A stretch of DNA of 64,000 nucleotides, taken from Malacoraja senta (lineage: Eukaryota). The translations under genes and the position numbers were made by a program. Shown one piece after another: positions 1-64,000 of the stretch. Each line of letters starts with the position of its first letter. Within the stretch, counting starts at the first letter, position 1. The stretch lies in the NCBI GenBank assembly GCA_038087875.1, contig CM075987.1, positions 19,470,001-19,534,000 on the forward strand. The letters are read 5' to 3'. A model generated the notes under the pieces. That model searched no databases. It worked only from the letters and a program-made list of their open reading frames with translations, and had not been told where the DNA came from.

Positions 1-63
1 ATGCATCAAAAGAAAGTAGCTTAAACAAAAATGGACTATAGTAACAGTAGAATCCTCCATTTA
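1..63 (+). repeat. Direct copy of intronic segment 3908-3970 (may extend past the window edge)
   Basis: 62/63 identical. Confidence 0.9.
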
Positions 64-538
64 GTGCTAGTTGGCTCCAAAAGTGCTAGTTTCTACCTAC
101 TGTCAACATATTTATAGAGACACAAGGATGCTTGTAGATGCTTGAAACTGGAGCAAAGTGCTTCAACAACTCCGTGGATCAGGCAGCATCAATAGAGGGA
201 ATGGACAGTTGATGTTTTGGGTCGAACTATGTTGATGTTTATTATGGACCCCATTCTTCTGCTTTCTTTTATGGGTGGAAGCTTGGAATTCTAAGATGGA
301 GGATGTCTGTCATGAGTCTCCTACTCCTACTAAATGCTGTTCTCTGGACATCTACATTCTTTCAATAGCTTCCTCACAGTCCAATGGGCCAATGCAGATT
401 TTCTTTTCCAGCCACTCAGCCAGCACTATTACTTCAATGAACGCAATTATATAAATGCAAAAAAATGACTGTAGTGAGAATGGCATGTCAAAAGTAGTTT
501 ATTTTTCTTATTTGACTCCAATTACTTAATTTTCAAAT

Positions 539-706
539 GTGGCTGTATTACTGCATGTTTTTCTTGTGAACATTCCTTTCAAGTTATAAATATATAGATC
601 TCTTGAAATGTTTGCTTTTGTTCCTGAATGGAAGGCTGAGTTTCAAATTAATTCTACTTTTCAGATAGTTAAATTATTAGTGACCAGATATTTGTTATTT
701 GAAGTC
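539..706 (+). repeat. 168-bp inverted copy of intronic segment 2635-2802
   Basis: Hand alignment to the reverse complement of 2635-2802: ungapped, 153/168 identical. Confidence 0.93.
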
Positions 707-1344
707 CTCCACTGGCATCCCCGTGGCAATAAAAGTGTGATTGTCACATGAGTCAGTGCGGGGTGAATCACCAAGATAATGTGATAGGCAGCCTGTGGGC
801 ATAGGAATAAAGGCCAGGTGAGTTTGCTGAGGGCCTTTGCTGAGGGCTATAGTTGCTGCTGCCTCAGCTGTTGGAAAGCTGCCTGGATCCTAACAATCCT
901 CTCATTAGCTCCTGTTGGATGGAGGGAGCCGCAGTTTCCCCTCTCTTCGTGTTTGGCCGCACAGCTTTCCACCACCTGGAGATTTCCCCATGGCAACCGC
1001 AATACTGGTCGTTGGTCGTTTACCATTGAGAAATCTCTGGGCTGCAGACAGCAGTGCATTCCAACAAGGAGGATAACAGCAGCTTACATCACACCCATCT
1101 AGATGAGAGAGACCATGGCAGAAGATGTATGTGCCGGCAACACCTGCACTCAACATGCGGATCAAGATGCAGCTCCCAGTCTTGCATCTCACTGTAGCAC
1201 AGCTCACACTCAACCAACCCAACGCTAGCTCACAGGGACATTGTGGTGAACAATTCTCTCACTGGTCTGTGGGAGCACTATTGGGGTTGTTTCTCAACCA
1301 GGTTTCAGGCCGGTGTATAGAACCACAAGAAGGAAAAGTGTTTT

Positions 1345-1630
1345 GATTGATTGAAAGACACAGCATGGAAATAGGCTCTTCAGCCCACTGAGTTCACGCT
1401 GACCATCTATCACCCATTCACACTAGTTCTACGTTATCCCACTTTCTGATCCACCACCTGCACACTAGGGGTCATTTACACATCTTTAGGATGCGGGAGG
1501 AAACTAGAGCACCTGAAGGAAACTCATGTAGTCACAGGGAGGACACGCAAACTCCACACAGACAGAACTCACAGTCAGGATCGAACCCAGGTTTCTGGTG
1601 GTATGAGGCAGCAACTCTAGCAGTTGTGCC
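1345..1630 (-). mobile_element. tRNA-derived SINE (HE1-like); related copies near 36185-36460, 50615-50893, 51900-52140 and 61480-61700
   Basis: Shared core GTGGAGTTTGC and CR1-type 3' tail; A/B-box-like head clearest in the 50615-50893 copy; bounds approximate. Confidence 0.7.
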
Positions 1631-2305
1631 AACCTCAAGCTCCCAGAAACCGGTATTCGACACAAAGCATACAGCAGCTGAGGGGCAATGAGTCATGCTC
1701 GATCAATGGCACAGTAGCGTGCAGCACACAGGTATACACTTTTATATATAGAAGTTTGCAGACCAAGTTTGCAATAGAAGTCTAGCTGTAAGTATTTAGT
1801 TTAGAGATACAGCATGGAAACAGGCCCGTCAGCCCAATTAGTTCACAAGCAAACTTGTGTCAACTTGCTTGCCCCTTCATACAAGTTCTATGTTATCCAA
1901 TTTTCTCATCAACTTGCTACAGATTTGGGGCAAATTTACAGACGCCATAACATTTCAGCGCTCCACAGGATTGCACTGTACATAAAGTGTCAAAACACAT
2001 AAAAGACTTTCTAAAGATTATCCTAAGATAATTTGGAAAATACTTCAAAAATTGTCCATAATTTCAGGATGAGCTTTTTTTATGCAGGCAAGATGAAATA
2101 ATGTATTTTTGCAAAGAAACAAATTAAAATCAAATTCAAGGAAGATATAAATTGCATTACCATTTGTAACCAGAAAGCAACACTCTGTAATGAACATGCT
2201 CAGATATAAAATAAGAATGGCTTTAAAGAACAAATATTTAATAAACTGGATAACCATATCGATAACAAAAGATTTGAGCATTTTTAAGATGGTTTAATCA
2301 CCTAC

Positions 2306-2351
2306 CTCTGGAAGTTTAAGGACTTTACAGTACTTGACTCCGTTCCTTAAC
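2306..2351 (-). CDS. USP20: USP20 small exon (LRNGVKYCKVLKLPE)
   Basis: AG/GT bounded, 46 nt; the next exon (ILCIHLKRF-type) is not seen in the window. Confidence 0.94.
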
Positions 2352-2548
2352 CTGAAAGGGGAAACATGGGAAATTAATCCATTGTAAATGCCAAACATAA
2401 ACCACATCATGCCCCTCAGAGTTTACTGCTAGTATAATGGCTGAATTGTCTGATATTCCTATTTATTTTTAATAAGAACATAGATCAGTCACAATCAAAA
2501 CAAGTGGAGAAACAATGCCAGGAAAAACAGATATATCTCCAAACTTAC

Positions 2549-2582
2549 TTCTTGCATTTTTCACAGCTGTACATGTTGTCAC
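2549..2582 (-). CDS. USP20: USP20 small exon (GDNMYSCEKCKK)
   Basis: AG/GT bounded, 34 nt. Confidence 0.94.
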
Positions 2583-3043
2583 CTGCAAAACAAAAACTTA
2601 TGGAAAAATAACTTGGGTGCGATCCACTTTTAAAGACTTCAAATAACAAAGATCTGGTCACTAATAATTTAACTATCTGAAAAGCGTAATTAATGTGAAA
2701 CTCAGGCTTCAATTTAGGAACAAAAGCAAACAATTCAAGAGATCTATGTATTTATAGGTTAAAATGAATGTTCACGAGAAAAACATGCAGTAATACAGCC
2801 ACTTTAGAACGATCAGTGCCCTCCAAGGAAAAACTTTTAAAGTTTTAATGTATTTTTGGAATTAAAGTAGGAAACTTGCAAACTCCAGTGAGGCAGTGAT
2901 TAGATCCTTTTTGTTAAAATATTGATCAGGACATGAGGGAACATAAAACATATGGTCCATAGAGGGACATTTTAGTCTTCCATGGCAAGTGGACTGTTTC
3001 CGTTATGTGATTTCTATGTATTAACATATCGCACTGAACTCAC

Positions 3044-3138
3044 CTTTCAGTTCATCAGCGGCAAAGAAAGCAGCTAAACAATCTTCTAATGTTACAACAG
3101 GACCCCAAAACCAGCTTGGGATACAGGACACGACAAAT
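3044..3138 (-). CDS. USP20: USP20 exon ([31 protein letters not shown])
   Basis: AG/GT bounded, 95 nt. Confidence 0.95.
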
Positions 3139-4024
3139 CTGCAATGGAAATTGCGCAAGTATTGATCTATCAAAATTATCATTTTGTTTTGAGATGAAAC
3201 CAAGAGTTAAAACTGGTACTTTTGTACCTGGTTGTGAGTGGAAAAAAGAGATAAAACACAAAGTCTGGCATGCACATTGTGAAAAGATAGTTGGCATGTA
3301 ACATAATCCCAAAATCTGTTCATCTATTCTTGAAAAATATAAAGTAAAATTTTGAAATAAAATTTAAATTGACAACAAGTTCACTTTTATATGCTCTAAT
3401 ATTCATATATAGTGGACATTATAAAGGATATAGAGGACATTATATTATAGAGGACATCCTTGAACACTTAATTACAGTATGGGCATTTGAAGCTATGGAA
3501 TGAACGAAGAAAATGATTCTGCACAGTTTACGTGTGATCAGTAGAATAGCCCAATGAATGAGGAAGTTTAATACAAGGATCACCGAATCATGGAGGAATA
3601 TTCAATACTTTGAGTGATTCTATTTCAAAATGATGGCTGAAATGTTCAATGCATCACTGTTAATTTAATGGAGTAGAGAAGCAGGCAAAACATCCAAATC
3701 TCCAAATACGTCAGATCGTACAAAGGTGAAACATCAAGTTTTGATTGAGTGTAAATGGCAGACCCATGTGCACAAGGTCCCCTGCATGATTTGCATTGCG
3801 CTTCTCAACATAGTTTCATTTTTTTTTTTCATACAAGAGTTTTCCTTGGTGGTATTATCAAGGAAATAATTATATGCAAGTTGATATTGCGATTGTTCAG
3901 TAATGAAATGCATCAAGAGAAAGTAGCTTAAACAAAAATGGACTATAGTAACAGTAGAATCCTCCATTTAAACGAAATGGGAATAAGGTTAGAATATCTA
4001 AAAAATTTTACAAACATTATTTAC

Positions 4025-4197
4025 CTTCTAATATAATCCATAATGAATGCTACCCAGCCTTGTGTAGAATAGGCATCACTACAGGTGCCACTTTTCACAG
4101 GTAGGTTTTGGTGGATGGATGCGTGTAATTTGGCCAGGTCCTCTTTACCAGGGATTGGCAAAGACAGATCTTGAAATGTTTCCACTGTGGAAGAAAT
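4025..4197 (-). CDS. USP20: USP20 exon ([25 protein letters not shown]...DYIRR)
   Basis: AG/GT bounded, 173 nt. Confidence 0.95.
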
Positions 4198-4753
4198 CTG
4201 TAACAGCATAGTACCATCATGTTAAAATACCAGATTCAACATTGACACCAAATCTAACATTATTGATGTTTTACTGCAATTCAATTACCGTGCCTCATAC
4301 AGTATCTTCACCAACATTACATTGTCTATTAACCTATTTTCCACATCCTCTAAATTGGATCATTCTGTATGGCTAGCCTTTGCCTTTGTTTGTTAATTTC
4401 AATTATACATTTATTTACCTTGTTTATCACAGCTGCCATTTGATAACATGTGGCTCTTTTCAATCCAGGGTTAAAGTATTCCAATAATCCGTGTTCCACA
4501 CAAAGAAGCTGAAATAATGTTACCAAATCAAACAGGCAGTGTGGTTTGCTGTATTTCCCATTAAATACAAAAATTTAGTGCCACATATTACACAAGTTGG
4601 GTTTATAGTTCCACTGAATGCATCTTGTATTACTGTTGATGACAACACTAAAAGTGAAAATTTAATCCCACACTCTATGATAATTTTGTAACTTTGCAAA
4701 TTAATATAAGATTCTACACCAAATTACAATTTATAGGTGAAAATGAGACTTAC

Positions 4754-4866
4754 TCTGTCACAGGTGAGACATTGGACCAGGCTCAATATTGACCCATCAA
4801 AGATATCAGAAATTACACTGCGATACTTGGGTTGCTTTTTCTTCTTGTTTGACAACAGAAGTTGGG
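4754..4866 (-). CDS. USP20: USP20 exon ([38 protein letters not shown])
   Basis: AG/GT bounded, 113 nt. Confidence 0.95.
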
Positions 4867-6406
4867 CTGAATGAGGCAAAAAGAAAAACGGAATTGCATT
4901 TTGCAGCATGGCTAAACCAAAATAACAAAATTCCACATTAACAAGAGCAAGTTGGACGTGTAACGCTATTATACAGCAGAATTCCAGAGTGCTATGCGGG
5001 GGTATCACCAAACAAAATTTGACACCAAACCACATAAGTTATTAACAAAAATGAGACTTAGATAGCTAGATGGGGTATAAGGGAATTCTATACTTTGCAA
5101 TTGTGCAATAAGGTATGGCCACAAATGGTGAAGTAAATAAAATAAATACTTAATTGCAGGGGCACTGGTATCTTCAGGTACATTCTGCACTCGAGGGTAG
5201 AGAAACAGTGAGGCATGGGGGTATATAAAAACAAAGATGGATATTCTAAAACTAAGACATCACTTAACTTAAAGCCATTTGTGGTCGCAGGCACAGACCT
5301 GATATGTGAATTGGACAACGCAAATTTGAAAACTGAAGGCGAGAGTTTTGACTGATTCCATGTTATTGATGAATAGTGTGAGGGAGTCTGGCCCAGAGTG
5401 CTGTGAAATAGTGCTTTAGGGGAGTAACACAGACACGAAAGAAAAGCTTCAGCAATTTATGAACCGAGGCAAGTGCAGAATCGGGCCATGTTGTAGAGCT
5501 ATCTCGCAATCAAAGTGATCCAGGTTTGATTCTGACTTCTGGTGTTATCCATGTGGATTTTGCATATTTTCCATGTGACCGCATGGATTTAATCCAGGTG
5601 CTTAGCTTTCTCCCTACATTCCAAAGCTGGTTGTTACTGTCAGTGGTAACCAAATCTGATATTTATTTTTTTATAATTGGTATAGAGAGTTCATGGGGTA
5701 GAGTTGAGTGTTGCCAGCATAGAATTGGAAACAGATTATATTTCCAGATGATGTTCGCACAACAGAGCAAGGAGGAAAGAAAGGAAGGTGATGAGAGGAG
5801 GGTGGTAAACAGAGATTAACAATATATCCATCAAGCAGCAGAGTTAACGCTGAAGGCAGAACAAGAAGCAAAGCCAATAAAGATGATTCTCTGGCTACAA
5901 ATAGAACCTAATGAAAGTAGGCCCACCAAGTTGGATAGCAGTGAAGAGGTCTCTAAAGAGGATAGTATGTTAATGTCTGTAGATGAACCAATATTTTCTT
6001 CATTATATCAAAATACTATAAAACAAAATACAACAATTTCAATACCAAAATCATGTAGATGCAGACAGGAATACAGGACCAATCATTTGCATTATCTGAT
6101 TAAAATAAAACTTTATAAGTCTTCAAAAGGCAGAACAGGTGGTTTTGCCAATTCATAGGCACATTACTGCAAAATTATCATTTGGTCAATCTGGTAACTT
6201 CAGCCAATGAAGAATGTTTACAAAAAGTCTGGTAATAAACATTGCTCTGAACTACAAATGAACTAATTTAGAAAAAGGTAAAATTTGTATACATTTTATA
6301 CAAAACAACTGAGACTTTCAGGATTTGCTGGTATGTTTTATGTTTGGGTATTAAGCCAATGTAATTTAAAAAAAAGTGGTGGTAAAGCCACTACAGAGAA
6401 AAATAC

Positions 6407-6544
6407 CTTTCTTGAGGGAATACGGTGGTACTGCTCGCATTGGACTCGATCGAGGTGGGGTGCTGGACAACTTGGAATGAAGTGCTTGATGGATAGGGCT
6501 GCATGATCGTGATATGCGACGCATGTTTTTTTCGTTGTCAGGTT
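6407..6544 (-). CDS. USP20: USP20 exon ([19 protein letters not shown]...YSLKK)
   Basis: AG/GT bounded, 138 nt, phase 1/1. Confidence 0.92.
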
Positions 6545-6786
6545 CTGGGTCAGGCAAATAGAAATAAAATTAAAACGTTGTCTTGTCCAACAGTACAGCA
6601 GGATGGCTGGAGTCACAGTAGTTTGCACTATGTCAGAAACCATTTGATTCATTTCAGTTATCACAATAAAGCTCTCAGTGAAGCGAATAATCTTGCTCCC
6701 ATCAAGATTCAGATCCTATTAAAATTCCCTGAGGAAATAAAATTGAATTCAAACCCTACTAAACCAGATCATTGAATGTCATGGAG

Positions 6787-7005
6787 GCACAAGGAACTGC
6801 AAAAGCTGGAATATTGAACAAAATACAAAGTGCTGGAGTAACTCAGTGGGTCATGTTGCACCTGTAGAGGGAATGGATAGTTGATGTTTTGGGTACGGTC
6901 CCTTCTTCTACTCTGAAAAAGGGTCCTGACCCAAAACGTCTCTTATCCATTCTCTCCAATGATGCGGCATGACCTGTTGAGTTACTCCAGCATTTTGTTT
7001 TGCTC
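6787..7005. repeat. Palindromic Penelope/MER6-like dispersed repeat; many copies (about 19055, 20470-20735, 23555-23700, 27095-27240, 27795-27920, 30530-30660, 37460-37725)
   Basis: TGCTGGAGTAACTCAG...CCCTTCTTC arm followed by its reverse complement. Confidence 0.75.
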
Positions 7006-7197
7006 ATTGAATATCATTCTGCTTCCCTCTATGTGCAAAAATGACACCAAAGGTATAATACAATTTATTGCCAAAAGCTAGTATATAAGCAGCTGCATCT
7101 AACAGTAAAATATTAAAACTGTATTAAACTGCTTAAGCATAATTCAGTAATTGAACAGGTCAAAGTAAGTTTGAAGAAAAGTCTTTAAATACAACAC

Positions 7198-7633
7198 CTG
7201 GTGTTCTGCAAGGACTATTAGAAACCATGGTAGTTCTGGCATCGCCAGAGCCTCCAGCATCTCCTGAACTCAAAGACGTGTCTACATCTGCATCTTCATC
7301 AATTGCATCCACTAATCCCAGCCTGTGGTGCCCACATGAAAATTTTCTATCCTTTTGCCTCTCTTTTTCTGAAATTCCTTTTCCACATTCATCCTGGATC
7401 AGCAGCTCCGTTTCAATCTGCTTCTCAAAAGAACATTTGCTTCTGTTTTCCCCTTCCCCTTTGTCGCTGCTTGCTCCAGAGTCACAGGAGAGAAACTCGT
7501 CCTCCGAAGGACTCCTGTCACCATCTCGTTTTTCCTCTGTGTCACTCGAGGAGTCGCAGTCTCTCTCTGTCAAGGGTTCCTTAAGCTCTTCATGGAGTTG
7601 ATCCATCAAACAACGGAGGAATTCCTGTGTGTC
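7198..7633 (-). CDS. USP20: USP20 large exon ([20 protein letters not shown]...SPCRTP)
   Basis: Within ORF 7160..7666; AG/GT bounded, 436 nt. Confidence 0.93.
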
Positions 7634-7731
7634 CTGGAAAACAAAATCAGAAGTAGAGGAGTACACCAGTCTCAGAAGTACTTGTTGTAAGATTACTTAT
7701 CTCTTTTAAGACAAAATATCTCTCAGCCAAC

Positions 7732-7810
7732 CTGCTGTGCATAACCTCGGAACATAGGATTGATCAATTTAATGCCATGGGCAAGACTTGTAGGAACAAC
7801 GTAGCTGGGA
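7732..7810 (-). CDS. USP20: USP20 exon ([26 protein letters not shown])
   Basis: AG/GT bounded, 79 nt. Confidence 0.95.
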
Positions 7811-8314
7811 CTGCACAAGAAAGAAAAATAGAAAATTAGAAAGGAGTAATCAATGATTCTTAATTCAAATAATCAAATGCTCTTTTACATTCTTCATTCC
7901 AATCAATTCCACTTCAAATGGTCAAGTCACATTAGCTTCCTTTTCTCTTTGACCCTTCTATTTCAATTTCAATACCTTTCTCAAATTCACATTGTGTTGA
8001 AGGTGGAATTAAACACCTGAATTTATATCGTAATCGGATCCCCATACTACTTTCTTCAAATTGAGCGGTTAGCTGGTGTGGATTAGAAATATAGCAAACT
8101 TACAGGATATAGCACAAAAAGGCAGCCGCACTATTCCAGGCTTGTTAAATTCTGTTTATTTCTTAAATATATTCCCATACACAGCAAGCAAACTGGTCCC
8201 ATTTGGTCATCGATCCACTGGCATTAATGCCCTCTCCCTCCCCCCATTTACACTATCAAATTCAATGATATGTCAACCAAGAATTTACAAAACAATCAGA
8301 GATAAACCCATATA

Positions 8315-8525
8315 GTCATACAGCATGGAAACATGCCCTTTGGCTCAACTTGCCCACACCAACCAACATGTCCCATCTACACTAGTCCCTGCTTTTGGCT
8401 CATATCCCTCTAAACCTGTCCTATCCATGTACCTGTCTAAATGTTTCTTAAATGTTGTGATAGTCCCTGCCTCAACTACGTCCTCTGACAGCTCGTTCCA
8501 TACACCCACCGCCCTTTGTGTGGTG
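8315..8525 (-). mobile_element. CR1-type LINE 3' fragment; similar fragments near 16200-16560, 21340-21545, 25205-25480, 33740-34140, 43345-43503, 51260-51520 and 57260-57885
   Basis: Recurrent CR1 3' end (RVV.VWN.LP..VVEA..FK..LD.YM-like) and tail. Confidence 0.7.
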
Positions 8526-9583
8526 GGTGTCCTTATTCATTTTTTCTCTGCCACATTTCGAACTTCTCAGTTCTCAATCGCAAAAAAAAGACATTATTCT
8601 GTTCCTCGTTCCACTTTTGCTGCCTGACCTGTTGAGAACTTCCAGGATTTTCTGGTTTTATTTGTACCATCTGCATGAAAATGCGGCCTAATTAGATTTA
8701 TTAGTAGTTTCATTGGAGAAAGCCCCCCAATAATTTGATAATAGAATCTACCATATGGATGGTCTCAATTAATGAGAGTAATGTATCTGGGTTCCAAATT
8801 GAGCCATTAATTTTCCTCCCGAAATATGAACCAAAGTTTTAAAACAACAAATAAATACAGCAACCTAAAATAAAAACATCACCAAATAGTAGGTAATACT
8901 CTTATTACCCAAGGTAAATAGAATATAGTTAAGTGATTATTCGTATAGATCTTGGATTACAGATGTTAAAGTATATTGTTAAATTATATAATGACAGTTA
9001 GTGCAATTGCTCCAAATCCCCAACTCCTCTCTGCCATTTTGGAAGGTGCATACTTGGAAATGTTTTCACAAATGCCCCTTCCGTTGGCTGCATGCAAACA
9101 CCACTTAGTAAAACCCAGTTAAAGGGACTACAAACTCTGGAGCTGAAAAATATTTATTTTAGTGGTATACCACCATGGTTGATGAACTGCAACATAAATA
9201 AATGGCTATTCAACAGTTTCAAATGAAACAAACAGCCTAAACCCATGCCAACCTTAATACCCCCTATCATAGATTTGTCCTTGTCCTATTCATCTCTCCC
9301 TCTCTCTCTCACACTCTCCATATTTAAAACCAGCTTATTTTCTCTTTTCTCTGTCCTTAAGGGTCTTTGACTGGAAAATTAACTTTGTTTCCCTTTCCAC
9401 AGATCTTGCCTGATCTGCTAGGTTTATCCTGCATTTTCTGTTTTAAATAGACATTGATATTGTTCCTTGTTGAAGACTTAAAGGGGTATCCAACAGTGTC
9501 TGAATCGAAGCAGTAAGATTTTTACTTTCTGTCAAATCGCAGGCAGCATTTTAGCATTATGTGCAAAAACAGATCCATAGTCA

Positions 9584-9802
<219 letters not shown>

Positions 9803-10344
9803 TTATAACATTTGCAATAGATCTCAAGTGGCACACTGAGACTACAAAAGGATTTTATTAATATTTTAAGTTTGTAGGAAAAAAGCTTCAATGTAAATCA
9901 CAAAGTTTAAAGACAAAATCAACAGATAACATTTTAAGGAGGCATACAGTCAATCATCAAAATGAAACATTGGTACTGACCATAAAGAGTGGGAGCTGGA
10001 CCTTCCTATTTGCAGCTTAGACTGGTTTGAGAACTGGTACTTTTATATTATATTGGAAGATTTAGAAGACTGAGGCCAAATACTTTTTTTCTTGAATCCA
10101 CATTCACAAAACCTTTAACTTTTTCTATTAGAAGTTGCACATTTTCCACATATTATTTTGAATGGCTACACCAAGGTAAGTTACAGTTAACATTTCCCCT
10201 CTTTAAGGTAACTACACAAATGGAAGCTGACTGATTAACTTCCGAAAGGGCACTGGATATATAGTTTAAAGAAGAGGGGTGGTTTAAGGGAGGAATCTAC
10301 AATTCTAAGGAGGCAATAGATGAACTCTGCTTTCAATAAGCAGT

Positions 10345-10720
10345 CTCGGGAGAGACCGAGTCGGGAGGTTTGACCAGCCCCGACGCAAGGTTCGATCGTC
10401 CAGCGCGGGGGAGCTGACATCCCCCAGATGCAGGAGCTGATCGCCTCGACGCAGGGGGCCCAAACGCCACCGGCTACGGGAGTCAAGATCGTCCCATCAA
10501 CGGAAGGCTCAAAGCCCCCGACCGAGGGAGAACAAAGGGAAGAGTCTTGAACTTTATTTCGCCTTCCATCACAGTGAGGAATGTGTAGGAGTCACTGTGG
10601 TGGATGTTCATGTTAAAATGTGTTTTGGGTGATCTGTTGCTTTTTATTTGTATGACTGACTTGGCAAATGAAATTCCTCGTATGTTGCAAAACATACTTG
10701 GCAAATAAAGTACTATTCTG
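10345..10720 (+). mobile_element. CpG-rich retroposon-like dispersed repeat, family unassigned
   Basis: Abrupt GC/CpG-rich block ending in AATAAA and a short tail inside an AT-rich intron. Confidence 0.5.
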
Positions 10721-10962
10721 ATAAGTATGCAGAAGTAAATGGGCATCCTGAGGTATCATTCTGTTTGATGTAATGCTTAAAGTAGTTATTCCATGGAATA
10801 GTCTAATTTATGAAAAAACAAAATTATTAAAATGGAAACATTTTAACCTAACTACCGAATAACCTGTGCCATTTGACCAGGAATTTGCATTACATTTCAT
10901 AATTTTTTTTCTTCTAGCAAATATTTATCAATTGTAACCCAAAGTCAATAAAACTCGTCCTA

Positions 10963-11079
<117 letters not shown>

Positions 11080-11261
11080 TCAGCCAATTTCAGGGGCAAC
11101 ACTACAATGCATTTGAACTCAAACTTTCCACACTAACATACTACATTCTATCTATTGAGATAAATTCCCGGTTTGTACACAATAATTTATATCACCAACT
11201 CGATACATTATCAATTCTTTTTTACTTCAGTTGCATTCAGTACCATCTGTGCTCCAAGTAC

Positions 11262-11364
11262 CTCTTGGTCTTAACTCATCATCCTCAGACTCTGATTCTC
11301 CTTCATCTGCAACAGCAATGGGAACAATTTTGAATGGATGATTTCCAAGTGATATGCCAGAGTC
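11262..11364 (-). CDS. USP20: USP20 exon (DSGISLGNHPFKIVPIAVADEGESESEDDELRPR)
   Basis: AG/GT bounded, 103 nt, ends phase 1. Confidence 0.93.
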
Positions 11365-11648
11365 CTAATAAAAGAAAAAGCCAAGTTACTGCAATGATAT
11401 AGAATGTAAACATATTGGTTTATTGCTCATAAATGATATTTTATACTTTCATAGGAAATCTATTTACATATCACCAAGAATGCTCCCACAATACCTAGCT
11501 ACCTTAATTTTTGCTTAGGAACGCAGCTCTGACTGGATAACTTAAATATCCTCAAATAACCAGTCTAATATGGAAAAATAATTTTATTTTACAAATAACA
11601 CAAATGTCTCAATACATACACCTTAATAGTAGTCCGCCTTTGTATTAC

Positions 11649-11780
11649 CTGCTCTGTTGATCTGCTTGATGGAGTTGGACTAGGCACAACAGGTCGCTGT
11701 TCCAGGAACACTTCCTTCTCACAGGCATAACACCAAACTCGAAAGGTAGTTAGGTTCACTGTCAGATTATGTTTCTTAGC
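11649..11780 (-). CDS. USP20: USP20 exon ([28 protein letters not shown]...STEQ)
   Basis: AG/GT bounded, 132 nt, WCYAC motif. Confidence 0.95.
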
Positions 11781-11911
11781 CTATGTAGGCAAAAACAGAA
11801 AATTAGGTAAATTAACATTTTGATGAAAATGAGAAAATCTCAAAAATGTCATTTGTCACTTAAAATATTTTTATAATATCAGAACTCAAGGCATTTGTTC
11901 TTCCATCAAGT

Positions 11912-13765
11912 TTAGGTTTATCATTGTCACATGTACCAAGGTACAATAAAAAGCTTTGTTTTGCAATCCAAACATAATTTGCTATCCAAACATAATTATA
12001 CATAGATGCAATCAGTTCAAACCCAAGTATGATAAAGTAAAGGTTACAGATTGCAGAATATAGTTCTCAGTATTGTAGCGCATCAACCCCACAAAGTCCA
12101 ATGTTCTCAAAGGGGTAGAGATGAATCAGACAGAACTCTAGCGCAGTGCTTCTTAAACTATTTTAGTGTCATTCACCCTTGAGTCTTTATCACAAAATTT
12201 CATTCACCCTCGACTATTTTGGTAATTTTCGTCTTATTCTTCCTTGTGTATAATTTTATATATAATTTATTTTGTCACATGAGCAAAAAACATAAATTAA
12301 CTCATTTCTTAAGTGTTCAAAAAAGTATTCAACTTTTTGAACATCCTAAAAATATATGTAAAGAAAACTAGGAGTGAAAACAAGGTTTAATTACCACTGG
12401 AGTTGGAAAATCATTCTATTAGAATTCCAATGTCTAAACACTGGGCTTCAGCCCCATCCTACCCTTTCGGGCTTTGATTACTGCAGTTTTTTTCTTGGAA
12501 AACTAGCACAAAAAACCATGGAGTATGTGATTTAATATATTAGTATCCAACTAATATAACTTTCTATAACTCTCCCCGACGAAACCTCACAATACCACCA
12601 AATATCAACTTTGGTAGCTAGATTGCTACACAAAGTAAAGTTACAGTTCAACAATTGCCTAAAGCGATCCTCCAGTGGTGCCATTTATAAATTTATGATC
12701 CCACTAGCTCGTCTTGTCTTCCCTAAAAGGTTATATTACAGTGAATTTGGGAAATATCCTGCTACTTTGAAATTACAAAACCATTGGTAGAGAGAAAAAA
12801 ACATATCAAATTTCCAGCTCAAATTGCCATTAAAACCAATAAGAGCTTACTAACCACTTTAATGGCAATGCCTTTAAGTATAGGGGAAAAAAATCTGAAT
12901 AAATTGTCATTCATCCCTCTAGTTTCATTGACCCCAAAATAATTTCATTCGCGCTTGGGTGAACTATTCATCAATTTAAGAAGCACTGCTCTAGCGAATG
13001 GAAGGACGTTCAGAAGCCACTGTTCCTGAATCTGATGGTGTGCACTTTCAAGCTTCTGTACCTTCTGCAGGAGCAGGGAGAAGAAGGAATCACTGGAGGG
13101 GGACAAATCTTTGGTTATGTTCATGTTGCCTGCTTTTCTGTGGCAGCAGGAAGTGTAGAGTCAATGATGGAAATGCTGGTCAATGTGATGGACAGGGCTA
13201 CATCTACAACTTCATGCGGTCTTGGCCAGATCTGTTCCCAAACTAATCTGTGATGCAACCCAACAATATGTTTTCTACAATGCATCTGTAGAGTTTGTAA
13301 GATTCACTGGAGACATGCCAAATTTCCTCAGGAAATAGAGGCGTTTGTGTGCTTTGGCTGTCGCATCAATGTGGTTGATCCATGACAGATCATTGGTAAT
13401 ATTAACGCCAAGGAACATGAAGCCCTGAACCATTTCCACGTCTGTACCAATGATGCACATTGGGGCATGTACTCCACCATGCTTCCTAAAGACCTTGCAG
13501 GAGAGGTTAACGTCTTAACATCATGTCATTAAGGTCTCTATATTCTTCCTGTACTCTGTCTCGTCATTGCTCTTGATTTGGCCCACCCTCTGCAAGCCGA
13601 AAGATGGTATTAGAGCCAGATTTGTGAGTGTATGGAGAGTATAACAGGGGACTGAGGACGCATCCTTGTGGAGCACCGGTGTTGAGCACTATTGTGGAGG
13701 AGGCACCTATCTTCACTGATTGAGGTCTGTGGGTCAGAAAGTGGGTACAGAAGTTTGAAAACACA
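11912..13765 (-). mobile_element. Decayed Rex1/Babar-like LINE 3' portion, interrupted by a hAT element
   Basis: RT fragments [16 protein letters not shown] and FLGVNITNDLSW...KRLYFLR. Confidence 0.8.
12144..12988. mobile_element. Non-autonomous hAT (Charlie-like) transposon, 845 bp
   Basis: TIR CAGTGCTTCTTAAA; perfect 8-bp TSD CTCTAGCG at 12136-12143 and 12989-12996. Confidence 0.93.
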
Positions 13766-14336
13766 TACCTCCAGATTCAGTTTCTTCCCAGCTGTTATCA
13801 GGCAACTGATAAATTCCGATTAAAGATAGTTCTAGTCTCCATTGAGGAATATGGGAGGTATGGACCACATCAGCTGGAGTGCAGTCCTGACCTTCCATCT
13901 ATCTCATTAGAGACCTTTGAACTATCTTTAATCGGATTTCAATGTCATATCTTGCACTTAATGTTGTACCCTTTATCTTTTAATTTTGCACTGTGGATGG
14001 CTTGATTGTATTCATGTATAGTCTTTCTACGAGTGGATAGTATGCAAACAAAAACTTTTCACTGCACTTCGGTACATGTGACAATAATAAATGAAACTAA
14101 ATTTAAATATCTTTTTTCCGAAGCTCAATGCATAAGAACAAATAAATGGTAAGCGTTCTGTATTACTTGATCTTAATATCTTTAATTAACTCCAGTACTT
14201 GCAGGCATTTTAATTACTCTTTTTGGACGATGTTTAAGAAATTATTGAATGAGTCTTGAACATATTTTTAATATCTTTGATTATCAGTCATTTAGTTCCA
14301 GGTCAAGCATCATTGCTGCTAGAGAAACTGTCAGAC

Positions 14337-14970
14337 AGTGCCTGTCCCACTTAGGCGATTTTTTTTTGGCAACTCTCAGTCGTAGCATGTTGCCGAAAAA
14401 CCGGCAACTGTAGCCCCCTACGACCATGTCTACGACAAGCTACGACAACCTACCACCTAGTCGACGTCAAGCTACGGCAAGCTACCGACAACTGGCCACC
14501 CATTAGGAAGTCCACCTACGACCACACAGGCAACAATCTACGACAACCGAAGTCAACCTACGTCCACCCGCGACAAGCTACGACAAGCAACGACCCTGTC
14601 GGCGACAACTGAAGACAACTGAAGACAATTCAGTCGCCGGTACCTGTCGCCGGTTGAAATAGGTGGTCACCAATGGAATTCACTGAAGTCAGCACCCGGC
14701 GACAACCAACGTCACCTGACGACAACCTGCGTCATTCTGGCAACAACCTACGACAACACCTTCGACAGGAGTAGACAAGCTACATCAAGCCCACAGTCGC
14801 CGAAAAGTTTTGAACATTTCAAAATCTAGTGGCGACCAGAAAAACGTTATGACTCTATAGGCGACTTGAGGAGACTACTCACAACCATACAGGCGACAGC
14901 CCGCGACCATGTGGCGACAGCCTAGTTGCCTGTAGTCGCCGAAAAAAATCGCCTAAGTGGGACAGGGGCT
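14337..14970. mobile_element. Non-autonomous TIR element (PIF/Harbinger-like MITE)
   Basis: TIR core CCTGTCCCACTTAGGCGATTTTTTT at 14341 and inverted ending at 14966; interior rich in CGAC/GTCG repeats; superfamily inferred. Confidence 0.8.
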
Positions 14971-15286
14971 TTAGAAGACCATTCTATTGCAGGTCTAGTT
15001 AATGCTCACACCCTGTTCCACTGAGATTAGGGGCATTCCCTCCATATCCATATCATATTAATGCTAGTGAAATACTACTTTAGGAACTGGGTGAAATGCA
15101 GTGTGATCCAGCCCAGTGTTACATGAATTATAAAGGAAGATTGGGAAAAAAGGACAACTTAATATATCCTCACACAAAACATAAACTGATGATGTCAACT
15201 GCTTAATATATGACATTCTTAGTGTCAAAGAGATGAAGAGAGCATGCACGTGGCTCCACTTTCTCCTTCACAAAGATCTCAATTAC

Positions 15287-15349
15287 CTGTGAATGTAATG
15301 TGCTGTGGTCAACGTACGATTCCCCACATCCGACATAGGAGCAGCCATT
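15287..15349 (-). CDS. USP20: USP20 exon ([21 protein letters not shown]), ZnF-UBP
   Basis: AG/GT bounded, 63 nt. Confidence 0.95.
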
Positions 15350-15738
15350 CTGTTTTTGGAAAAGGGTAGAAGGAGATGGATTTCAGGGGAAGGAAAATTA
15401 ATTAATGCAACTACTATTCAGTCCTCCGCTCTTATTTTTGGCATTCCAAATGTTATAGCATTGAATAAAAAGCAATGATTACATACCATGACTTATTCCT
15501 TACAGCAGGACAAAAAGCATAAAGGAATTGCCCATGAAAGAAGCCATATTTACAAATTTGCATGCTAACAATGACAAATAAATATCTACATTAATATACT
15601 AAACTCCTTGATTTATTAATCTAGACTAGTTTGTAACCAATCAGGGGCATCAATATTTTAATCTGATAGTTTAAATGACTTCATAGTTAAAACAAACTTC
15701 TAAACAATGAACATTTTTGTAAAATAAATGACTTTTAC

Positions 15739-15792
15739 CTGAAGGCAAGCCCATAGGTTTGGTCCACCAACTCCACAGGATTGGCATGTTCC
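15739..15792 (-). CDS. USP20: USP20 exon ([18 protein letters not shown]), ZnF-UBP
   Basis: AG/GT bounded, 54 nt, phase 0/0. Confidence 0.95.
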
Positions 15793-18700
15793 CTGAAAAA
15801 TAGTTTTTAGTACAATTATCTCAAATCATTACATCAAGCAAAAACATGCTGAACCTACCTTGGATATCATTGTTACAGGACGTGCTCTGTGGGCATCAAA
15901 GTCTATTAGCAAGAACATATTAACAACAGTGGGATTACGAATGACCAAACAAACCAAGCTATAAATAAATAACTGTAGACTGGGATCATGGCAGATACAA
16001 AGAATCAAATTAAAATAAAACTACTGAACTCATCCTCAACAATCTATATGTCACAAATGGATCTGTCCATGACAGTACATAAAAGTGACCACTGTACGTA
16101 TACATTGATACTGAAGACAAAGCCTTACCGTAACACTGGGAACAACTTTCATCGGGCCGCAGGTTAAATGGGATACATTCAGAATATATGAAACAGCTAC
16201 ATAGAACTTAAACATAATAGTACAGCACAAAACAGGCTCTTCAGCCCACAATGTCTGTGCCAAATATGACGCCAAGACCAACTCTTATCTGCCTCCATAT
16301 AATTCATGTCTCTCCATTGCCTGCATATTCATATGCCTATCCAAAAGTCTCTTAGATGCCACCAATGTATCTAACTCAGTCACTACTACGAGCAGCACAT
16401 TCCAGGCACTCACCACCTTGTGTGTAAAAAACTGTCCCCACACATCTCCTTTAAACGTTGCCCTCCTCACATTAAAGCTATGCCCTCTAATAAAAGGTTC
16501 AGACTGCCTTCCCTACCTATGCCTTTGAATGTTATATACTTTTATCAGGTCTCCGCAGAACCTCTGGTGTTCTGGAGGATGAGGGTAACTCTGAGCATTC
16601 ATGAGGAACAATGAGCTTTCAGTAAAGAAAAGCATTCTAACGCAACATGTAACGTCCAGGCCTAGCATATACTTCACCTTAATATTAACTACCAACTGCA
16701 CAACCAAATGTCCTCAGTGAAAAGTGTGGAAAAACATGCCAAGTGCAGCAGCAGACATGCCTACAATTATGATACCAACCGTTGTGAAGTTGAATTTGTG
16801 CTTAAATCTTTGCTTACAGTAGAACTAAATGTTACAAACATACATAAGGAACCCCACAACCCTATTCCACTTTTTGCTCCAATGAATACCATTCACCCGT
16901 CTCCTGTGTTTGGAATCATTTCCAATTCACAGCACAAAAAAAAAAACTACCATATGCCAACAAATTCTTTCCAGAGTCTTTACTTGATATTATCGATAGT
17001 TATGTCCTAGACTTGAGTTTGAACTGATTGCATCTATGTATAATATCTATGTTTGGATCGCATGCAAAACAAAGCTTTTCATTGTACATGTGACAATGAT
17101 AAACCTAGACCTGCCCACAAATGGAACAATTTCTCCACATCAATCCTAATGAAAGCCTTGATGATATTTAAGACCTCCAACAAGTCATAAACTAAAAGAC
17201 TGGCATTTATGTAGGGTCATTCACATCATTGTCAGAATGTACTAAAGTCCTTCGCAACCAATTAAATGCTGATGTTACAGCTGTTTCAATTTCTAAACTG
17301 CAAGCTCCCACAAACAAATGTAATAATCTGTTTTAGAAATGTTGATGGAGGATTAACAGTGGCAGGGATTCGCTCTTTCCATGAAATAGCACCGTGGAAT
17401 TCAAAACACTTGACTGTAGGTCTCAACTGCCTTTCACTTCCAAAGTCCAGGTATACCCTCAACTGAGAGCAGAACAAAGTCTTATTGAAGTCCAGCCCCC
17501 TAACCCAGCAGTCCCCTCCAGCACCACCTAACCTTCCAACTCCCAGGCCCACTCTCCAATAGCCCCTAAGCCTCCTGACGCCAGCCTTGGCCCGCCTGCT
17601 CTCCCGATTTCCAGCCCGACTTATGTACAACCTCTCTCACCTTTTTGATGTCCAGTCTCTTTCCAGCCTTCTTCTCTAGCTCCATTGAAATTACAGTGGA
17701 ATCCAGTGACGTCTCTGTGCTGATCACATCAAAACAATCAGCCAGAAGCCTACCATCTGTCGGCACATTGCATTCAGGTGCACGTTGTACTCCCAGCAGC
17801 TTGGGTGACTTGACAGTCAAAAAATCTGCCCCAATTTGTCCCCGATTGCTCATTCTTCATGCCAATTTACGTCTTTGAGCATGGGACTAGATCGATTGAC
17901 ATTTTGATCTGCATGGACAAGTGAGTTGAGTGGCCTGGTTCCATGCTGTAGGGCTCTGACACCTTCATCCATATTATTTGTTATGCCGTCCATCCCATTT
18001 CTAAAGCTCAACTCATAAATTTCTGTTTCCTGGAAACTTTTTAACTACCCTTTGCATTTGATCACAGTCTCCGAGGCATTGCAGTCAGATGACCACAACG
18101 TTTTTATGGCAGTTCTTAATTTGAAAATAATGGAATAGACATGGATTAATAACATATTCAGAACTATGTATCACAATTTCACTTTGATAAGAGTGAATGA
18201 GCAAACAATACCAAATAAATGAAATTACAAGATGCATTAAAAAACAATAGGTAGGATCCCAAAGCAAAGTTTTAATCTGATGCAAGGTCAGAGAACTTAA
18301 ACATTAACTCTGCCATTCCGCATGGTGCTCCCTGTACTGCTGAGTATTTTTAGCATTTCATTTTAAAAAATAATACTGGCCAAAATCTGCACTTGACCAG
18401 ACAATAATATTGTACAATTCAAGGAGGGGCATGTGGCCCAAGAAAAGATCACAAGCCATTAAAAGCTGGAAAAAATAAGTAAAACACTAAGTGCTGAAGG
18501 AACTCAGCAGGTCAGGCAGCGTCTGTGGAGGTATTAGACAGATGTTTCAGGTTGTCAGGGGAGAGCAGAGCCTGTAAGTGATAGATGGATACAGTTGGAG
18601 GAGGGTCGTGGGGGGTGGAGTGGTTGGTGGTGATGGGGAGAAATAATAGTATTTTTCTCTTTCTGCCTCTACCATCTCGCCAATTATTCCTATTGCAGCA

Positions 18701-21700
18701 TGGAAAGATGTATTAGCACAGGGACAAAACCAAAGACACTTATGTAAGTCCTGCTCTCTGTGAACATCAGCTGTTTGTCGGGTGGTTACTAAAAATAAGT
18801 GTTGTGCATCATATGTATCAACAATTAGTCAGATCTGGGACTGGAGAGACAGTAACAAATGGCTATTAGAGAGAAACTTACAATCAGCAGAAACTGCTCC
18901 TAAAATAATGCATAGTGAATCTTACATCCCATTTGGTAGTAACCAACATATAATTAATTACAAATATTTATTCAGCTGCTATCATGTCTGATGGAAGAAT
19001 GGAAAACTTTTCAACTGATAACACTCTCTACGGCTTGCTTTACCAATTTTGTGGGTAGACACCAAATGCTGGAGTAACTCAGCAGGACAGGCAGCATCTC
19101 TGGAGAGAAGGAATGGGTGACGTTTTGGGTCGAGACCCTTCTTCAGACTGATTTTGTGTTCCTTGCACAAATTATCCAGACTTACGATCTTTTTGGTCAT
19201 GTAACAAAATTGACTGAGGGATGGTGGCAGATCGGAACTACAGCAATAGCGAAATCTGAGAAGTAAATTTGGCTGCTTGTCTGCATTTCACACAGGCCTT
19301 TTCTTCAACTGCTAGTTCTACAAACCAACCAGGATCTTAATGAGCGGACACCTATCTATACCACAAAATAAAAGCAAAATATACAAAGCTAGCTCCTCAC
19401 ACACTAACATTCATTTTCCCCATCACTGTTGCATTGTGGCTGCAACGTGCACCATTAAACAGTTACCTGCCTCGGCTCCACCAACAGCATCTTCTAAAGC
19501 AGGTAACTCGCACTGCTCCATCCCTTTCTCTCTCCTCCTTTCCACCCTGGTCTTCTCTCACACCCACCTTGTCCCCAAACACTATTTATTCGCTGCCACT
19601 CATCATAACTCCCCCAACGGATTCCCTTTGCCCTCTTATAACCAACCCCTTCTCTCCCTGTTGTTCTCATCTCCCGTCACCCCTCATTCAATTCCATTAT
19701 TCGCCTTCCCTTCACATTGGATTCCAGAATCTGTAGCATTTTGTTCCCCACCCATCACTTTTTAGTCTCTCTTGTTATCACCACCCTTCTGACCTTTACC
19801 TTCGAATCAACCCCTTCTCAAATGTATCCATCTATCACTTCTAGCTCTTGGTCCTCTTTTACCCTCCACTTCTTTATACTAACTAGGTCCCTTCTACTCA
19901 TTCAGTCTAGATGAAGAGTCTTGACCAGGAATATCGACTCTTCATTTTCATCCACAGATGTTGTCTGACCTGCTGAATTCCTCCAATTGCTCTCCTTTTT
20001 CACTATAGATTCCAGCATCTGAAGTCTTTTGTACCTTCTAAACCAGTGACTTCTAAATCCAAGAAGGTCAAAGGTAGGAAATGCGACATAACTACCTGCA
20101 TATTTATCTCCAATTTGCACACCATCTTAACCTGGAAATATATTGCTGTCCTTTCTGACTTGTAAATCTTGGAACCCTTTATCCAGCATTGTTTTGGGTG
20201 TACCTTCACCAAACAGACTACAACAGTTGAACGTGGCTCACCTTCTCAAGGAATTACGGATGGGAAATAATCACTGACTTTGCCAGCGGCACCCACATCC
20301 ACATCAAGAGTACTAGTTTAGGAGAAATGGTATTGGTTTATTATTGTCACGTCTTTCGAGATACAGTGGAAAATAAATTATGTGCTATGCCATACGTGAG
20401 TATAATCAAGCCATACACAAGTACAACATGTAGTACAAAGAGAAAAATAACCAGAGTGCAAATTATAGTAGACACAAAATGCTGGAGTAACTCAGTGGGA
20501 CAGGCAGCATCTCTGGAGAGAAGGAATGGGTGACGTTTCGAGTTGAGACCATTCTTCCTGACGTTTCGGGACGAGACCCGTCTTCCTGATGTTTCAAGTC
20601 GAGACCCTTCTACCATCTCGTCTCGACCCGAAACGTTACCCATTTCTTCTCCCCAGAGATGCTGCCTGTCCCGCTGAGTTACTCCAGCATTTCGTGTCTA
20701 CCTTCGATTTAGAACAGCATCTGCAGTTCTTTCCTATGCAAAATATAGTGTTACAACTGCAGATAAAATGCAGATACAAAAATGTTCAAGAGCCACAACA
20801 AGTTGAACAGATCTCACATAAAATAAGGGGGTATTCATAATCCCAAGATTACACCCTTAGTGTACGAGAGATCTGTTCCAACAGTAGTATCAGTCCCAGA
20901 ATCTGGAGGTACAGAACTTACAGTTTTTTTTGATTTGTCAGTCTCCCATTGAATTGAATTACTTACCGAGTCAAAAGTTTGCTGTTTCATAAAGCAGGGA
21001 AATTTATATTGTGTAAGAGAATATCAGACCATAGATTTACAGCATTGGGAAAAAACAATTTCCATTTCATTAAATAGAATTTGGAATCTAGCTAGTGCTT
21101 AGGAATTAAACTTAATTTAACAGCCCTCCAATGTTCTGTGAAAACTGAAAAAGAGTGAACCTATATTCCCACAATGCCTTTGGGAAATGAGTTCAATGAT
21201 TTACATCAAAGGATTCAAGGAACAGCAATATATTTCCAAGTTATGATGGTGTGAGACTTAATGTGGACTCTGTAGATCATAGTGTTCCCATGATCCTGCT
21301 GTCCTTGCCCTCCTTTATGGTCAGAAAAGCCTAGATTGAATCCTTTGCCACAGAAGGCTGTGGAGGCAAAGTCAATGGATATTTTTAAGGTAGAGATGGA
21401 TAGATTCTTGATTAGTACGATTGTCAGGGTTATGGGGAGAAGGCAGGGGAATAGGGTAAGGAGGGAGAGATAGATCATCCATGATTGAATGGCAGAGAAG
21501 ACTTGATGGGCCGAATGGCCTAATTCTGCTCCTATCATTTATGACCTTATGAGGTAAGCAATTGCACAATTAATTGTATGGATGACATGAACTACATGGT
21601 GAATGAATAAACCTTTAAGTGGTTGGGGTGCCAATTAAGCAGGCAAGATTCCTGAATAATATTACACAGCAAGGCATATAAACAACAATTTAATAAATGA

Positions 21701-22092
21701 TCACATAATCCTTCTGGTTGTACTGGCTGAAGGATAATGTTCCTATCAGCATTACAAATCTATGCTTTGATCAGTGCCTTAGAATATTTTACATTGGTTG
21801 AATTTGTTTAATATATGTCCAATAAAGGCCACCTCGCTTCTGCACTGGTGTGAAAATCTTCATTACATGCCCAAGTATTTGTAGTGGAGGTTAAGTACAA
21901 ATCCTACTAGGACCGAGCAGAGAGCCAAAAATATGAAAAGAGAACATCGATCAATAAAAGCCATGATATGGATACAATTTGCAGTGCAAATATTATCTTG
22001 CATTGGTAACAGACACAACAAGATTTCAACATGAAATGAGGCCACATATCAAGATTAGCCAACTCAATTTGAAGGTTTAACAACTCTTTTAC

Positions 22093-22173
22093 CTTTGATT
22101 TTTGCAATAGCTCCTCTCTGGTGATTTCTCCTACGGAATCCAAATGGGGGCAGATATCACCTACATTAGACAT
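22093..22173 (-). CDS. USP20: USP20 first coding exon ([27 protein letters not shown]); the exon extends 5' to the acceptor at 22190
   Basis: ATG at 22173, donor AAG|GTAAAA, matches the USP20 N-terminus. Confidence 0.93.
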
Positions 22174-24559
22174 CTTATGGAACTTTGATGCTGTAACACA
22201 AAATGCGGTTATTAAGGGTAAAAACAGTACATAGATTTATAAGCAGGCTCATTATTGACAACAGATATTCAGCAAAAATTATTGACTTAACCCAACTTCA
22301 CCTTAGCCAGTTTACTCAATATAGAGTTTCCTACATGTTTCAAAATATTAATTCGCCTTTTTTACATCCAGTGAGATATATTTGGTGGCAAATGATGTAG
22401 TTATGTTCTAGAATAGAGGGGAAAAGAGACATTCAATGTACAGACATCTTAACTAATACTAATCTACCAACTCCCAAGCAAGGTCTCTATAGAGTTTAGA
22501 AATCTCACATCTTGAAAGGGTAGATGCCGAGATGATGTTTCCTGGACACGGTGCCTAGTCTTCATTCAAATGGTAGTAAACATTTAAAATTTTCTACTGA
22601 ATAGTTTAACTCCAGTTAAGAATGTTCATACATTAAATTAATCATTTCTCCCCATTCAAGAGCATAAATACAGAGTGTAGATTGTCAATATAAAAAAGAC
22701 AGAGACCGACAGATTTTGGATATAGAGAGAGCCCAGCATTTGTAGTTATTAAAGGGACCACAAATGTCTTGCTTCCCTTAATATCGGAAAATCTATCATC
22801 CTCAGTCTTCCTTACATTGAGCCATCATAACCCTCTTCAGAGAGAATGCCAAATATTCACTACCCTTTGGATGATTTTTTTTTCTTTCCAGAGCCTTGAA
22901 TGCCTGATTTTAGTAACCAAAGTCAGGGGGCATTATTTAGTAAGGTAAAGTGGCAAGGAGCTAAGATCTTCTGTAATGGCAGGGCAGGCATGAGCGATCA
23001 ATCAGTCTACTTTTACTTCTATTTATTGACTTATGTTAAGTCACTATTAAAACCTCTTTCTACTTTATATGCCGCGACTAATGATAGACTAATGTGCTAA
23101 TGTTAATTTTATCCTTGAGTAAAGACAGCTCTCAGGTGGCTGGTTTACAATCACCTTCAATCAGACTACCATAGGCAGTTTGTAATATAGTTACAAAATT
23201 GTTGTTTCTTTTGCATTACTTCAAAGATAATATTTGAATAAAATACAAAGTGCTGGAGGAACTCAGCAGATCAGGCTGCATCTAGGGAGTGAATGGACAG
23301 GCGACGATTCGGGTCAGGACTCTTCTTCTTCTGGAATAATAGTGAACACAGGCAAACTATATTGCTTCCAAAGTACAGATGTCCAGCTGATCCAGGTTGT
23401 TGTGGGGGAGGGTGGGGTAAGAAATACATTGATTATAGCCTGCGATTTCTTGCTTGAAAACCCATTCAAAACATAGAAAAGTACAGCATAGGAACAGGCC
23501 CTTCAACCCACAATGTCCAAGCGGAACATAATGCCAACTTAAACTAATCTCCGGTAGACACAAAATGCTGGAGTAACTCAGCGGGACAGGCAGCATCTCT
23601 GGAGAGAAAGAATGGGTGACTTTTCGGGTCGAGACCCTTCTTCAGCCTGAAGAAGGGTCTTGACCCAAAACGTCACCCGTTCCTTCTCTCCAGAGAACCA
23701 GCTTCAATTTAAACCAGTTCTTTCCAACAACCATATAAACTAATCTCCTCTGTATACATGCGATTCATATCTCTCCATTCCCTACATATCCAAGTGCCTA
23801 TTTAAAAGCCTCTCAAATTCCACTATTGTATCTAATACCATGATACCAAGCCAAAAGGAATAGAAAATCTGACCCTTGGTTGGAATGACAGTGTGCAGGA
23901 AAGAGCTGTAGTTCTGATTACCATATAGCAGGTGGAATCCTGTTCCAACATCCTCACATATAATAAAGGAGTGCTAATGTATGGTGCATCTTGCATTCTA
24001 AGTAATAGTGAGAAAATAGACTACAGATGCTGGTAATCAAATAATTATGCATATCACAACGTTAAATATTCTAACCATGCTCACCACAGATGCTGCCTGA
24101 CCCACTGAATCACTCCAGCCCTTTCTGTTTTGCTCAAGATTGCTTGTGTTTCATTATTTTGCTGAATAATCCTTGGTTTGCTCCACATTCCAGCATCTGC
24201 AGTTCCTTGTGACTCCAAGTTATTACGCATGTTGTAAATCAAGCCCCATCGCCATTCATTCGCAGACATGTCTCCATCCCAACCTCACAGCAAATTGAAA
24301 TCGGAAGGAGGACGTGTCTTTTTTTAAAAAATTGCTTTAGTTTCAGACAACAACATAATGAGCGTTGCAATCATGAAGTGGTAGTGAAGCCGGGTGTGGC
24401 GGAGGAGGAAGCGACAGCAAGTCCTCAGCCCAACAGCTGTCAGGACTCAGTGCCCACAGGGGTTGGCACCACACAAAAGGCACTCAGCAGATACGCCGCC
24501 GAATATTTGTTTTCAAAGACATTTATTACGTTCAAACAGATCGCGATTCCAAATCTTAC

Positions 24560-24735
24560 CTCCCTTCTCCAGGCCGTGTTATACCCGCCGACACCCCTCT
24601 TCCTCACCCTCTATTATTTTCCTATTAACGATGCACAGCTTGCCACCTCCGCCATATTGGAAAAGCTAAGGTGTCCCGGTGCGGTCTGGGAATTGTAGTT
24701 CCACTAATGCCGAAAGAACTACACCCACCCACCAT
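24560..24735 (-). promoter_or_regulatory. USP20: USP20 promoter and probable non-coding exon 1
   Basis: CpG-enriched patch. ACTACAATTCCCAG (ZNF143/THAP11-type) on minus at 24686-24699. YY1-type CCGCCATATT at 24649-24658. Strong donor GAG|GTAAGA ending an exon at 24560. TSS is approximate. Confidence 0.7.
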
Positions 24736-25692
24736 AGGTGTGACGGGGAGTCCAGCGGCACAAAAAAAACACGCAGATGCAGGAAATCTGAGATAAAACA
24801 GTAAATACTCAGCAGGCTGGGTTGCATCTGTGGAGAAAGAAACGACGTGTAACGTTTCAGAGCGATGACCTTTTATCAGAACTAAAAAAAAAGCGAAATA
24901 AGGCATTTCCCATTGCAAAGAAGGGAAAGAATTACATGCACCAACAGCTGAACAATTAAGTGCTTACTTGCAGCAGCAGTTGCAGGCTTATAAACACCGT
25001 ATCCATAGATAATATACAATAACAAAAGTTTACAATTAATAACCCCAATATTAGATTTAAAAATCTTGAAGTCCTTACTGCAACCACAGACCATAATACA
25101 TAATTGAGGTTGTGTGAGGAGGTGTAGGACTGCAAGAACAAAAGATCTGTTTTCATCTCTGGGAGAATTCAAAGCATTATAATCAGAAGACGAGCTTTAT
25201 TAGTTTTTAGATGAGAGAGGCAAAGTTTAAAGGAAATGTGTGATGCAAGTTATATGCAGAGAATGGCGACTGCCTGGAACACGCTGCTAGGGGCTGTGGT
25301 GGAAACAGATGCAACAGTGGCATCTAAGAGGATTTTGAGTTGGCACATGGATATGCAGGAAATGGAGTGATGTAGATCATGTGCAGGCAGATGAGATTAC
25401 TTTAACTTGGCTTCATGTTTGGCATGGACATTGTGGGCCAAAGGGCCTGTTCCTGTGTCGTACTGTTCTGTGTTCTAAAAGGCTCTGTGACTGTATCCGG
25501 TAGAGTTTGTTTACTGTGAGCTCCTGGCAAGGCAAAGGTGAGGAGTGGGAATATCAAGGAATAGTGCTGGTATAAGGTTTTAAGGATTGTTGCATGACAC
25601 TTTGTGAAAATTCATAAAAACAACATAGACATTCTACTCCCAGTGCATGATACTGTGAAGAGTGGTGAAGAAGACTATGCAACTGTAGACAT

Positions 25693-25718
25693 GAGAGAGA
25701 GAGAGAGAGAGAGAGAGA
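25693..25718. repeat. (GA)n microsatellite
   Basis: Direct reading. Confidence 0.95.
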
Positions 25719-25762
25719 TCACCTTTTCCCTCCTGTGGTCAATGCTCTTCCTGTTCCCAATT

Positions 25763-26110
25763 TCAAGTAATCGGTGAGGTTATAGTGAGGTCAAGAAATG
25801 GCAGGGAAATGTCAGAAATGGTCCAGGTGTATTTGAGTGCCGGATGGAAGTTAGTGATGAAATGGATGAAGCCAGTGAGTTGTGTGTGGGTGCAGGATGT
25901 AGCACCAATGCAGTCGTCGATGTAGCGGAGGTAGAGTTCGGGGATAGGGCCATGGTACGTCTCGAACAAGGATTGTTCGACGTACCCTACAAATTTGTAG
26001 CCAACCCTACAAGTCTGAAGAAGGGTTTCGACCCGAAACGTTGCCTATTTCCTTCGCTCCATAGATGCTGCCTCCCGCTGAGTTTCTCCAGCATTTTTGT
26101 CTACCCCCAA
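25763..26110 (-). mobile_element. Penelope-like element RT fragment plus terminal repeat
   Basis: LYLRYIDDCIG...FHPALKYTW...LPFLDL (PLE-type RT motifs). Confidence 0.85.
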
Positions 26111-28464
26111 TTCCAAGTGTTTGGGGTTCCCTCACAGTTACTCCTTGTGCTATGGCTGCAGCAAACCTCAATTACCCAATCAATCACACCCCTGGAACTT
26201 GGACCAAGAAGCCAACAGAGGAACTGAAAAAAAGACGAGTTGCTAACTTGTTAAAAAATTCCACAGATGTACATTGAATGATTTAATTACGGAGTCAAAG
26301 GTTTGTTTCCACTTTGAAATTGCAACACGGTACTCTCATGCTTATTTTAGTGGAATTGCACAGTGTGGTGAAATTACCAAAACCTGCTAAATACGTCAGT
26401 GATTTACACTGCCCAAGTGTTATCTCATGTAACCTGCTATATTATACGAGACATATTCATAGATGATGTGTTGATATTCATTAAAAATGAGATTGCCATC
26501 AGAAAATTAACCACAAAGCTAACCTGATCTGAATTTAAAAGCAAAGTATCAGACAACTATTGTATCCATTTTCATTGCAGCACTGAGACCTGACATTTAA
26601 TGCTTGGCTTATTATGAACTTATTGAAGCTATCTCAAATACAAACATACCAAAGGAGAAACTAGATAACATGTATTGAGATCACAATCCAAAACAGATTC
26701 CTATCATCAATGCTCTACTTTCCGCTGTCTAACATTGTCAGGATTATTTACCCAAGGTATTTGAAGTAAGAATATAGGAGCCGACCAGATGAATAATGAA
26801 AGATGATTCCGCAGATACAGCGTTTAACAAATCAACACATAACTATATATATATCCTGTTGCTGCATCCAAACTGGTTCAGAGGGTTGCTGTCATTTATT
26901 TGGATGATGGTATTTTTGAAATTATGATTTATTTATATTCATTAGTGCTGCAAATGCTTGACAAATTTTAAGACACAATTCGCCAAGGTGTCCAGGACAG
27001 TGATTACCAAAGCCATTGTACTCAAGCGTATAATGTGGTTTTGCAGGGATCGCTTTGTGAATTGGCACATTTATCAATGTAAAGTAAAAGCCTAAGATAG
27101 ACACAAAATGCTGGAGTAACTCAGTGGGACTGGCAGCATCTCTGGAGAGAAGGAATGGGTGACTTTTCGAGACCTTTCTTAGTTTAGCATTTTGTGTCTA
27201 TCTTCGATTGAAACCAGCATCTACAGTTCCTTCCTACACATAAAGTAAAAGCCTGATTATCCAGCATGTTACAAACTGACATGGAACTGGAATGGCTAAG
27301 CCAGTGGAGGGACAGTAGTAAAAGAGCACCCGGCTGGCATCAGGATTGCGCTGAAGGATGACCAGGCTAACCTCAGGATAACGTTGAGGGAATGCTTGGA
27401 ATGAGATCTGGACAGTGTTGAGGAGCACCTGGGCATACACTGGAATAGCACTGAGGGAGTATTTGCACTGTCACTATAAGACCACAGGGTGGAGTTCCCA
27501 GGCTAACATCAGGTTAAAATGGATATTTAATAAAATCACATGTCATGTCTGGCATCTGCTGGGTAACGTGCACACTGAAAGCTTGACCTGCAATCAAGGG
27601 GGCTTTTTAAAAAAGTTGACAAATTTACTGCTTTAATGGAAATTACACAGACCGTAAAACACTGAAGTTTCTAGATAGCTTCTTTGCAGAACCAGAAAAA
27701 TTGGTCTCTGTCCACACACATTACTTACCGCCCAGGAATTTATGATTTCATGCAATTCTTTACCAAACTGAGCAAGTCAGCGACTCTTGTTTAAGAAGGA
27801 ATTGCAGATGCTGGAAAATTGAAGGTAGACAAAAATGCTGGAGAAACTCAGCGGGTGCAGCAGCATCTATGGAGCGAAGGAAATAGGCAACGTTTCGGGC
27901 CGAAACCCTTCTTCAGACCCTTGTCAGCGACTCTTGTCAGTTTATTGTGTGCATGTCCGTGATCAGTAATAGAGTGGTTGGATCACATGCAGACAGTGGA
28001 GATTAGTTTATCTTGCATCATTTTTTCCATGGACATTGTGGGCCAAGGGGCCTGTTCCTGTGCAAACATCTGATGTTTAAAAACAGTATTAAGAGAATTT
28101 TCCATATCCCCCCATTCCTTGCATATCTATGTGCATATCTAAAACTTCACTATGGAAACTGCCTCCACCACCACCCTTTTATGAATCTTTTTTGAACATG
28201 AACGATATTATTTGTATTATTTGAGTTACTTATTTGTTTGTTTTCCTTTGTGTTTTATTTTCTTTTTTATTGCTTATAAGTTTATTTGTGTTTGTATATA
28301 TATTTTTTTAACATGTTCAAATGCTCTGTGTATTTCAAAATGTATTTGATTATAAAACGCTCTATGTGTTCCTCAGGAAGTTGTGAAACAAAGATCCGCT
28401 CTATGATCTTTGATGTGAAACACCTTTCCTCAACACGTCCTTTGCCTTATAATTAAACCATAAT

Positions 28465-28870
28465 GCTCTGACCTCCCTACCATCGAGGGGATCTATCGCA
28501 GTCGCTGCCTCAAAAAGGCTGCCAGCGTCATCAAGGACCCACACCACCCTGGCCACTCACTCATCTCCCCGCTGCCTTCAGGTAGAAAGTACAGGAGCCT
28601 GAAATCTGCAACATCCAGGTTCAGGAATAGCCACTTCCCCACAACCATCAGGCTATTAAACTCAACTCAAACAAAACTCTGATCATTAATAGCCCATTGC
28701 ACTTTATCTGTTTATTTATGTGTGTATATATATATTCATTGGTATATGGTCACACTGATCAGTTTTGTTCTGTATTTATTTATGCCTACTTTTTTCTGTT
28801 GAGCTGAAGCAAAGCAAGAATTTCATTGTCCTATCTGGGACACATGACAATAAACTCTCTTGTTTCTTGA
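28465..28870 (+). mobile_element. Rex1/Babar-like LINE 3' end, same family as 61718-63250
   Basis: SDLPTIEGIY.SRCLKKAASVIKDPHHPGH; ends AATAAA plus CTTG(A) tail just upstream of the C9orf78 promoter. Confidence 0.85.
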
Positions 28871-28874
28871 GCAA

Positions 28875-29055
28875 AGACTCCTGGGAACGTCACGCCCAGT
28901 GCCTAGTGGGTAATGTAGTCCCAGCAACCGGAAGTACTTTCGAAGACCGGAAATGTCCGTCTGCCAGAACCTTCCTCCCCGTTGTTAATGCGCAACGTAG
29001 CTCGGAGTAGAAAGACGGTTGTCACCTGAACTGAAGAGTGAGAATCGCAGGAGGA
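28875..29055 (+). promoter_or_regulatory. C9orf78: C9orf78 promoter / 5' UTR
   Basis: ACTACATTACCCA on minus at 28907-28919; two ETS/GABP-type sites, ACCGGAAGT (28927) and ACCGGAAAT (28946); CpG-rich, just upstream of the ATG at 29056. Confidence 0.75.
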
Positions 29056-29135
29056 ATGCCGGCGGGGAAAAGTTACAGGAAGAGGCGAGAGGAGGAGTCG
29101 GACGAAGAAGATGAGCAGAGGGTGGTGGAGGTCAG
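29056..29135 (+). CDS. C9orf78: C9orf78 exon 1 (MPAGKSYRKRREEESDEEDEQRVVEVR)
   Basis: ATG and donor AG|GTAGGA. Confidence 0.92.
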
Positions 29136-30972
29136 GTAGGAGCAGATACTCCGCTGGTCAACAGGAAAACAGTCCAGCCCGGGCTTTGGCTGAACCACTG
29201 ATTAATGCAGGCAGGCTCCCTACAACTTCTCGACATCTAAAATAGGCCTTGATTTGAAGGAGGGTCGCGACCCAAAACATCGTTTGTCCATTCTCACCAC
29301 AGATAGACACAAAAAGTTGGAGTAACTCAGCGGGACAGGCAGCCTCTTCTGAGAGTCAGGGGAATGGGAAACTATATATATAATAGATGGTGATATAGAG
29401 AGATATAGAACAAACGAATGAAAGATATACAATGAGACTAAAAAAGATGACTGAAGCTTGTACACGACTTGGATGGGGGAGGGACGGAGAGAGAGAGAGA
29501 GTGTTGCAAGGGTTAAGGGCCTGTCCCACCATCATGAAGTTAGAGAAATCCATATTCATACCACTGGGTTGTAAACTGTCCTCCACAGATGCTGCCTGCC
29601 CCGCTGAGTTCCTCCTGCTCATCGATTTAAATGTAACTGCCCTATACTTCATCCAGTCTTCATCCTCAAAATATCCATCAGCTTGGAGAAATTGGGAAAA
29701 GTTACTACTTTTCCTGTAATATGTCCTATATATTGATAATCCTGTCTGTTTAATGGTGATTTAGATATGGGAAGCATGGAGACATATTCTCTCATTAATT
29801 GACTGACACATCAAGGTTGCATAGAGAAAATGAAGACACTAGGAACTGCAGATACTGAAATCTTGAGTAAAACACTACTCGAGTAACTTAGTAAGTCAGG
29901 TAATGTCTGTGGAAAGAATGGATGTGATATTTCAGGTCAGGAGCCTTCTTCAAACCAGAAAGTGAAGACATTGAGATACTGAAATTGGTTATGTTGTGTT
30001 TGAAACTATCTTTTCCAACCACAAATTGAAATCCTCATAAGTCTCCTAGAAAATGTCTATGAACAAGCCAGGCTATTTACAGAGGCATTGTTATTAATGA
30101 CCCTGGAATGAAGTTGGGATCTCATGTTTCCCTCGATTAGACAGATTATATTATCTTTGACTTTGCGCAGACTGCTTCTGCTTCAGTTTATGTTGTAAAA
30201 CCGTCATTTCAGACCTACCTTCCCTCTACATTTGAGAATCCCAGTGCATTTCCCTTCTAACTCTTTCATTCTCTTCTCTGTAAACATGAAGTCATCCATA
30301 AATCTGTTGTCCATGTCCTAATTTGTACCAAATTCTATTTGTCCATCACCTCTATTTTTGCTGACTAACATTGGCTCTTGGTTGTTACAACTCTTGCCAT
30401 GTATTTAGATCCCCACATGTCTGCACTTTTCCACAACCTTTTCAGTTATTAGCATTTCTCTGATTCTGGCCTTTTGTTCCATAAATTTAGTAATCCTATC
30501 ATTCAGCTGCCAAGACTGTAAATTCAAGTCGGAAGAAGGGTCTTGAATAGAAACATAGGCTTTCCATTTCCTCCACGGATGCTGCGTGAGCCGCTGAGTT
30601 CCTCCAGCACTTTGTGTTGGTTTTTTTGTCAACTAGCATTTGTAGTTCCTTGTATCTCTAAATACAAGATGTTGTTGTGCATGACACACAGTTGTGTGGT
30701 CAATCGGTCAATGTTTCCGGGTTACTGATCTCTACTGCTTTGTAGCAATTTAGCTTCGGGCATTGTAATAACAGGTCATGTTTTTATCAGTTATATTTCT
30801 TTTCTTTGCTTTCTCAAGTTTGATGGAGACATGGAGCCTCAGTCAATGATTCTGATTGACATGCAATCTATATAGTTATGCTTTCAAAACATTTTGTGCA
30901 GATCTTGATGTTTTTTTATTTATAACAAAACAGTGTTCCGAATCAGTTTTTGTAAATCTTCTTGTTTACTAG

Positions 30973-31032
30973 GTCAAAACTAGACGAACTGAAGGAAATT
31001 CAGAGTTTAAGGAAGAGACAAAATGGAGTGAG
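30973..31032 (+). CDS. C9orf78: C9orf78 exon 2 (SKLDELKEIQSLRKRQNGVS)
   Basis: AG/GT bounded, 60 nt. Confidence 0.94.
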
Positions 31033-31848
31033 GTAGGTACAATTCACGTGGTGTGAAAAGAGTGTGTGAGTATTACATACAAGGTGTGTGCACCAAATTA
31101 CATGCCTAGTTTACAAATAAATTATTTTATTTGGTGGAGCCAGTGAAAATGGATTTAGGAGGTGCCACGTCAGCTAGTTGTATCTGCCAACACAGTTCCT
31201 TTTTGGCGTGGTACCCAAAGGTGGGTGAGGTTTTAAATGTTAGTGACTGTAATATGATTACATTTGAAATATAAAAAATCACAAATAATAAAGAACCCCA
31301 GAATAAATAACTCGATTTTAACTGTTTGCTAAACCTTGGCAAAGTGGGCCTATGCAGTTTGAAGGCGGAGGAACTTCCTACAAGGAGGTGAGTCCAATGG
31401 ATCAATGAGTATACATGTAAAGCACATATTCCAAGTTTAAAGACTTGGTCTGAAGAAAGGACCCAACCCAAAACGTCATCTGTCCATTCCCTCTACAGAT
31501 GCTGCATGTCTGGCGGAATTCCTCAAACCATCCTTTGTGCTTTGCTCAAAATTTTAACATCTGCACTTCCTTTGTCTCCCAAGTATAAAGCCTGTGCTAT
31601 TTAATAAAATAAAATTTTCAAGCCATTCATAAAAATAGGTGAAAATAGATATGATCTTTAAAGCAAATGTTGCAAAATTAATTCTGATTCCTACTCAAAG
31701 GCATATTTGGAACATTTGTCTCTCTCTATCGCTATTGTTGATCTCTTTGACCAAACTCTTGGTCACCTAATATTCCTGTGTCTGATTAATGGCAGATTTT
31801 GTAATATGCCAGCCTGCCTTAAGTCAACTCTTTCTCTGCCTGTCACAG

Positions 31849-31900
31849 TGCTGCCGCCCTGCTGGTTGGGGAACAAACACCGGAAGAAACTTCAAATGTG
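31849..31900 (+). CDS. C9orf78: C9orf78 exon 3 (AAALLVGEQTPEETSNV)
   Basis: AG/GT bounded, 52 nt. Confidence 0.93.
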
Positions 31901-32858
31901 GTAAGTTGTTACGTTGTTTGTCAATGTCACTGCAGCTATATAGAGAAGGGTCTGTTTATTTAAAACATGAGGCAAAATATAAAGCATAAGCTCTGGAGAT
32001 TATTGCAGTTTAGTCAATGTTACCAAAGATGCGGTGCCACAGTTATCACTGTTATATAACCATAGAGCACAACAGTAAGGCATTTATTCTGTGGTCCCTT
32101 TCCAGCTCTTTGACAGTTATTCATCTAAATCCACCCCCATCTTCTGTCATTATCGTGTAAATTTTACTCCAGGAAATAACTTGTAGACAGTAATTGCAGG
32201 TGAAATAGCACCAAAGGGTCTTAGTGCTCATGAATACATTTGTGTGCCAGAGTAACTGGCCAAGGGCAGATGCATCACGACTTCATCCACTGTTATACTT
32301 CCTTATTAGTAAATACATTGCCGCACTTGTATGTACACCTGGCAATAGATCCACCTGAAATGTAATAGTTGCTCATGAGTTAGTCCACCAACTGCCTGGA
32401 TGCCTTGGACAGGTACATAAATAGGAAAGATTTAGAGGGATATGGATCGAATGCGATAAGGTGAGACTTGCGTAGATGGGGCATCTTGGTTGGCATGGAC
32501 AATTTGGGCCAAAGAGACTGTTTCCATGCGATGTGACTGACTCAAAGTGTAGCAAATAAATGTTGTATAGGTTTCTTCCATCAAAATTCTACTCGGAACA
32601 TGAATTTTCATCAATGTTTGCATTTTCCCTCCGGATCTTTCTTGGCACTACCGTCACCCTCTTGTACAGCACAGGTGACTGTTTACATGACCAATGTGTA
32701 TAAAAGCAAATAGTGAATTCACTGAGATTGTTATAATTTGTCACAGAGCTGGGATGTTAACCTGACTGCTTTACCCGGGTTGGGGGGGGGGAGAAAACTT
32801 GCAAGAGAATATTTTTGTTTAGCATCTGTTTTGCAGCATTTTTTTCCCTTTTGGATAG

Positions 32859-32929
32859 GATGACCCCTTTAAACTGAAGACGGGAGGTATGATTGATATG
32901 AAGATCCTGAAGGACCGAAAGCGAGAAAA
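32859..32929 (+). CDS. C9orf78: C9orf78 exon 4 (DDPFKLKTGGMIDMKILKDRKRE)
   Basis: AG/GT bounded, 71 nt. Confidence 0.94.
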
Positions 32930-34431
32930 GTGAGGAATCGGAAAAGCCATTTATTTGTTCATTTCATTATTATATACAATAATATAGCCCAGCAGTCAGC
33001 CTTTCAGCCCGTGCTGCTTCGACATGGTGTTTTTAAATAAAGCTATACTTGAGGCCCAAATAAAGCCTGTTGCAGCTTTTAGACTAAATAGCAATCATAT
33101 AACTATATGCTTTGTCATACCCACCAGTATGGTTATTTAGGTGGATTTATGCTGTTTCTGTGGTATAGAAGAATATGTAGCTTTACTGTTTTTATTTTCC
33201 ATTCATTCACCCAAATGACAAAAAAAATGCAAAGTACATAAAACAGAAGTTTTGTTCATTTAAGATGTCTGAAAAAGGAACAAACTACATGGACTAAAAC
33301 TCCTATAATCTGCTATCTGCATGTTTGGAAATTACTATAGCCTAATATTTGGCTCACCTGATTGTGTTTGCTGTACGCCCTTTATACTGGCCAGGGTCCC
33401 ATTTTGCCACACTCCATTCAAACTTGCCTGCTTCATTAGAAAAATTATCATTTTACAGCGGCACCCTTTTTCTTGTAATAAAGGTGAATTGGAGAAATGT
33501 TGATGTACTAATAGGAGCAATACCCAACTGTCCAAAAAAAAGTGCCAGTTCTGCACCACAGTGTCGAAGGTGCTGAATTATCGGAGTTTACTGTAATGTG
33601 AAGGGCAGAAGGCAGTGAAGTACAACTCGTGCCTCCTGTGCCACCTGGCAAGCTGGTGTGAGGTGCCTTAGTATAATTTAGACTTGACGCCTCTTTTCCC
33701 TCCTACCCCTTCCCCACCACATCTCTCCTTATACCTCCATTCATAGAACGGTACCGCATGGGAACAGACCTTTCAGTCCAGGTCGAACATGACTAAGTTA
33801 AAGTGATCTCTCTCTTGCCTACATGTGATCCATGTGTCTATCCAAAAGCCTCTTTAATGCTATTATTGTATCTACCTGCACCACAACCCTGGCAGTGCAT
33901 TCCAGGCGCCCACCAATATGGGTAAAAGCAACTTGCCCTGCACATCTCTCTTAACTTCTGCTCCCCTCACCTTAAACCTATGCCCCCCTAGTCTTTGACA
34001 TTTTCATCCTGGCAGGAAAAGGGCTCCATCTATCTTATCTAGCCCTCTCATAATTTTTTATAACCTCTATCAGGTCTCTCCTCAGCCTCCAACACTCCAG
34101 AGAAAATAATCCAAGATTATCCAACATGTCCTTATAGCTACCTTCCTGCCTTTAACCTGTCTGAAAGCACTTGGCCTATTTTCTGCACTCTTCTGCAACT
34201 TTGGGAAAGTGTTAAGAATGAAATGCAATCTATCAGCCCTTGGTATCTGTTGCAGGCATTGTGATGATCATTATAAACTCGCCAATCTTGCAATTGTGCC
34301 AATGGAGTCCAGAAGTGCCATTGAAGCAGAATATTGATTAAGTTTGGGAAGTAATTGTGTAACTGACCCTTTTACTGCAGTCACAATGTATTTGGTTCCT
34401 AGAAACTGACCTTTTATTTTCCCTTTTCCAG

Positions 34432-34512
34432 GGTAGAGGAGGAAGACACAGACTTGAACTTGGGCACATCATTTTCGGTGGAGACCAATAGACGTGACGA
34501 GGATGCTGACAT
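34432..34512 (+). CDS. C9orf78: C9orf78 exon 5 (VEEEDTDLNLGTSFSVETNRRDEDAD)
   Basis: AG/GT bounded, 81 nt. Confidence 0.94.
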
Positions 34513-35654
34513 GTATGTTTGGCCTTACGTGGCACATTTTTGAAATGAAAAATAGCCTTTTCCCAGAAAACAAAAAACTGTAGGTGTTTGTAATTTGAGA
34601 TCAAAACAGAAAATGTGGGCTCATCCTCCTGTCTTTGGCTAGTGCACTTTATCCATTGTCTTGCAATTTATTTCAATTATTTATCTGGTTCCCTTTTGTA
34701 AATTAATATTCAATTTGCTTTCCCGCTCTTTAGTTAATGAATTCCAAATCAGAACTTGTAATTTTTAAACAAAAACAAAAAAACTTTTGATAGTTACTGT
34801 TAATCCTGCTCTCCCAAGTTATTGACGCTTTTCCTGGTGGAAATGCTTTTATATTATTCACTACATCAAAACCTGTCATAATTTTACAACTTTTTAAATC
34901 TTGTCTTCCTTTTTGAACTACATCTGCTGCATTGTCCCTCTGCAATATCAACTCTGTTGTATCATCCTGGTACATTTCTAAGGCCGGGCATCCCATTTAA
35001 TGTTAAAAAATAAGGAGGACAGATACGTTGCTTGCTATATTGATGTTTCTTCCATGGGCATTGGAGAATGCCAAAAGTGGATGGATCTAATTGCTGTTAA
35101 ACTTCAAATACAGGACAGTAAGAATCTTAACCTGTCATTGCATACTAAGCACAACACAAAATGCGAGAGTACCTCAGCGGGTCAGGAAGCTCCAGTGGAG
35201 AGAAAGGAGCGATGAGGTTTCAAGTCACGTCCCTTCTTCAGAATGACTGTCATGTGGGAGAAAGCTGGAAAAGAGCTTTTGGGGGCAGAACAAAGCCTGG
35301 CAAATGAAAGGTGGATACAGGGGTTACGGCTGCGATTGGGTGGAGTAAATGACAAAGACTACAGTGAAAAGTCGATAAAAGGGCGTCGGATAAGGAGGAG
35401 TGAAATATAAAGACAATATTGGGGGAAGATGAGGCAGGATAGTTGGAAAAATGATGGGGGTGGGACACGGGAAACTGAGAGGGTGAGGGGGAATATTGCT
35501 TGAAATTGAAGAATTCAGTGTTGATATCTTTGGGTTGTCAGCTACTCGAGTGTATGATGTGCTGTTGCTCCAGTTTGTGTTTGGCCTTCATCTGGTAATG
35601 AAGGCAGCCCAGGACAGAAAGGTCGGATATATTGATCCCTTTGCTTCGTCTCAG

Positions 35655-35852
35655 GATGAAGTATATTGAGACGGAATTAAGGAGGAGGAAAGGAATCCTG
35701 GAAAATGAGGAACAGAAGACAAAGGTGAAAAATCCAGAAGATCAGCTCTATGAACTGCCTGATAATATCAATGTTTCGTCTGCCAAGCGTACAGAAGAAA
35801 TGCTATCCAATCAGATGCTAAGTGGCATTCCAGAGGTTGATCTGGGGATCGA
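35655..35852 (+). CDS. C9orf78: C9orf78 exon 6 (MKYIETELRRRKG...PEVDLGI)
   Basis: AG/GT bounded, 198 nt. Confidence 0.96.
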
Positions 35853-37299
35853 GTAAGTGTTGAATATTTCTTTTGTCCCAGTGAGAGCCATTTGAAATCT
35901 CCCTGAAAATCCTGGTTACCATGGTTCCTATTGCAAAATACACTTCATCCAGAGAACTACTCCATCTCATTGGCCTACAAGGGTTAGCAGCGATAATCAT
36001 AACAACAGATAATAAATTACAGAATTTATCTTGCTTTAGCCAAAATGTTCGAAAGAATGGATACATTTTGCCAATTATTTAACATGGTTAGATGCAATAT
36101 ATTGTAGATGCTCAATCATAAGTCCCATTGATGCAGAAATGTTTGGGTAGACCTTTCTTTGTCATTAATTAAATCGATTGAAAAATGCAGCATGGAACCA
36201 GGCCCTTTGGCCTACCGAAACCATTCCGACCATCACTCATTCACACTAGTTCCATGTAATCCATATTCTCATCCATCCACTTTCCATTGGGGGTAATTTA
36301 CAGAGGCCAATCAACCTACAAACCAGCATATCTTTTTGTTGTGGAAGGAAACCGGAGCACTCGGAGGAACCCCATGTGGTCATAGGGAGAACATGCAAAC
36401 TCTGCACAGAGGTTAGAATTGAACCCAGATCTATCTTTCTGTGAGGCTGCACACTGTGCTGTACCTATCATTGTAACTGGGATGAATTTTACACACTTTA
36501 TTTGCGGTATGTACTTCTCTTCGTTCACTGCAGTCTTCTGGGGGGGAAAAGGTATTTTCTGCAGTTTTGATCACCTTGCAGTGGTTTAGAGATTCTATTT
36601 GACTAGATTTATTAAATGGACACCTACTTTACTCCTGCCCTGAACTCAATGACTGACACGGAGGCAATAAGCACGAGAAATGGGACTGGAATTCCATGTT
36701 CTGCTAATATGAGATTCTCTGTAAATATTCATTTGTGAATCTACCCACTCTATCCATTGAATTTGCCCACAAAATCATTTTGAGGCATTCCTAAACTTCT
36801 GTAATCCAGAATTCTTTTTAACTAGTCTCTTTTAAAAACTGACTTATTTCTGGACGCTACCTTCCTTTCAGATGGTCTGTTCTACACTTACCACTGTTTG
36901 AAAAATTGTTGGCTGAATTTCCATTTAATTATATTCTTTCTCTGAAATGTGATCCTATGTTCTTTAATTTTGTACTTTTGCATAAGGAAACGTGATTTTC
37001 AGTTTTTTTTTTTTAAAGTAAAACCAATTCAACAAACCAATGATGTGTATATGTTGATACATTGACTTTGCATTGCTGCACAAATGGGAACTTATTCAAG
37101 ACCATGTATGCTCAGGAAGCCTGAATTTACTTGTCCAATTGCTTCACTATGTTTTCCCTACGGTCCTGAAAATATTTTCATTTCAACTATTTATCCCTTT
37201 AGAAATTCCTTCAACCATTCTTTTAGACAGTGTGTGTCAGATTTTCATCTACTGCATGATATTTTTTTCCTTAAATTGTTATGTTCTTTTATTTTTAAG

Positions 37300-37436
37300 T
37301 GCAAAAATAAAGAATATTATCAGCACTGAAGAGGCAAAAGCCCTGCTCTTGGCTGAACAACGCAACAAAAAGAAGGATAACAGCACCTCCTTTGTGCCCA
37401 CGAATATTGCAGTCAACTATGTTCAGCATAACCGGT
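37300..37436 (+). CDS. C9orf78: C9orf78 exon 7 (AKIKNIISTEEAK...NYVQHNR)
   Basis: AG/GT bounded, 137 nt. Confidence 0.95.
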
Positions 37437-38809
37437 GTAAGTAAAACCTACTTAATTACTAAAAGTGCTGGAGGAATGCACCGAGCTGGACTGCATCTGT
37501 GGAGGGAATGGACAGACAACATTATGTGTCAGGATCCCACAGACTGCATTATAATATTGGGATTGGTATTGAGTGAGCGGGAGGCAGCGTGTTCGGAGAA
37601 AGAGGTTAGAGTGGGTAAGCAAAATGAATAAGGCGAGACAGTTGATATTGAGCATATATGCTGCCTGACCCACTGCGTTCCTCCAGCACTTTGTTTTTAG
37701 CTTGAGATTTCAGCACCTGCGGTTTTTGTAGATGTAAAGCAAAAGCAAGAAGACTTAATATGCCAGAAACATGAAATAAAGGGAATCTTAGTAGCCCGGC
37801 CAACAATCTTCTTGCCACCAATCAGTCAATTTTGTCTTTGGGATCTCACTGTGTACGCTCTCATTTTGCATTCAATGCAACTGCTCCACATCAAAGTTAT
37901 TACACCTTTTGAGATGCAGGATAAGCTATTGTTTGAATGCTAGCCTGCCACAACATCAGTTTAAATCCAGAAGTACCAACTATTTTGTGGGACTGAATTC
38001 GTACATGGCCTTACATATTAGTGACCCCTGAATGTATGGAGTGATGCCCGTAATACCAGCCACACCCTCAGAATGCTCAGATATTCACTTAATGCAGTCA
38101 TTGTATTATGAATTTCCAGATTCAAAGATCTTGTCCGAAAACCAAAAAGACCTGAGAGTAAATAGATTGTGTTCTTGTCTGTTAGGAACTGATTGCACAG
38201 TAAGGAGAGGGCATTGGGTGATTATCCAGTTCTTGTCAGAGATTTTATTTTAAACACTTGTTAGCTTCCAAACCTGACCTATCTCAAGGACACACACAAT
38301 GCCCCTAAATGGTGCTGCCTTGTGTTTTTACTGCTGATGAGTGAGTAGTTTAATTATCTTCGGGTCACCAGAAGAAATCAGAGGTACTTGGCTGCGTAGT
38401 TTTCTCTTTGTTTCGCTCTCTCCCGAGAGTTTACAGTGGTGTGGAGAAAGAGAGAGGTGTTAAGTTAACAACGATCCAGTCATCAGCTGTGAGACGGACC
38501 TGATGGACCAACCTAACTTATCTTGCCTGCCAGTTTCCTAGGTCCTATATAACCAAGTGCAACCTCATGCAATTTGTATTTGTCAGTCAAAAAATAAGGA
38601 TCTTGGCAGCGAAAAGTTGTTTTCTCCACTGCAATGGGAACTAAATTAGTTTTCCGTTATTAGTCAATTGAGACATCTGGTTCTAAGGGTTGTTGCTGAT
38701 ACAGACAATTGAATTCCATGTTCAATACAGGTTTTAAAACTGTATGCAGTTGCTTTTTTGGCCAACTGTATGGAACTGCTTTCAGCATTGCTGTTTTGTT
38801 CTCCTGTAG

Positions 38810-38908
38810 TCTACCGAGAGGAATTGCATGCACCTGCAAAACGCCATAAAGAGGAAGCCAAACCTCGGCCCTTGCGAGTGGGAGACACTGATAAACCGGA
38901 GCCTGAAC
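38810..38908 (+). CDS. C9orf78: C9orf78 exon 8 (YREELHAPAKRHKEEAKPRPLRVGDTDKPEPE)
   Basis: AG/GT bounded, 99 nt. Confidence 0.95.
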
Positions 38909-39617
38909 GTAAGTAACATCTGTCTTAGGAACAGCACAGCAATAGATTACAACAATAAAATAGGGTTAGAATCATTCTAATGATTTGCAACTTAAAATCA
39001 TGGTTAACTGCTTGTAATTACTTTGGGACTTGGTCATGTGCAGTACGCTTTGTCGCTTTCTGTGCTTTGCAGTTATTTAGGGTGGAAGTTCGAAGTTCTG
39101 TTAAAATAACATTTACACTAAAACACTTATTATCTGTAGCTGTCTCCCTCATTAAAATCAACGTGGAAGAACAAATTCTCCACTGTAAATGACAAATGGG
39201 AACTGGTGCAACCCTCATTAGATTCTGAGTTCTCCAATATTGGAGTGCGGTAAAAATAATTACAAACTGCTGACATTTCCCAGCAAAGCAAATGGTCTAT
39301 TATTTACACCCAGATCTTTCCACCTTCAGTGATTTTAAAATTCCTTCTGAAATGTATTCTCTTGCATCTCACTGACAATCATTGTAAGTCCTACTTGATG
39401 TATGCTAAAATACAAATGGGTTTAACCAAACAATATTGTTTGTTTCTATTCTGAGCTTTTTCCACATTAAACAGCACGAGTCCTTTAAAGTACATCACTC
39501 GAATGCTAATATTTATGTTCCATCCCTTTTAAAGAGTGATTATGTGTCAACTATATTGACATACATTTGGATCTATGTCACAACAAAGCTATTAAAATGT
39601 TGCTCTTACATATGCAG

Positions 39618-39709
39618 AAACTCCTCCAAATCGCAAACGGCCTTCAAATGAAAAAGCAACAGATGACTACCATTATGAAAAGTTCAAGAAAATGAGCAGA
39701 AGATACTAA
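39618..39709 (+). CDS. C9orf78: C9orf78 exon 9 (TPPNRKRPSNEKATDDYHYEKFKKMSRRY*)
   Basis: AG acceptor, TAA stop at 39707-39709. Confidence 0.95.
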
Positions 39710-40889
39710 AGAGTGGCTCAAACTATTCCAGGTGTTCGTGTATTTTAAATGTCTTGTGGCGACGAAACTGCAAACCGAATCTGGAAAAGTGAACAGGAGT
39801 TTATGTTTCAAGAGTGAACCTATAATTCTATCCAATGTTTGTCAAAAAGATCAAAACCACAGAATATTGGTATAACGATGCAGACCAAACCACAACCACC
39901 CTGAGAAATGGTCACTCATCACTGTTCTGAACTATTTTCATTGCTTTGTATCTGAGTTGAATGGTGGTGAAAATGTATAGACTTAATAGGTGAGGGAGAA
40001 TTGGAGCACAATAACTTTATTTGACTAGCCTACTCCAGTTTGTTTGACAATTTCCTCATCTGAATTTTGTGTAAAACTTGAATTGCAGGAATGTGGTAGA
40101 ACATAAATCATTAAAAAAAACATGAATACCTTTGGTTCCAGTGCTTCTGTTTGTAAATCTGAGTGATACATTAAAAGCAGCACTGTCACATATAGTGTTC
40201 CACAGTAACACTGCTGTTGTAAAAGCTAGTTAATCTCATCCCTTAAAATAGGATTTGAATTCCTCTATTTTATTCTGCAATTTCGCAAAGATTCTTTAGA
40301 TTAAGTTACGGATTTTTTTTGGGGATTGTATGTAGTGAATGTATCCAAGATAAATTTCTTCTTGAAAGATTTTCTATAAATGCTTTTCTAAATTTAATTT
40401 ACTTGGCCTTTCTGTGTGCAATTGGTACTGTATTTGAGAAATTGTGCTCAGGAAGTTGCAATTTTAGGATAGATGTGAAGGCTTTGGAAAGACTGCAGAA
40501 AATCATTTCAGGGATGATGGATAGACTGGAGAAATTGGGATTGTTTTCTATGATGGAGAGTAGGTTGCAAGTAGATCTTAATAGCATTATTTAAAAAACC
40601 ATGGAGGAAAGACCATTTATTATGTTCTAGGAGCAGAATTTGCTCAATCATGGCGGATCTATCTTTCCCCCCTCAACCCCATTCTTTTGCCTTCTCCCCA
40701 TAACCCGAACACCCTTCCTAATCAATAATCGTGTCAATCTCTGCCTTAAAAATATAGATTGACAAGGCCTCCAAGTTGTTAATTATTCGAGTGTCTCAAA
40801 TGGCTGACAAATTTTGAAATAGCTTGCAGGTCTGGTACATTTAATGTTTAAGTGGGTAAGGCAGTTTTTTAATGCATACTGTCTAGCGT

Positions 40890-42268
40890 CTCTGTACTCC
40901 ACAATTTGTGATTTGCAATAGAAAAAATTACATGTGGTTAAAGTGCACATTCAGATTTTAATAAAGGCCATTTTTATACATTTTGGTTTCACCATGTAGA
41001 AATTAGAGCAGCGTTTATACATACTCCCCCCATTTCAGGGCACCATAATGTTTGGGACACAGCAATGTCATGTAAATGAAAGTCATGTTTAGTATTTTGT
41101 TGCATAGACTTTGCATGCAATGACTGCTTGTAGTCTGTGATTCATGGACATCACCAGTTGCTGGGTGTTTTCTCTGGTGATGCTCTGCCAGGTCTATATT
41201 GCATCCATCTATAGCTGATGCTTGTTTTGGGGGCTAGTCCCCTTCAGTTTTCCCTTCGGCATATAAAAGTGATGCTCAATTGGGTTCAGATTGGGTGATT
41301 GACTTGGCCACTCAAGAATTGACCATTTTTTAGCTTTGGAAAAACTCCTTTGTTGCTTTAGCAGTATGTTTGGAAGCTTTGGATCTTGGGCAGTTCCTTC
41401 TCTCCTCCATACTTTGCTCTTGCCATCACTCTGATATGTTAATCTTCATCTCATCTGCCCACAAGACCTTTTTCCAGAACTGTGGTTGCTCTTTTAACTA
41501 CTTCTTGAAAAACTGTAACCTGGTCATCCTATTTTTGCAGCTAACCAGTGGATTATATCTTGCAGTGTAGCATCAGTATTTCTGTTCATGAAGTCTTCTG
41601 CAGACAGTGGTATTGACAAATCCACAGCTGACTCCTGAAGAGTGTTTCTGATCTGTTGGACAGGTGTTTGGGGATTTTTCTTTATTATAGAGAGAATTCT
41701 TCTGTCATCAGCTGTGGAGGTCTTCCTTGGCCTGCCAGTCCCTTTGCGATTAGTAAGCTCACCAGTGCTCTCTTCTTAATTATGTTCTAAACAGTTGATT
41801 TTGGTAAGCCTGTTTGGCTGATGTCTCTGACAGTTTTACTCTTGTTTCTCATTTTCATAATGGCTTTTTTGACTTTCTTTGGCACAACTTTGGTCCTCAT
41901 GTTGATAAACAACAATAAAAGTTTCCAAAGGTGATGGAAAGACTAGGTGCTGAGAGCTCTCTTATACCTGCATTAAGGAGGCATTTAAACACACCTGAGC
42001 AATTACAAACACCTGTGAAACCATGTGTCCCATGCATTATGGTGCCCTGCAATTGGGGGGACTATGTATAAACACAGCTGTAATTTCTACATGGTGAAGC
42101 AAATGTATAAAAATACCCTTTAATAAAATTGGACAATGCACTGTAACTACATCTGATTTTTTTTCTATTACAAATCTCAAATTGTGGAGTACAATTCTAT
42201 TACAAATCACAAATTGTGGCAAATAAATAAACGATGGGTCTTTTTCCTAAACATTATGGAGGGCACTG
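40890..42268 (-). mobile_element. Tc1-family transposon, internally deleted, left end clipped
   Basis: Long inverted termini (about 40890-41070 and 42020-42268, ending CACTG|TA); decayed WPSQSPNLNPIE. Confidence 0.85.
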
Positions 42269-42744
42269 TAGATTTCTAGTTTGATTTAGAAGAAGCAACA
42301 AACAGATCCTGATTGACAAGCTGAAATCTGTAGCTAGATTACAGAGTAGTAGTACCGGATATAGTCTGTTCATTGAGAGTAGAACCCTTTTCCCTTCAAG
42401 TAAAGGCTACATCTTTAAAGGATTCAAACTGCCAATTGACAGAACGTTCGTGCCCACAATGTCAAATCATTGATGAAAACTATCGGGCCTTAGAGATGTG
42501 GTCTGTTTCCATTCACCAACTGTAGAACACGGTGAAGGACAGTGGACACACATTGGGCGGTGGACAAGTACAAAACAAACTAGGTGAAGATGCAGACCAA
42601 ATGCGTTTACTCTTGGATAGGTCAGGGGAAAGCAGGAGCCAGATTCCAAGAATGAGACTGCAACAGTAAGAGAGCTGCAAGACTATCTCAAGAAGTATTA
42701 AAGGTGAAGCATCCAGGACTTCATTAACTTCACCACCAATTTCC

Positions 42745-43345
42745 ATCCTATACTCAAATTCACTTCGACCATCTCTGACACCTCTTCCTGCGCCCCCCTC
42801 TTGAACTATTGACTGTTGCCTGTTATAAACCTACTGACTCCCACAACTATCTAGACTACACTTCTTCCCACCGTACTTCCTGCAAAGACTCTATGCCCCT
42901 ACTCCCAATTCCTCTGTCTACGCTGCATCTGCGCCCAAGATGAGGTATTCCATTCCAGGACATCTGAGATGTCCTCATTCTTTAGGGAACGTGGGTTCCA
43001 TCATTGATAAGGCCCTCATACGTGTCTCCTCGTTCCCCCTCATCTCCGCTGTTACTTCCCGCCTAGTCACAACAGGGACAGAGTCCCCCTAGTCCTTGCT
43101 TTTCACCCCATCACGCGTCGCACACACACAATCTTCCAACATTTTTGCCACCTCCAACGGGATCCCACCACTAGTCACATCTTCCCTTTTCCGCCTTCCG
43201 CAAAGAACCTTCCCTCCGCAACTCCCTAGTTAAATCATCCCTGCCCACCCAAACCACCCCCTCACCAGGTACCTTCCCCTGCAACCGCAGGAGATGCATC
43301 ACCTGTCCATATACCTCCTCATTCAAATCTGTCCAGGGAACCTGA
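42745..43345 (+). mobile_element. Penelope-like element RT/linker fragment
   Basis: FHPILKFT...YKPTDSHNYLDYTSSH...SQFL; decayed. Confidence 0.8.
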
Positions 43346-44606
43346 CAATCATAGTCTGAGCGATAGTGTGAAAACAGGCCCTTCGGTCCAACTTGCCCAC
43401 AGCAGCCAACAATGTCCCAGCTACACTAGTCCCACTTGCCTGCGCTTGGCCCATATCCCTCCAAACCTGTCCCATCCATGAACCTGTCTAATTATTTCTT
43501 AAACCGCTACCGTCGCCCAGCCGCACGCTGGAGACCGGGGTAAGCGCCAGTGGTGCTTTTATCACCACCACCGATGCCGTCCCCCCTTGCAAGTTTTCGG
43601 GAAACGCCTCGGCCGATCGTCAGTACAGGCTATCGCGATCGGCCAAAACAACCGCCTCCACATGCGCGACCGCCACTCTGGACTTTGTTTCCTGGTGGAC
43701 TCCGGGGCCATCGTGAGCATCCTCCCCCCAACTGGGCTGGACACCCGTGCTGGTAAGCGTGGCCCTGCCCTGACTGCCGTCAACCGCAGTACTATCCGCA
43801 CCTACGGCACGCGGCCCCTACCCATAACCTTCGACTCCCGTCCGTACGTATGTACCTTTACCGTCGTGGACGTACGAGGCGGGCGCCTCATTCTTACGTG
43901 ACCCTGCGACCCACGGCAACACCCTGCCCGCAGCTGAACGCGGTGGCTGAAGTTGAGGGCCCGTATGCCACCCTGCTCGCGGAGTTCCCAGAGCTCCTCA
44001 CCCCTCGTTCCCGCGTTGCGGCCCCCAAGCACGGGGTGCTGCACCCACCACAGGACCGCCATTGCATGCTCGGGCGTGCCGGCTCCCACCCTACAAGCTG
44101 TGCATCGCCAGGGAAGAATTCCAGCTGATGGAGGACATGGGGATCGTGCGGCGCTCGGACAGCCCGTGGGCATCCCCATTACATATGGTCCTTAAATCAT
44201 CTGGGGGGTGGAGACCATGTGGGGATTATAAGCGCCTGAACGCCGTTACGACCGCGGACCGCTACCCGGTCCCACATATACAGGACAGTTCGGCCCATCT
44301 GGAGGGCACTACCTTTTTTTTTTTAAGGTGGACCTGGTCCGCGGTTATCACCAGATCCCTGTTCGCCCGGACGATGTGACCAAGACAGCCACCATCACCC
44401 CGTTTGGGCTTTTTGAGTGGCTCTGTATGCCTTTTGGTTTGAAAAACGCCGCGCAGGCGCTCCAGCATCTAATGGACATGGTCGATCGGGGATTGAACTT
44501 TATTTACATCTACGTAGATGACATCCTGGTTGCGATCCGCTCCCAACAGGAACACCTCACACACATGCGGACGCTGTTCCAGCGGCTTCAAGACCATGGA
44601 CTTGTC

Positions 44607-45649
44607 GTAGGTATGTTACAATATTTACCTTCAGCAGCGCTGCAATTGTGCCACTGGCCGTGTGCGCGATTTTGGCGCCTTTGAGGGGGGGGGGGGTTAA
44701 AACGCGGGTTTCTCCTACCTTGTCCTGAATTATATTTCGTTGGAGTGCCAGCGTTTGCTGAAGAATCGTTCCGAGGGGCGTTTTGTGTATTTTTTATTTT
44801 TATTCGATCGACAAGTTCAGCGCTGGAGTTATTTTAAAATCAGCTTCGAAAGCCGTCAACGCCGACAACGGGGACGGATTTCATGCATGGGACAGGTAAA
44901 CGAAAGCAGTTTATTTTATGTATAAAAGTGCTTCTTAAGAGGCCTTTAATTCACATTTTTAAATGCGAAATGGTGATTCTTTTTCCCGAACTAACGGCAG
45001 TAATTTTCATGCCGATATGGGGTTAAATTCACCGCAAATCAACGTTCCAAATGATCGCGTTCCAGAAAAACCTACTCGGAAGATGATTTAAATGCCCATT
45101 AATTTACAGGTAATAAACATTAAATTCCTTCCATTTGGCCTATAAATCCATGACAATGAGATTTAAAAATTATGTTATATTGTGAATTCTTGTGTGAATG
45201 TTATTTGGACACTTAGGCTATTTAAAAATGTTAATCTATTCTTAAGAGATTGATAGATGTTTAGATCTAGTAATTGAATTTTGTAATTAGCTACAATTAG
45301 GTAACTAACTAATTATATGCTTTCATTTCATTTCATCTAAGTAAGATTGTTTCATATTTGTTTCAGAATGCTTCAATCTATAATAACTGAAAATTTATTT
45401 CAGTTCTTTTAATTTTTAAGAAAGTTATGGGATTTTGACTGCCCTCGATCACAGCTTTTGTGTTAAGTCAATGGAAAAGCAATAGGGAACAAGATGCTAA
45501 TTTCCGAGTATGAAAATGGCCATAACGTTTTTAATACTGAAGATATGAAAGTGAATTAGGTGTCAAATTAAACTTCTCTTTATGCTTTATCTGATGGGAT
45601 AAATTACAGACTTGATTTTTTAAATCTCAAAATTTTGTAACATTGCTAC
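44607..45649. mobile_element. AT-rich non-autonomous TIR transposon nested in the Gypsy RT
   Basis: TIRs GTAGGTATGTTACAATATTT / GTAGCAATGTTACAAAATTT; removing it restores RT ...HGLVVNLAKYQFG. Confidence 0.9.
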
Positions 45650-47651
45650 GTCGTCAATCTCGCAAAATACCAGTTTGGCCTCCGCACTATTTCGTTCCAG
45701 GGGCACAACGTCACCTCGCAGGGCGCCACCCCATTGCCCTCTAAGGTGGAGGCCATCCGGCAGTTCCGCAGGCCTCTCACTGTGAAAGGGCTACAGGAGT
45801 TTGTCGGTATGGTCAACTTCTACCACCGTTTCGTGACGGCGGCGGCCAGAATCATGCGCCCCCTCTTCCAGTGCCTCGCTGGTAAGCCACGGGAACTCGT
45901 GTGGTTCACCGAGGCGGAGGCCCCGTTCGAGGGTGTGAAAGCGACGTTAGGTGGAGTCACCATGCTGGTTCACTTGTGGGCCACGGCCTCAACGGCTCTC
46001 ACGGTGGATGCCTCCGATTCGGCCGTGGGCGGGGTGTTGGAACAGCTCATTGACGGCCGCTGGCAGCCGCTAGCCTTTTTCAGCCGTCAGCTGAGGCCCC
46101 TACTTGCTGGAGGGCAGGCCGTTCACGGCCTTTGCCGACCACAAGCCCTTGGCGTTCGCCTTGGCCAAGGTGTCCGACCCATGGTCCGCTTGGCAGCAAC
46201 AACACCTGGCATTCGTCTCGGAGTTTACGATGGACGTACAGCACGTGGCTGGGAAGTGCAACACGGTCGCCGACGCCCTGTCCCGCCCGGCCCTCCCTGC
46301 TGTGGTGGCTGTGGACCACGGTGTGGATTACGGGGAGTTTGCTGCAGCACACAGAGCGGACGACGGGATGGCGGACTACAGGACGGCCGCTTCAGGGTTG
46401 CGGTTGGCCGACGTTCCATTCGGTCCCAGGGGAGCGTTGGTGCTGTGCGACGTATCCATCCATGGCCTGGCCCACTCTTCAATCCGGGCAACTTCTGCGC
46501 TGGCGGCAGACAAATTCATCTGACAGGGCCTCCGCAAACAGGGCACGCGGCTTGGCCTAGATCCTGCGTCCCCTGCCAGACATCCAAGGTGCAACGCCAT
46601 GTGCGGGCCCCGGTGCAACACTTTGTGGTTCCCTCGAGCCGCTTCCTTCACATCCATGTGGATTTAGTGGGCCTGTTGCCGCCGTCCCTCGGCGCCACGC
46701 ATTTCCTCACGGTTGTGGATCGGTTCACGAGGTGGCCTGAGGCTATTCCGCTGTCGGACACCTCCGCCGCGTTTTGTTCCCGGGCTCTCGCGGCTATTTG
46801 GATAGCTAGGTTTGGGGTTCCGGCAGACATTTCCACCGACCGGGGGCTCAGTTCATGTCCTCGTTGTCGGCTTCGCTGGCGAAGTTATACGGGGCGCAGT
46901 TGCACCACACCACCGCCTATCACCCCCAGGCAAATGGGCTCGTGGCGCAGTTCCACCGCCACTTGAAAGCAGCACTGAAGGCACGGCTCACGGGCCCGGA
47001 CTGGGTCGACCGGTTGCCTTGGGTGCTCTTAGGCATCCGCACGGCTCCCAAAGCAGACTTGGATGCATCGTCCGCCGAGTTGGTCTACGGCTCGGTTTTG
47101 CGGGTGCCCGGGGATTTCCTCCCTGCGGTTCGAGGGCAACTGGAAGACACCCCGGCGGTGTTGGCGATTCTCCGGCAGCAAGTGGGCGGCCTGGCTCCTG
47201 TGCCTACCTCGCAGCATGGGACAGCCCCGGTCCACGTGCCGCCGGAACTTAAAAACTGCTTATTTGTTTTTGTCCGCAGGGATTCGCATCGGTCCCCACT
47301 GCAGCGTGTTTACGAAGGTTCGTTCCGGGTGTTGCGTCGCGACTTTCCGGTTGGACGTTGGGGGCCGGGAGATCGTCTCCGTCGCTCGGCTTAAACCGGC
47401 TCACCTGGATGTCGACAGCCCGGTGGTGGTGGCGCAGCCTCAGCCTAGGGGCCGTACGCTGGCCGATCCAGCGGCACCTGTTGTGCCTGTTCTCCCCGCA
47501 CCTCTTGCTTCTGTTCCTCCCACACCGTCAAGGTCCCCTGGCTTTGTTCCGCCAGCCCCACCTGTATCGCCTGTTGTTACAACGTGGGCCGGTCGTCGGG
47601 TCCGCCCTCCTGCTCAGTTCAATACCTCGGGTTCAGGAGGGGGTGGGGTCC

Positions 47652-47879
47652 TGTAGCGGGCCCCGAGTGGTGGCCTTGTTAATATCGAACCTTCGCGATT
47701 GGCTGGCACCGTCACATGAGCGTGGGAGCTTCTTCGCGGATTTTTTCTGTAACTGTTCATTCTAGCGCCACGCGAATAGATTACACATCGTTAAAATTTG
47801 GCTATTTCGACTCGGGTGACTACTTTGTTTCCGTTTCAAAATAAAGAATTTTTGCATACCTTAACGTCTCGACTCGCCA
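47652..47879 (+). repeat. Gypsy 3' LTR (about 228 bp)
   Basis: Purine tract AGGAGGGGGTGGGG then TGTAGCG...; AATAAA near 47839; ends ...CGCCA (right bound inferred). Confidence 0.75.
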
Positions 47880-48516
47880 AAGTAGAATAATGAATTCTGA
47901 AGTGTATCGACACAACCTATCTGCTCAAGTTCAAACAAATGTCTCAAAACTCATTGGTCGGCGGTTCATTCTACAGCAAGACAATGATCCCAAACATACT
48001 GCTAAAGCAACAAAGGAGTTTTTCACAGCTAAAAAATGCTTGAGTGGCCAAGTCAATCGCCCGATCTGAACCCAATTGAGCATGACTTTTATATGCTGAA
48101 GAGAAAACTGAAGGGGACTAGCCCCCAAAACAAGGATAAGCTAAAGATGGCTGCAATACAGACCTGGCAGAGCATCACCAGAGAAGATACCCAGCAACTG
48201 GTGATGTACATGAATCGCAGACTTCAAACAGTCATTGCATGCAAAGTATATGCAACAAAATACTAAAATGACTACTTTTATTTCATTTGGCTGTGTCCCA
48301 AACATTATGGTGCCCTGAAATGGGGAGACTATGTATAAGCACTGCTGTAATTTCTACATGACGAAACCAAAATGTGTAAAAATGGCCTTTACTAAAATGT
48401 GACAATGTGCACTTGAACCACATGTGATTTTTTTCTATTACAAATCTCAAATTGTGGAGTATAGAGGCATATAAATAAATGATGGGTCTTTGTCCCAAAC
48501 ATTGGGGAGTGCACTA
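47880..48516 (+). mobile_element. Tc1-family 3' fragment (same family as 40890-42268, opposite orientation)
   Basis: QQDNDPKH...WPSQSPDLNPIEH...ATKY* followed by the ITR. Confidence 0.88.
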
Positions 48517-49466
48517 TAAATTTATAATGTTCCACCACCCCAGCACCAGTCATTTTAGATCCAAATTGCTTTAGAAATGCAATTCACAAAAAAATTCCAA
48601 TTGAAAAAAATCTGAGAAAATAACATGTATTTTATTATTTATTATTATTTTTTAAACAAAACCTCTTTACAGTGGAAAAAATGTAGTTAAAAATATCAGA
48701 CTTTTCATGTTTTACCAAGTAACATGTATTTATTTTAATCATGAGCCTGTCACATAACTGGACACTATAACAAAGTAATAAGATTATTCTGGTATCTGTA
48801 TGAAATATATTGTCTAGTAAACGTAATTGCTAAAACAGACACTATTTGCCTTTTTAGGAAAATGTATCTATCTTAACTGGCCTTAGTTAAAAAAAAAAAA
48901 CACTTTACAAGATTTGACCTGTAAAAATTTGGACACAAAAATATCAGTAAAGGCAAAACAAGAAAATTGTTGGAAATTGTACGAAGGAGAAATTGAGTAC
49001 CTTGTGCATGAATGGATCGTTAGTGCATTGCAACATAAATTAGTTTCTTCTCCTTGTCATTTGTTTAAGTGGGACGGTGGGATTAAACTTGAACATAATA
49101 CATTGCTGATTTCTTTGCAGGGTTCCTTCGTCAAGAGCATTTACTCAATTTTAAAGTTAACACAAAAAGTGTATTTTTCAAAGAAGTGCAGTGGCTCAAT
49201 CTATGCAATCTATCAAGCTATGCAATCATTTTCAACTAATTACTTCCCTACTGTATGTATGTAAACATGTGTGAAATTTTCAATCTTTAAATAGCAGCTT
49301 AAAATCACAGGAACAAACTGGCAAATTGAGATAGATTCAAATAGCGCGATCCCCAGGTAAATCCATCAACTGCAGCAATCAATGACCCCATTAATTTTAT
49401 TTTTTTAATTAAAAAAGTGTCCAGTGTCGAAAAGCTAAATATATTCAATTAAAAAACACACACATT

Positions 49467-49711
49467 CTACAAGTAAAAATCCACCAGGGTGGCTATGGTT
49501 TTGCAGCCTTTATTTGAATAGAACTTTTCATTTTCTGGGAAGTATGTCATTTTATCAGCGACAGCAGTAATAATTTTCTCATCCGCCTGATAACCCCTGG
49601 CTACCAGTTCTTCCTTGACACACAACTTGACATGTTTATATTCCAGAGGAAGGAATGGGACAAAGTAGTCAATCACGTTACAATCAATGAGGCTGGTGTG
49701 CCAGAATCCAC
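49467..49711 (-). CDS. Torsin exon 5 (GFWHTSLID...[14 protein letters not shown]), sensor-2
   Basis: AG acceptor, TAG stop at 49467-49469. Confidence 0.95.
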
Positions 49712-51071
49712 CTATCCAATTAAACAAAAATACATTAGTTTACAAAGATCACATCAGGCAAAGCGTCAAAATCATACAGCAATTCATATCTGAGCTCCGG
49801 TTATGTACCATTTCAATTTACATGGTTTTAAAATTCTTCATTGCCCTAAACACATCACAATCTAAGTAATCTTGACCAAACCATAAATCCGTCAGGATCT
49901 CTATAGATCACCAGCTCTGGTCTTGCATAATCATTCCACCACTTGTTCAGCTATCAGCATCCTCCAGTTCCTTCCCTTAACATCTGCCTTTAAGATGCTT
50001 CATTGACCAATCATTTGGTCACCTGTGCGATTACCATTATGTGACTCAGTTTCAAACTTTTATTGGATAACAATTTTTATAGAAGTGAAGCCTTTCCAAT
50101 AATTTACAAGCTTCAAGCTCCTGCTGCACTGAATTAGCCTTCAACCAAACATTGTGGAAACTTAGCAATAAATGTCTGTGCTCCTGAGACTACAAGAAGA
50201 AAATGCAATCCGCCAGTGCAGCAACCTTTGATGGAAAACAAATAAAACTGTAGATGCTGAAATCTGAAACAAAAGCAGAGATGCTAGAAGAACTCAAGCA
50301 TTATCTGTGCAAAGATAAACCAGTCAACATTTCCAGTCAGTGATCCTTCCTCAGAACAGAACTTTCAGCACTTTGATTACCCTCAAGTAGTCAATACTGG
50401 AAAGCACATAAATGCAAACAGCAAGCATGTAAGAATAGAATTAGATGCATGCAGCTCCCAACATGAGCCTGTAAAACCTGTATAAGGAATGCAATAGATG
50501 TGCACTGGTAACTAGAATACTCATGGAAGTGGAAAACGATATGAACAGATATGAACAAAGACACAATGTCCAAAAACGTCTAGCATAGCCTTCATAAAAT
50601 TGACAAGGATGTTTAGTTTAGTTTTAAGATACAGCATGGAAACAATCCTTTCGGCCCACCAAGTCCACGCCGACCAACGCTCACCCATACACCAGTTCTA
50701 TCCCACACACTAGGGACAATTTACAGAAGCCAATTAACCTACAAACCTGCACCTCTTTGGAATGGGGGAGGAAACCCACACCGTCAAAGGGAGGATGTAC
50801 AAACTCCATACAGACAGCACCGTAGTCAGGATCAAACCCAGGTCTCTGACACAGTACGGCATCAATTTTACTGCTGCGCCACTGTGCCGCCACAATGGTT
50901 GTACAGATTTCCATTGGCGAGCATATTTTGTTCCAGTGTTCTTCATTGCACATTCCTCATTTTAAGCAAAAAAGTATATATTAATCAAATTGTACAAAGA
51001 AGATTCCAATAATTCCAAGTTGAACCAGTGCAGCTCATTTCAAACTGCCAAAATTTAGCATACATACTTAC

Positions 51072-51199
51072 TGTTTTTGCTATTGAAGACTTCGATAGAC
51101 AGTTTACTGTCAAGATCTTTCAATTGAATTTCCTCCCTTTTGCTTCCTCTGCGCCAAAAGTCCAGTGCAATCTCATTAATACCCTCAGCACCGGCATTG
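51072..51199 (-). CDS. Torsin exon 4 (SNAGAEGINEIALDFWRRG...VFNSKN), sensor-1
   Basis: AG/GT bounded, 128 nt. Confidence 0.95.
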
Positions 51200-52399
51200 C
51201 TGTTCACAACAAACAATAGTGATTTATAACAAAGAACCAAACACTAGCTGGCATAGGCTTAAGGTGAGATGGGAGAGATTCATGGGGCAAATTTTTCACT
51301 TGGGAGTCTTGTCTGTGTCTGAAATGAGCTGCCACAGGAAGCTGTAAAAGTGTAAACAATGATGCCTTTTAAAAGACATTTGGACATCTATATGGATAGG
51401 AAGGTTTTTGAGGGCTACAGGCCAAATGCAGGCCAACAGGACCAGGCCTGTATACCAACTTTGGTCAACATAGACATGGTGAACCAAAAGGCCAGTTTCA
51501 TGCCGTACAGCTCTATGACGTCACAAAGGGTATCCTCTGGAGCGTGTAGGCTTTAATACACCTCAACTCAACAAAACATAGCTACCCCATCCTTCTCAAG
51601 CATTTCTCCATCATGAGGCTCCAGAGAATTTATCATTAAATCTCTGATGACATCTCACTGTAGTACTGATGAAATGATGGAACAGTTAGAGATGTCTTCT
51701 TTAAAATAAAATGTTAAATATGCCCTCCAAGCTGATTGTCAAATATTTTATTGTGTTATTTTGCAGAAGACCAGGGAAGCTCCCTCCCATGTCCTGACCA
51801 ATCAAATCCCACACTCAATTTCAGGCACAGGAATTATCTGACTAATTATCAAATGTGTTTGTGGGAGCTGTTGTGCTCAGATCAGCTGCCCTGCTTCCTA
51901 TGGGCAGCACAGTGGCATAGATATGAGAGCTCCTGCTTCAGCACCAGTTGCCCAAGTTCAAATTTGATTGGGTGCTGACTGTGTGGAGCTTACATCCTTT
52001 CCTGTGACAACGAGTTTCTCACTGGGGTCTCAAATTTTCTCTCACATCCCAAAAATGTGCCACATGGTTGGTTAATTAGCCTTGCGTGGGGTTGGGTGGT
52101 AGAACCAGGAGGGAATTAATGAGAGTGTAGGTGAATAGGGAAAATTAGTGGGGGAAGGGGGGGAATGGGACTGTTCTGACCACCGTTTGCCTGTTGTTCT
52201 ACAATGACTGATCATGCATTACATTTATTCCCCCCATTATAATTCCAATAGCATTTACAATATATGTCAACAAAGCCTTCAGTAAATGTGCAATAAAATA
52301 ATGTACCCAATTACATTTCTATTTCAATTTCAGTATTTTTATTCCTTAAATTTGATGATAGACTTTGTTCATGTGATTCACTATATATATATATATTAC

Positions 52400-52578
52400 C
52401 TCAGAAAAATGAAAATCGCCTTCCGGTACACCACTCCATCAATGTTATTATGGTACTCCAAATAAGGCTTAATGGCATCAAAAAATAGGCCTGCTTGCAT
52501 CCAGTTCACTGCATCAAAAATGAACATGGACCTGTCACAAGTGGACACATTACCACGGATCCATTTCTGCAGCTGCTC
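52400..52578 (-). CDS. Torsin exon 3 ([59 protein letters not shown]), Walker B
   Basis: AG/GT bounded, 179 nt, translated by hand (not in the ORF track). Confidence 0.95.
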
Positions 52579-52984
52579 CTAAGGATAGACATTTATTTTG
52601 TATGAAATATATTCACAGAAGCAACAACTCTTCACCCCACCACCACAAATCCCCGAACACACCTATTCTCAACACAAACACTGTTTCATACAGCATCACT
52701 GAGATGATTATATATTATCCCCAAGTCAGGGTTGATTGATATTACAGGACTTTGCCTCATTGTGGCAGGAACAAAAGTCACTACAAATAATTGGTTGGCT
52801 GCTGAAGACAAGTAAACTTGACACTTGATATGCACGTATTGTTATGTAGCTCTCTGGTGAAGCAAGAAATTTAAGTACAGAAGAGGGTTAGTTTGGTCGA
52901 TTCTGCCTGTTTCACCCCATAAGATAAAAAAATATATTATCTCCACTTGAATCACTGACTCCCACATATAGAATGTCTCAAATA

Positions 52985-54585
52985 CAGTGGTTTGCAAAAG
53001 TATTCATACCCCTTGAACTTTTCCACATTTTGTCACGTTACAACCACAAACGTAAATGTATTTTATTGGGATTTTATGTGATAGACCAACACAAAGTGGT
53101 GCATAATTGTGAAGTGGAAGGAAAATGATACATGGTTTTCAAATTTTTTTACAAATAAAAAACTGAAAAGTGTCAGGTGCAAAAGTATTCAGCCCCCCTG
53201 AGTCAATACTTTGTAGAACCACCTTTCGCTGCAATTACAGCTGCAAGCCTTTTGGGGTATGTCTCTACCAGCTTTGCACATCTAGAGACTGACATTTTTG
53301 CCCATTCTTCATTGCAAAATAGCTCAAGCTCAGTCAGATTGGATGGAGAGCGTCTGTGAACAGCAATTTTCAAGTCTTGCCAGAGATTCTCAATTGGATT
53401 TAGGTCTGGACTTTGACTGGGCCATTCTAACACATGAATATGCTTTGATCTAAACCATTCCATTGTAGCTCTGGCTGTATGTTTAGGGTCGTTGTCCTGC
53501 TGGAAGGTGAACCTCCACCCCAGTCTCGTCTTTTGCAGACTCTAACAGGTTTTCTACCAAGATTGACCTGTATTTGGCTACATCCATCTTCCCATCAACT
53601 CTGACCAGCTTCCCTGTCCCTGCTGAAGAAAAGCATCCCCACAGCATGATGCTGCCACCACCATGTTTCACAGTGGGGATGGTGTGTTCAGGGTGATGTG
53701 CAGTGTTAGGTTTCCGCCACACATAGCGTTTTGCATTTAGGCCAAAAACTTCAATTTTGATCTCATCTGACCAGAGCACCTTCCTCCACATGTTTGCTGT
53801 GTCCCCCACATGGCTTGTGGCAAACTGCAAACGGGACTTCTTCTGGCTTTTTTTCAACAATGGCTTTCTTCTTGCCACTCTTCCATAAAGGCCCGATTTG
53901 TGGAGTGCACGACTAATAGTTGTCCTGTGGACAGATTCTCCCCCCTGAGTTGTGGATCTCTGCAGCTCCTCCAGAGTTGGCTGCTTCTCTGATCAATGCT
54001 CTCCTTGCCCGGCGTTTCAGTTTAGGTGGACGGCCATGTCTTGGTAGGTTTGCAGTTGTCCCATACTCTTTCCATTTTCGGATGATGGATTGAACAGTGC
54101 TCCGTGAGATGTTCAAAGCTTGGGATATTTTTGTATAACCTAACCCTGCTTTAAACCTCTCCACAACTTTATCCCTGACCTGTCTGGTGTGTTCCTTGGG
54201 CTTCATGATGCTGTGTGTTCACTAATGTTCTCTAACAAACCTCTGAGGCCTTCACAGAACAGCTGTATTTATACTGAGATTAGATTACACACAAGTGGAC
54301 TCTATTTACTAATTAGGTGACTTCTGAAGGCAATTAGTTGCACTGGATTTTATTTAGGAGTATCAGAGTAAAGGAGGCTGAATACTTTTGCACGCGATAC
54401 TTTTCAGTTTTTTATTTGTAAAAAAATGTGAAAACCATGTATAATTTTCCTTCCACTTCACAATTATGCGCCACTTTGTGTTGGTCTATCACATAAAATC
54501 CCAATAAAATACATTTACGTTTGTGGTTGTAACGTGACAAAATGTGGAAAAGTTCAAGGGGTATGAATACTTTTGCAAGCCACTG
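52985..54585 (-). mobile_element. Near full-length Tc1 (Passport/Eagle-Glan-like), 1601 bp, frameshifted transposase
   Basis: TA|CAGTGG...CCACTG|TA; about 200-bp ITRs; transposase 54206 to 53203 in three frames (GRPPK, WSDE, DLNPIE). Confidence 0.95.
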
Positions 54586-57500
54586 TACATGTTTATGCTT
54601 ATTACTACCAAACGTTTGGATATTGCTGCTTGGATATAAGGATCTCTGTTGTCGTTGATGCCATTTCATGAAGAGACTAAAGAACAATTTATTCCACAAA
54701 TCATTTAGCTGTGGGGCAACCATTTTTAAGGATGGAAATACAGTATCAAGGAGCATCCAGTAAATAAATATGCACTCATGAACTCAAACTTCACATGAAT
54801 TACAAATTTAAGCAGAAGTACTCGGTGATGTAACCAGAATCATTATTTGGAGGGCAAATGGTCTGATTTAATGTGCTACCCATTCCCAATTTTCTTTCCT
54901 ACATCTGCCAAGGTCCAACTCCAAAGCACCGTACCAGTTCCAATAGCTCTCAGAATGTACCTACATTACATGTGTAGCAGGTTATTCTCCTTGATACCGG
55001 TCAGGCATCAGAATTGACAGTCTGATCATCAAACATAGTCAATTTATCAGTATATGAAGCTTATCTGTCCTGCCTAACTCAAAGGCACCAATCTGCATTA
55101 TTGCTTCTCCCAATGCAGGGCTACCAATGTTGGGTGAGAGTTGGGAGTGAGAAATTGTGAGAGACCAAGCCTGAGGGAGCATAGCGACCAGGGGAGGGTG
55201 TGGGAGGAGGGTGCCCCCCCCCCCCCTCCCATTGGTGCGGAACTTTTGCATTTTTCAGCTTGAAATTGTGCAAAAAGGTGCATACTGTAGCGAGTTTTTT
55301 AACTTACACTTGAATGTAATATATATGCTTTAAATTGGATTAGCTATGAATAAGGTTAGACTAAATTACATTCCTAATTACATTCCACAGTAGAGCCCAG
55401 GCTCTGATCAACACGTGCAGCACAATGAATGATCTTAGTATATTCATGTATGGAAATCAGGTTATAATCAAACACTTGGCCCATGTTGACCAACCTGGGT
55501 CTCACTGCACACCTGGTACTACTCCTGGCCCTGACTCCAGTTGCATACCTTCTCTCATTCCTGACCATGAGTCTAGCCTTAAACCTGCCCCCCTATTCTA
55601 CCCTGATCATCGCTGCTTACCTGCTTAGGTTCCCAGTGCTGAACACTCCCCTGGTCCCAGCTTTGATTGCACACCTAGTACTATTCCAGACCTTGACTCT
55701 GGATGCACACTTGGCCTTGCTCCTAGCCCCTCTGCACTGACAATATATCTGGCCCACACATAAAGCCCCATATCTGACCCCCTGGACTTAACCTATTACG
55801 TTCAAGTCCACAGATGCTTATCTAATGCATTAATTTTTTATGGGGCACTTCACAGACCAAATTATGTATAACAAAATTTGCTACATCCATTGGCTTCTTT
55901 GTTATCTAACATGCTAGTTACTTTGTCAAAGAAGTCATCAATTGGTTGAACACAATTTATCATCCATAAAATTATACTCACTCAGCTGTGTAAGTATTCT
56001 GTTACCATTTCTTTCATTTTCCTAACAAACTGTCCTGAAGTCATTTTCACCCCCAATATTTTCAGTATTTTGCTGTCTTCTTCTCAGCTGGGACTTTTCC
56101 GAAATGCAAAGTCCAATAACTATATATTTAAGCAATATTATTCTATTAAATGTCATCTTGAGAGTACATAATATTTTATGTGGTATTCATAACACAACAA
56201 TGATAAAAAGATCTTTGTTTTGATTGCACCTACCAACATGCATACATTATTATATTACAGTTAATATGTACTGAGGGCAAATTTTTGTTCCAATGCTTCC
56301 CATTCCCAATTACTTTTACATTGAAGTGATTGAAATCCAAGTGGTTTAAATGGCATCATAAAAGTCAAACCTCCGGAATGGATGATATTCATCACGTGGT
56401 TGGTTGGTGTCAGTATCAGTACAATTACTATATTAAACTTTGAATCTTCAGATATCCTGGTTCAAGCTAAAACTAAAGACAAATAATAATCTCCTCACAC
56501 ATTCCCCTGCAAGTATCTCTGTCAATCCTTTAAAATATGCCCCTTCTTTGAACAAGCTCTTAAATATCGCATCTGGATCAGTTTCCATCTGATTAAACTC
56601 CTTGAGGATGTTCATCTATGTGTTAAATTAATAAAACAACGAGATTGGAGACATTTCTATTCAACCTGTCAAAGGAATTGGGGGGGGGGGAGTTTAGAAA
56701 TAGTCAGTGAGGTAAACAAACATAATAGTTGAGTGGCAAATGACAATAGTGCTACCTTCCCAATATTTAACTGAAGGAAATAATGGGTTATCGGGGCTGT
56801 ATGTTGTGACAGACAGCCTGACACCTTGCATGTCATTTTAATATTACACTTATCCCATCCCCCTGGATATTCCAGATTAATAAATTAAGGTTTTGTCAAC
56901 TAATTACAAATCAGGCTAATTAGGAATCAATAACATTAGCCAACTCCGAAACATGAAGCGCTGAGCATTGGGATCCAGACATCAGTTCCCCGCTCACATC
57001 TGGCAGTGTTCTCCGTCTGAACCAGGGGCCATGGAGCGTTTTTGAAAGTGGGGAGGCTGAGCCATCACTGATCACTGGCTTTGGGGGTACCCGGTGAGGG
57101 AGTGGAGCAACCGAGTGGGGAGAGGGTGGGGAAGGGGGGTGCCCCCATCCTAGGGTAGGGAATTTTTGAAATTTGATGTATTAAAATCATGTTTTAGTGC
57201 ATTGTAGAAGTATGATTTCAATGTTTTTTGTATGAATTATTTTTAAGAGGTAACTTTTTAAGGGGTAACTTTTTCCACACAAAGGGTGGTGGGTGTATGG
57301 AACAAGCTGCCAGAAGAGGTAGTTGAGGCAGGGACCATCCCAACATTTAAGAAACAGTTAGACTGATACATGGATAGGGCAGCTTTGGAGGTGTGGACCA
57401 AAAGCAGGTAGCGTAGCTGGGACATGTTGGCGGGTGTGGGCAAGTTGCGCCAAAGGGCCTGTTTTCACATTGTATCACTCTATGACTACATTTCCACCAT

Positions 57501-57986
57501 GCATGAATGCTTCAAAATCAAGTGATTGAGTTTTATTACCATATACTCAAGCATAGAAACATGGAAAATAGGTGCAGGAATAGGCCATTCGGCCCTTTGA
57601 GCCAGCACTGCCATTCAATATGATCATGGCTATTCATCTAAAATCAGTACCTCTTTCCGGGTATCATTGATGTCATTAGCCCCAAGAACTAAATGTAACT
57701 CTCTCTTAAAAATATCCAGTAAATTGACCTGCACTGCCTTCTGTGGCAGAGAATTCCACAGATTCACAACTCTCTGCGTGAAGAAGATTTGTCTTCATCT
57801 CAGTCCTAACTGGCCTACCCATTATTCTTAAACTGTGACCCCTGGTTCTGAACTCCCCCAACATTGGGAACATTTTTCCTGCAGTTACAGTAAGTGAAAA
57901 TCTAGCAGGCAAGCAGGATGCTTTCTCCAACCACTCCCATTTGGTCCACTATCTTCCACCGTTTCTACCCAGTGCTTGGTACTTAC

Positions 57987-58142
57987 TACCAGCAGCCACT
58001 GGTTGTCCTCCAGGATGCACCGAGCCGCAGCCTGATCCATGCCGGTCACCTGGGCGAATTTGGCACAGAGACTCTCACGGCAGCGGCGCAACGCTTATAA
58101 TGTCTCCAACATCCCGGGACTCTTGCACTGAGGCTGCTCCAT
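57987..58142 (-). pseudogene. Captured TDP2-like exon 1 fragment (UBA-like domain), premature stop at codon 16, donor intact
   Basis: MEQPQCKSPGMLETL*ALRRCRESLCAKFAQVTGMDQAAARCILEDNQWLLV|GTAAGT resembles human TDP2 RRLLCVEFASVASCDAAVAQCFLAENDWEME (recalled). Confidence 0.75.
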
Positions 58143-58403
58143 GGCCGGAGTTGCAGTGAGCGACTCGCCAGCCCAGCAAACACTCGCCAGCCCAGCAAAC
58201 ACTCGCCATCCCCACTCCCCGTCCGCACCTGTCCCCGCCGCTGCTTCTGCTTCCAACTCCCGCGGCCCATGCAGTTGATATTAGTTTTGACATTTTCGTT
58301 GATCACAGAATTTCTCACGAGAGCGTGAGAAATTTGTGATCAGCGTGAGAATTTGGCAAAATGCGTGATTCTCACGCTCAATGCATGGGAGTTGGCAGCC
58401 CTG

Positions 58404-58714
58404 CCTCTATAATCCCCCTATCTCCCCCCTCTCTATCTCCCCGCTCTCTCTCTCCCACTCTCTGTTCCCCCCTCTCTCTCCTCTCTCTCTCCTCTCTCTC
58501 TCCCCCTCTCTCTCCCTCTCACTCTCCCTCCCCTCCCTCTCACCACCCCTCTCCCACCTCAGTCTCTCCCCTCTCCTCTCTCTCTTCCCCCTCTCCCTAC
58601 CCTCTCCCTACCCTCTCCCTCCTCTCTCTCCCCATTCTCTCCCCGTCTCACCCCCTCTCTCTCCCCAGTCTCCCTGTCTCCTTCCCCTCTCTCTCTCCCC
58701 CTCCCCCTCCCTTT
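58404..58714. repeat. CT-rich low-complexity tract
   Basis: Direct reading. Confidence 0.95.
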
Positions 58715-58729
58715 GAGAGTCTCTGTCCC

Positions 58730-58813
58730 TTCGGCACAGAGACTCTCACGGCAGCGGCGCAATGCTTCCGACGCCTCCGACGGCCCGGGACTATTGCACT
58801 GGGGCTGCTCCAT
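58730..58813 (-). pseudogene. Second, truncated TDP2-like exon 1 copy (MEQPQCNSPGPSEASEALRRCRESLCAE)
   Basis: Direct repeat of about 58060-58142 with no stop; truncated at a fold-back palindrome. Confidence 0.7.
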
Positions 58814-60017
58814 GGCCGGAGCTGCAGCGAGTGACTCGCCAGCCCCGCAAACACTCACCAGCCCCGCTCCCGGCATCTGTCCCCGCCGCAACTTCTACTT
58901 CCATCCCTCCCTCAGCCCCGGCTCTCCAACACCCGTGGCCCATGCAGTTTATGAGTTTTGAAATTTGAGTTGATCACAGAATTTCTCATGACAGAGCGTG
59001 AGAAACTTGTGAGGGCGTGAGAATTTGTCGAAATGCGTTATTCTCACGCTCAAAGCGTGAGAGTTGGCAGCCCTGCAATGTAAGGGTGGGTGGCCTTAAT
59101 GTGTTATGAAATTTAAAAAATGAAATAACTTTTACTTTCATCAATGCCACATTTATTGCTTGTAATAAAATTGGCTCATTTCCTAGCACTGTGATAGTCC
59201 CTCGTGAATGATTTTCAATAATTGCATTAAATCTAGCATAAGAAAAGTCTTGTTAAGTGTTGGCACTATAACTTTTTTTGATTAAGTCCCATCAATTGAC
59301 CAAAACATAATTGATGACATATTTGTCAATTCCTCAATGAGTATGTTACCAAGTTATCTGCACTGAGGATTTAGTGCTCAACGTTCAGTTGGGTGGGATA
59401 TCCCAGGCAGCCTCGTTTGTTTTATCTTCTGTAATCTTATGACCACCCAGCTAATCACACCAAGTCACTTTTGGGGGTATTTTTTCCCAATGTATGATTT
59501 CAATTGCTTTGTTTGAGAACACTCAAATGCCTTAGGACTTTTATACTACATTAAAAAGGCACATTATAATGAAGCTATTGTGATGACAGGCAGGAGAAGA
59601 TTAGAAGCAAATAATCAGTATTTTTTAAATTTATGTAATGAAACATTAAATACAAAGAACTGATTTTCATGCACCACAATCTCACGGTTTGGAGTTTTTT
59701 TGACTACTTATATTTTTGCTTATGCATTCACCAAAAGTCTATAATTAGATTAAAACCATAATTCACTTGGTGATCCATTATTTTATAAAGAAACTTTTTA
59801 AACTGCATGATTAAAACACAGCATTCACCATGCACCAAATTTCCATCATTTCATTTATAATCCTTCTGAACACCTTAATTAAAATGGATAACTCACTACT
59901 GATATCCAACACTCCCTTTGCTATCCTTCACGTTTTGATTCTTTAACTGCAAGGAGCATTGCCCCACACAAAATATCCCATCTAGCAATTTAAAATGTGT
60001 CCATACTCTGATGTTAC

Positions 60018-60283
60018 CTTATAGTGGCTGAGATATTCAGGGTGAGGGAAGTGCAAAGTGGAGATAAACTGATGAACATATGCACTCTGCATTCCATTTG
60101 TGTAAATGTTCTCAGCTATTATTTTACTAACTAGGGTTTTGCCTGTCCCGGTCCAGCCATGCAGAGACAAAGCCAGAGGTTTTTTAGGGTTTGGATTTGT
60201 GAAGAAACCATTGACAGCCTTCAAAACAACTTGCTTGGCAATATGTTGTCCAAATAGTTTGTTATCCAAGTCCATCTTCAAAC
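60018..60283 (-). CDS. Torsin exon 2 ([13 protein letters not shown]...[10 protein letters not shown]...SHYK), Walker A
   Basis: AG/GT bounded, 266 nt. Confidence 0.96.
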
Positions 60284-61717
60284 CTGGTTATGGAAATAAA
60301 AGGTTCAGATTATCACACAAAGAACAAAATTCTTTAAAATGCAGACTTTAACTGTTACACACATTTTCCACATTTTTAGTGCAGAGCTGAAGGGATGTTA
60401 AACATTTGGAGATATTGCCTCTCCATCAGTACATAAAGCGGAGGGATTTTACTTTATAAAGTGGACATCATAGATCCCAAAGCATGAGGAAAGGGGGAAT
60501 TATCCCTTGTTTCCTGGCCAATGTCTACCCTTAAGCAATGATCGAGTTATGTTGCTCTTTGGTGCATATTTACTCCACACAAATTGGCTGGCATATGAAG
60601 CAGGTTTATAATAGAGGCTATACTTCATTGGTTGATGAACCACTTTGAGATAGCCCAAGGATAATTTTCCAGCGATTCAATGCTTAAAAATGAAAGCACC
60701 CTATTAATGTGAAGTGCATCGGTCTGAGTACAGTTCAATAAAAAAACAATCAATACCCCACCCCATAAGAGTGAAAATGTCTAAATTCTGACCTCGGACT
60801 GTTTCTGTGCTGTTACACACATCTGCCATTCCTTAACAATGTCTTAAATTTGCTTCTTTTCTTACCCCGTAAATGTTTTTGACATTCTTAACGACACAAA
60901 GACCGCCTACTTCCATCTTTGTGTCATCATCTGTCCTACTTCATCTAATATCCTTAGGAAAACCTCATTCATTTGCTTGTGTCACTCCAGATTCCAATCC
61001 AACCACCTCCTGGCAAGTCTTCTATCCCCATATTTGGAATCTTCAATGCAGGCAGATTCCTGTTCCTGGGCTGTGACAGGAATCAGTGTTGGCCCTTCAT
61101 AATTTATATTACAAATTAGATTAAGAGACTGTATGAAACTAAAACAAAATATGCGAGTTGGTTGATTGGTTTAGATGGTTTATAAGTTTATTGATAATAC
61201 AGATAGAGGTGGATGTTTCATGTAAAGATGAGTTCAAAATCATGATAGATATGGACAAATTACATGACTTGGAAGCAGGGGGCAAAGGGAATTCATTCCC
61301 TTTGATAGGAGATATAAAAACAAACATTTTAAACATTGAGATTGGTAAATAGTGATGTACAGTGTAATCTTGGCATGTTGGTTCATATAAATGTGTAAAT
61401 AAATGTAAATAAGTGAGTACCAGCAATTGGGAAAACAAATAATTTGACCATCTTATTTGCAGAGTTTTAAGTATTAGTTTTAGAGATACAGCGTATTTTG
61501 GTCCACCAAGTCCATGTTGACCATCAATCACCTGTACACTAGTTCTATGTTACCCCACTTTTGCATCCTACACTATAGGGGCAATTTCCAGAAGCCAATT
61601 AACCTACAAACCGGCACGTCTTTCGAATGTGGGAGGAAACCGAAGCACCCGGAGAAAACTCATGCATTCGTAGGGAGAACACGCAAACTCCAACAGGCAA
61701 CAACCACAGGGTGTGGA

Positions 61718-63250
61718 AGTCAAGTCAAGTGAGTTTATTGTCATGCGTCCCTGATAGGACAATGAAATTCTTGCTTTGCTTCAGCACAACAGAACATAGT
61801 AGGCATTGACTAAAAGGCATTCTATAAATATATACACACATGAATCAATATACTGATAAATTGCAAATAACAGTATTGGCTAATAAAGTTCAGTGTTATG
61901 TCCGAGCCAGGTTTAATAGCCTGATGGCTGTGGGGAAGTAGCTGTTCCTGAACCTGGTCGTTGCAGTCTTCAGGCTCCTGTACCTTCTACCTGAAGGTAG
62001 TATGGAGATGAGTGTGTGGCCAGGATGGTGTGGGTCCTTGATGATACTGCCAGCCTTTTTGAGGCAGCGACTGTGATAGATCCCCTCGATGGAAGGGAGG
62101 TCAGAGCCGATGATGGACTGGGCAGTGTTTACTACTTTTTGTAGTCTTTTCCTCTCCAGGGCGCTCAAGTTGCCGAACCAAGCCACGATGCAACCAGTCA
62201 GCATGCTCTCTACTGTGCACCTGTAGGTTAGAGAGAGTCCTCCTTGACAAACCGACTCTCCGTAATCTACTCAGGAAGTAGATGCGCTGATGTGCTTTCT
62301 TAATAATGGCATCAGTGTTCTCGGACCAGGAAAGATCTTCAGAGATGTGCACGCCCAGGAATTTGAAGCTCTTGACCCTTTCAACCATCGACCCGTTGAT
62401 ATAAACGGGACTGTGGGTCCCCATCCTACTCCTTCCAAAGTCCACAATCAGTTCCTTGGTTTTGCTGGTGTTGAGGGCCAGGTTATTGTGCTGGCACCAT
62501 ATGGACAGTTGCTCGATCTCTCTTCTATACTCTGACACATCCCCATCAGTGATACGTCCCACAACAGTGGTGTCGTCAGCGAACTTGATGATGGAGTTCG
62601 CACTATGTCCGGCTACGCAGTCATGAGTATAGAGTGAGTACAGCAGGGGGCTGAGCACGCAGCCTTGAGGTGCTCCCGTGCTGATTGTTATCGAGTCTGA
62701 CACATTTCCACCAATACGAACAGACTGTGGTCTGAGAGTGAGGAAGTCGAGGATCCAATTGCAGAGGGATGCGCAGAGACCCAGTTCTGCGAGTTTGGTA
62801 ACCAGCTTGGAGGGGATGATTGTGTTAAATGCCGAGCTGTAATCGATGAATAACAGCCTGACATATGAGTTTTTGTTGTCCAAGTGGTCCAGAGCGGAGT
62901 GGAGGGCCAGCGAGATCGCATCCACCGTTGATCTGTTGTGGTGGTAAGCGAACTGCAGTGGGTCCAGGTTTTTGTCGAGGTAGGAGTTGATCTGCGTCAT
63001 GATCAACCTCTCAAAGCACTTCATCACCACAGGCGTTAGTGCCACAGGTCGATAGTCATTGAGGCACGTCACCTTACTCTTCTTGGGCACTGGTATAATT
63101 GATGCCCTTTTGAAGCAGGTGGGAACCTCAGACCTCAGAAGTGAGAGGTTGAAAATGTCCGTAAAAACTCCAGCCAGTTGGTCCGCACAGGTTTTTAGAA
63201 CACGACCAGGTATACCATCAGGTCCAGGTGCTTTTCGAGGGTTCACCCCA
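61718..63250 (-). mobile_element. 5'-truncated Rex1/Babar-like LINE with a largely open RT
   Basis: ORF 62101..63321 ([29 protein letters not shown]); one frameshift near 62220; (CTTGA)n tail at about 61718-61731. Confidence 0.92.
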
Positions 63251-63892
63251 ATGAAGTACAATCTCATTTTAGAATTACTGATAACTAGAACCACCGTGTC
63301 CGGCAAATAAATGAGGATCACAGCCAGAACCTAGCAATTAGACAGGCGCATGGATTTGCAGGGAATAGAGGGATATGGGTTATGTGCAGGCAGAGATTAA
63401 TTTAACCCAGCATCAATGTTCAGCACCGATATTGTGGGCTGTAGGACCTGTTCTTGTGCTGTATTGTTCTATCTTCTGTGAGTGTTGGAGGTCAGGAGAC
63501 TAATAAAAGTATATGAGAGGCTTCCTGTGGTGTCCTGTTTTATCTATTTATTACATTATTATAGAAACAACACTATTTCAATGACCACTTTTCACTCTCC
63601 ATCCATCAAAAGAGACAAATAAAGTTAAGATTAAAAAATCAATTTCTTCTCCTTATTATTTCGGGCCAAATTATTACTGGCTTATTACTGGATTTATATC
63701 CAAATCTGAATTTGCATTGTAATTCCCATCAGCAAATATGTGTTGTGCATTGTTCATTGTCACAACTACCCTGGAGAGAGCAGACGTGTTGCAAGGTAGC
63801 CTGTGCAATCTGCATGTAAAAGTCCTGTGGATGCAGCACAAATAAATAGCCGGTGAACGTTAACGTGACGGTGAGATGTCACGACTATTTAC

Positions 63893-64000
63893 CTGTCAGG
63901 TTGAGTTTCACCCACTCGTCCTCACAACACTCCTGGAACTTGCAGTACACTTTGGGGAAGAGGCCGGTAAGAAAAGTGGCCACGCCATCTGCGATGCCCA
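63893..64000 (-). CDS. Torsin exon 1, partial (GIADGVATFLTGLFPKVYCKFQECCEDEWVKLNLT)
   Basis: Torsin YCxFxECC motif; donor ACAG|GTAAAT, phase 1. Confidence 0.9.

Follow-up and report, generated by a model that had tools for sequence, protein, structure and literature searches.

A tandem torsin-1 copy of the skate Malacoraja senta without the Walker B glutamate, probably a relaxed and possibly decaying duplicate

To our knowledge, no AAA+ ATPases other than torsins reside in the ER lumen and nuclear envelope. What torsins act on, and how, is still unclear, and the E171Q trap mutant is the main tool of the field. In the active site, the Walker B glutamate activates water for ATP hydrolysis. In the available excerpts of the report on TorsinA E171Q, the mutant was trapped in the ATP-bound state, stabilised the binding of LAP1/LULL1, and was essentially inactive (PMC4358337). 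Zebrafish Torsin1 E177Q relocated to the nuclear envelope, as described in the available part of that study (PMC3460957). Residue K174 was presented, in the portion of the source at hand, as one of three highly conserved lysines of the inner channel, and K174E lost membrane tubulation (PMC6646356). The accessible portion of the report on the solved complex described charge interactions between E303 and R276 of LULL1 and between D316 and R419 of LULL1, and LULL1 was still bound when only the E303 salt bridge was removed (PMC4999309). No description of a natural torsin without the Walker B glutamate was found in the literature outside subscription journals. Here, a natural torsin-1 copy of this kind was located in a skate, and it is probably, with modest confidence on our part, a duplicate under relaxed selection that is possibly decaying.

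The window, which is the whole 64,000-nucleotide stretch of DNA analysed, contained a torsin-1 gene on the minus strand, referred to below as copy A. Five exons were found by tblastn using the Amblyraja radiata torsin-1A-like protein (P0006), the closest database protein, as a query. Exon 1 was represented in the window by its 3′ part (63893–64000), located by tblastn and followed by the donor GT at 63892–63891. The ATG was at the window-equivalent position 64064, beyond the window edge, and the rest of exon 1 was taken from the same contig. Exon 1 encoded a putative signal peptide and, as judged by hydropathy, a hydrophobic segment of reduced length with an Asp residue in it (GIADGV). Exon 2 (60018–60283, 266 nt), supported by tblastn and Pfam, carried the Walker A motif GWTGTGKT at 60158–60135. 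Exon 3 (52400–52578) was composed of 179 nt, compared with 176 nt in the two neighbouring copies B and C, and contained a degenerate Walker B motif. It was preceded by AG and followed by GT, and the stop-to-stop frame around it was 52578–52396 on the minus strand. Exon 4 (51072–51199, 128 nt) kept the sensor-1 SNAG, the Ser codon of which was split by the exon 3/4 junction. Exon 5 (49467–49711) included the sensor-2 GCK at 49508–49500 and the stop codon TAG at 49469–49467.

The joined exons of copy A formed an open frame of 329 residues with no stop or frameshift, and all eight internal splice sites of the four introns were present, with AG at the acceptors and GT at the donors. A search for disabling lesions (stop, frameshift, or lost splice site) across the coding exons of copy A found none. 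Exon 2 matched the Pfam Torsin family (PF06309) at 128 bits (E = 3.1e-37), and exon 5 matched TOR1A_C (PF21376) at 87.6 bits (E = 5.7e-25), where the cut-off of either profile is 27 bits. Both the Torsin N-terminal ATPase profile and the TOR1A C-terminal small domain were above the curated cut-off, which placed copy A in the Torsin family. The earlier note on this DNA had described an intact torsin-1 gene, and the 329-residue frame, with every AG and GT site in place, agreed with that description. The frames and splice sites it gave for the exons in the window also held, with the correction that exon 1 begins outside the window.

The introns of copy A contained a repeat and remains of mobile elements. 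A reverse-transcriptase reading frame of 409 residues (62104–63330, minus strand) in intron 1 was of the LINE type (Pfam RVT_1, E = 2.3e-32) and was not part of the gene. A remnant of a Tc1/mariner-type transposase (53486–53992, minus strand) was located in intron 2 (Pfam HTH_Tnp_Tc3_2, E = 1.4e-20). Intron 4 included a very high-copy interspersed repeat at 50600–50925. The summed contig depth of this repeat was 10^5 to 10^6 in three DNA runs, compared with roughly 50 in the flanks, and its contigs had many joints and loose ends. Downstream of copy A, a GC-rich stretch at 43500–47000 on the plus strand contained fragments of an LTR-type retroelement, which belonged to its reverse transcriptase, RNase H, and integrase.

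Three complete torsin-1 genes were arranged in tandem on the minus strand of contig C11 in the 1.94 Gb genome, and copy A was the 3′-most of them. When the genome was searched with exon 3 at the DNA level, exactly three copies were returned, with 100%, 93%, and 93% identity, and no fourth. The reading frames of copies A, B, and C encoded 329, 335, and 317 residues, respectively. Copy B kept all of the catalytic motifs, and its exon 3 read FIFDEMDKMQAGLIDAIKP. It differed from the canonical torsin-1 of Amblyraja and Leucoraja at 11 of 335 positions, and its exon 3 protein was 100% identical to that of the canonical torsin-1 of Amblyraja radiata and Leucoraja. Copy C was located about 45 kb further upstream (G000:C11:19606848-19625663; loci L003, L006, L009, and L014) and retained the Walker B glutamate. 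In copy C, SQAG replaced the sensor-1 SNAG, the C-terminus was altered (RVGYY), and a 14-residue deletion took out most of the N-terminal hydrophobic segment. The proteins of copies A and B were 91% identical, with 29 differences in 328 aligned positions. Copy A had been introduced in the earlier note as the torsin-1 of this species; the gene is real, but it is one of three tandem paralogs, and the canonical copy B ends 15 kb upstream of the start of copy A.

The region of about 230 nt upstream of the ATG was 97–99% identical among copies A, B, and C, so that the proximal promoter may persist upstream of copy A. A stretch of more than 3 kb that includes exon 3 was approximately 100% identical between copies B and C (locus L008 compared with L009, about 3.2 kb), yet the two copies differed elsewhere. 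In identity profiles of 3-kb loci, copy A resembled copy B on one side of exon 2 and copy C on the other, and the introns of copy A near exon 3 differed by 3–5% from those of copies B and C. The torsin-1 array is therefore a mosaic of conversion tracts in which gene conversion is recent and active, and proteins are not a reliable guide to the orthology of single copies. Three further torsin-family loci were present in the genome. One of G000:C11:960291-969838, G000:C11:27881935-27882768, and G000:C5594:127940-128689 was multi-exon and 45–63% identical to torsin-1, and the other two were single uninterrupted matches free of stops with 26–28% identity.

The Walker B motif of copy A read FIFDA. 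The FIFD residues were encoded at 52524–52513, followed by the Ala codon GCA at 52512–52510, where torsins have glutamate (human E171), and by Val-Asn-Trp at 52509–52501. A Phe-Phe insertion region was located at 52485–52480, all on the minus strand as read by translation. Exon 3 aligned with the human TorsinA chains of 6OIF, 5J1S, and 5J1T in HMMER (E = 2.1e-19). Compared with FIFDEMDK of TorsinA, the alignment gave the changes E to A, M to V, D to N, and K to W, in addition to a one-residue insertion. The position of the Ala codon, the Walker B changes, and the one-residue insertion listed by the earlier note were all recovered in the assembly by translation and HMMER. Its statement that the sensor-1 SNAG, the conserved cysteines, and GCK are retained was likewise confirmed by translation.

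When exon 3 of copy A was compared at the DNA level with that of copies B and C, which is the same in both, five substitutions were found inside 10 nt, changing GAAATGGACAAG to GCAGTGAACTGG. The CTTATT of copies B and C was changed to CTATTTTTT, and two nonsynonymous and two synonymous changes were present besides. In 20,000 neutral simulations of the 25 private substitutions of copy A, five substitutions fell in a 12-nt span in about 0.2% of trials (P ~0.002). Since the clustering exceeds the neutral expectation, it reflects either a change of several nucleotides in one event or constraint that was released locally after the loss of the glutamate. An ectopic donor for the cluster was also considered. 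The 20-mer across the cluster had two 19/20 matches in the genome, at C2694:32952-32971 and C2993:24672-24691 (L016 and L017), which were two copies of one unrelated locus on unplaced contigs, 98.7% identical to each other. These matches are probably due to chance, and the donor was rejected; the similarity was confined to 20 nt, and by estimate about 0.2 such matches were expected by chance.

The variant exon was sought in independent data. Among the 23 public runs listed, the best share of 17 sampled exon 3 words was 0.18, and none contained half of them. The value of 0.18 was about the fraction of words common to exon 3 of copy A and to copies B and C, as calculated from the alignment. No RNA run was found for this species, and none was listed as containing exon 3 of copy A. 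Four runs (X1, X2, X21, and X5) were compared as contigs over 49400–52650; such contigs drop minority paths and show presence, not absence. Contigs of run X1 had zero differences to copy A at 49456–49590, 50401–50523, and 51251–51385, and copy-A letters at 51181–51188. Over exon 3 and intron 3, run X1 gave only B/C-type letters in a single contig, which was without 3 nt at 52482–52486, with the deletion depth equal to the full depth (51.2 of 51.2). The exon 3 pattern of X1 has three possible origins: another species, an individual with a converted copy A, or an assembly error. Run X5, which was RNA-like and from another skate, contained spliced exon 4–exon 5 contigs of a related torsin-1 copy; it represents the related copy of another organism and therefore says nothing about copy A. 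A short-protein search for the variant exon returned 23 matches, none of them above 70% identity.

These results bear on an alternative in which exon 3 of copy A is polymorphic, or private to the sequenced individual, in a conversion-prone region, or in which it is a local assembly or consensus error. The low share of exon 3 words in the public runs and the exact copy-A pieces of X1 next to a B/C-type exon 3 are in line with it, although X1 may be another species and its contigs drop minority paths. The approximate identity of copies B and C around exon 3, which indicates recent conversion of that segment, and the outcome of the short-protein search also point in this direction. A random consensus error, however, is hard to reconcile with substitutions that are accompanied by an in-frame 3-nt insertion and by introns 3–5% different from those of copies B and C, which argue for a diverged copy. 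Two derived residues of copy A also recur in a second skate protein, Rhinoraja P0129. An allelic or artefactual exon 3 is thus considered quite improbable, and copy A is treated below as a diverged, relaxed duplicate.

The remaining functional residues of copy A were compared with those of human TorsinA. Walker A of copy A, GWTGTGKT, satisfied the pattern GxxGxGK[N/S/T], and canonical torsins have GKN. The sensor-2 GCK and the Cys residue in KHVKLCVK, the partners of human C280 and C319, were both present. Walker A, sensor 1, and sensor 2 were those of a competent ATPase, and the Walker B glutamate was the motif residue that failed. Because these three motifs are intact, the product of copy A, if made, would probably still bind ATP. 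The behaviour of TorsinA E171Q and of other AAA+ proteins mutated in Walker B leads us to infer that it would be unable to hydrolyse ATP.

Further losses were located outside the Walker B glutamate. The lysine of the inner channel, equivalent to K174, was Trp in the alignment to human TorsinA. Exon 5 aligned to positions 201–279 of 6OIF (E = 3.2e-33), and in this alignment a Lys at 49553–49551 was opposite human E303 and an Asn at 49514–49512 was opposite D316. The N-terminus of copy A, MKVMVRAVLLMLLSTP, was the same as in copy B. The hydrophobic segment behind the signal peptide had 19 residues, including the Asp, in copy A compared with 26 residues in copy B, and the best 15-residue Kyte-Doolittle mean of the N-terminal segment was 1.42 compared with 1.84. 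The earlier note had stated that the E171Q trap binds LAP1/LULL1 more strongly. Such an enhanced trap is doubtful for copy A, in which both charge contacts with LULL1 are altered. Since E303, D316, and K174 are replaced by Lys, Asn, and Trp, respectively, the classical trap behaviour is not expected of copy A. Taken together, the residue losses look like a general erosion of the ATPase–activator–membrane system, and they do not resemble a simple ATP trap that binds its cofactors more strongly.

The principal alternative is that copy A is a working non-enzymatic torsin, that is, an ATP-binding but hydrolysis-dead luminal subunit that would co-assemble with the canonical copy or with the activators and tune their activity. 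The open reading frame, the intact splice sites, the in-frame indels, and the retention of the nucleotide-binding motifs besides Walker B are compatible with this. The available excerpts on the stably ATP-bound, LAP1/LULL1-binding TorsinA E171Q (PMC4358337) and on zebrafish Torsin1 E177Q at the nuclear envelope (PMC3460957) speak for such a subunit; in copy A, the two activator charge contacts and the inner-channel lysine are changed as well. The variant exon was seen in no second data set, and no RNA run was listed for exon 3. Spliced RNA contigs of a related torsin-1 transcript were nevertheless present in another skate, and related non-canonical copies have been annotated. The rate and pattern of evolution and the distribution of the glutamate loss in relatives, given below, bear on the same alternative.

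The protein of copy A evolved much faster than that of copy B. In the Tajima relative-rate test with Amblyraja as the outgroup, 25 unique changes were found in copy A compared with 3 in copy B (P = 3e-5), which represents an approximately 8-fold faster change at the protein level. With three other outgroups the A:B ratios ranged from 19:3 to 24:2, and a similar result (27:4) was obtained for copy C. The end branches in the maximum-likelihood tree were 0.069 for copy A and 0.011 for copy B. Among the 189 columns that were invariant in 10 canonical chondrichthyan torsin-1 proteins, 14 were changed in copy A.

The substitution pattern behind this acceleration was compatible with neutrality. The NG86 dN/dS values were 0.61 for A–B (dS 0.078), 0.77 for A–C, and 0.76 for B–C. 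Values below 1 are a point against the decay of copy A. The earlier note had named a dN/dS near 1 as a sign of a young pseudogene; the pairwise values of 0.61–0.77 lie near that state, and the pattern of copy A could not be distinguished from neutrality in simulation. Sites private to copy A comprised 5 synonymous and 16 nonsynonymous codons, and the neutral simulation expected 5.1–6.7 synonymous ones. The probability of at least the observed number of synonymous changes on the copy A branch was 0.60–0.83 under neutrality, a comparison of low power that involves 25 substitutions only. The fit of these branch substitutions to neutrality argues against a regulatory copy A. With 25 hits, the frame stayed free of stops in 35–46% of the neutral trials, so that an open frame alone is weak evidence of function. 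All four indels in the coding exons of copies A and C were multiples of three: 12 nt and 9 nt were shared, 30 nt belonged to copy C, and +3 nt to copy A. Indels of this kind would be unlikely if the reading frame did not matter, although there were just four events.

The glutamate loss of copy A was specific to its lineage, as the earlier note had proposed, and DEMDKM was kept in all eight other chondrichthyan torsin-1 proteins fetched. The Walker B motif was then surveyed in 212 collected torsin-1 proteins, a biased sample that came from two word-seeded searches, the second of which was seeded with the paralog of Sander. Glutamate was present in 214 of 222 Walker B units and absent in 8, all of which were extra torsin-1A/B-like paralogs. 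It was replaced by Ala in two proteins of Sander lucioperca, Gly in Sander vitreus, Val in Hemibagrus wyckioides, Gln in Pagrus major, and Asp in Semicossyphus pulcher. In skates, it was replaced by Gln in unit 2 of Amblyraja isoform X4 (P0122, FIFDQMDKMQ) and by Gly in Rhinoraja longicauda P0129 (FIFDGMDKIQ). The teleost proteins without glutamate were P0027, P0138, P0107, P0103, P0206, and P0178. No paper describing scattered glutamate loss in extra fish paralogs was found in the literature outside subscription journals.

The relatives of the Sander copy in Perca and Etheostoma keep the glutamate. As judged from these sequences, the loss is recurrent and scattered and does not define an old conserved class; a scattered pattern is the prediction of relaxed selection. 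That the glutamate was lost several times over in additional fish torsin-1 paralogs (8 of 222 units) can also be read in favour of a non-enzymatic role. Such a role is weakened by the lack of conservation of the loss in relatives. Among the non-canonical skate units, 3 of 10 were without glutamate (A, G, and Q) compared with about 1 expected at their average divergence, which counts against decay alone. The repeated loss in fishes amounts to a modest comparative point that can be tested and not to a new kind of system. Walker A with GK[ST] occurred in 23 of the 222 paired motif units. A co-variation of GK[ST] with the glutamate loss was rejected, with 22 of these units having glutamate and 1 being without it.

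Further skate copies were taken from the clusters at 90% identity around the best matches. Among them, Rhinoraja P0129 shared two derived states with copy A, Walker A GKT and EYH, which hint at an older shared lineage and would speak for a retained role of copy A. When 15 full-length proteins were placed in a tree, the skate copies all fell into one clade (100/100), and copy C grouped with Leucoraja erinacea P0127 (94/92), both having SQAG. An orthology of copy A and P0129 was not supported: the tree grouped the three Rhinoraja copies by species and left copy A in a polytomy, and conversion tracts make such gene trees unreliable. The clustering of the Rhinoraja copies by species also counts against a regulatory copy A. 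The torsin-1A-like RefSeq isoforms P0121–P0126 of Amblyraja radiata and Leucoraja erinacea (436–516 residues) were chimeras of adjacent units, in which exons 1–4 of one unit were joined to exons 2–4 or 2–5 of the next. Some of them ended in a retained intron 4 (…NSKYVC), and in the Leucoraja chimeric models Walker A of unit 1 was GGTGTGK.

The scaffold or regulator without hydrolysis proposed in the earlier note therefore finds support in the replaced Walker B glutamate and the intact gene, and less in the neutral-like substitution pattern and the canonical copy beside it; a working non-enzymatic copy A is considered unlikely, although it keeps an appreciable chance of being correct. A broader version, in which hydrolysis-dead torsin-1 paralogs are a recurrently evolved class and not products of decay, is held to be improbable. 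In that version, each tandem duplication of torsin-1 in fishes tends to leave one copy without the membrane anchor and without the Walker B glutamate, which was replaced by A, G, Q, or V in skates, percids, a catfish, and a sea bream. If it were true, such a protein would be retained as a soluble subunit locked with ATP, which would either cap or poison the oligomers of torsin or act as a buffer for the activators, and it would be a natural dominant regulator of torsin activity at the nuclear envelope.

In the preferred reading of copy A as a relaxed duplicate, copy B presumably carries the ancestral function, as it has kept all of the catalytic motifs and evolved slowly. Copy A would be redundant and under strongly relaxed selection; it has lost the Walker B glutamate, the inner-channel lysine, two charged activator contacts, and part of the membrane-anchoring hydrophobic segment. 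Its protein, if translated, would enter the ER lumen and probably bind ATP with no hydrolysis. Copy A most likely contributes little and is heading to pseudogenisation, and its frame may still be open because too few mutations have occurred so far. We infer from the motif losses and the substitution pattern that copy A is without a present function.

A natural torsin with a dead Walker B, if expressed and selected, would be an evolutionary experiment on an ATP-locked torsin in vivo. The evidence points otherwise, to a redundant tandem copy that evolves almost freely beside an intact canonical gene. The practical value is mostly in annotation. The torsin-1 loci of skates are conversion-prone arrays in which RefSeq models fuse adjacent units, and a copy whose catalytic motifs are damaged should not pass on into annotation as a functional ATPase.

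When copy A was compared with human TorsinA (TOR1A; PDB codes 5J1S, 5J1T, and 6OIF), both belonged to the same family and shared the same exon layout. Like the laboratory mutant E171Q, copy A is without the catalytic carboxylate. In copy A, however, the change is natural and is E to A, combined with M to V, D to N, K174 to W, and an extra Phe. In addition, copy A has Lys at the position of E303, Asn at the position of D316, GKT in place of GKN, and a shorter, Asp-containing N-terminal segment. TorsinA E171Q keeps the activator contacts, whereas copy A does not keep all of them.

The activators LAP1 and LULL1 (TOR1AIP1/2) are degenerate AAA+-like proteins and provide a precedent for hydrolysis-dead AAA+ folds as torsin partners. 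In the available excerpts, Walker B of LAP1 read hhhhHR (PMC4358337). LAP1 and LULL1 cannot bind nucleotide, possess an arginine finger, and are encoded by old and conserved genes. Unlike them, copy A has kept Walker A, has no added arginine finger that could be seen, and is young and fast-evolving.

Copy A was also compared with the other skate torsin-1 genes. The canonical ones are copy B, XP_032904835.1 of Amblyraja radiata (P0006), XP_055516136.1 of Leucoraja erinacea (P0128), and XP_078282495.1 of Rhinoraja longicauda (P0131). Copy A has the same five exons as copy B, and its 5′ end and the sequence just upstream are nearly the same. The canonical proteins of Amblyraja, Leucoraja, and copy B differ from one another at 9–11 of 335 residues, and that of Rhinoraja differs at 26–29 of 335, with every motif kept. 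The non-canonical ones are copy C, Leucoraja P0127, Rhinoraja P0129 and P0130, and units within P0121–P0126. Like copy A, they are extra tandem copies that evolve faster, have a shorter hydrophobic segment, and carry individual lesions in their catalytic motifs, namely SQAG in copy C and P0127, GGTGTGK in Leucoraja unit 1, and Walker B with G in P0129 and with Q in unit 2 of P0122. Copy A differs from all of them in its version of the motif, AVNW together with FF, which none of the other non-canonical copies carries.

Follow-up and report, generated by a model that had tools for sequence, protein, structure and literature searches.

In rice and other plants, Pack-MULEs are Mutator-superfamily elements with long terminal repeats, 9-bp target-site duplications, and usually few copies each. 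In Myotis bats, HelibatN3/NUBPL is a described case of gene capture by a Helitron (Pritham and Feschotte 2007, as cited in PMC4224331). Among animal elements with terminal inverted repeats (TIRs), the survey of Tan et al. 2021 (PMC8277862) reports 370 Pack-TIRs in 100 genomes, 208 of them hAT, with only 4 multicopy cases. Its example from Xenopus tropicalis, Pack-hAT-N8_XT, is present in three copies and carries a 291-bp cargo from the CAPSL 5'UTR (PMC8277862). The word "shark" is absent from the main text of this survey, though the surveyed set could still include cartilaginous fish.

Here we describe an element of 3,960 bp (55116-59075) within 64,000 nucleotides of the genome of the skate Malacoraja senta (hereafter the window). 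Its ends and target-site duplication, a cargo with an identifiable parent gene, the lack of a transposase, and its mobility as a unit all support classification as a Pack-type non-autonomous TIR transposon. Like HelibatN3/NUBPL as portrayed in PMC4224331, it is a vertebrate DNA transposon that appears to have taken up promoter, 5'UTR, exon 1, and part of intron 1 of a gene at the DNA level and that reaches about a thousand copies. However, Helibat is a rolling-circle element with neither TIRs nor target-site duplications, whereas the skate element has 13-bp ends, duplications of 5-8 bp, and an empty site, it resides in a cartilaginous fish, and the gene it captured is TDP2. As Helitrons are commonly defined, these inverted repeats and duplications place the element outside that group. 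As in Pack-MULEs, gene fragments lie between transposon ends and have been amplified. With animal Pack-TIRs, as described in PMC8277862, it shares a non-autonomous inverted-repeat structure, a gene fragment with a known parent, and distinct duplications that mark repeated transposition; unlike Pack-hAT-N8_XT as reported there, the skate family comprises more than 1,000 copies with about 1 kb of cargo that includes a whole exon and its splice donor. We consider it very probable that the locus represents a high-copy non-autonomous cut-and-paste family that captured TDP2 5' DNA, later gained a second right end, and then spread.

The window letters read CAATG|CAGGGCTACCAA at 55111-55127 and TTGGCAGCCCTG|CAATG at 59064-59080, so that the CAATG-delimited span of 3960 bp with inverted ends proposed by a preceding sequence-only reading was recovered with both ends and its duplication in place. 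In a self-comparison of the window, the arms of the element form an inverted-repeat pair of 17 nt with 88% complementarity. The TIRs are 13 bp long with the family form CAGGGCTGCCAAC, compared to CAGGGCTACCAAT for the left repeat of the window copy, and GTGAGA repeats are found near both ends at 3-4 per 150-bp end versus 0.11 expected. The longest stop-to-stop frame in the element measures 182 aa, and the longest frames encode CT-rich low complexity with no long ORF. A Pfam scan of 20 frames of the window copy found no transposase domain, the sole match being UBA_4 in the exon frame (E 9.3e-5); this and the ORF list agree with the earlier statement that no transposase is recognisable.

The same reading had overlooked both a second right end and a further partial TDP2 fragment inside the element. 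A decayed inner end at 58389-58403 precedes this fragment, which adjoins the outer end (Table 1). The terminal repeat of the inner end is intact (GAGTTGGCAGCCCTG), and the bases next to it are CTCCCATGCATTG as opposed to CTCTCACGCTTTG at the outer end. In other copies, a constant flank (...tatagagg) adjoins the inner right end. The spacer terminates in a 16-nt inverted duplication of exon sequence (58714-58729 versus 58733-58748, 3 nt apart), and the second TDP2 fragment retains a parent-like ...LCAE. Within the first capture, the splice donor GTAAGT is located at 57986-57981 on the minus strand, and the captured upstream region matches an annotated N-terminal extension of Rhinoraja TDP2. The captured intron includes two high-copy interspersed repeats in the same order as in the parent intron, and read depth is very high over 57284-57979. 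Comparison of long and short copies further revealed a shorter variant of the family that lacks about 56099-57866.

Table 1. Features of the window copy (positions in the window; L041 is the parent TDP2 locus)
Feature	Position	Strand	Remark
Left CAATG target-site duplication	55111..55115	.	Single CAATG retained in run X19 empty-site contig
Left end, 13-bp TIR and subterminal region with three GTGAGA	55116..55265	+	
Family-specific internal sequence, no ORF or domain	55266..57241	.	Read depth like rest of element
Captured TDP2 intron 1 start	57242..57986	-	Collinear with L041 3812-4837; ~745 bp
Captured TDP2 exon 1, 52 codons, UBA-like domain	57987..58142	-	TAA at codon 16 in this copy
Captured TDP2 upstream region (5'UTR/promoter-proximal), CpG-rich, ~118 bp	58143..58260	-	Reaches L041 5138-5142
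Inner right end, now internal, diverged/decayed	58261..58403	-	
CT-rich low-complexity spacer, length varies among copies	58404..58729	.	
Truncated second TDP2 5' fragment with upstream region and first 28 codons	58730..58929	-	ATG at 58813
Outer right end, GTGAGA/TCTCAC subterminal repeats and terminal repeat	58930..59075	-	GTTGGCAGCCCTG at 59063-59075; taken to be the working end
Right CAATG target-site duplication	59076..59080	.	

Flanking duplications match in register in all 10 complete copies studied (the window copy and 9 of 20 fetched loci), with lengths of 5 bp (n = 1), 6 bp (n = 5), 7 bp (n = 3), and 7 bp with one mismatch (n = 1); when flanks were paired across different copies as a control, 0 of 90 matched. 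Twelve further copies inspected by eye showed 6 bp (n = 4), 7 bp (n = 2), 8 bp (n = 2), a one-mismatch duplication (n = 3), or an ambiguous one (n = 1). Family-wide, duplications therefore span 5-8 bp and are mostly 6-7 bp (22 copies). The fixed 5-bp duplication previously taken as a family trait is seen in the window copy only (1 of 22), and because of this the hAT5 subgroup mentioned along with it, which would have a uniform 5 bp, is unsupported.

Assignment to the hAT superfamily as such is provisional. The CAGGG terminus fits the 5'-YARNG rule of hAT elements, the combination of short (13-bp) terminal repeats and a subterminal hexamer repeat (GTGAGA) is typical of hAT, and we take the 13-bp repeat to resemble vertebrate Charlie-type ends. 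Remnants of hAT elements are also abundant in the genome, with 1,648 candidates for the Pfam hAT dimerisation domain (Dimer_Tnp_hAT). However, the 8-bp duplication usual for hAT was found in just 2 of 22 copies, and the flank registers exclude a hidden fixed 8-bp duplication that includes part of CAGGG. As outlined in PMC12730594, hAT lineages each have one fixed duplication length, usually 8 bp, with hAT5, hAT6, and hAT7 as exceptions. The skate family resembles these three in having hAT-type ends with duplications below 8 bp, but it differs from their one length each in showing 5, 6, 7, and 8 bp and in lacking a known transposase. These lengths, together with the failure to tie any hAT-domain match to the ends (see below), leave an appreciable though minor chance that the element belongs to a non-hAT superfamily or an undescribed lineage, with a transposase that cuts at a variable stagger of 5-8 bp, and that CAGGG is a mere resemblance, against which the terminal motifs and the abundant hAT remnants argue. 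The Dada and IS3EU superfamilies make 6-7 bp duplications; both were dropped as candidates, as the element shows no target specificity and offers no transposase for comparison. A spread of 5-8 bp within one family is unusual for a single transposase and unexplained.

The sequence-only reading had also envisaged an autonomous partner with the same TIRs, and none was found among 150 scored hAT candidates of the 1,648 or in the longest paired copy. No hAT match among these 150, or among those on contig C1 that were compared by eye, was tied to the ends of the element. The sole hAT match near an end on C1 (L062, 430 bp off a left end) is a decayed fragment outside the element, and L062 has no matching right end. 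The longest paired copy (8.0 kb with a 7-bp duplication; middle 3.5 kb read) contains a nested LINE encoding an endonuclease and a reverse transcriptase, and no transposase. Because no autonomous partner was found, both trans-mobilisation and the superfamily are what we infer.

On the minus strand, the captured exon has its ATG at 58142 in the Kozak context gccATGG, together with the peptide LCAKFAQVTGMDQAAARCILEDNQW and, three codons past the Trp, GTAAGT, as noted earlier from the letters. The 52-codon frame claimed alongside is not open in the window copy, where codon 16 is TAA (plus strand, 58095-58097) and GTA replaces the terminal GAG codon of other copies. The leader is indeed GC-rich, with 63-67% GC in the captured 5' part and a CpG observed/expected ratio of 0.71-0.87 compared to 0.22 over the leftmost 2 kb. 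Among 34 copies, the exon frame is open in 25, and the donor begins with GT in all and reads GTAAGT in 28. Such retention of a CpG-rich 5' fragment, a donor, and a frame is what one would expect if the captured promoter, first exon, and donor were used to make transcripts into host exons or a free UBA peptide, benefiting the family or its host. There is precedent in bats, where Helitrons with promoters or first exons are those of highest copy number and contribute to transcripts, as described in PMC4224331. We nevertheless regard such use as improbable. The 30 main-subfamily copies differ by about 4% from their majority sequence with substitutions spread evenly over codon positions (57/69/69), and divergence is much the same in exon and upstream region (4.2% versus 4.1%). 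A crude dN/dS of 0.55, which ignores transition and CpG bias, alone would hint at mild constraint. Protein searches argue weakly in the same direction as the even substitutions: no chimeric protein was found either in a search for longer proteins, which returned four (two TDP2s and two short read-through ORFs), or in a representative protein library, where the two matches were one read-through ORF and one unrelated repetitive protein. Run X1, which we guess to be RNA, gave short contigs only, one of them unspliced across the exon/intron border, and bears on the question in neither direction. The substitution pattern thus supports the view that the copies evolve neutrally, and nothing in these sequence comparisons suggests functional TDP2 cargo. 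The cargo is probably functionless for element and host and would at most supply scattered copies of a potential promoter, first exon, and donor.

The origin of this cargo from TDP2 exon 1, as initially proposed, was supported by database matches. The best solved-structure match of the peptide is the UBA domain of human TDP2 (6q00, E 8.5e-4), and among named proteins it matches Leucoraja erinacea TDP2 best (79% identity, 98% of the query covered), which excludes FAF1/2, p47, and DCUN1D as its source. Positions 57242-58260 of the window are collinear with 3812-5142 of L041 (C19:4707500-4717000) across upstream region, exon 1, and intron 1, with 81% identity counting gaps in the exon/donor block and 86% in the intron block. 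The parent locus has no element ends, and the other TDP2 exons including the catalytic ones follow on C19 in order on the minus strand, downstream of exon 1 in L041. The window is not itself the TDP2 locus: no catalytic endonuclease/exonuclease/phosphatase exons follow exon 1, and tblastn of two skate TDP2 proteins finds just two exon-1 fragments and no other TDP2 exon there. Because upstream and intron sequence are collinear with the parent, the fragment is not a retrocopy, in line with the DNA-level capture suggested before. The intron-side boundary (about 57242) falls inside a very abundant interspersed repeat, and the last ~230 bp on this side could be an independent insertion. Co-capture of this part is suggested by its collinearity and by its greater similarity to the parent's copy of the repeat (87.6% identity, versus 73-80% for other copies in L041). 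Overall, these alignments support a cargo of about 1.0-1.3 kb of the TDP2 5' region that was probably taken up as DNA.

The reverse direction, an exon native to the transposon that skate TDP2 recruited from an inserted copy, might be considered given that the exon is far commoner in element copies than in the gene, but it is highly improbable. The same UBA sequence heads human TDP2, the C19 locus contains neither the ends nor any other part of the element, and the parent exon is longer (180 nt), with a near-parent subfamily (L036) retaining a PQVEGEEE segment that the main family has lost. Subfamilies branching nearer to the parent also keep its AEF residues and its GTAGGT donor.

The mobility of the element as a unit is apparent from its copies. 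Genome-wide, a 25-nt left end has at least 1,514 matches at ≤1 mismatch, the right end 1,108, and an exon 30-mer at least 1,011 at ≤2 mismatches, with 0 for the reversed control in each case. A 420-bp query of cargo plus end gave 2,632 first-look candidates, and all 40 that were scored are 86-100% identical; the copies examined are the best-scoring ones and not a random sample. The same architecture with ends, cargo, and differing target duplications was found at other loci, as had been expected. So was a precise empty site: a 2,288-nt contig of run X19 from the related organism D joins 55110 to 59076 with one CAATG, its flanks differing by about 5% from the window, and contigs of runs X20 and X21 end exactly at 59076 and 55110. 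Two independent end insertions, or a segmental duplication or retrocopy, have next to no chance of explaining the locus despite other interspersed repeats in the interior and the nested LINE of the 8-kb copy, because the empty site lacks precisely the whole 3.96 kb, the architecture recurs with different duplications, and a retrocopy is at odds with intron and upstream sequence.

For the cut-and-paste family favoured here, an ancestral element in a skate-like cartilaginous fish would have taken up the 5' end of the host's TDP2 as DNA, comprising about 120 bp upstream, the whole of exon 1 including its donor, and the beginning of intron 1 along with repeats already nested in it. Capture may have occurred via repair or replication template switching, as suggested by the fold-back junction at 58714-58748. 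A master element would later have acquired the second right end together with a further partial fragment of the TDP2 5' region, and this two-right-ended master would then have spread to more than 1,000 sites. A transposase encoded elsewhere, most likely hAT-like, would move the element in trans by recognising its 13-bp TIRs and its subterminal GTGAGA repeats.

A literature search for TDP2, transposon, and skate together found nothing, and among the matches listed for transduplication and DNA transposons in cartilaginous fish there was nothing on a skate TDP2-carrying family. Within the known Pack-type class, the element represents a new member of very high copy number, and such high-copy capture is rare in animals. 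It is a rather doubtful further prospect that the family would turn out to be the highest-copy animal Pack-type inverted-repeat transposon, with some copies serving as alternative promoters or first exons and with a hAT-like transposase of flexible 5-8 bp cut.

Cut-and-paste gene capture is well documented in plants, but in animals, according to PMC8277862, it is known almost only from single copies. The skate family indicates that a vertebrate inverted-repeat element can carry a module of promoter, first exon, and donor to more than 1,000 loci, matching the bat Helitron case. It may serve as a natural experiment on how captures arise, how one family leaves duplications of 5-8 bp, and whether new transcripts arise from dispersed 5' gene modules. 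For genome annotation, it is a warning that skate genomes contain more than 1,000 TDP2-like first exons that belong to transposon cargo.

Our analysis supports the interpretation of the sequence-only reading that a Pack-type element captured TDP2 exon 1, and the observation behind it is real, with corrections. Within vertebrate-like, repeat-rich DNA (C11:19470001-19534000 in a 1.94-Gb assembly), the CAATG-flanked unit of 3,960 bp is present with both proposed boundaries. Also as proposed, it contains no recognisable transposase: no stop-to-stop frame exceeds 182 aa, the longest ones are CT-rich low complexity, and the single match among 20 frames scanned against Pfam is to UBA_4. The peptide, Kozak context and GTAAGT donor are all genuine, but the 52-codon frame is not open in the window copy, where TAA occupies codon 16. 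Three internal features had been overlooked, namely a second right end, a CT-rich tract directly after it and a truncated second TDP2 piece adjoining the outer end. Where the truncated exon ends, 16 nt of it recur in inverted orientation after a gap of 3 nt (58714-58729 versus 58733-58748).

Features of the element and of the TDP2 locus on contig C19 (L041, the parent exon-1 locus, is C19:4707500-4717000; plain coordinates are window positions)
Feature	Position	Strand	Reading or identity	Basis
Left boundary	55111-55127		CAATG, then CAGGGCTACCAA	direct reading and inverted-repeat pair
Right boundary	59064-59080		TTGGCAGCCCTG, then CAATG	direct reading and inverted-repeat pair
Exon frame	start 58142	minus	gccATGG; MEQPQCKSPGMLETL, stop, ALRRCRESLCAKFAQVTGMDQAAARCILEDNQWLLV, then GTAAGT	
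Second (inner) right end	58389-58403		GAGTTGGCAGCCCTG	
CT-rich tract	58404-58729			
Truncated TDP2 piece (outer fragment)	58730-58929		upstream region and first 28 codons	
Outer fragment versus L041	58730-58929 / L041 4910-5138			
Element versus L041	57701-58193 / L041 4548-5068		81%	
Element versus L041	57261-57624 / L041 3827-4210		87.6%	
TDP2 catalytic exons	C19:4698192-4698368, 4677335-4677520, 4674572-4674886	minus		protein search of genome
TDP2 exon-1 match	C19:4712310-4712516			protein search of genome

The identification of the cargo as TDP2 exon 1 is borne out by searches with its peptide. Among solved structures it matches the human TDP2 UBA domain best (6q00, E 8.5e-4), and the best named protein is Leucoraja erinacea TDP2, with 79% identity across 98% of the 52 residues. 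Pfam places the peptide in UBA_4, and the protein search further yielded one more skate TDP2 and a pair of short read-through ORFs. Searching the genome with L. erinacea TDP2 located the catalytic exons in order on C19, and in the window two skate TDP2 proteins found no TDP2 exons other than the two exon-1 fragments. On the same strand, some 65 kb away from the main gene, a second set of C-terminal TDP2 exons (C19:4603402-4603680 and 4610852-4611049; aa 205-360) shows 80-85% identity to skate TDP2; it could be a paralogue or a partial tandem duplication.

The window element is collinear with the region around the C19 exon 1. Homology to this parent locus extends upstream to 58929 in the outer fragment and to about 58260 in the inner copy, and on the intron side to about 57242; the terminal 146 bp, the terminal repeat and 55116-57241 have no counterpart there. 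The 180-nt parent exon reads MEQPQCKSLGPSEAAGPQVEGEEEALRRCRESLCAEFALVTGMDQAAARCILEDNQWLLD; its donor, at the equivalent position, is GTAGGT. Since the cargo includes upstream sequence and intron in addition to the exon, a retrocopy is ruled out and the proposed capture at the DNA level holds. Transfer in the reverse direction, from element to TDP2, is likewise excluded because a human homologue exists and the parent locus lacks element ends. The intron-side boundary sits within a very abundant interspersed repeat, so that the last ~230 bp of “captured” sequence are less certain. In each of the four sequencing runs, two interspersed repeats in the captured intron (57284-57979) reach a summed contig depth 10-100 times that seen over the remainder of the element; they are among the most abundant repeats in these genomes.

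Copies of the element are flanked by differing target duplications, as the sequence-only reading had expected, though not by the fixed 5-bp duplication that it assumed. For 10 complete copies, namely the window copy and 9 of 20 fetched loci, the n bases before the left end were compared in register with the first n after the right end. The match was 5 bp in the window copy, 6 bp in five, 7 bp in three and 7 bp with one mismatch in one; when left and right flanks were taken from different copies as a control, none of 90 pairs matched. Further copies read by eye from printed flanks (locus L058 and 11 pairs on contig C1) gave 6 bp four times, 7 bp and 8 bp twice each, three or four matches with a single mismatch, and one homopolymer that is ambiguous. 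In these 22 copies together, the duplication thus spans 5-8 bp and is chiefly 6-7 bp. The empty site sought in a relative was found in run X19 (organism D), where a 2,288-nt contig aligns to 54667-55110 and 59076-59677 and joins the flanks through a single CAATG at adjacent contig positions 1782 and 1781. A divergence of about 5% between the window and the flanks in this contig marks it as coming from a relative. In runs X20 (organism E) and X21 (organism F), the contigs cease to match the window exactly at 59076 and 55110, and the element interior occurs at very high summed depth in all three runs. Therefore, the family is common to these organisms and this insertion is specific to the window lineage.

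A 420-bp query comprising exon, upstream region and inner end yielded 2,632 first-look candidates in the genome, and all 40 that were scored showed 86-100% identity over nearly full length. Genome-wide matches numbered 1,514 for the 25-nt left end (at most 1 mismatch), 1,108 for the right end and 1,011 for a 30-nt exon piece (at most 2 mismatches), against 0 for each reversed control. Among the matches listed, other copies share the whole architecture, left 1 kb included, with an interior of either a long, window-like form or a short form without ~56099-57866, and with the inner end followed by a CT-rich tract of differing length and the outer end. Two right-end matches were present in 14 of 20 loci, each fetched at 7.5 kb. 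Locus L056, with only one right end, is flanked by a 7-bp duplication of its own, so the undoubled form also transposed. The constant word TGGCCTTAGA precedes about 38 of the first 100 right-end matches listed genome-wide (counted by eye), and therefore a further composite variant exists with the right end buried inside. One 8.0-kb copy (L063, C1:76258300-76261800; 7-bp duplication ATACATC) contains a nested LINE, in which one frame is coiled-coil and ORF1-like and another, of 472 aa, is of endonuclease/reverse-transcriptase type.

We aligned about 380 bp of the parent and 34 element copies, chosen as the best-scoring ones and not as a random sample. Of these copies, 25 have an open exon frame; GT begins the donor in all 34, and the full donor is GTAAGT in 28. 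Within the main subfamily (n = 30), divergence from the majority sequence is 4.1% for the upstream part, 4.2% for the exon and 2.4% for the intron part. Substitutions in the exon number 57, 69 and 69 at codon positions 1, 2 and 3 and show no third-position excess, and a crude dN/dS that ignores mutation bias is 0.55. No support was found for the earlier speculation about TDP2 function as cargo. Mean pairwise distance within the main subfamily is 6.4%, and the parent is 16% away from it. Four copies (L036, L040, L038 and L037) branch before the star-like main family in a tree whose root was placed, by assumption, on the parent. All four retain the AEF residues of the parent, three have a GTAGGT donor and L036 also keeps the PQVEGEEE segment. 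From these best-scoring copies, we read the history as a single old capture followed by stepwise master-copy changes and a later burst.

The element cannot move itself. A transposase would be supplied in trans. Its likely binding sites are the 13-bp ends, whose family form is CAGGGCTGCCAAC, together with the GTGAGA/TCTCAC repeats, which occur 3-4 times per 150-bp end against an expectation of 0.11 for 150 bp of the window. The CAGGG terminus presumably fits the hAT rule 5'-YARNG and, we assume, resembles vertebrate Charlie-type ends. A profile search for the hAT dimerisation domain showed that hAT remnants are frequent in this genome, and no autonomous partner was found among 150 scored of 1,648 candidates with this domain. 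One such domain match (E 8.6e-11) lies at C11:19408412-19408651, about 61 kb upstream of the window. Lineages of hAT with 5-, 6- and 7-bp duplications are described in the consulted part of PMC12730594, but the mix of 5-8 bp within one family is a feature of the present family and not of the lineages in that part. On balance, we favour assigning the element to hAT. Template switching in repair or replication may have produced both the doubled end and the fold-back junction in the truncated outer exon; a model of this type was put forward for multicopy animal Pack-TIRs in the excerpted text of PMC8277862.

Elsewhere in the window, a GC-rich block (43500-47800; 52-63% GC) has long plus-strand frames that, judged by eye, we take to resemble LTR-retrotransposon pol with protease, reverse transcriptase and integrase-like motifs. 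Minus-strand translations judged by eye also revealed a Tc1/mariner-like transposase fragment (53483-53992) and a 409-aa LINE reverse-transcriptase frame (62101-63330). An open frame of 178 aa (7160-7696, minus strand) includes a 21-residue stretch that we assume to be characteristic of ubiquitin-specific peptidases. The frame could be a host exon, which would place the window within or close to a USP gene.

The element shows every tested feature of a Pack-type transduplicating element. Excerpts of a survey of 100 animal genomes report 370 Pack-TIRs, 208 of them hAT, and only 4 multicopy cases, for example three copies of a 291-bp 5'UTR piece (PMC8277862). As far as the consulted parts of the sources go, the present family shares its mechanism class with these animal Pack-TIRs and its cargo type and copy number with the Helibat case in bats (PMC4224331), and it joins the two in a cartilaginous fish. 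No publication on this family was found in the literature searched, the supplements of PMC8277862 lying outside that search. What sets the family apart is its copy number, a complete cargo of promoter, exon and donor, and target duplications of variable length.
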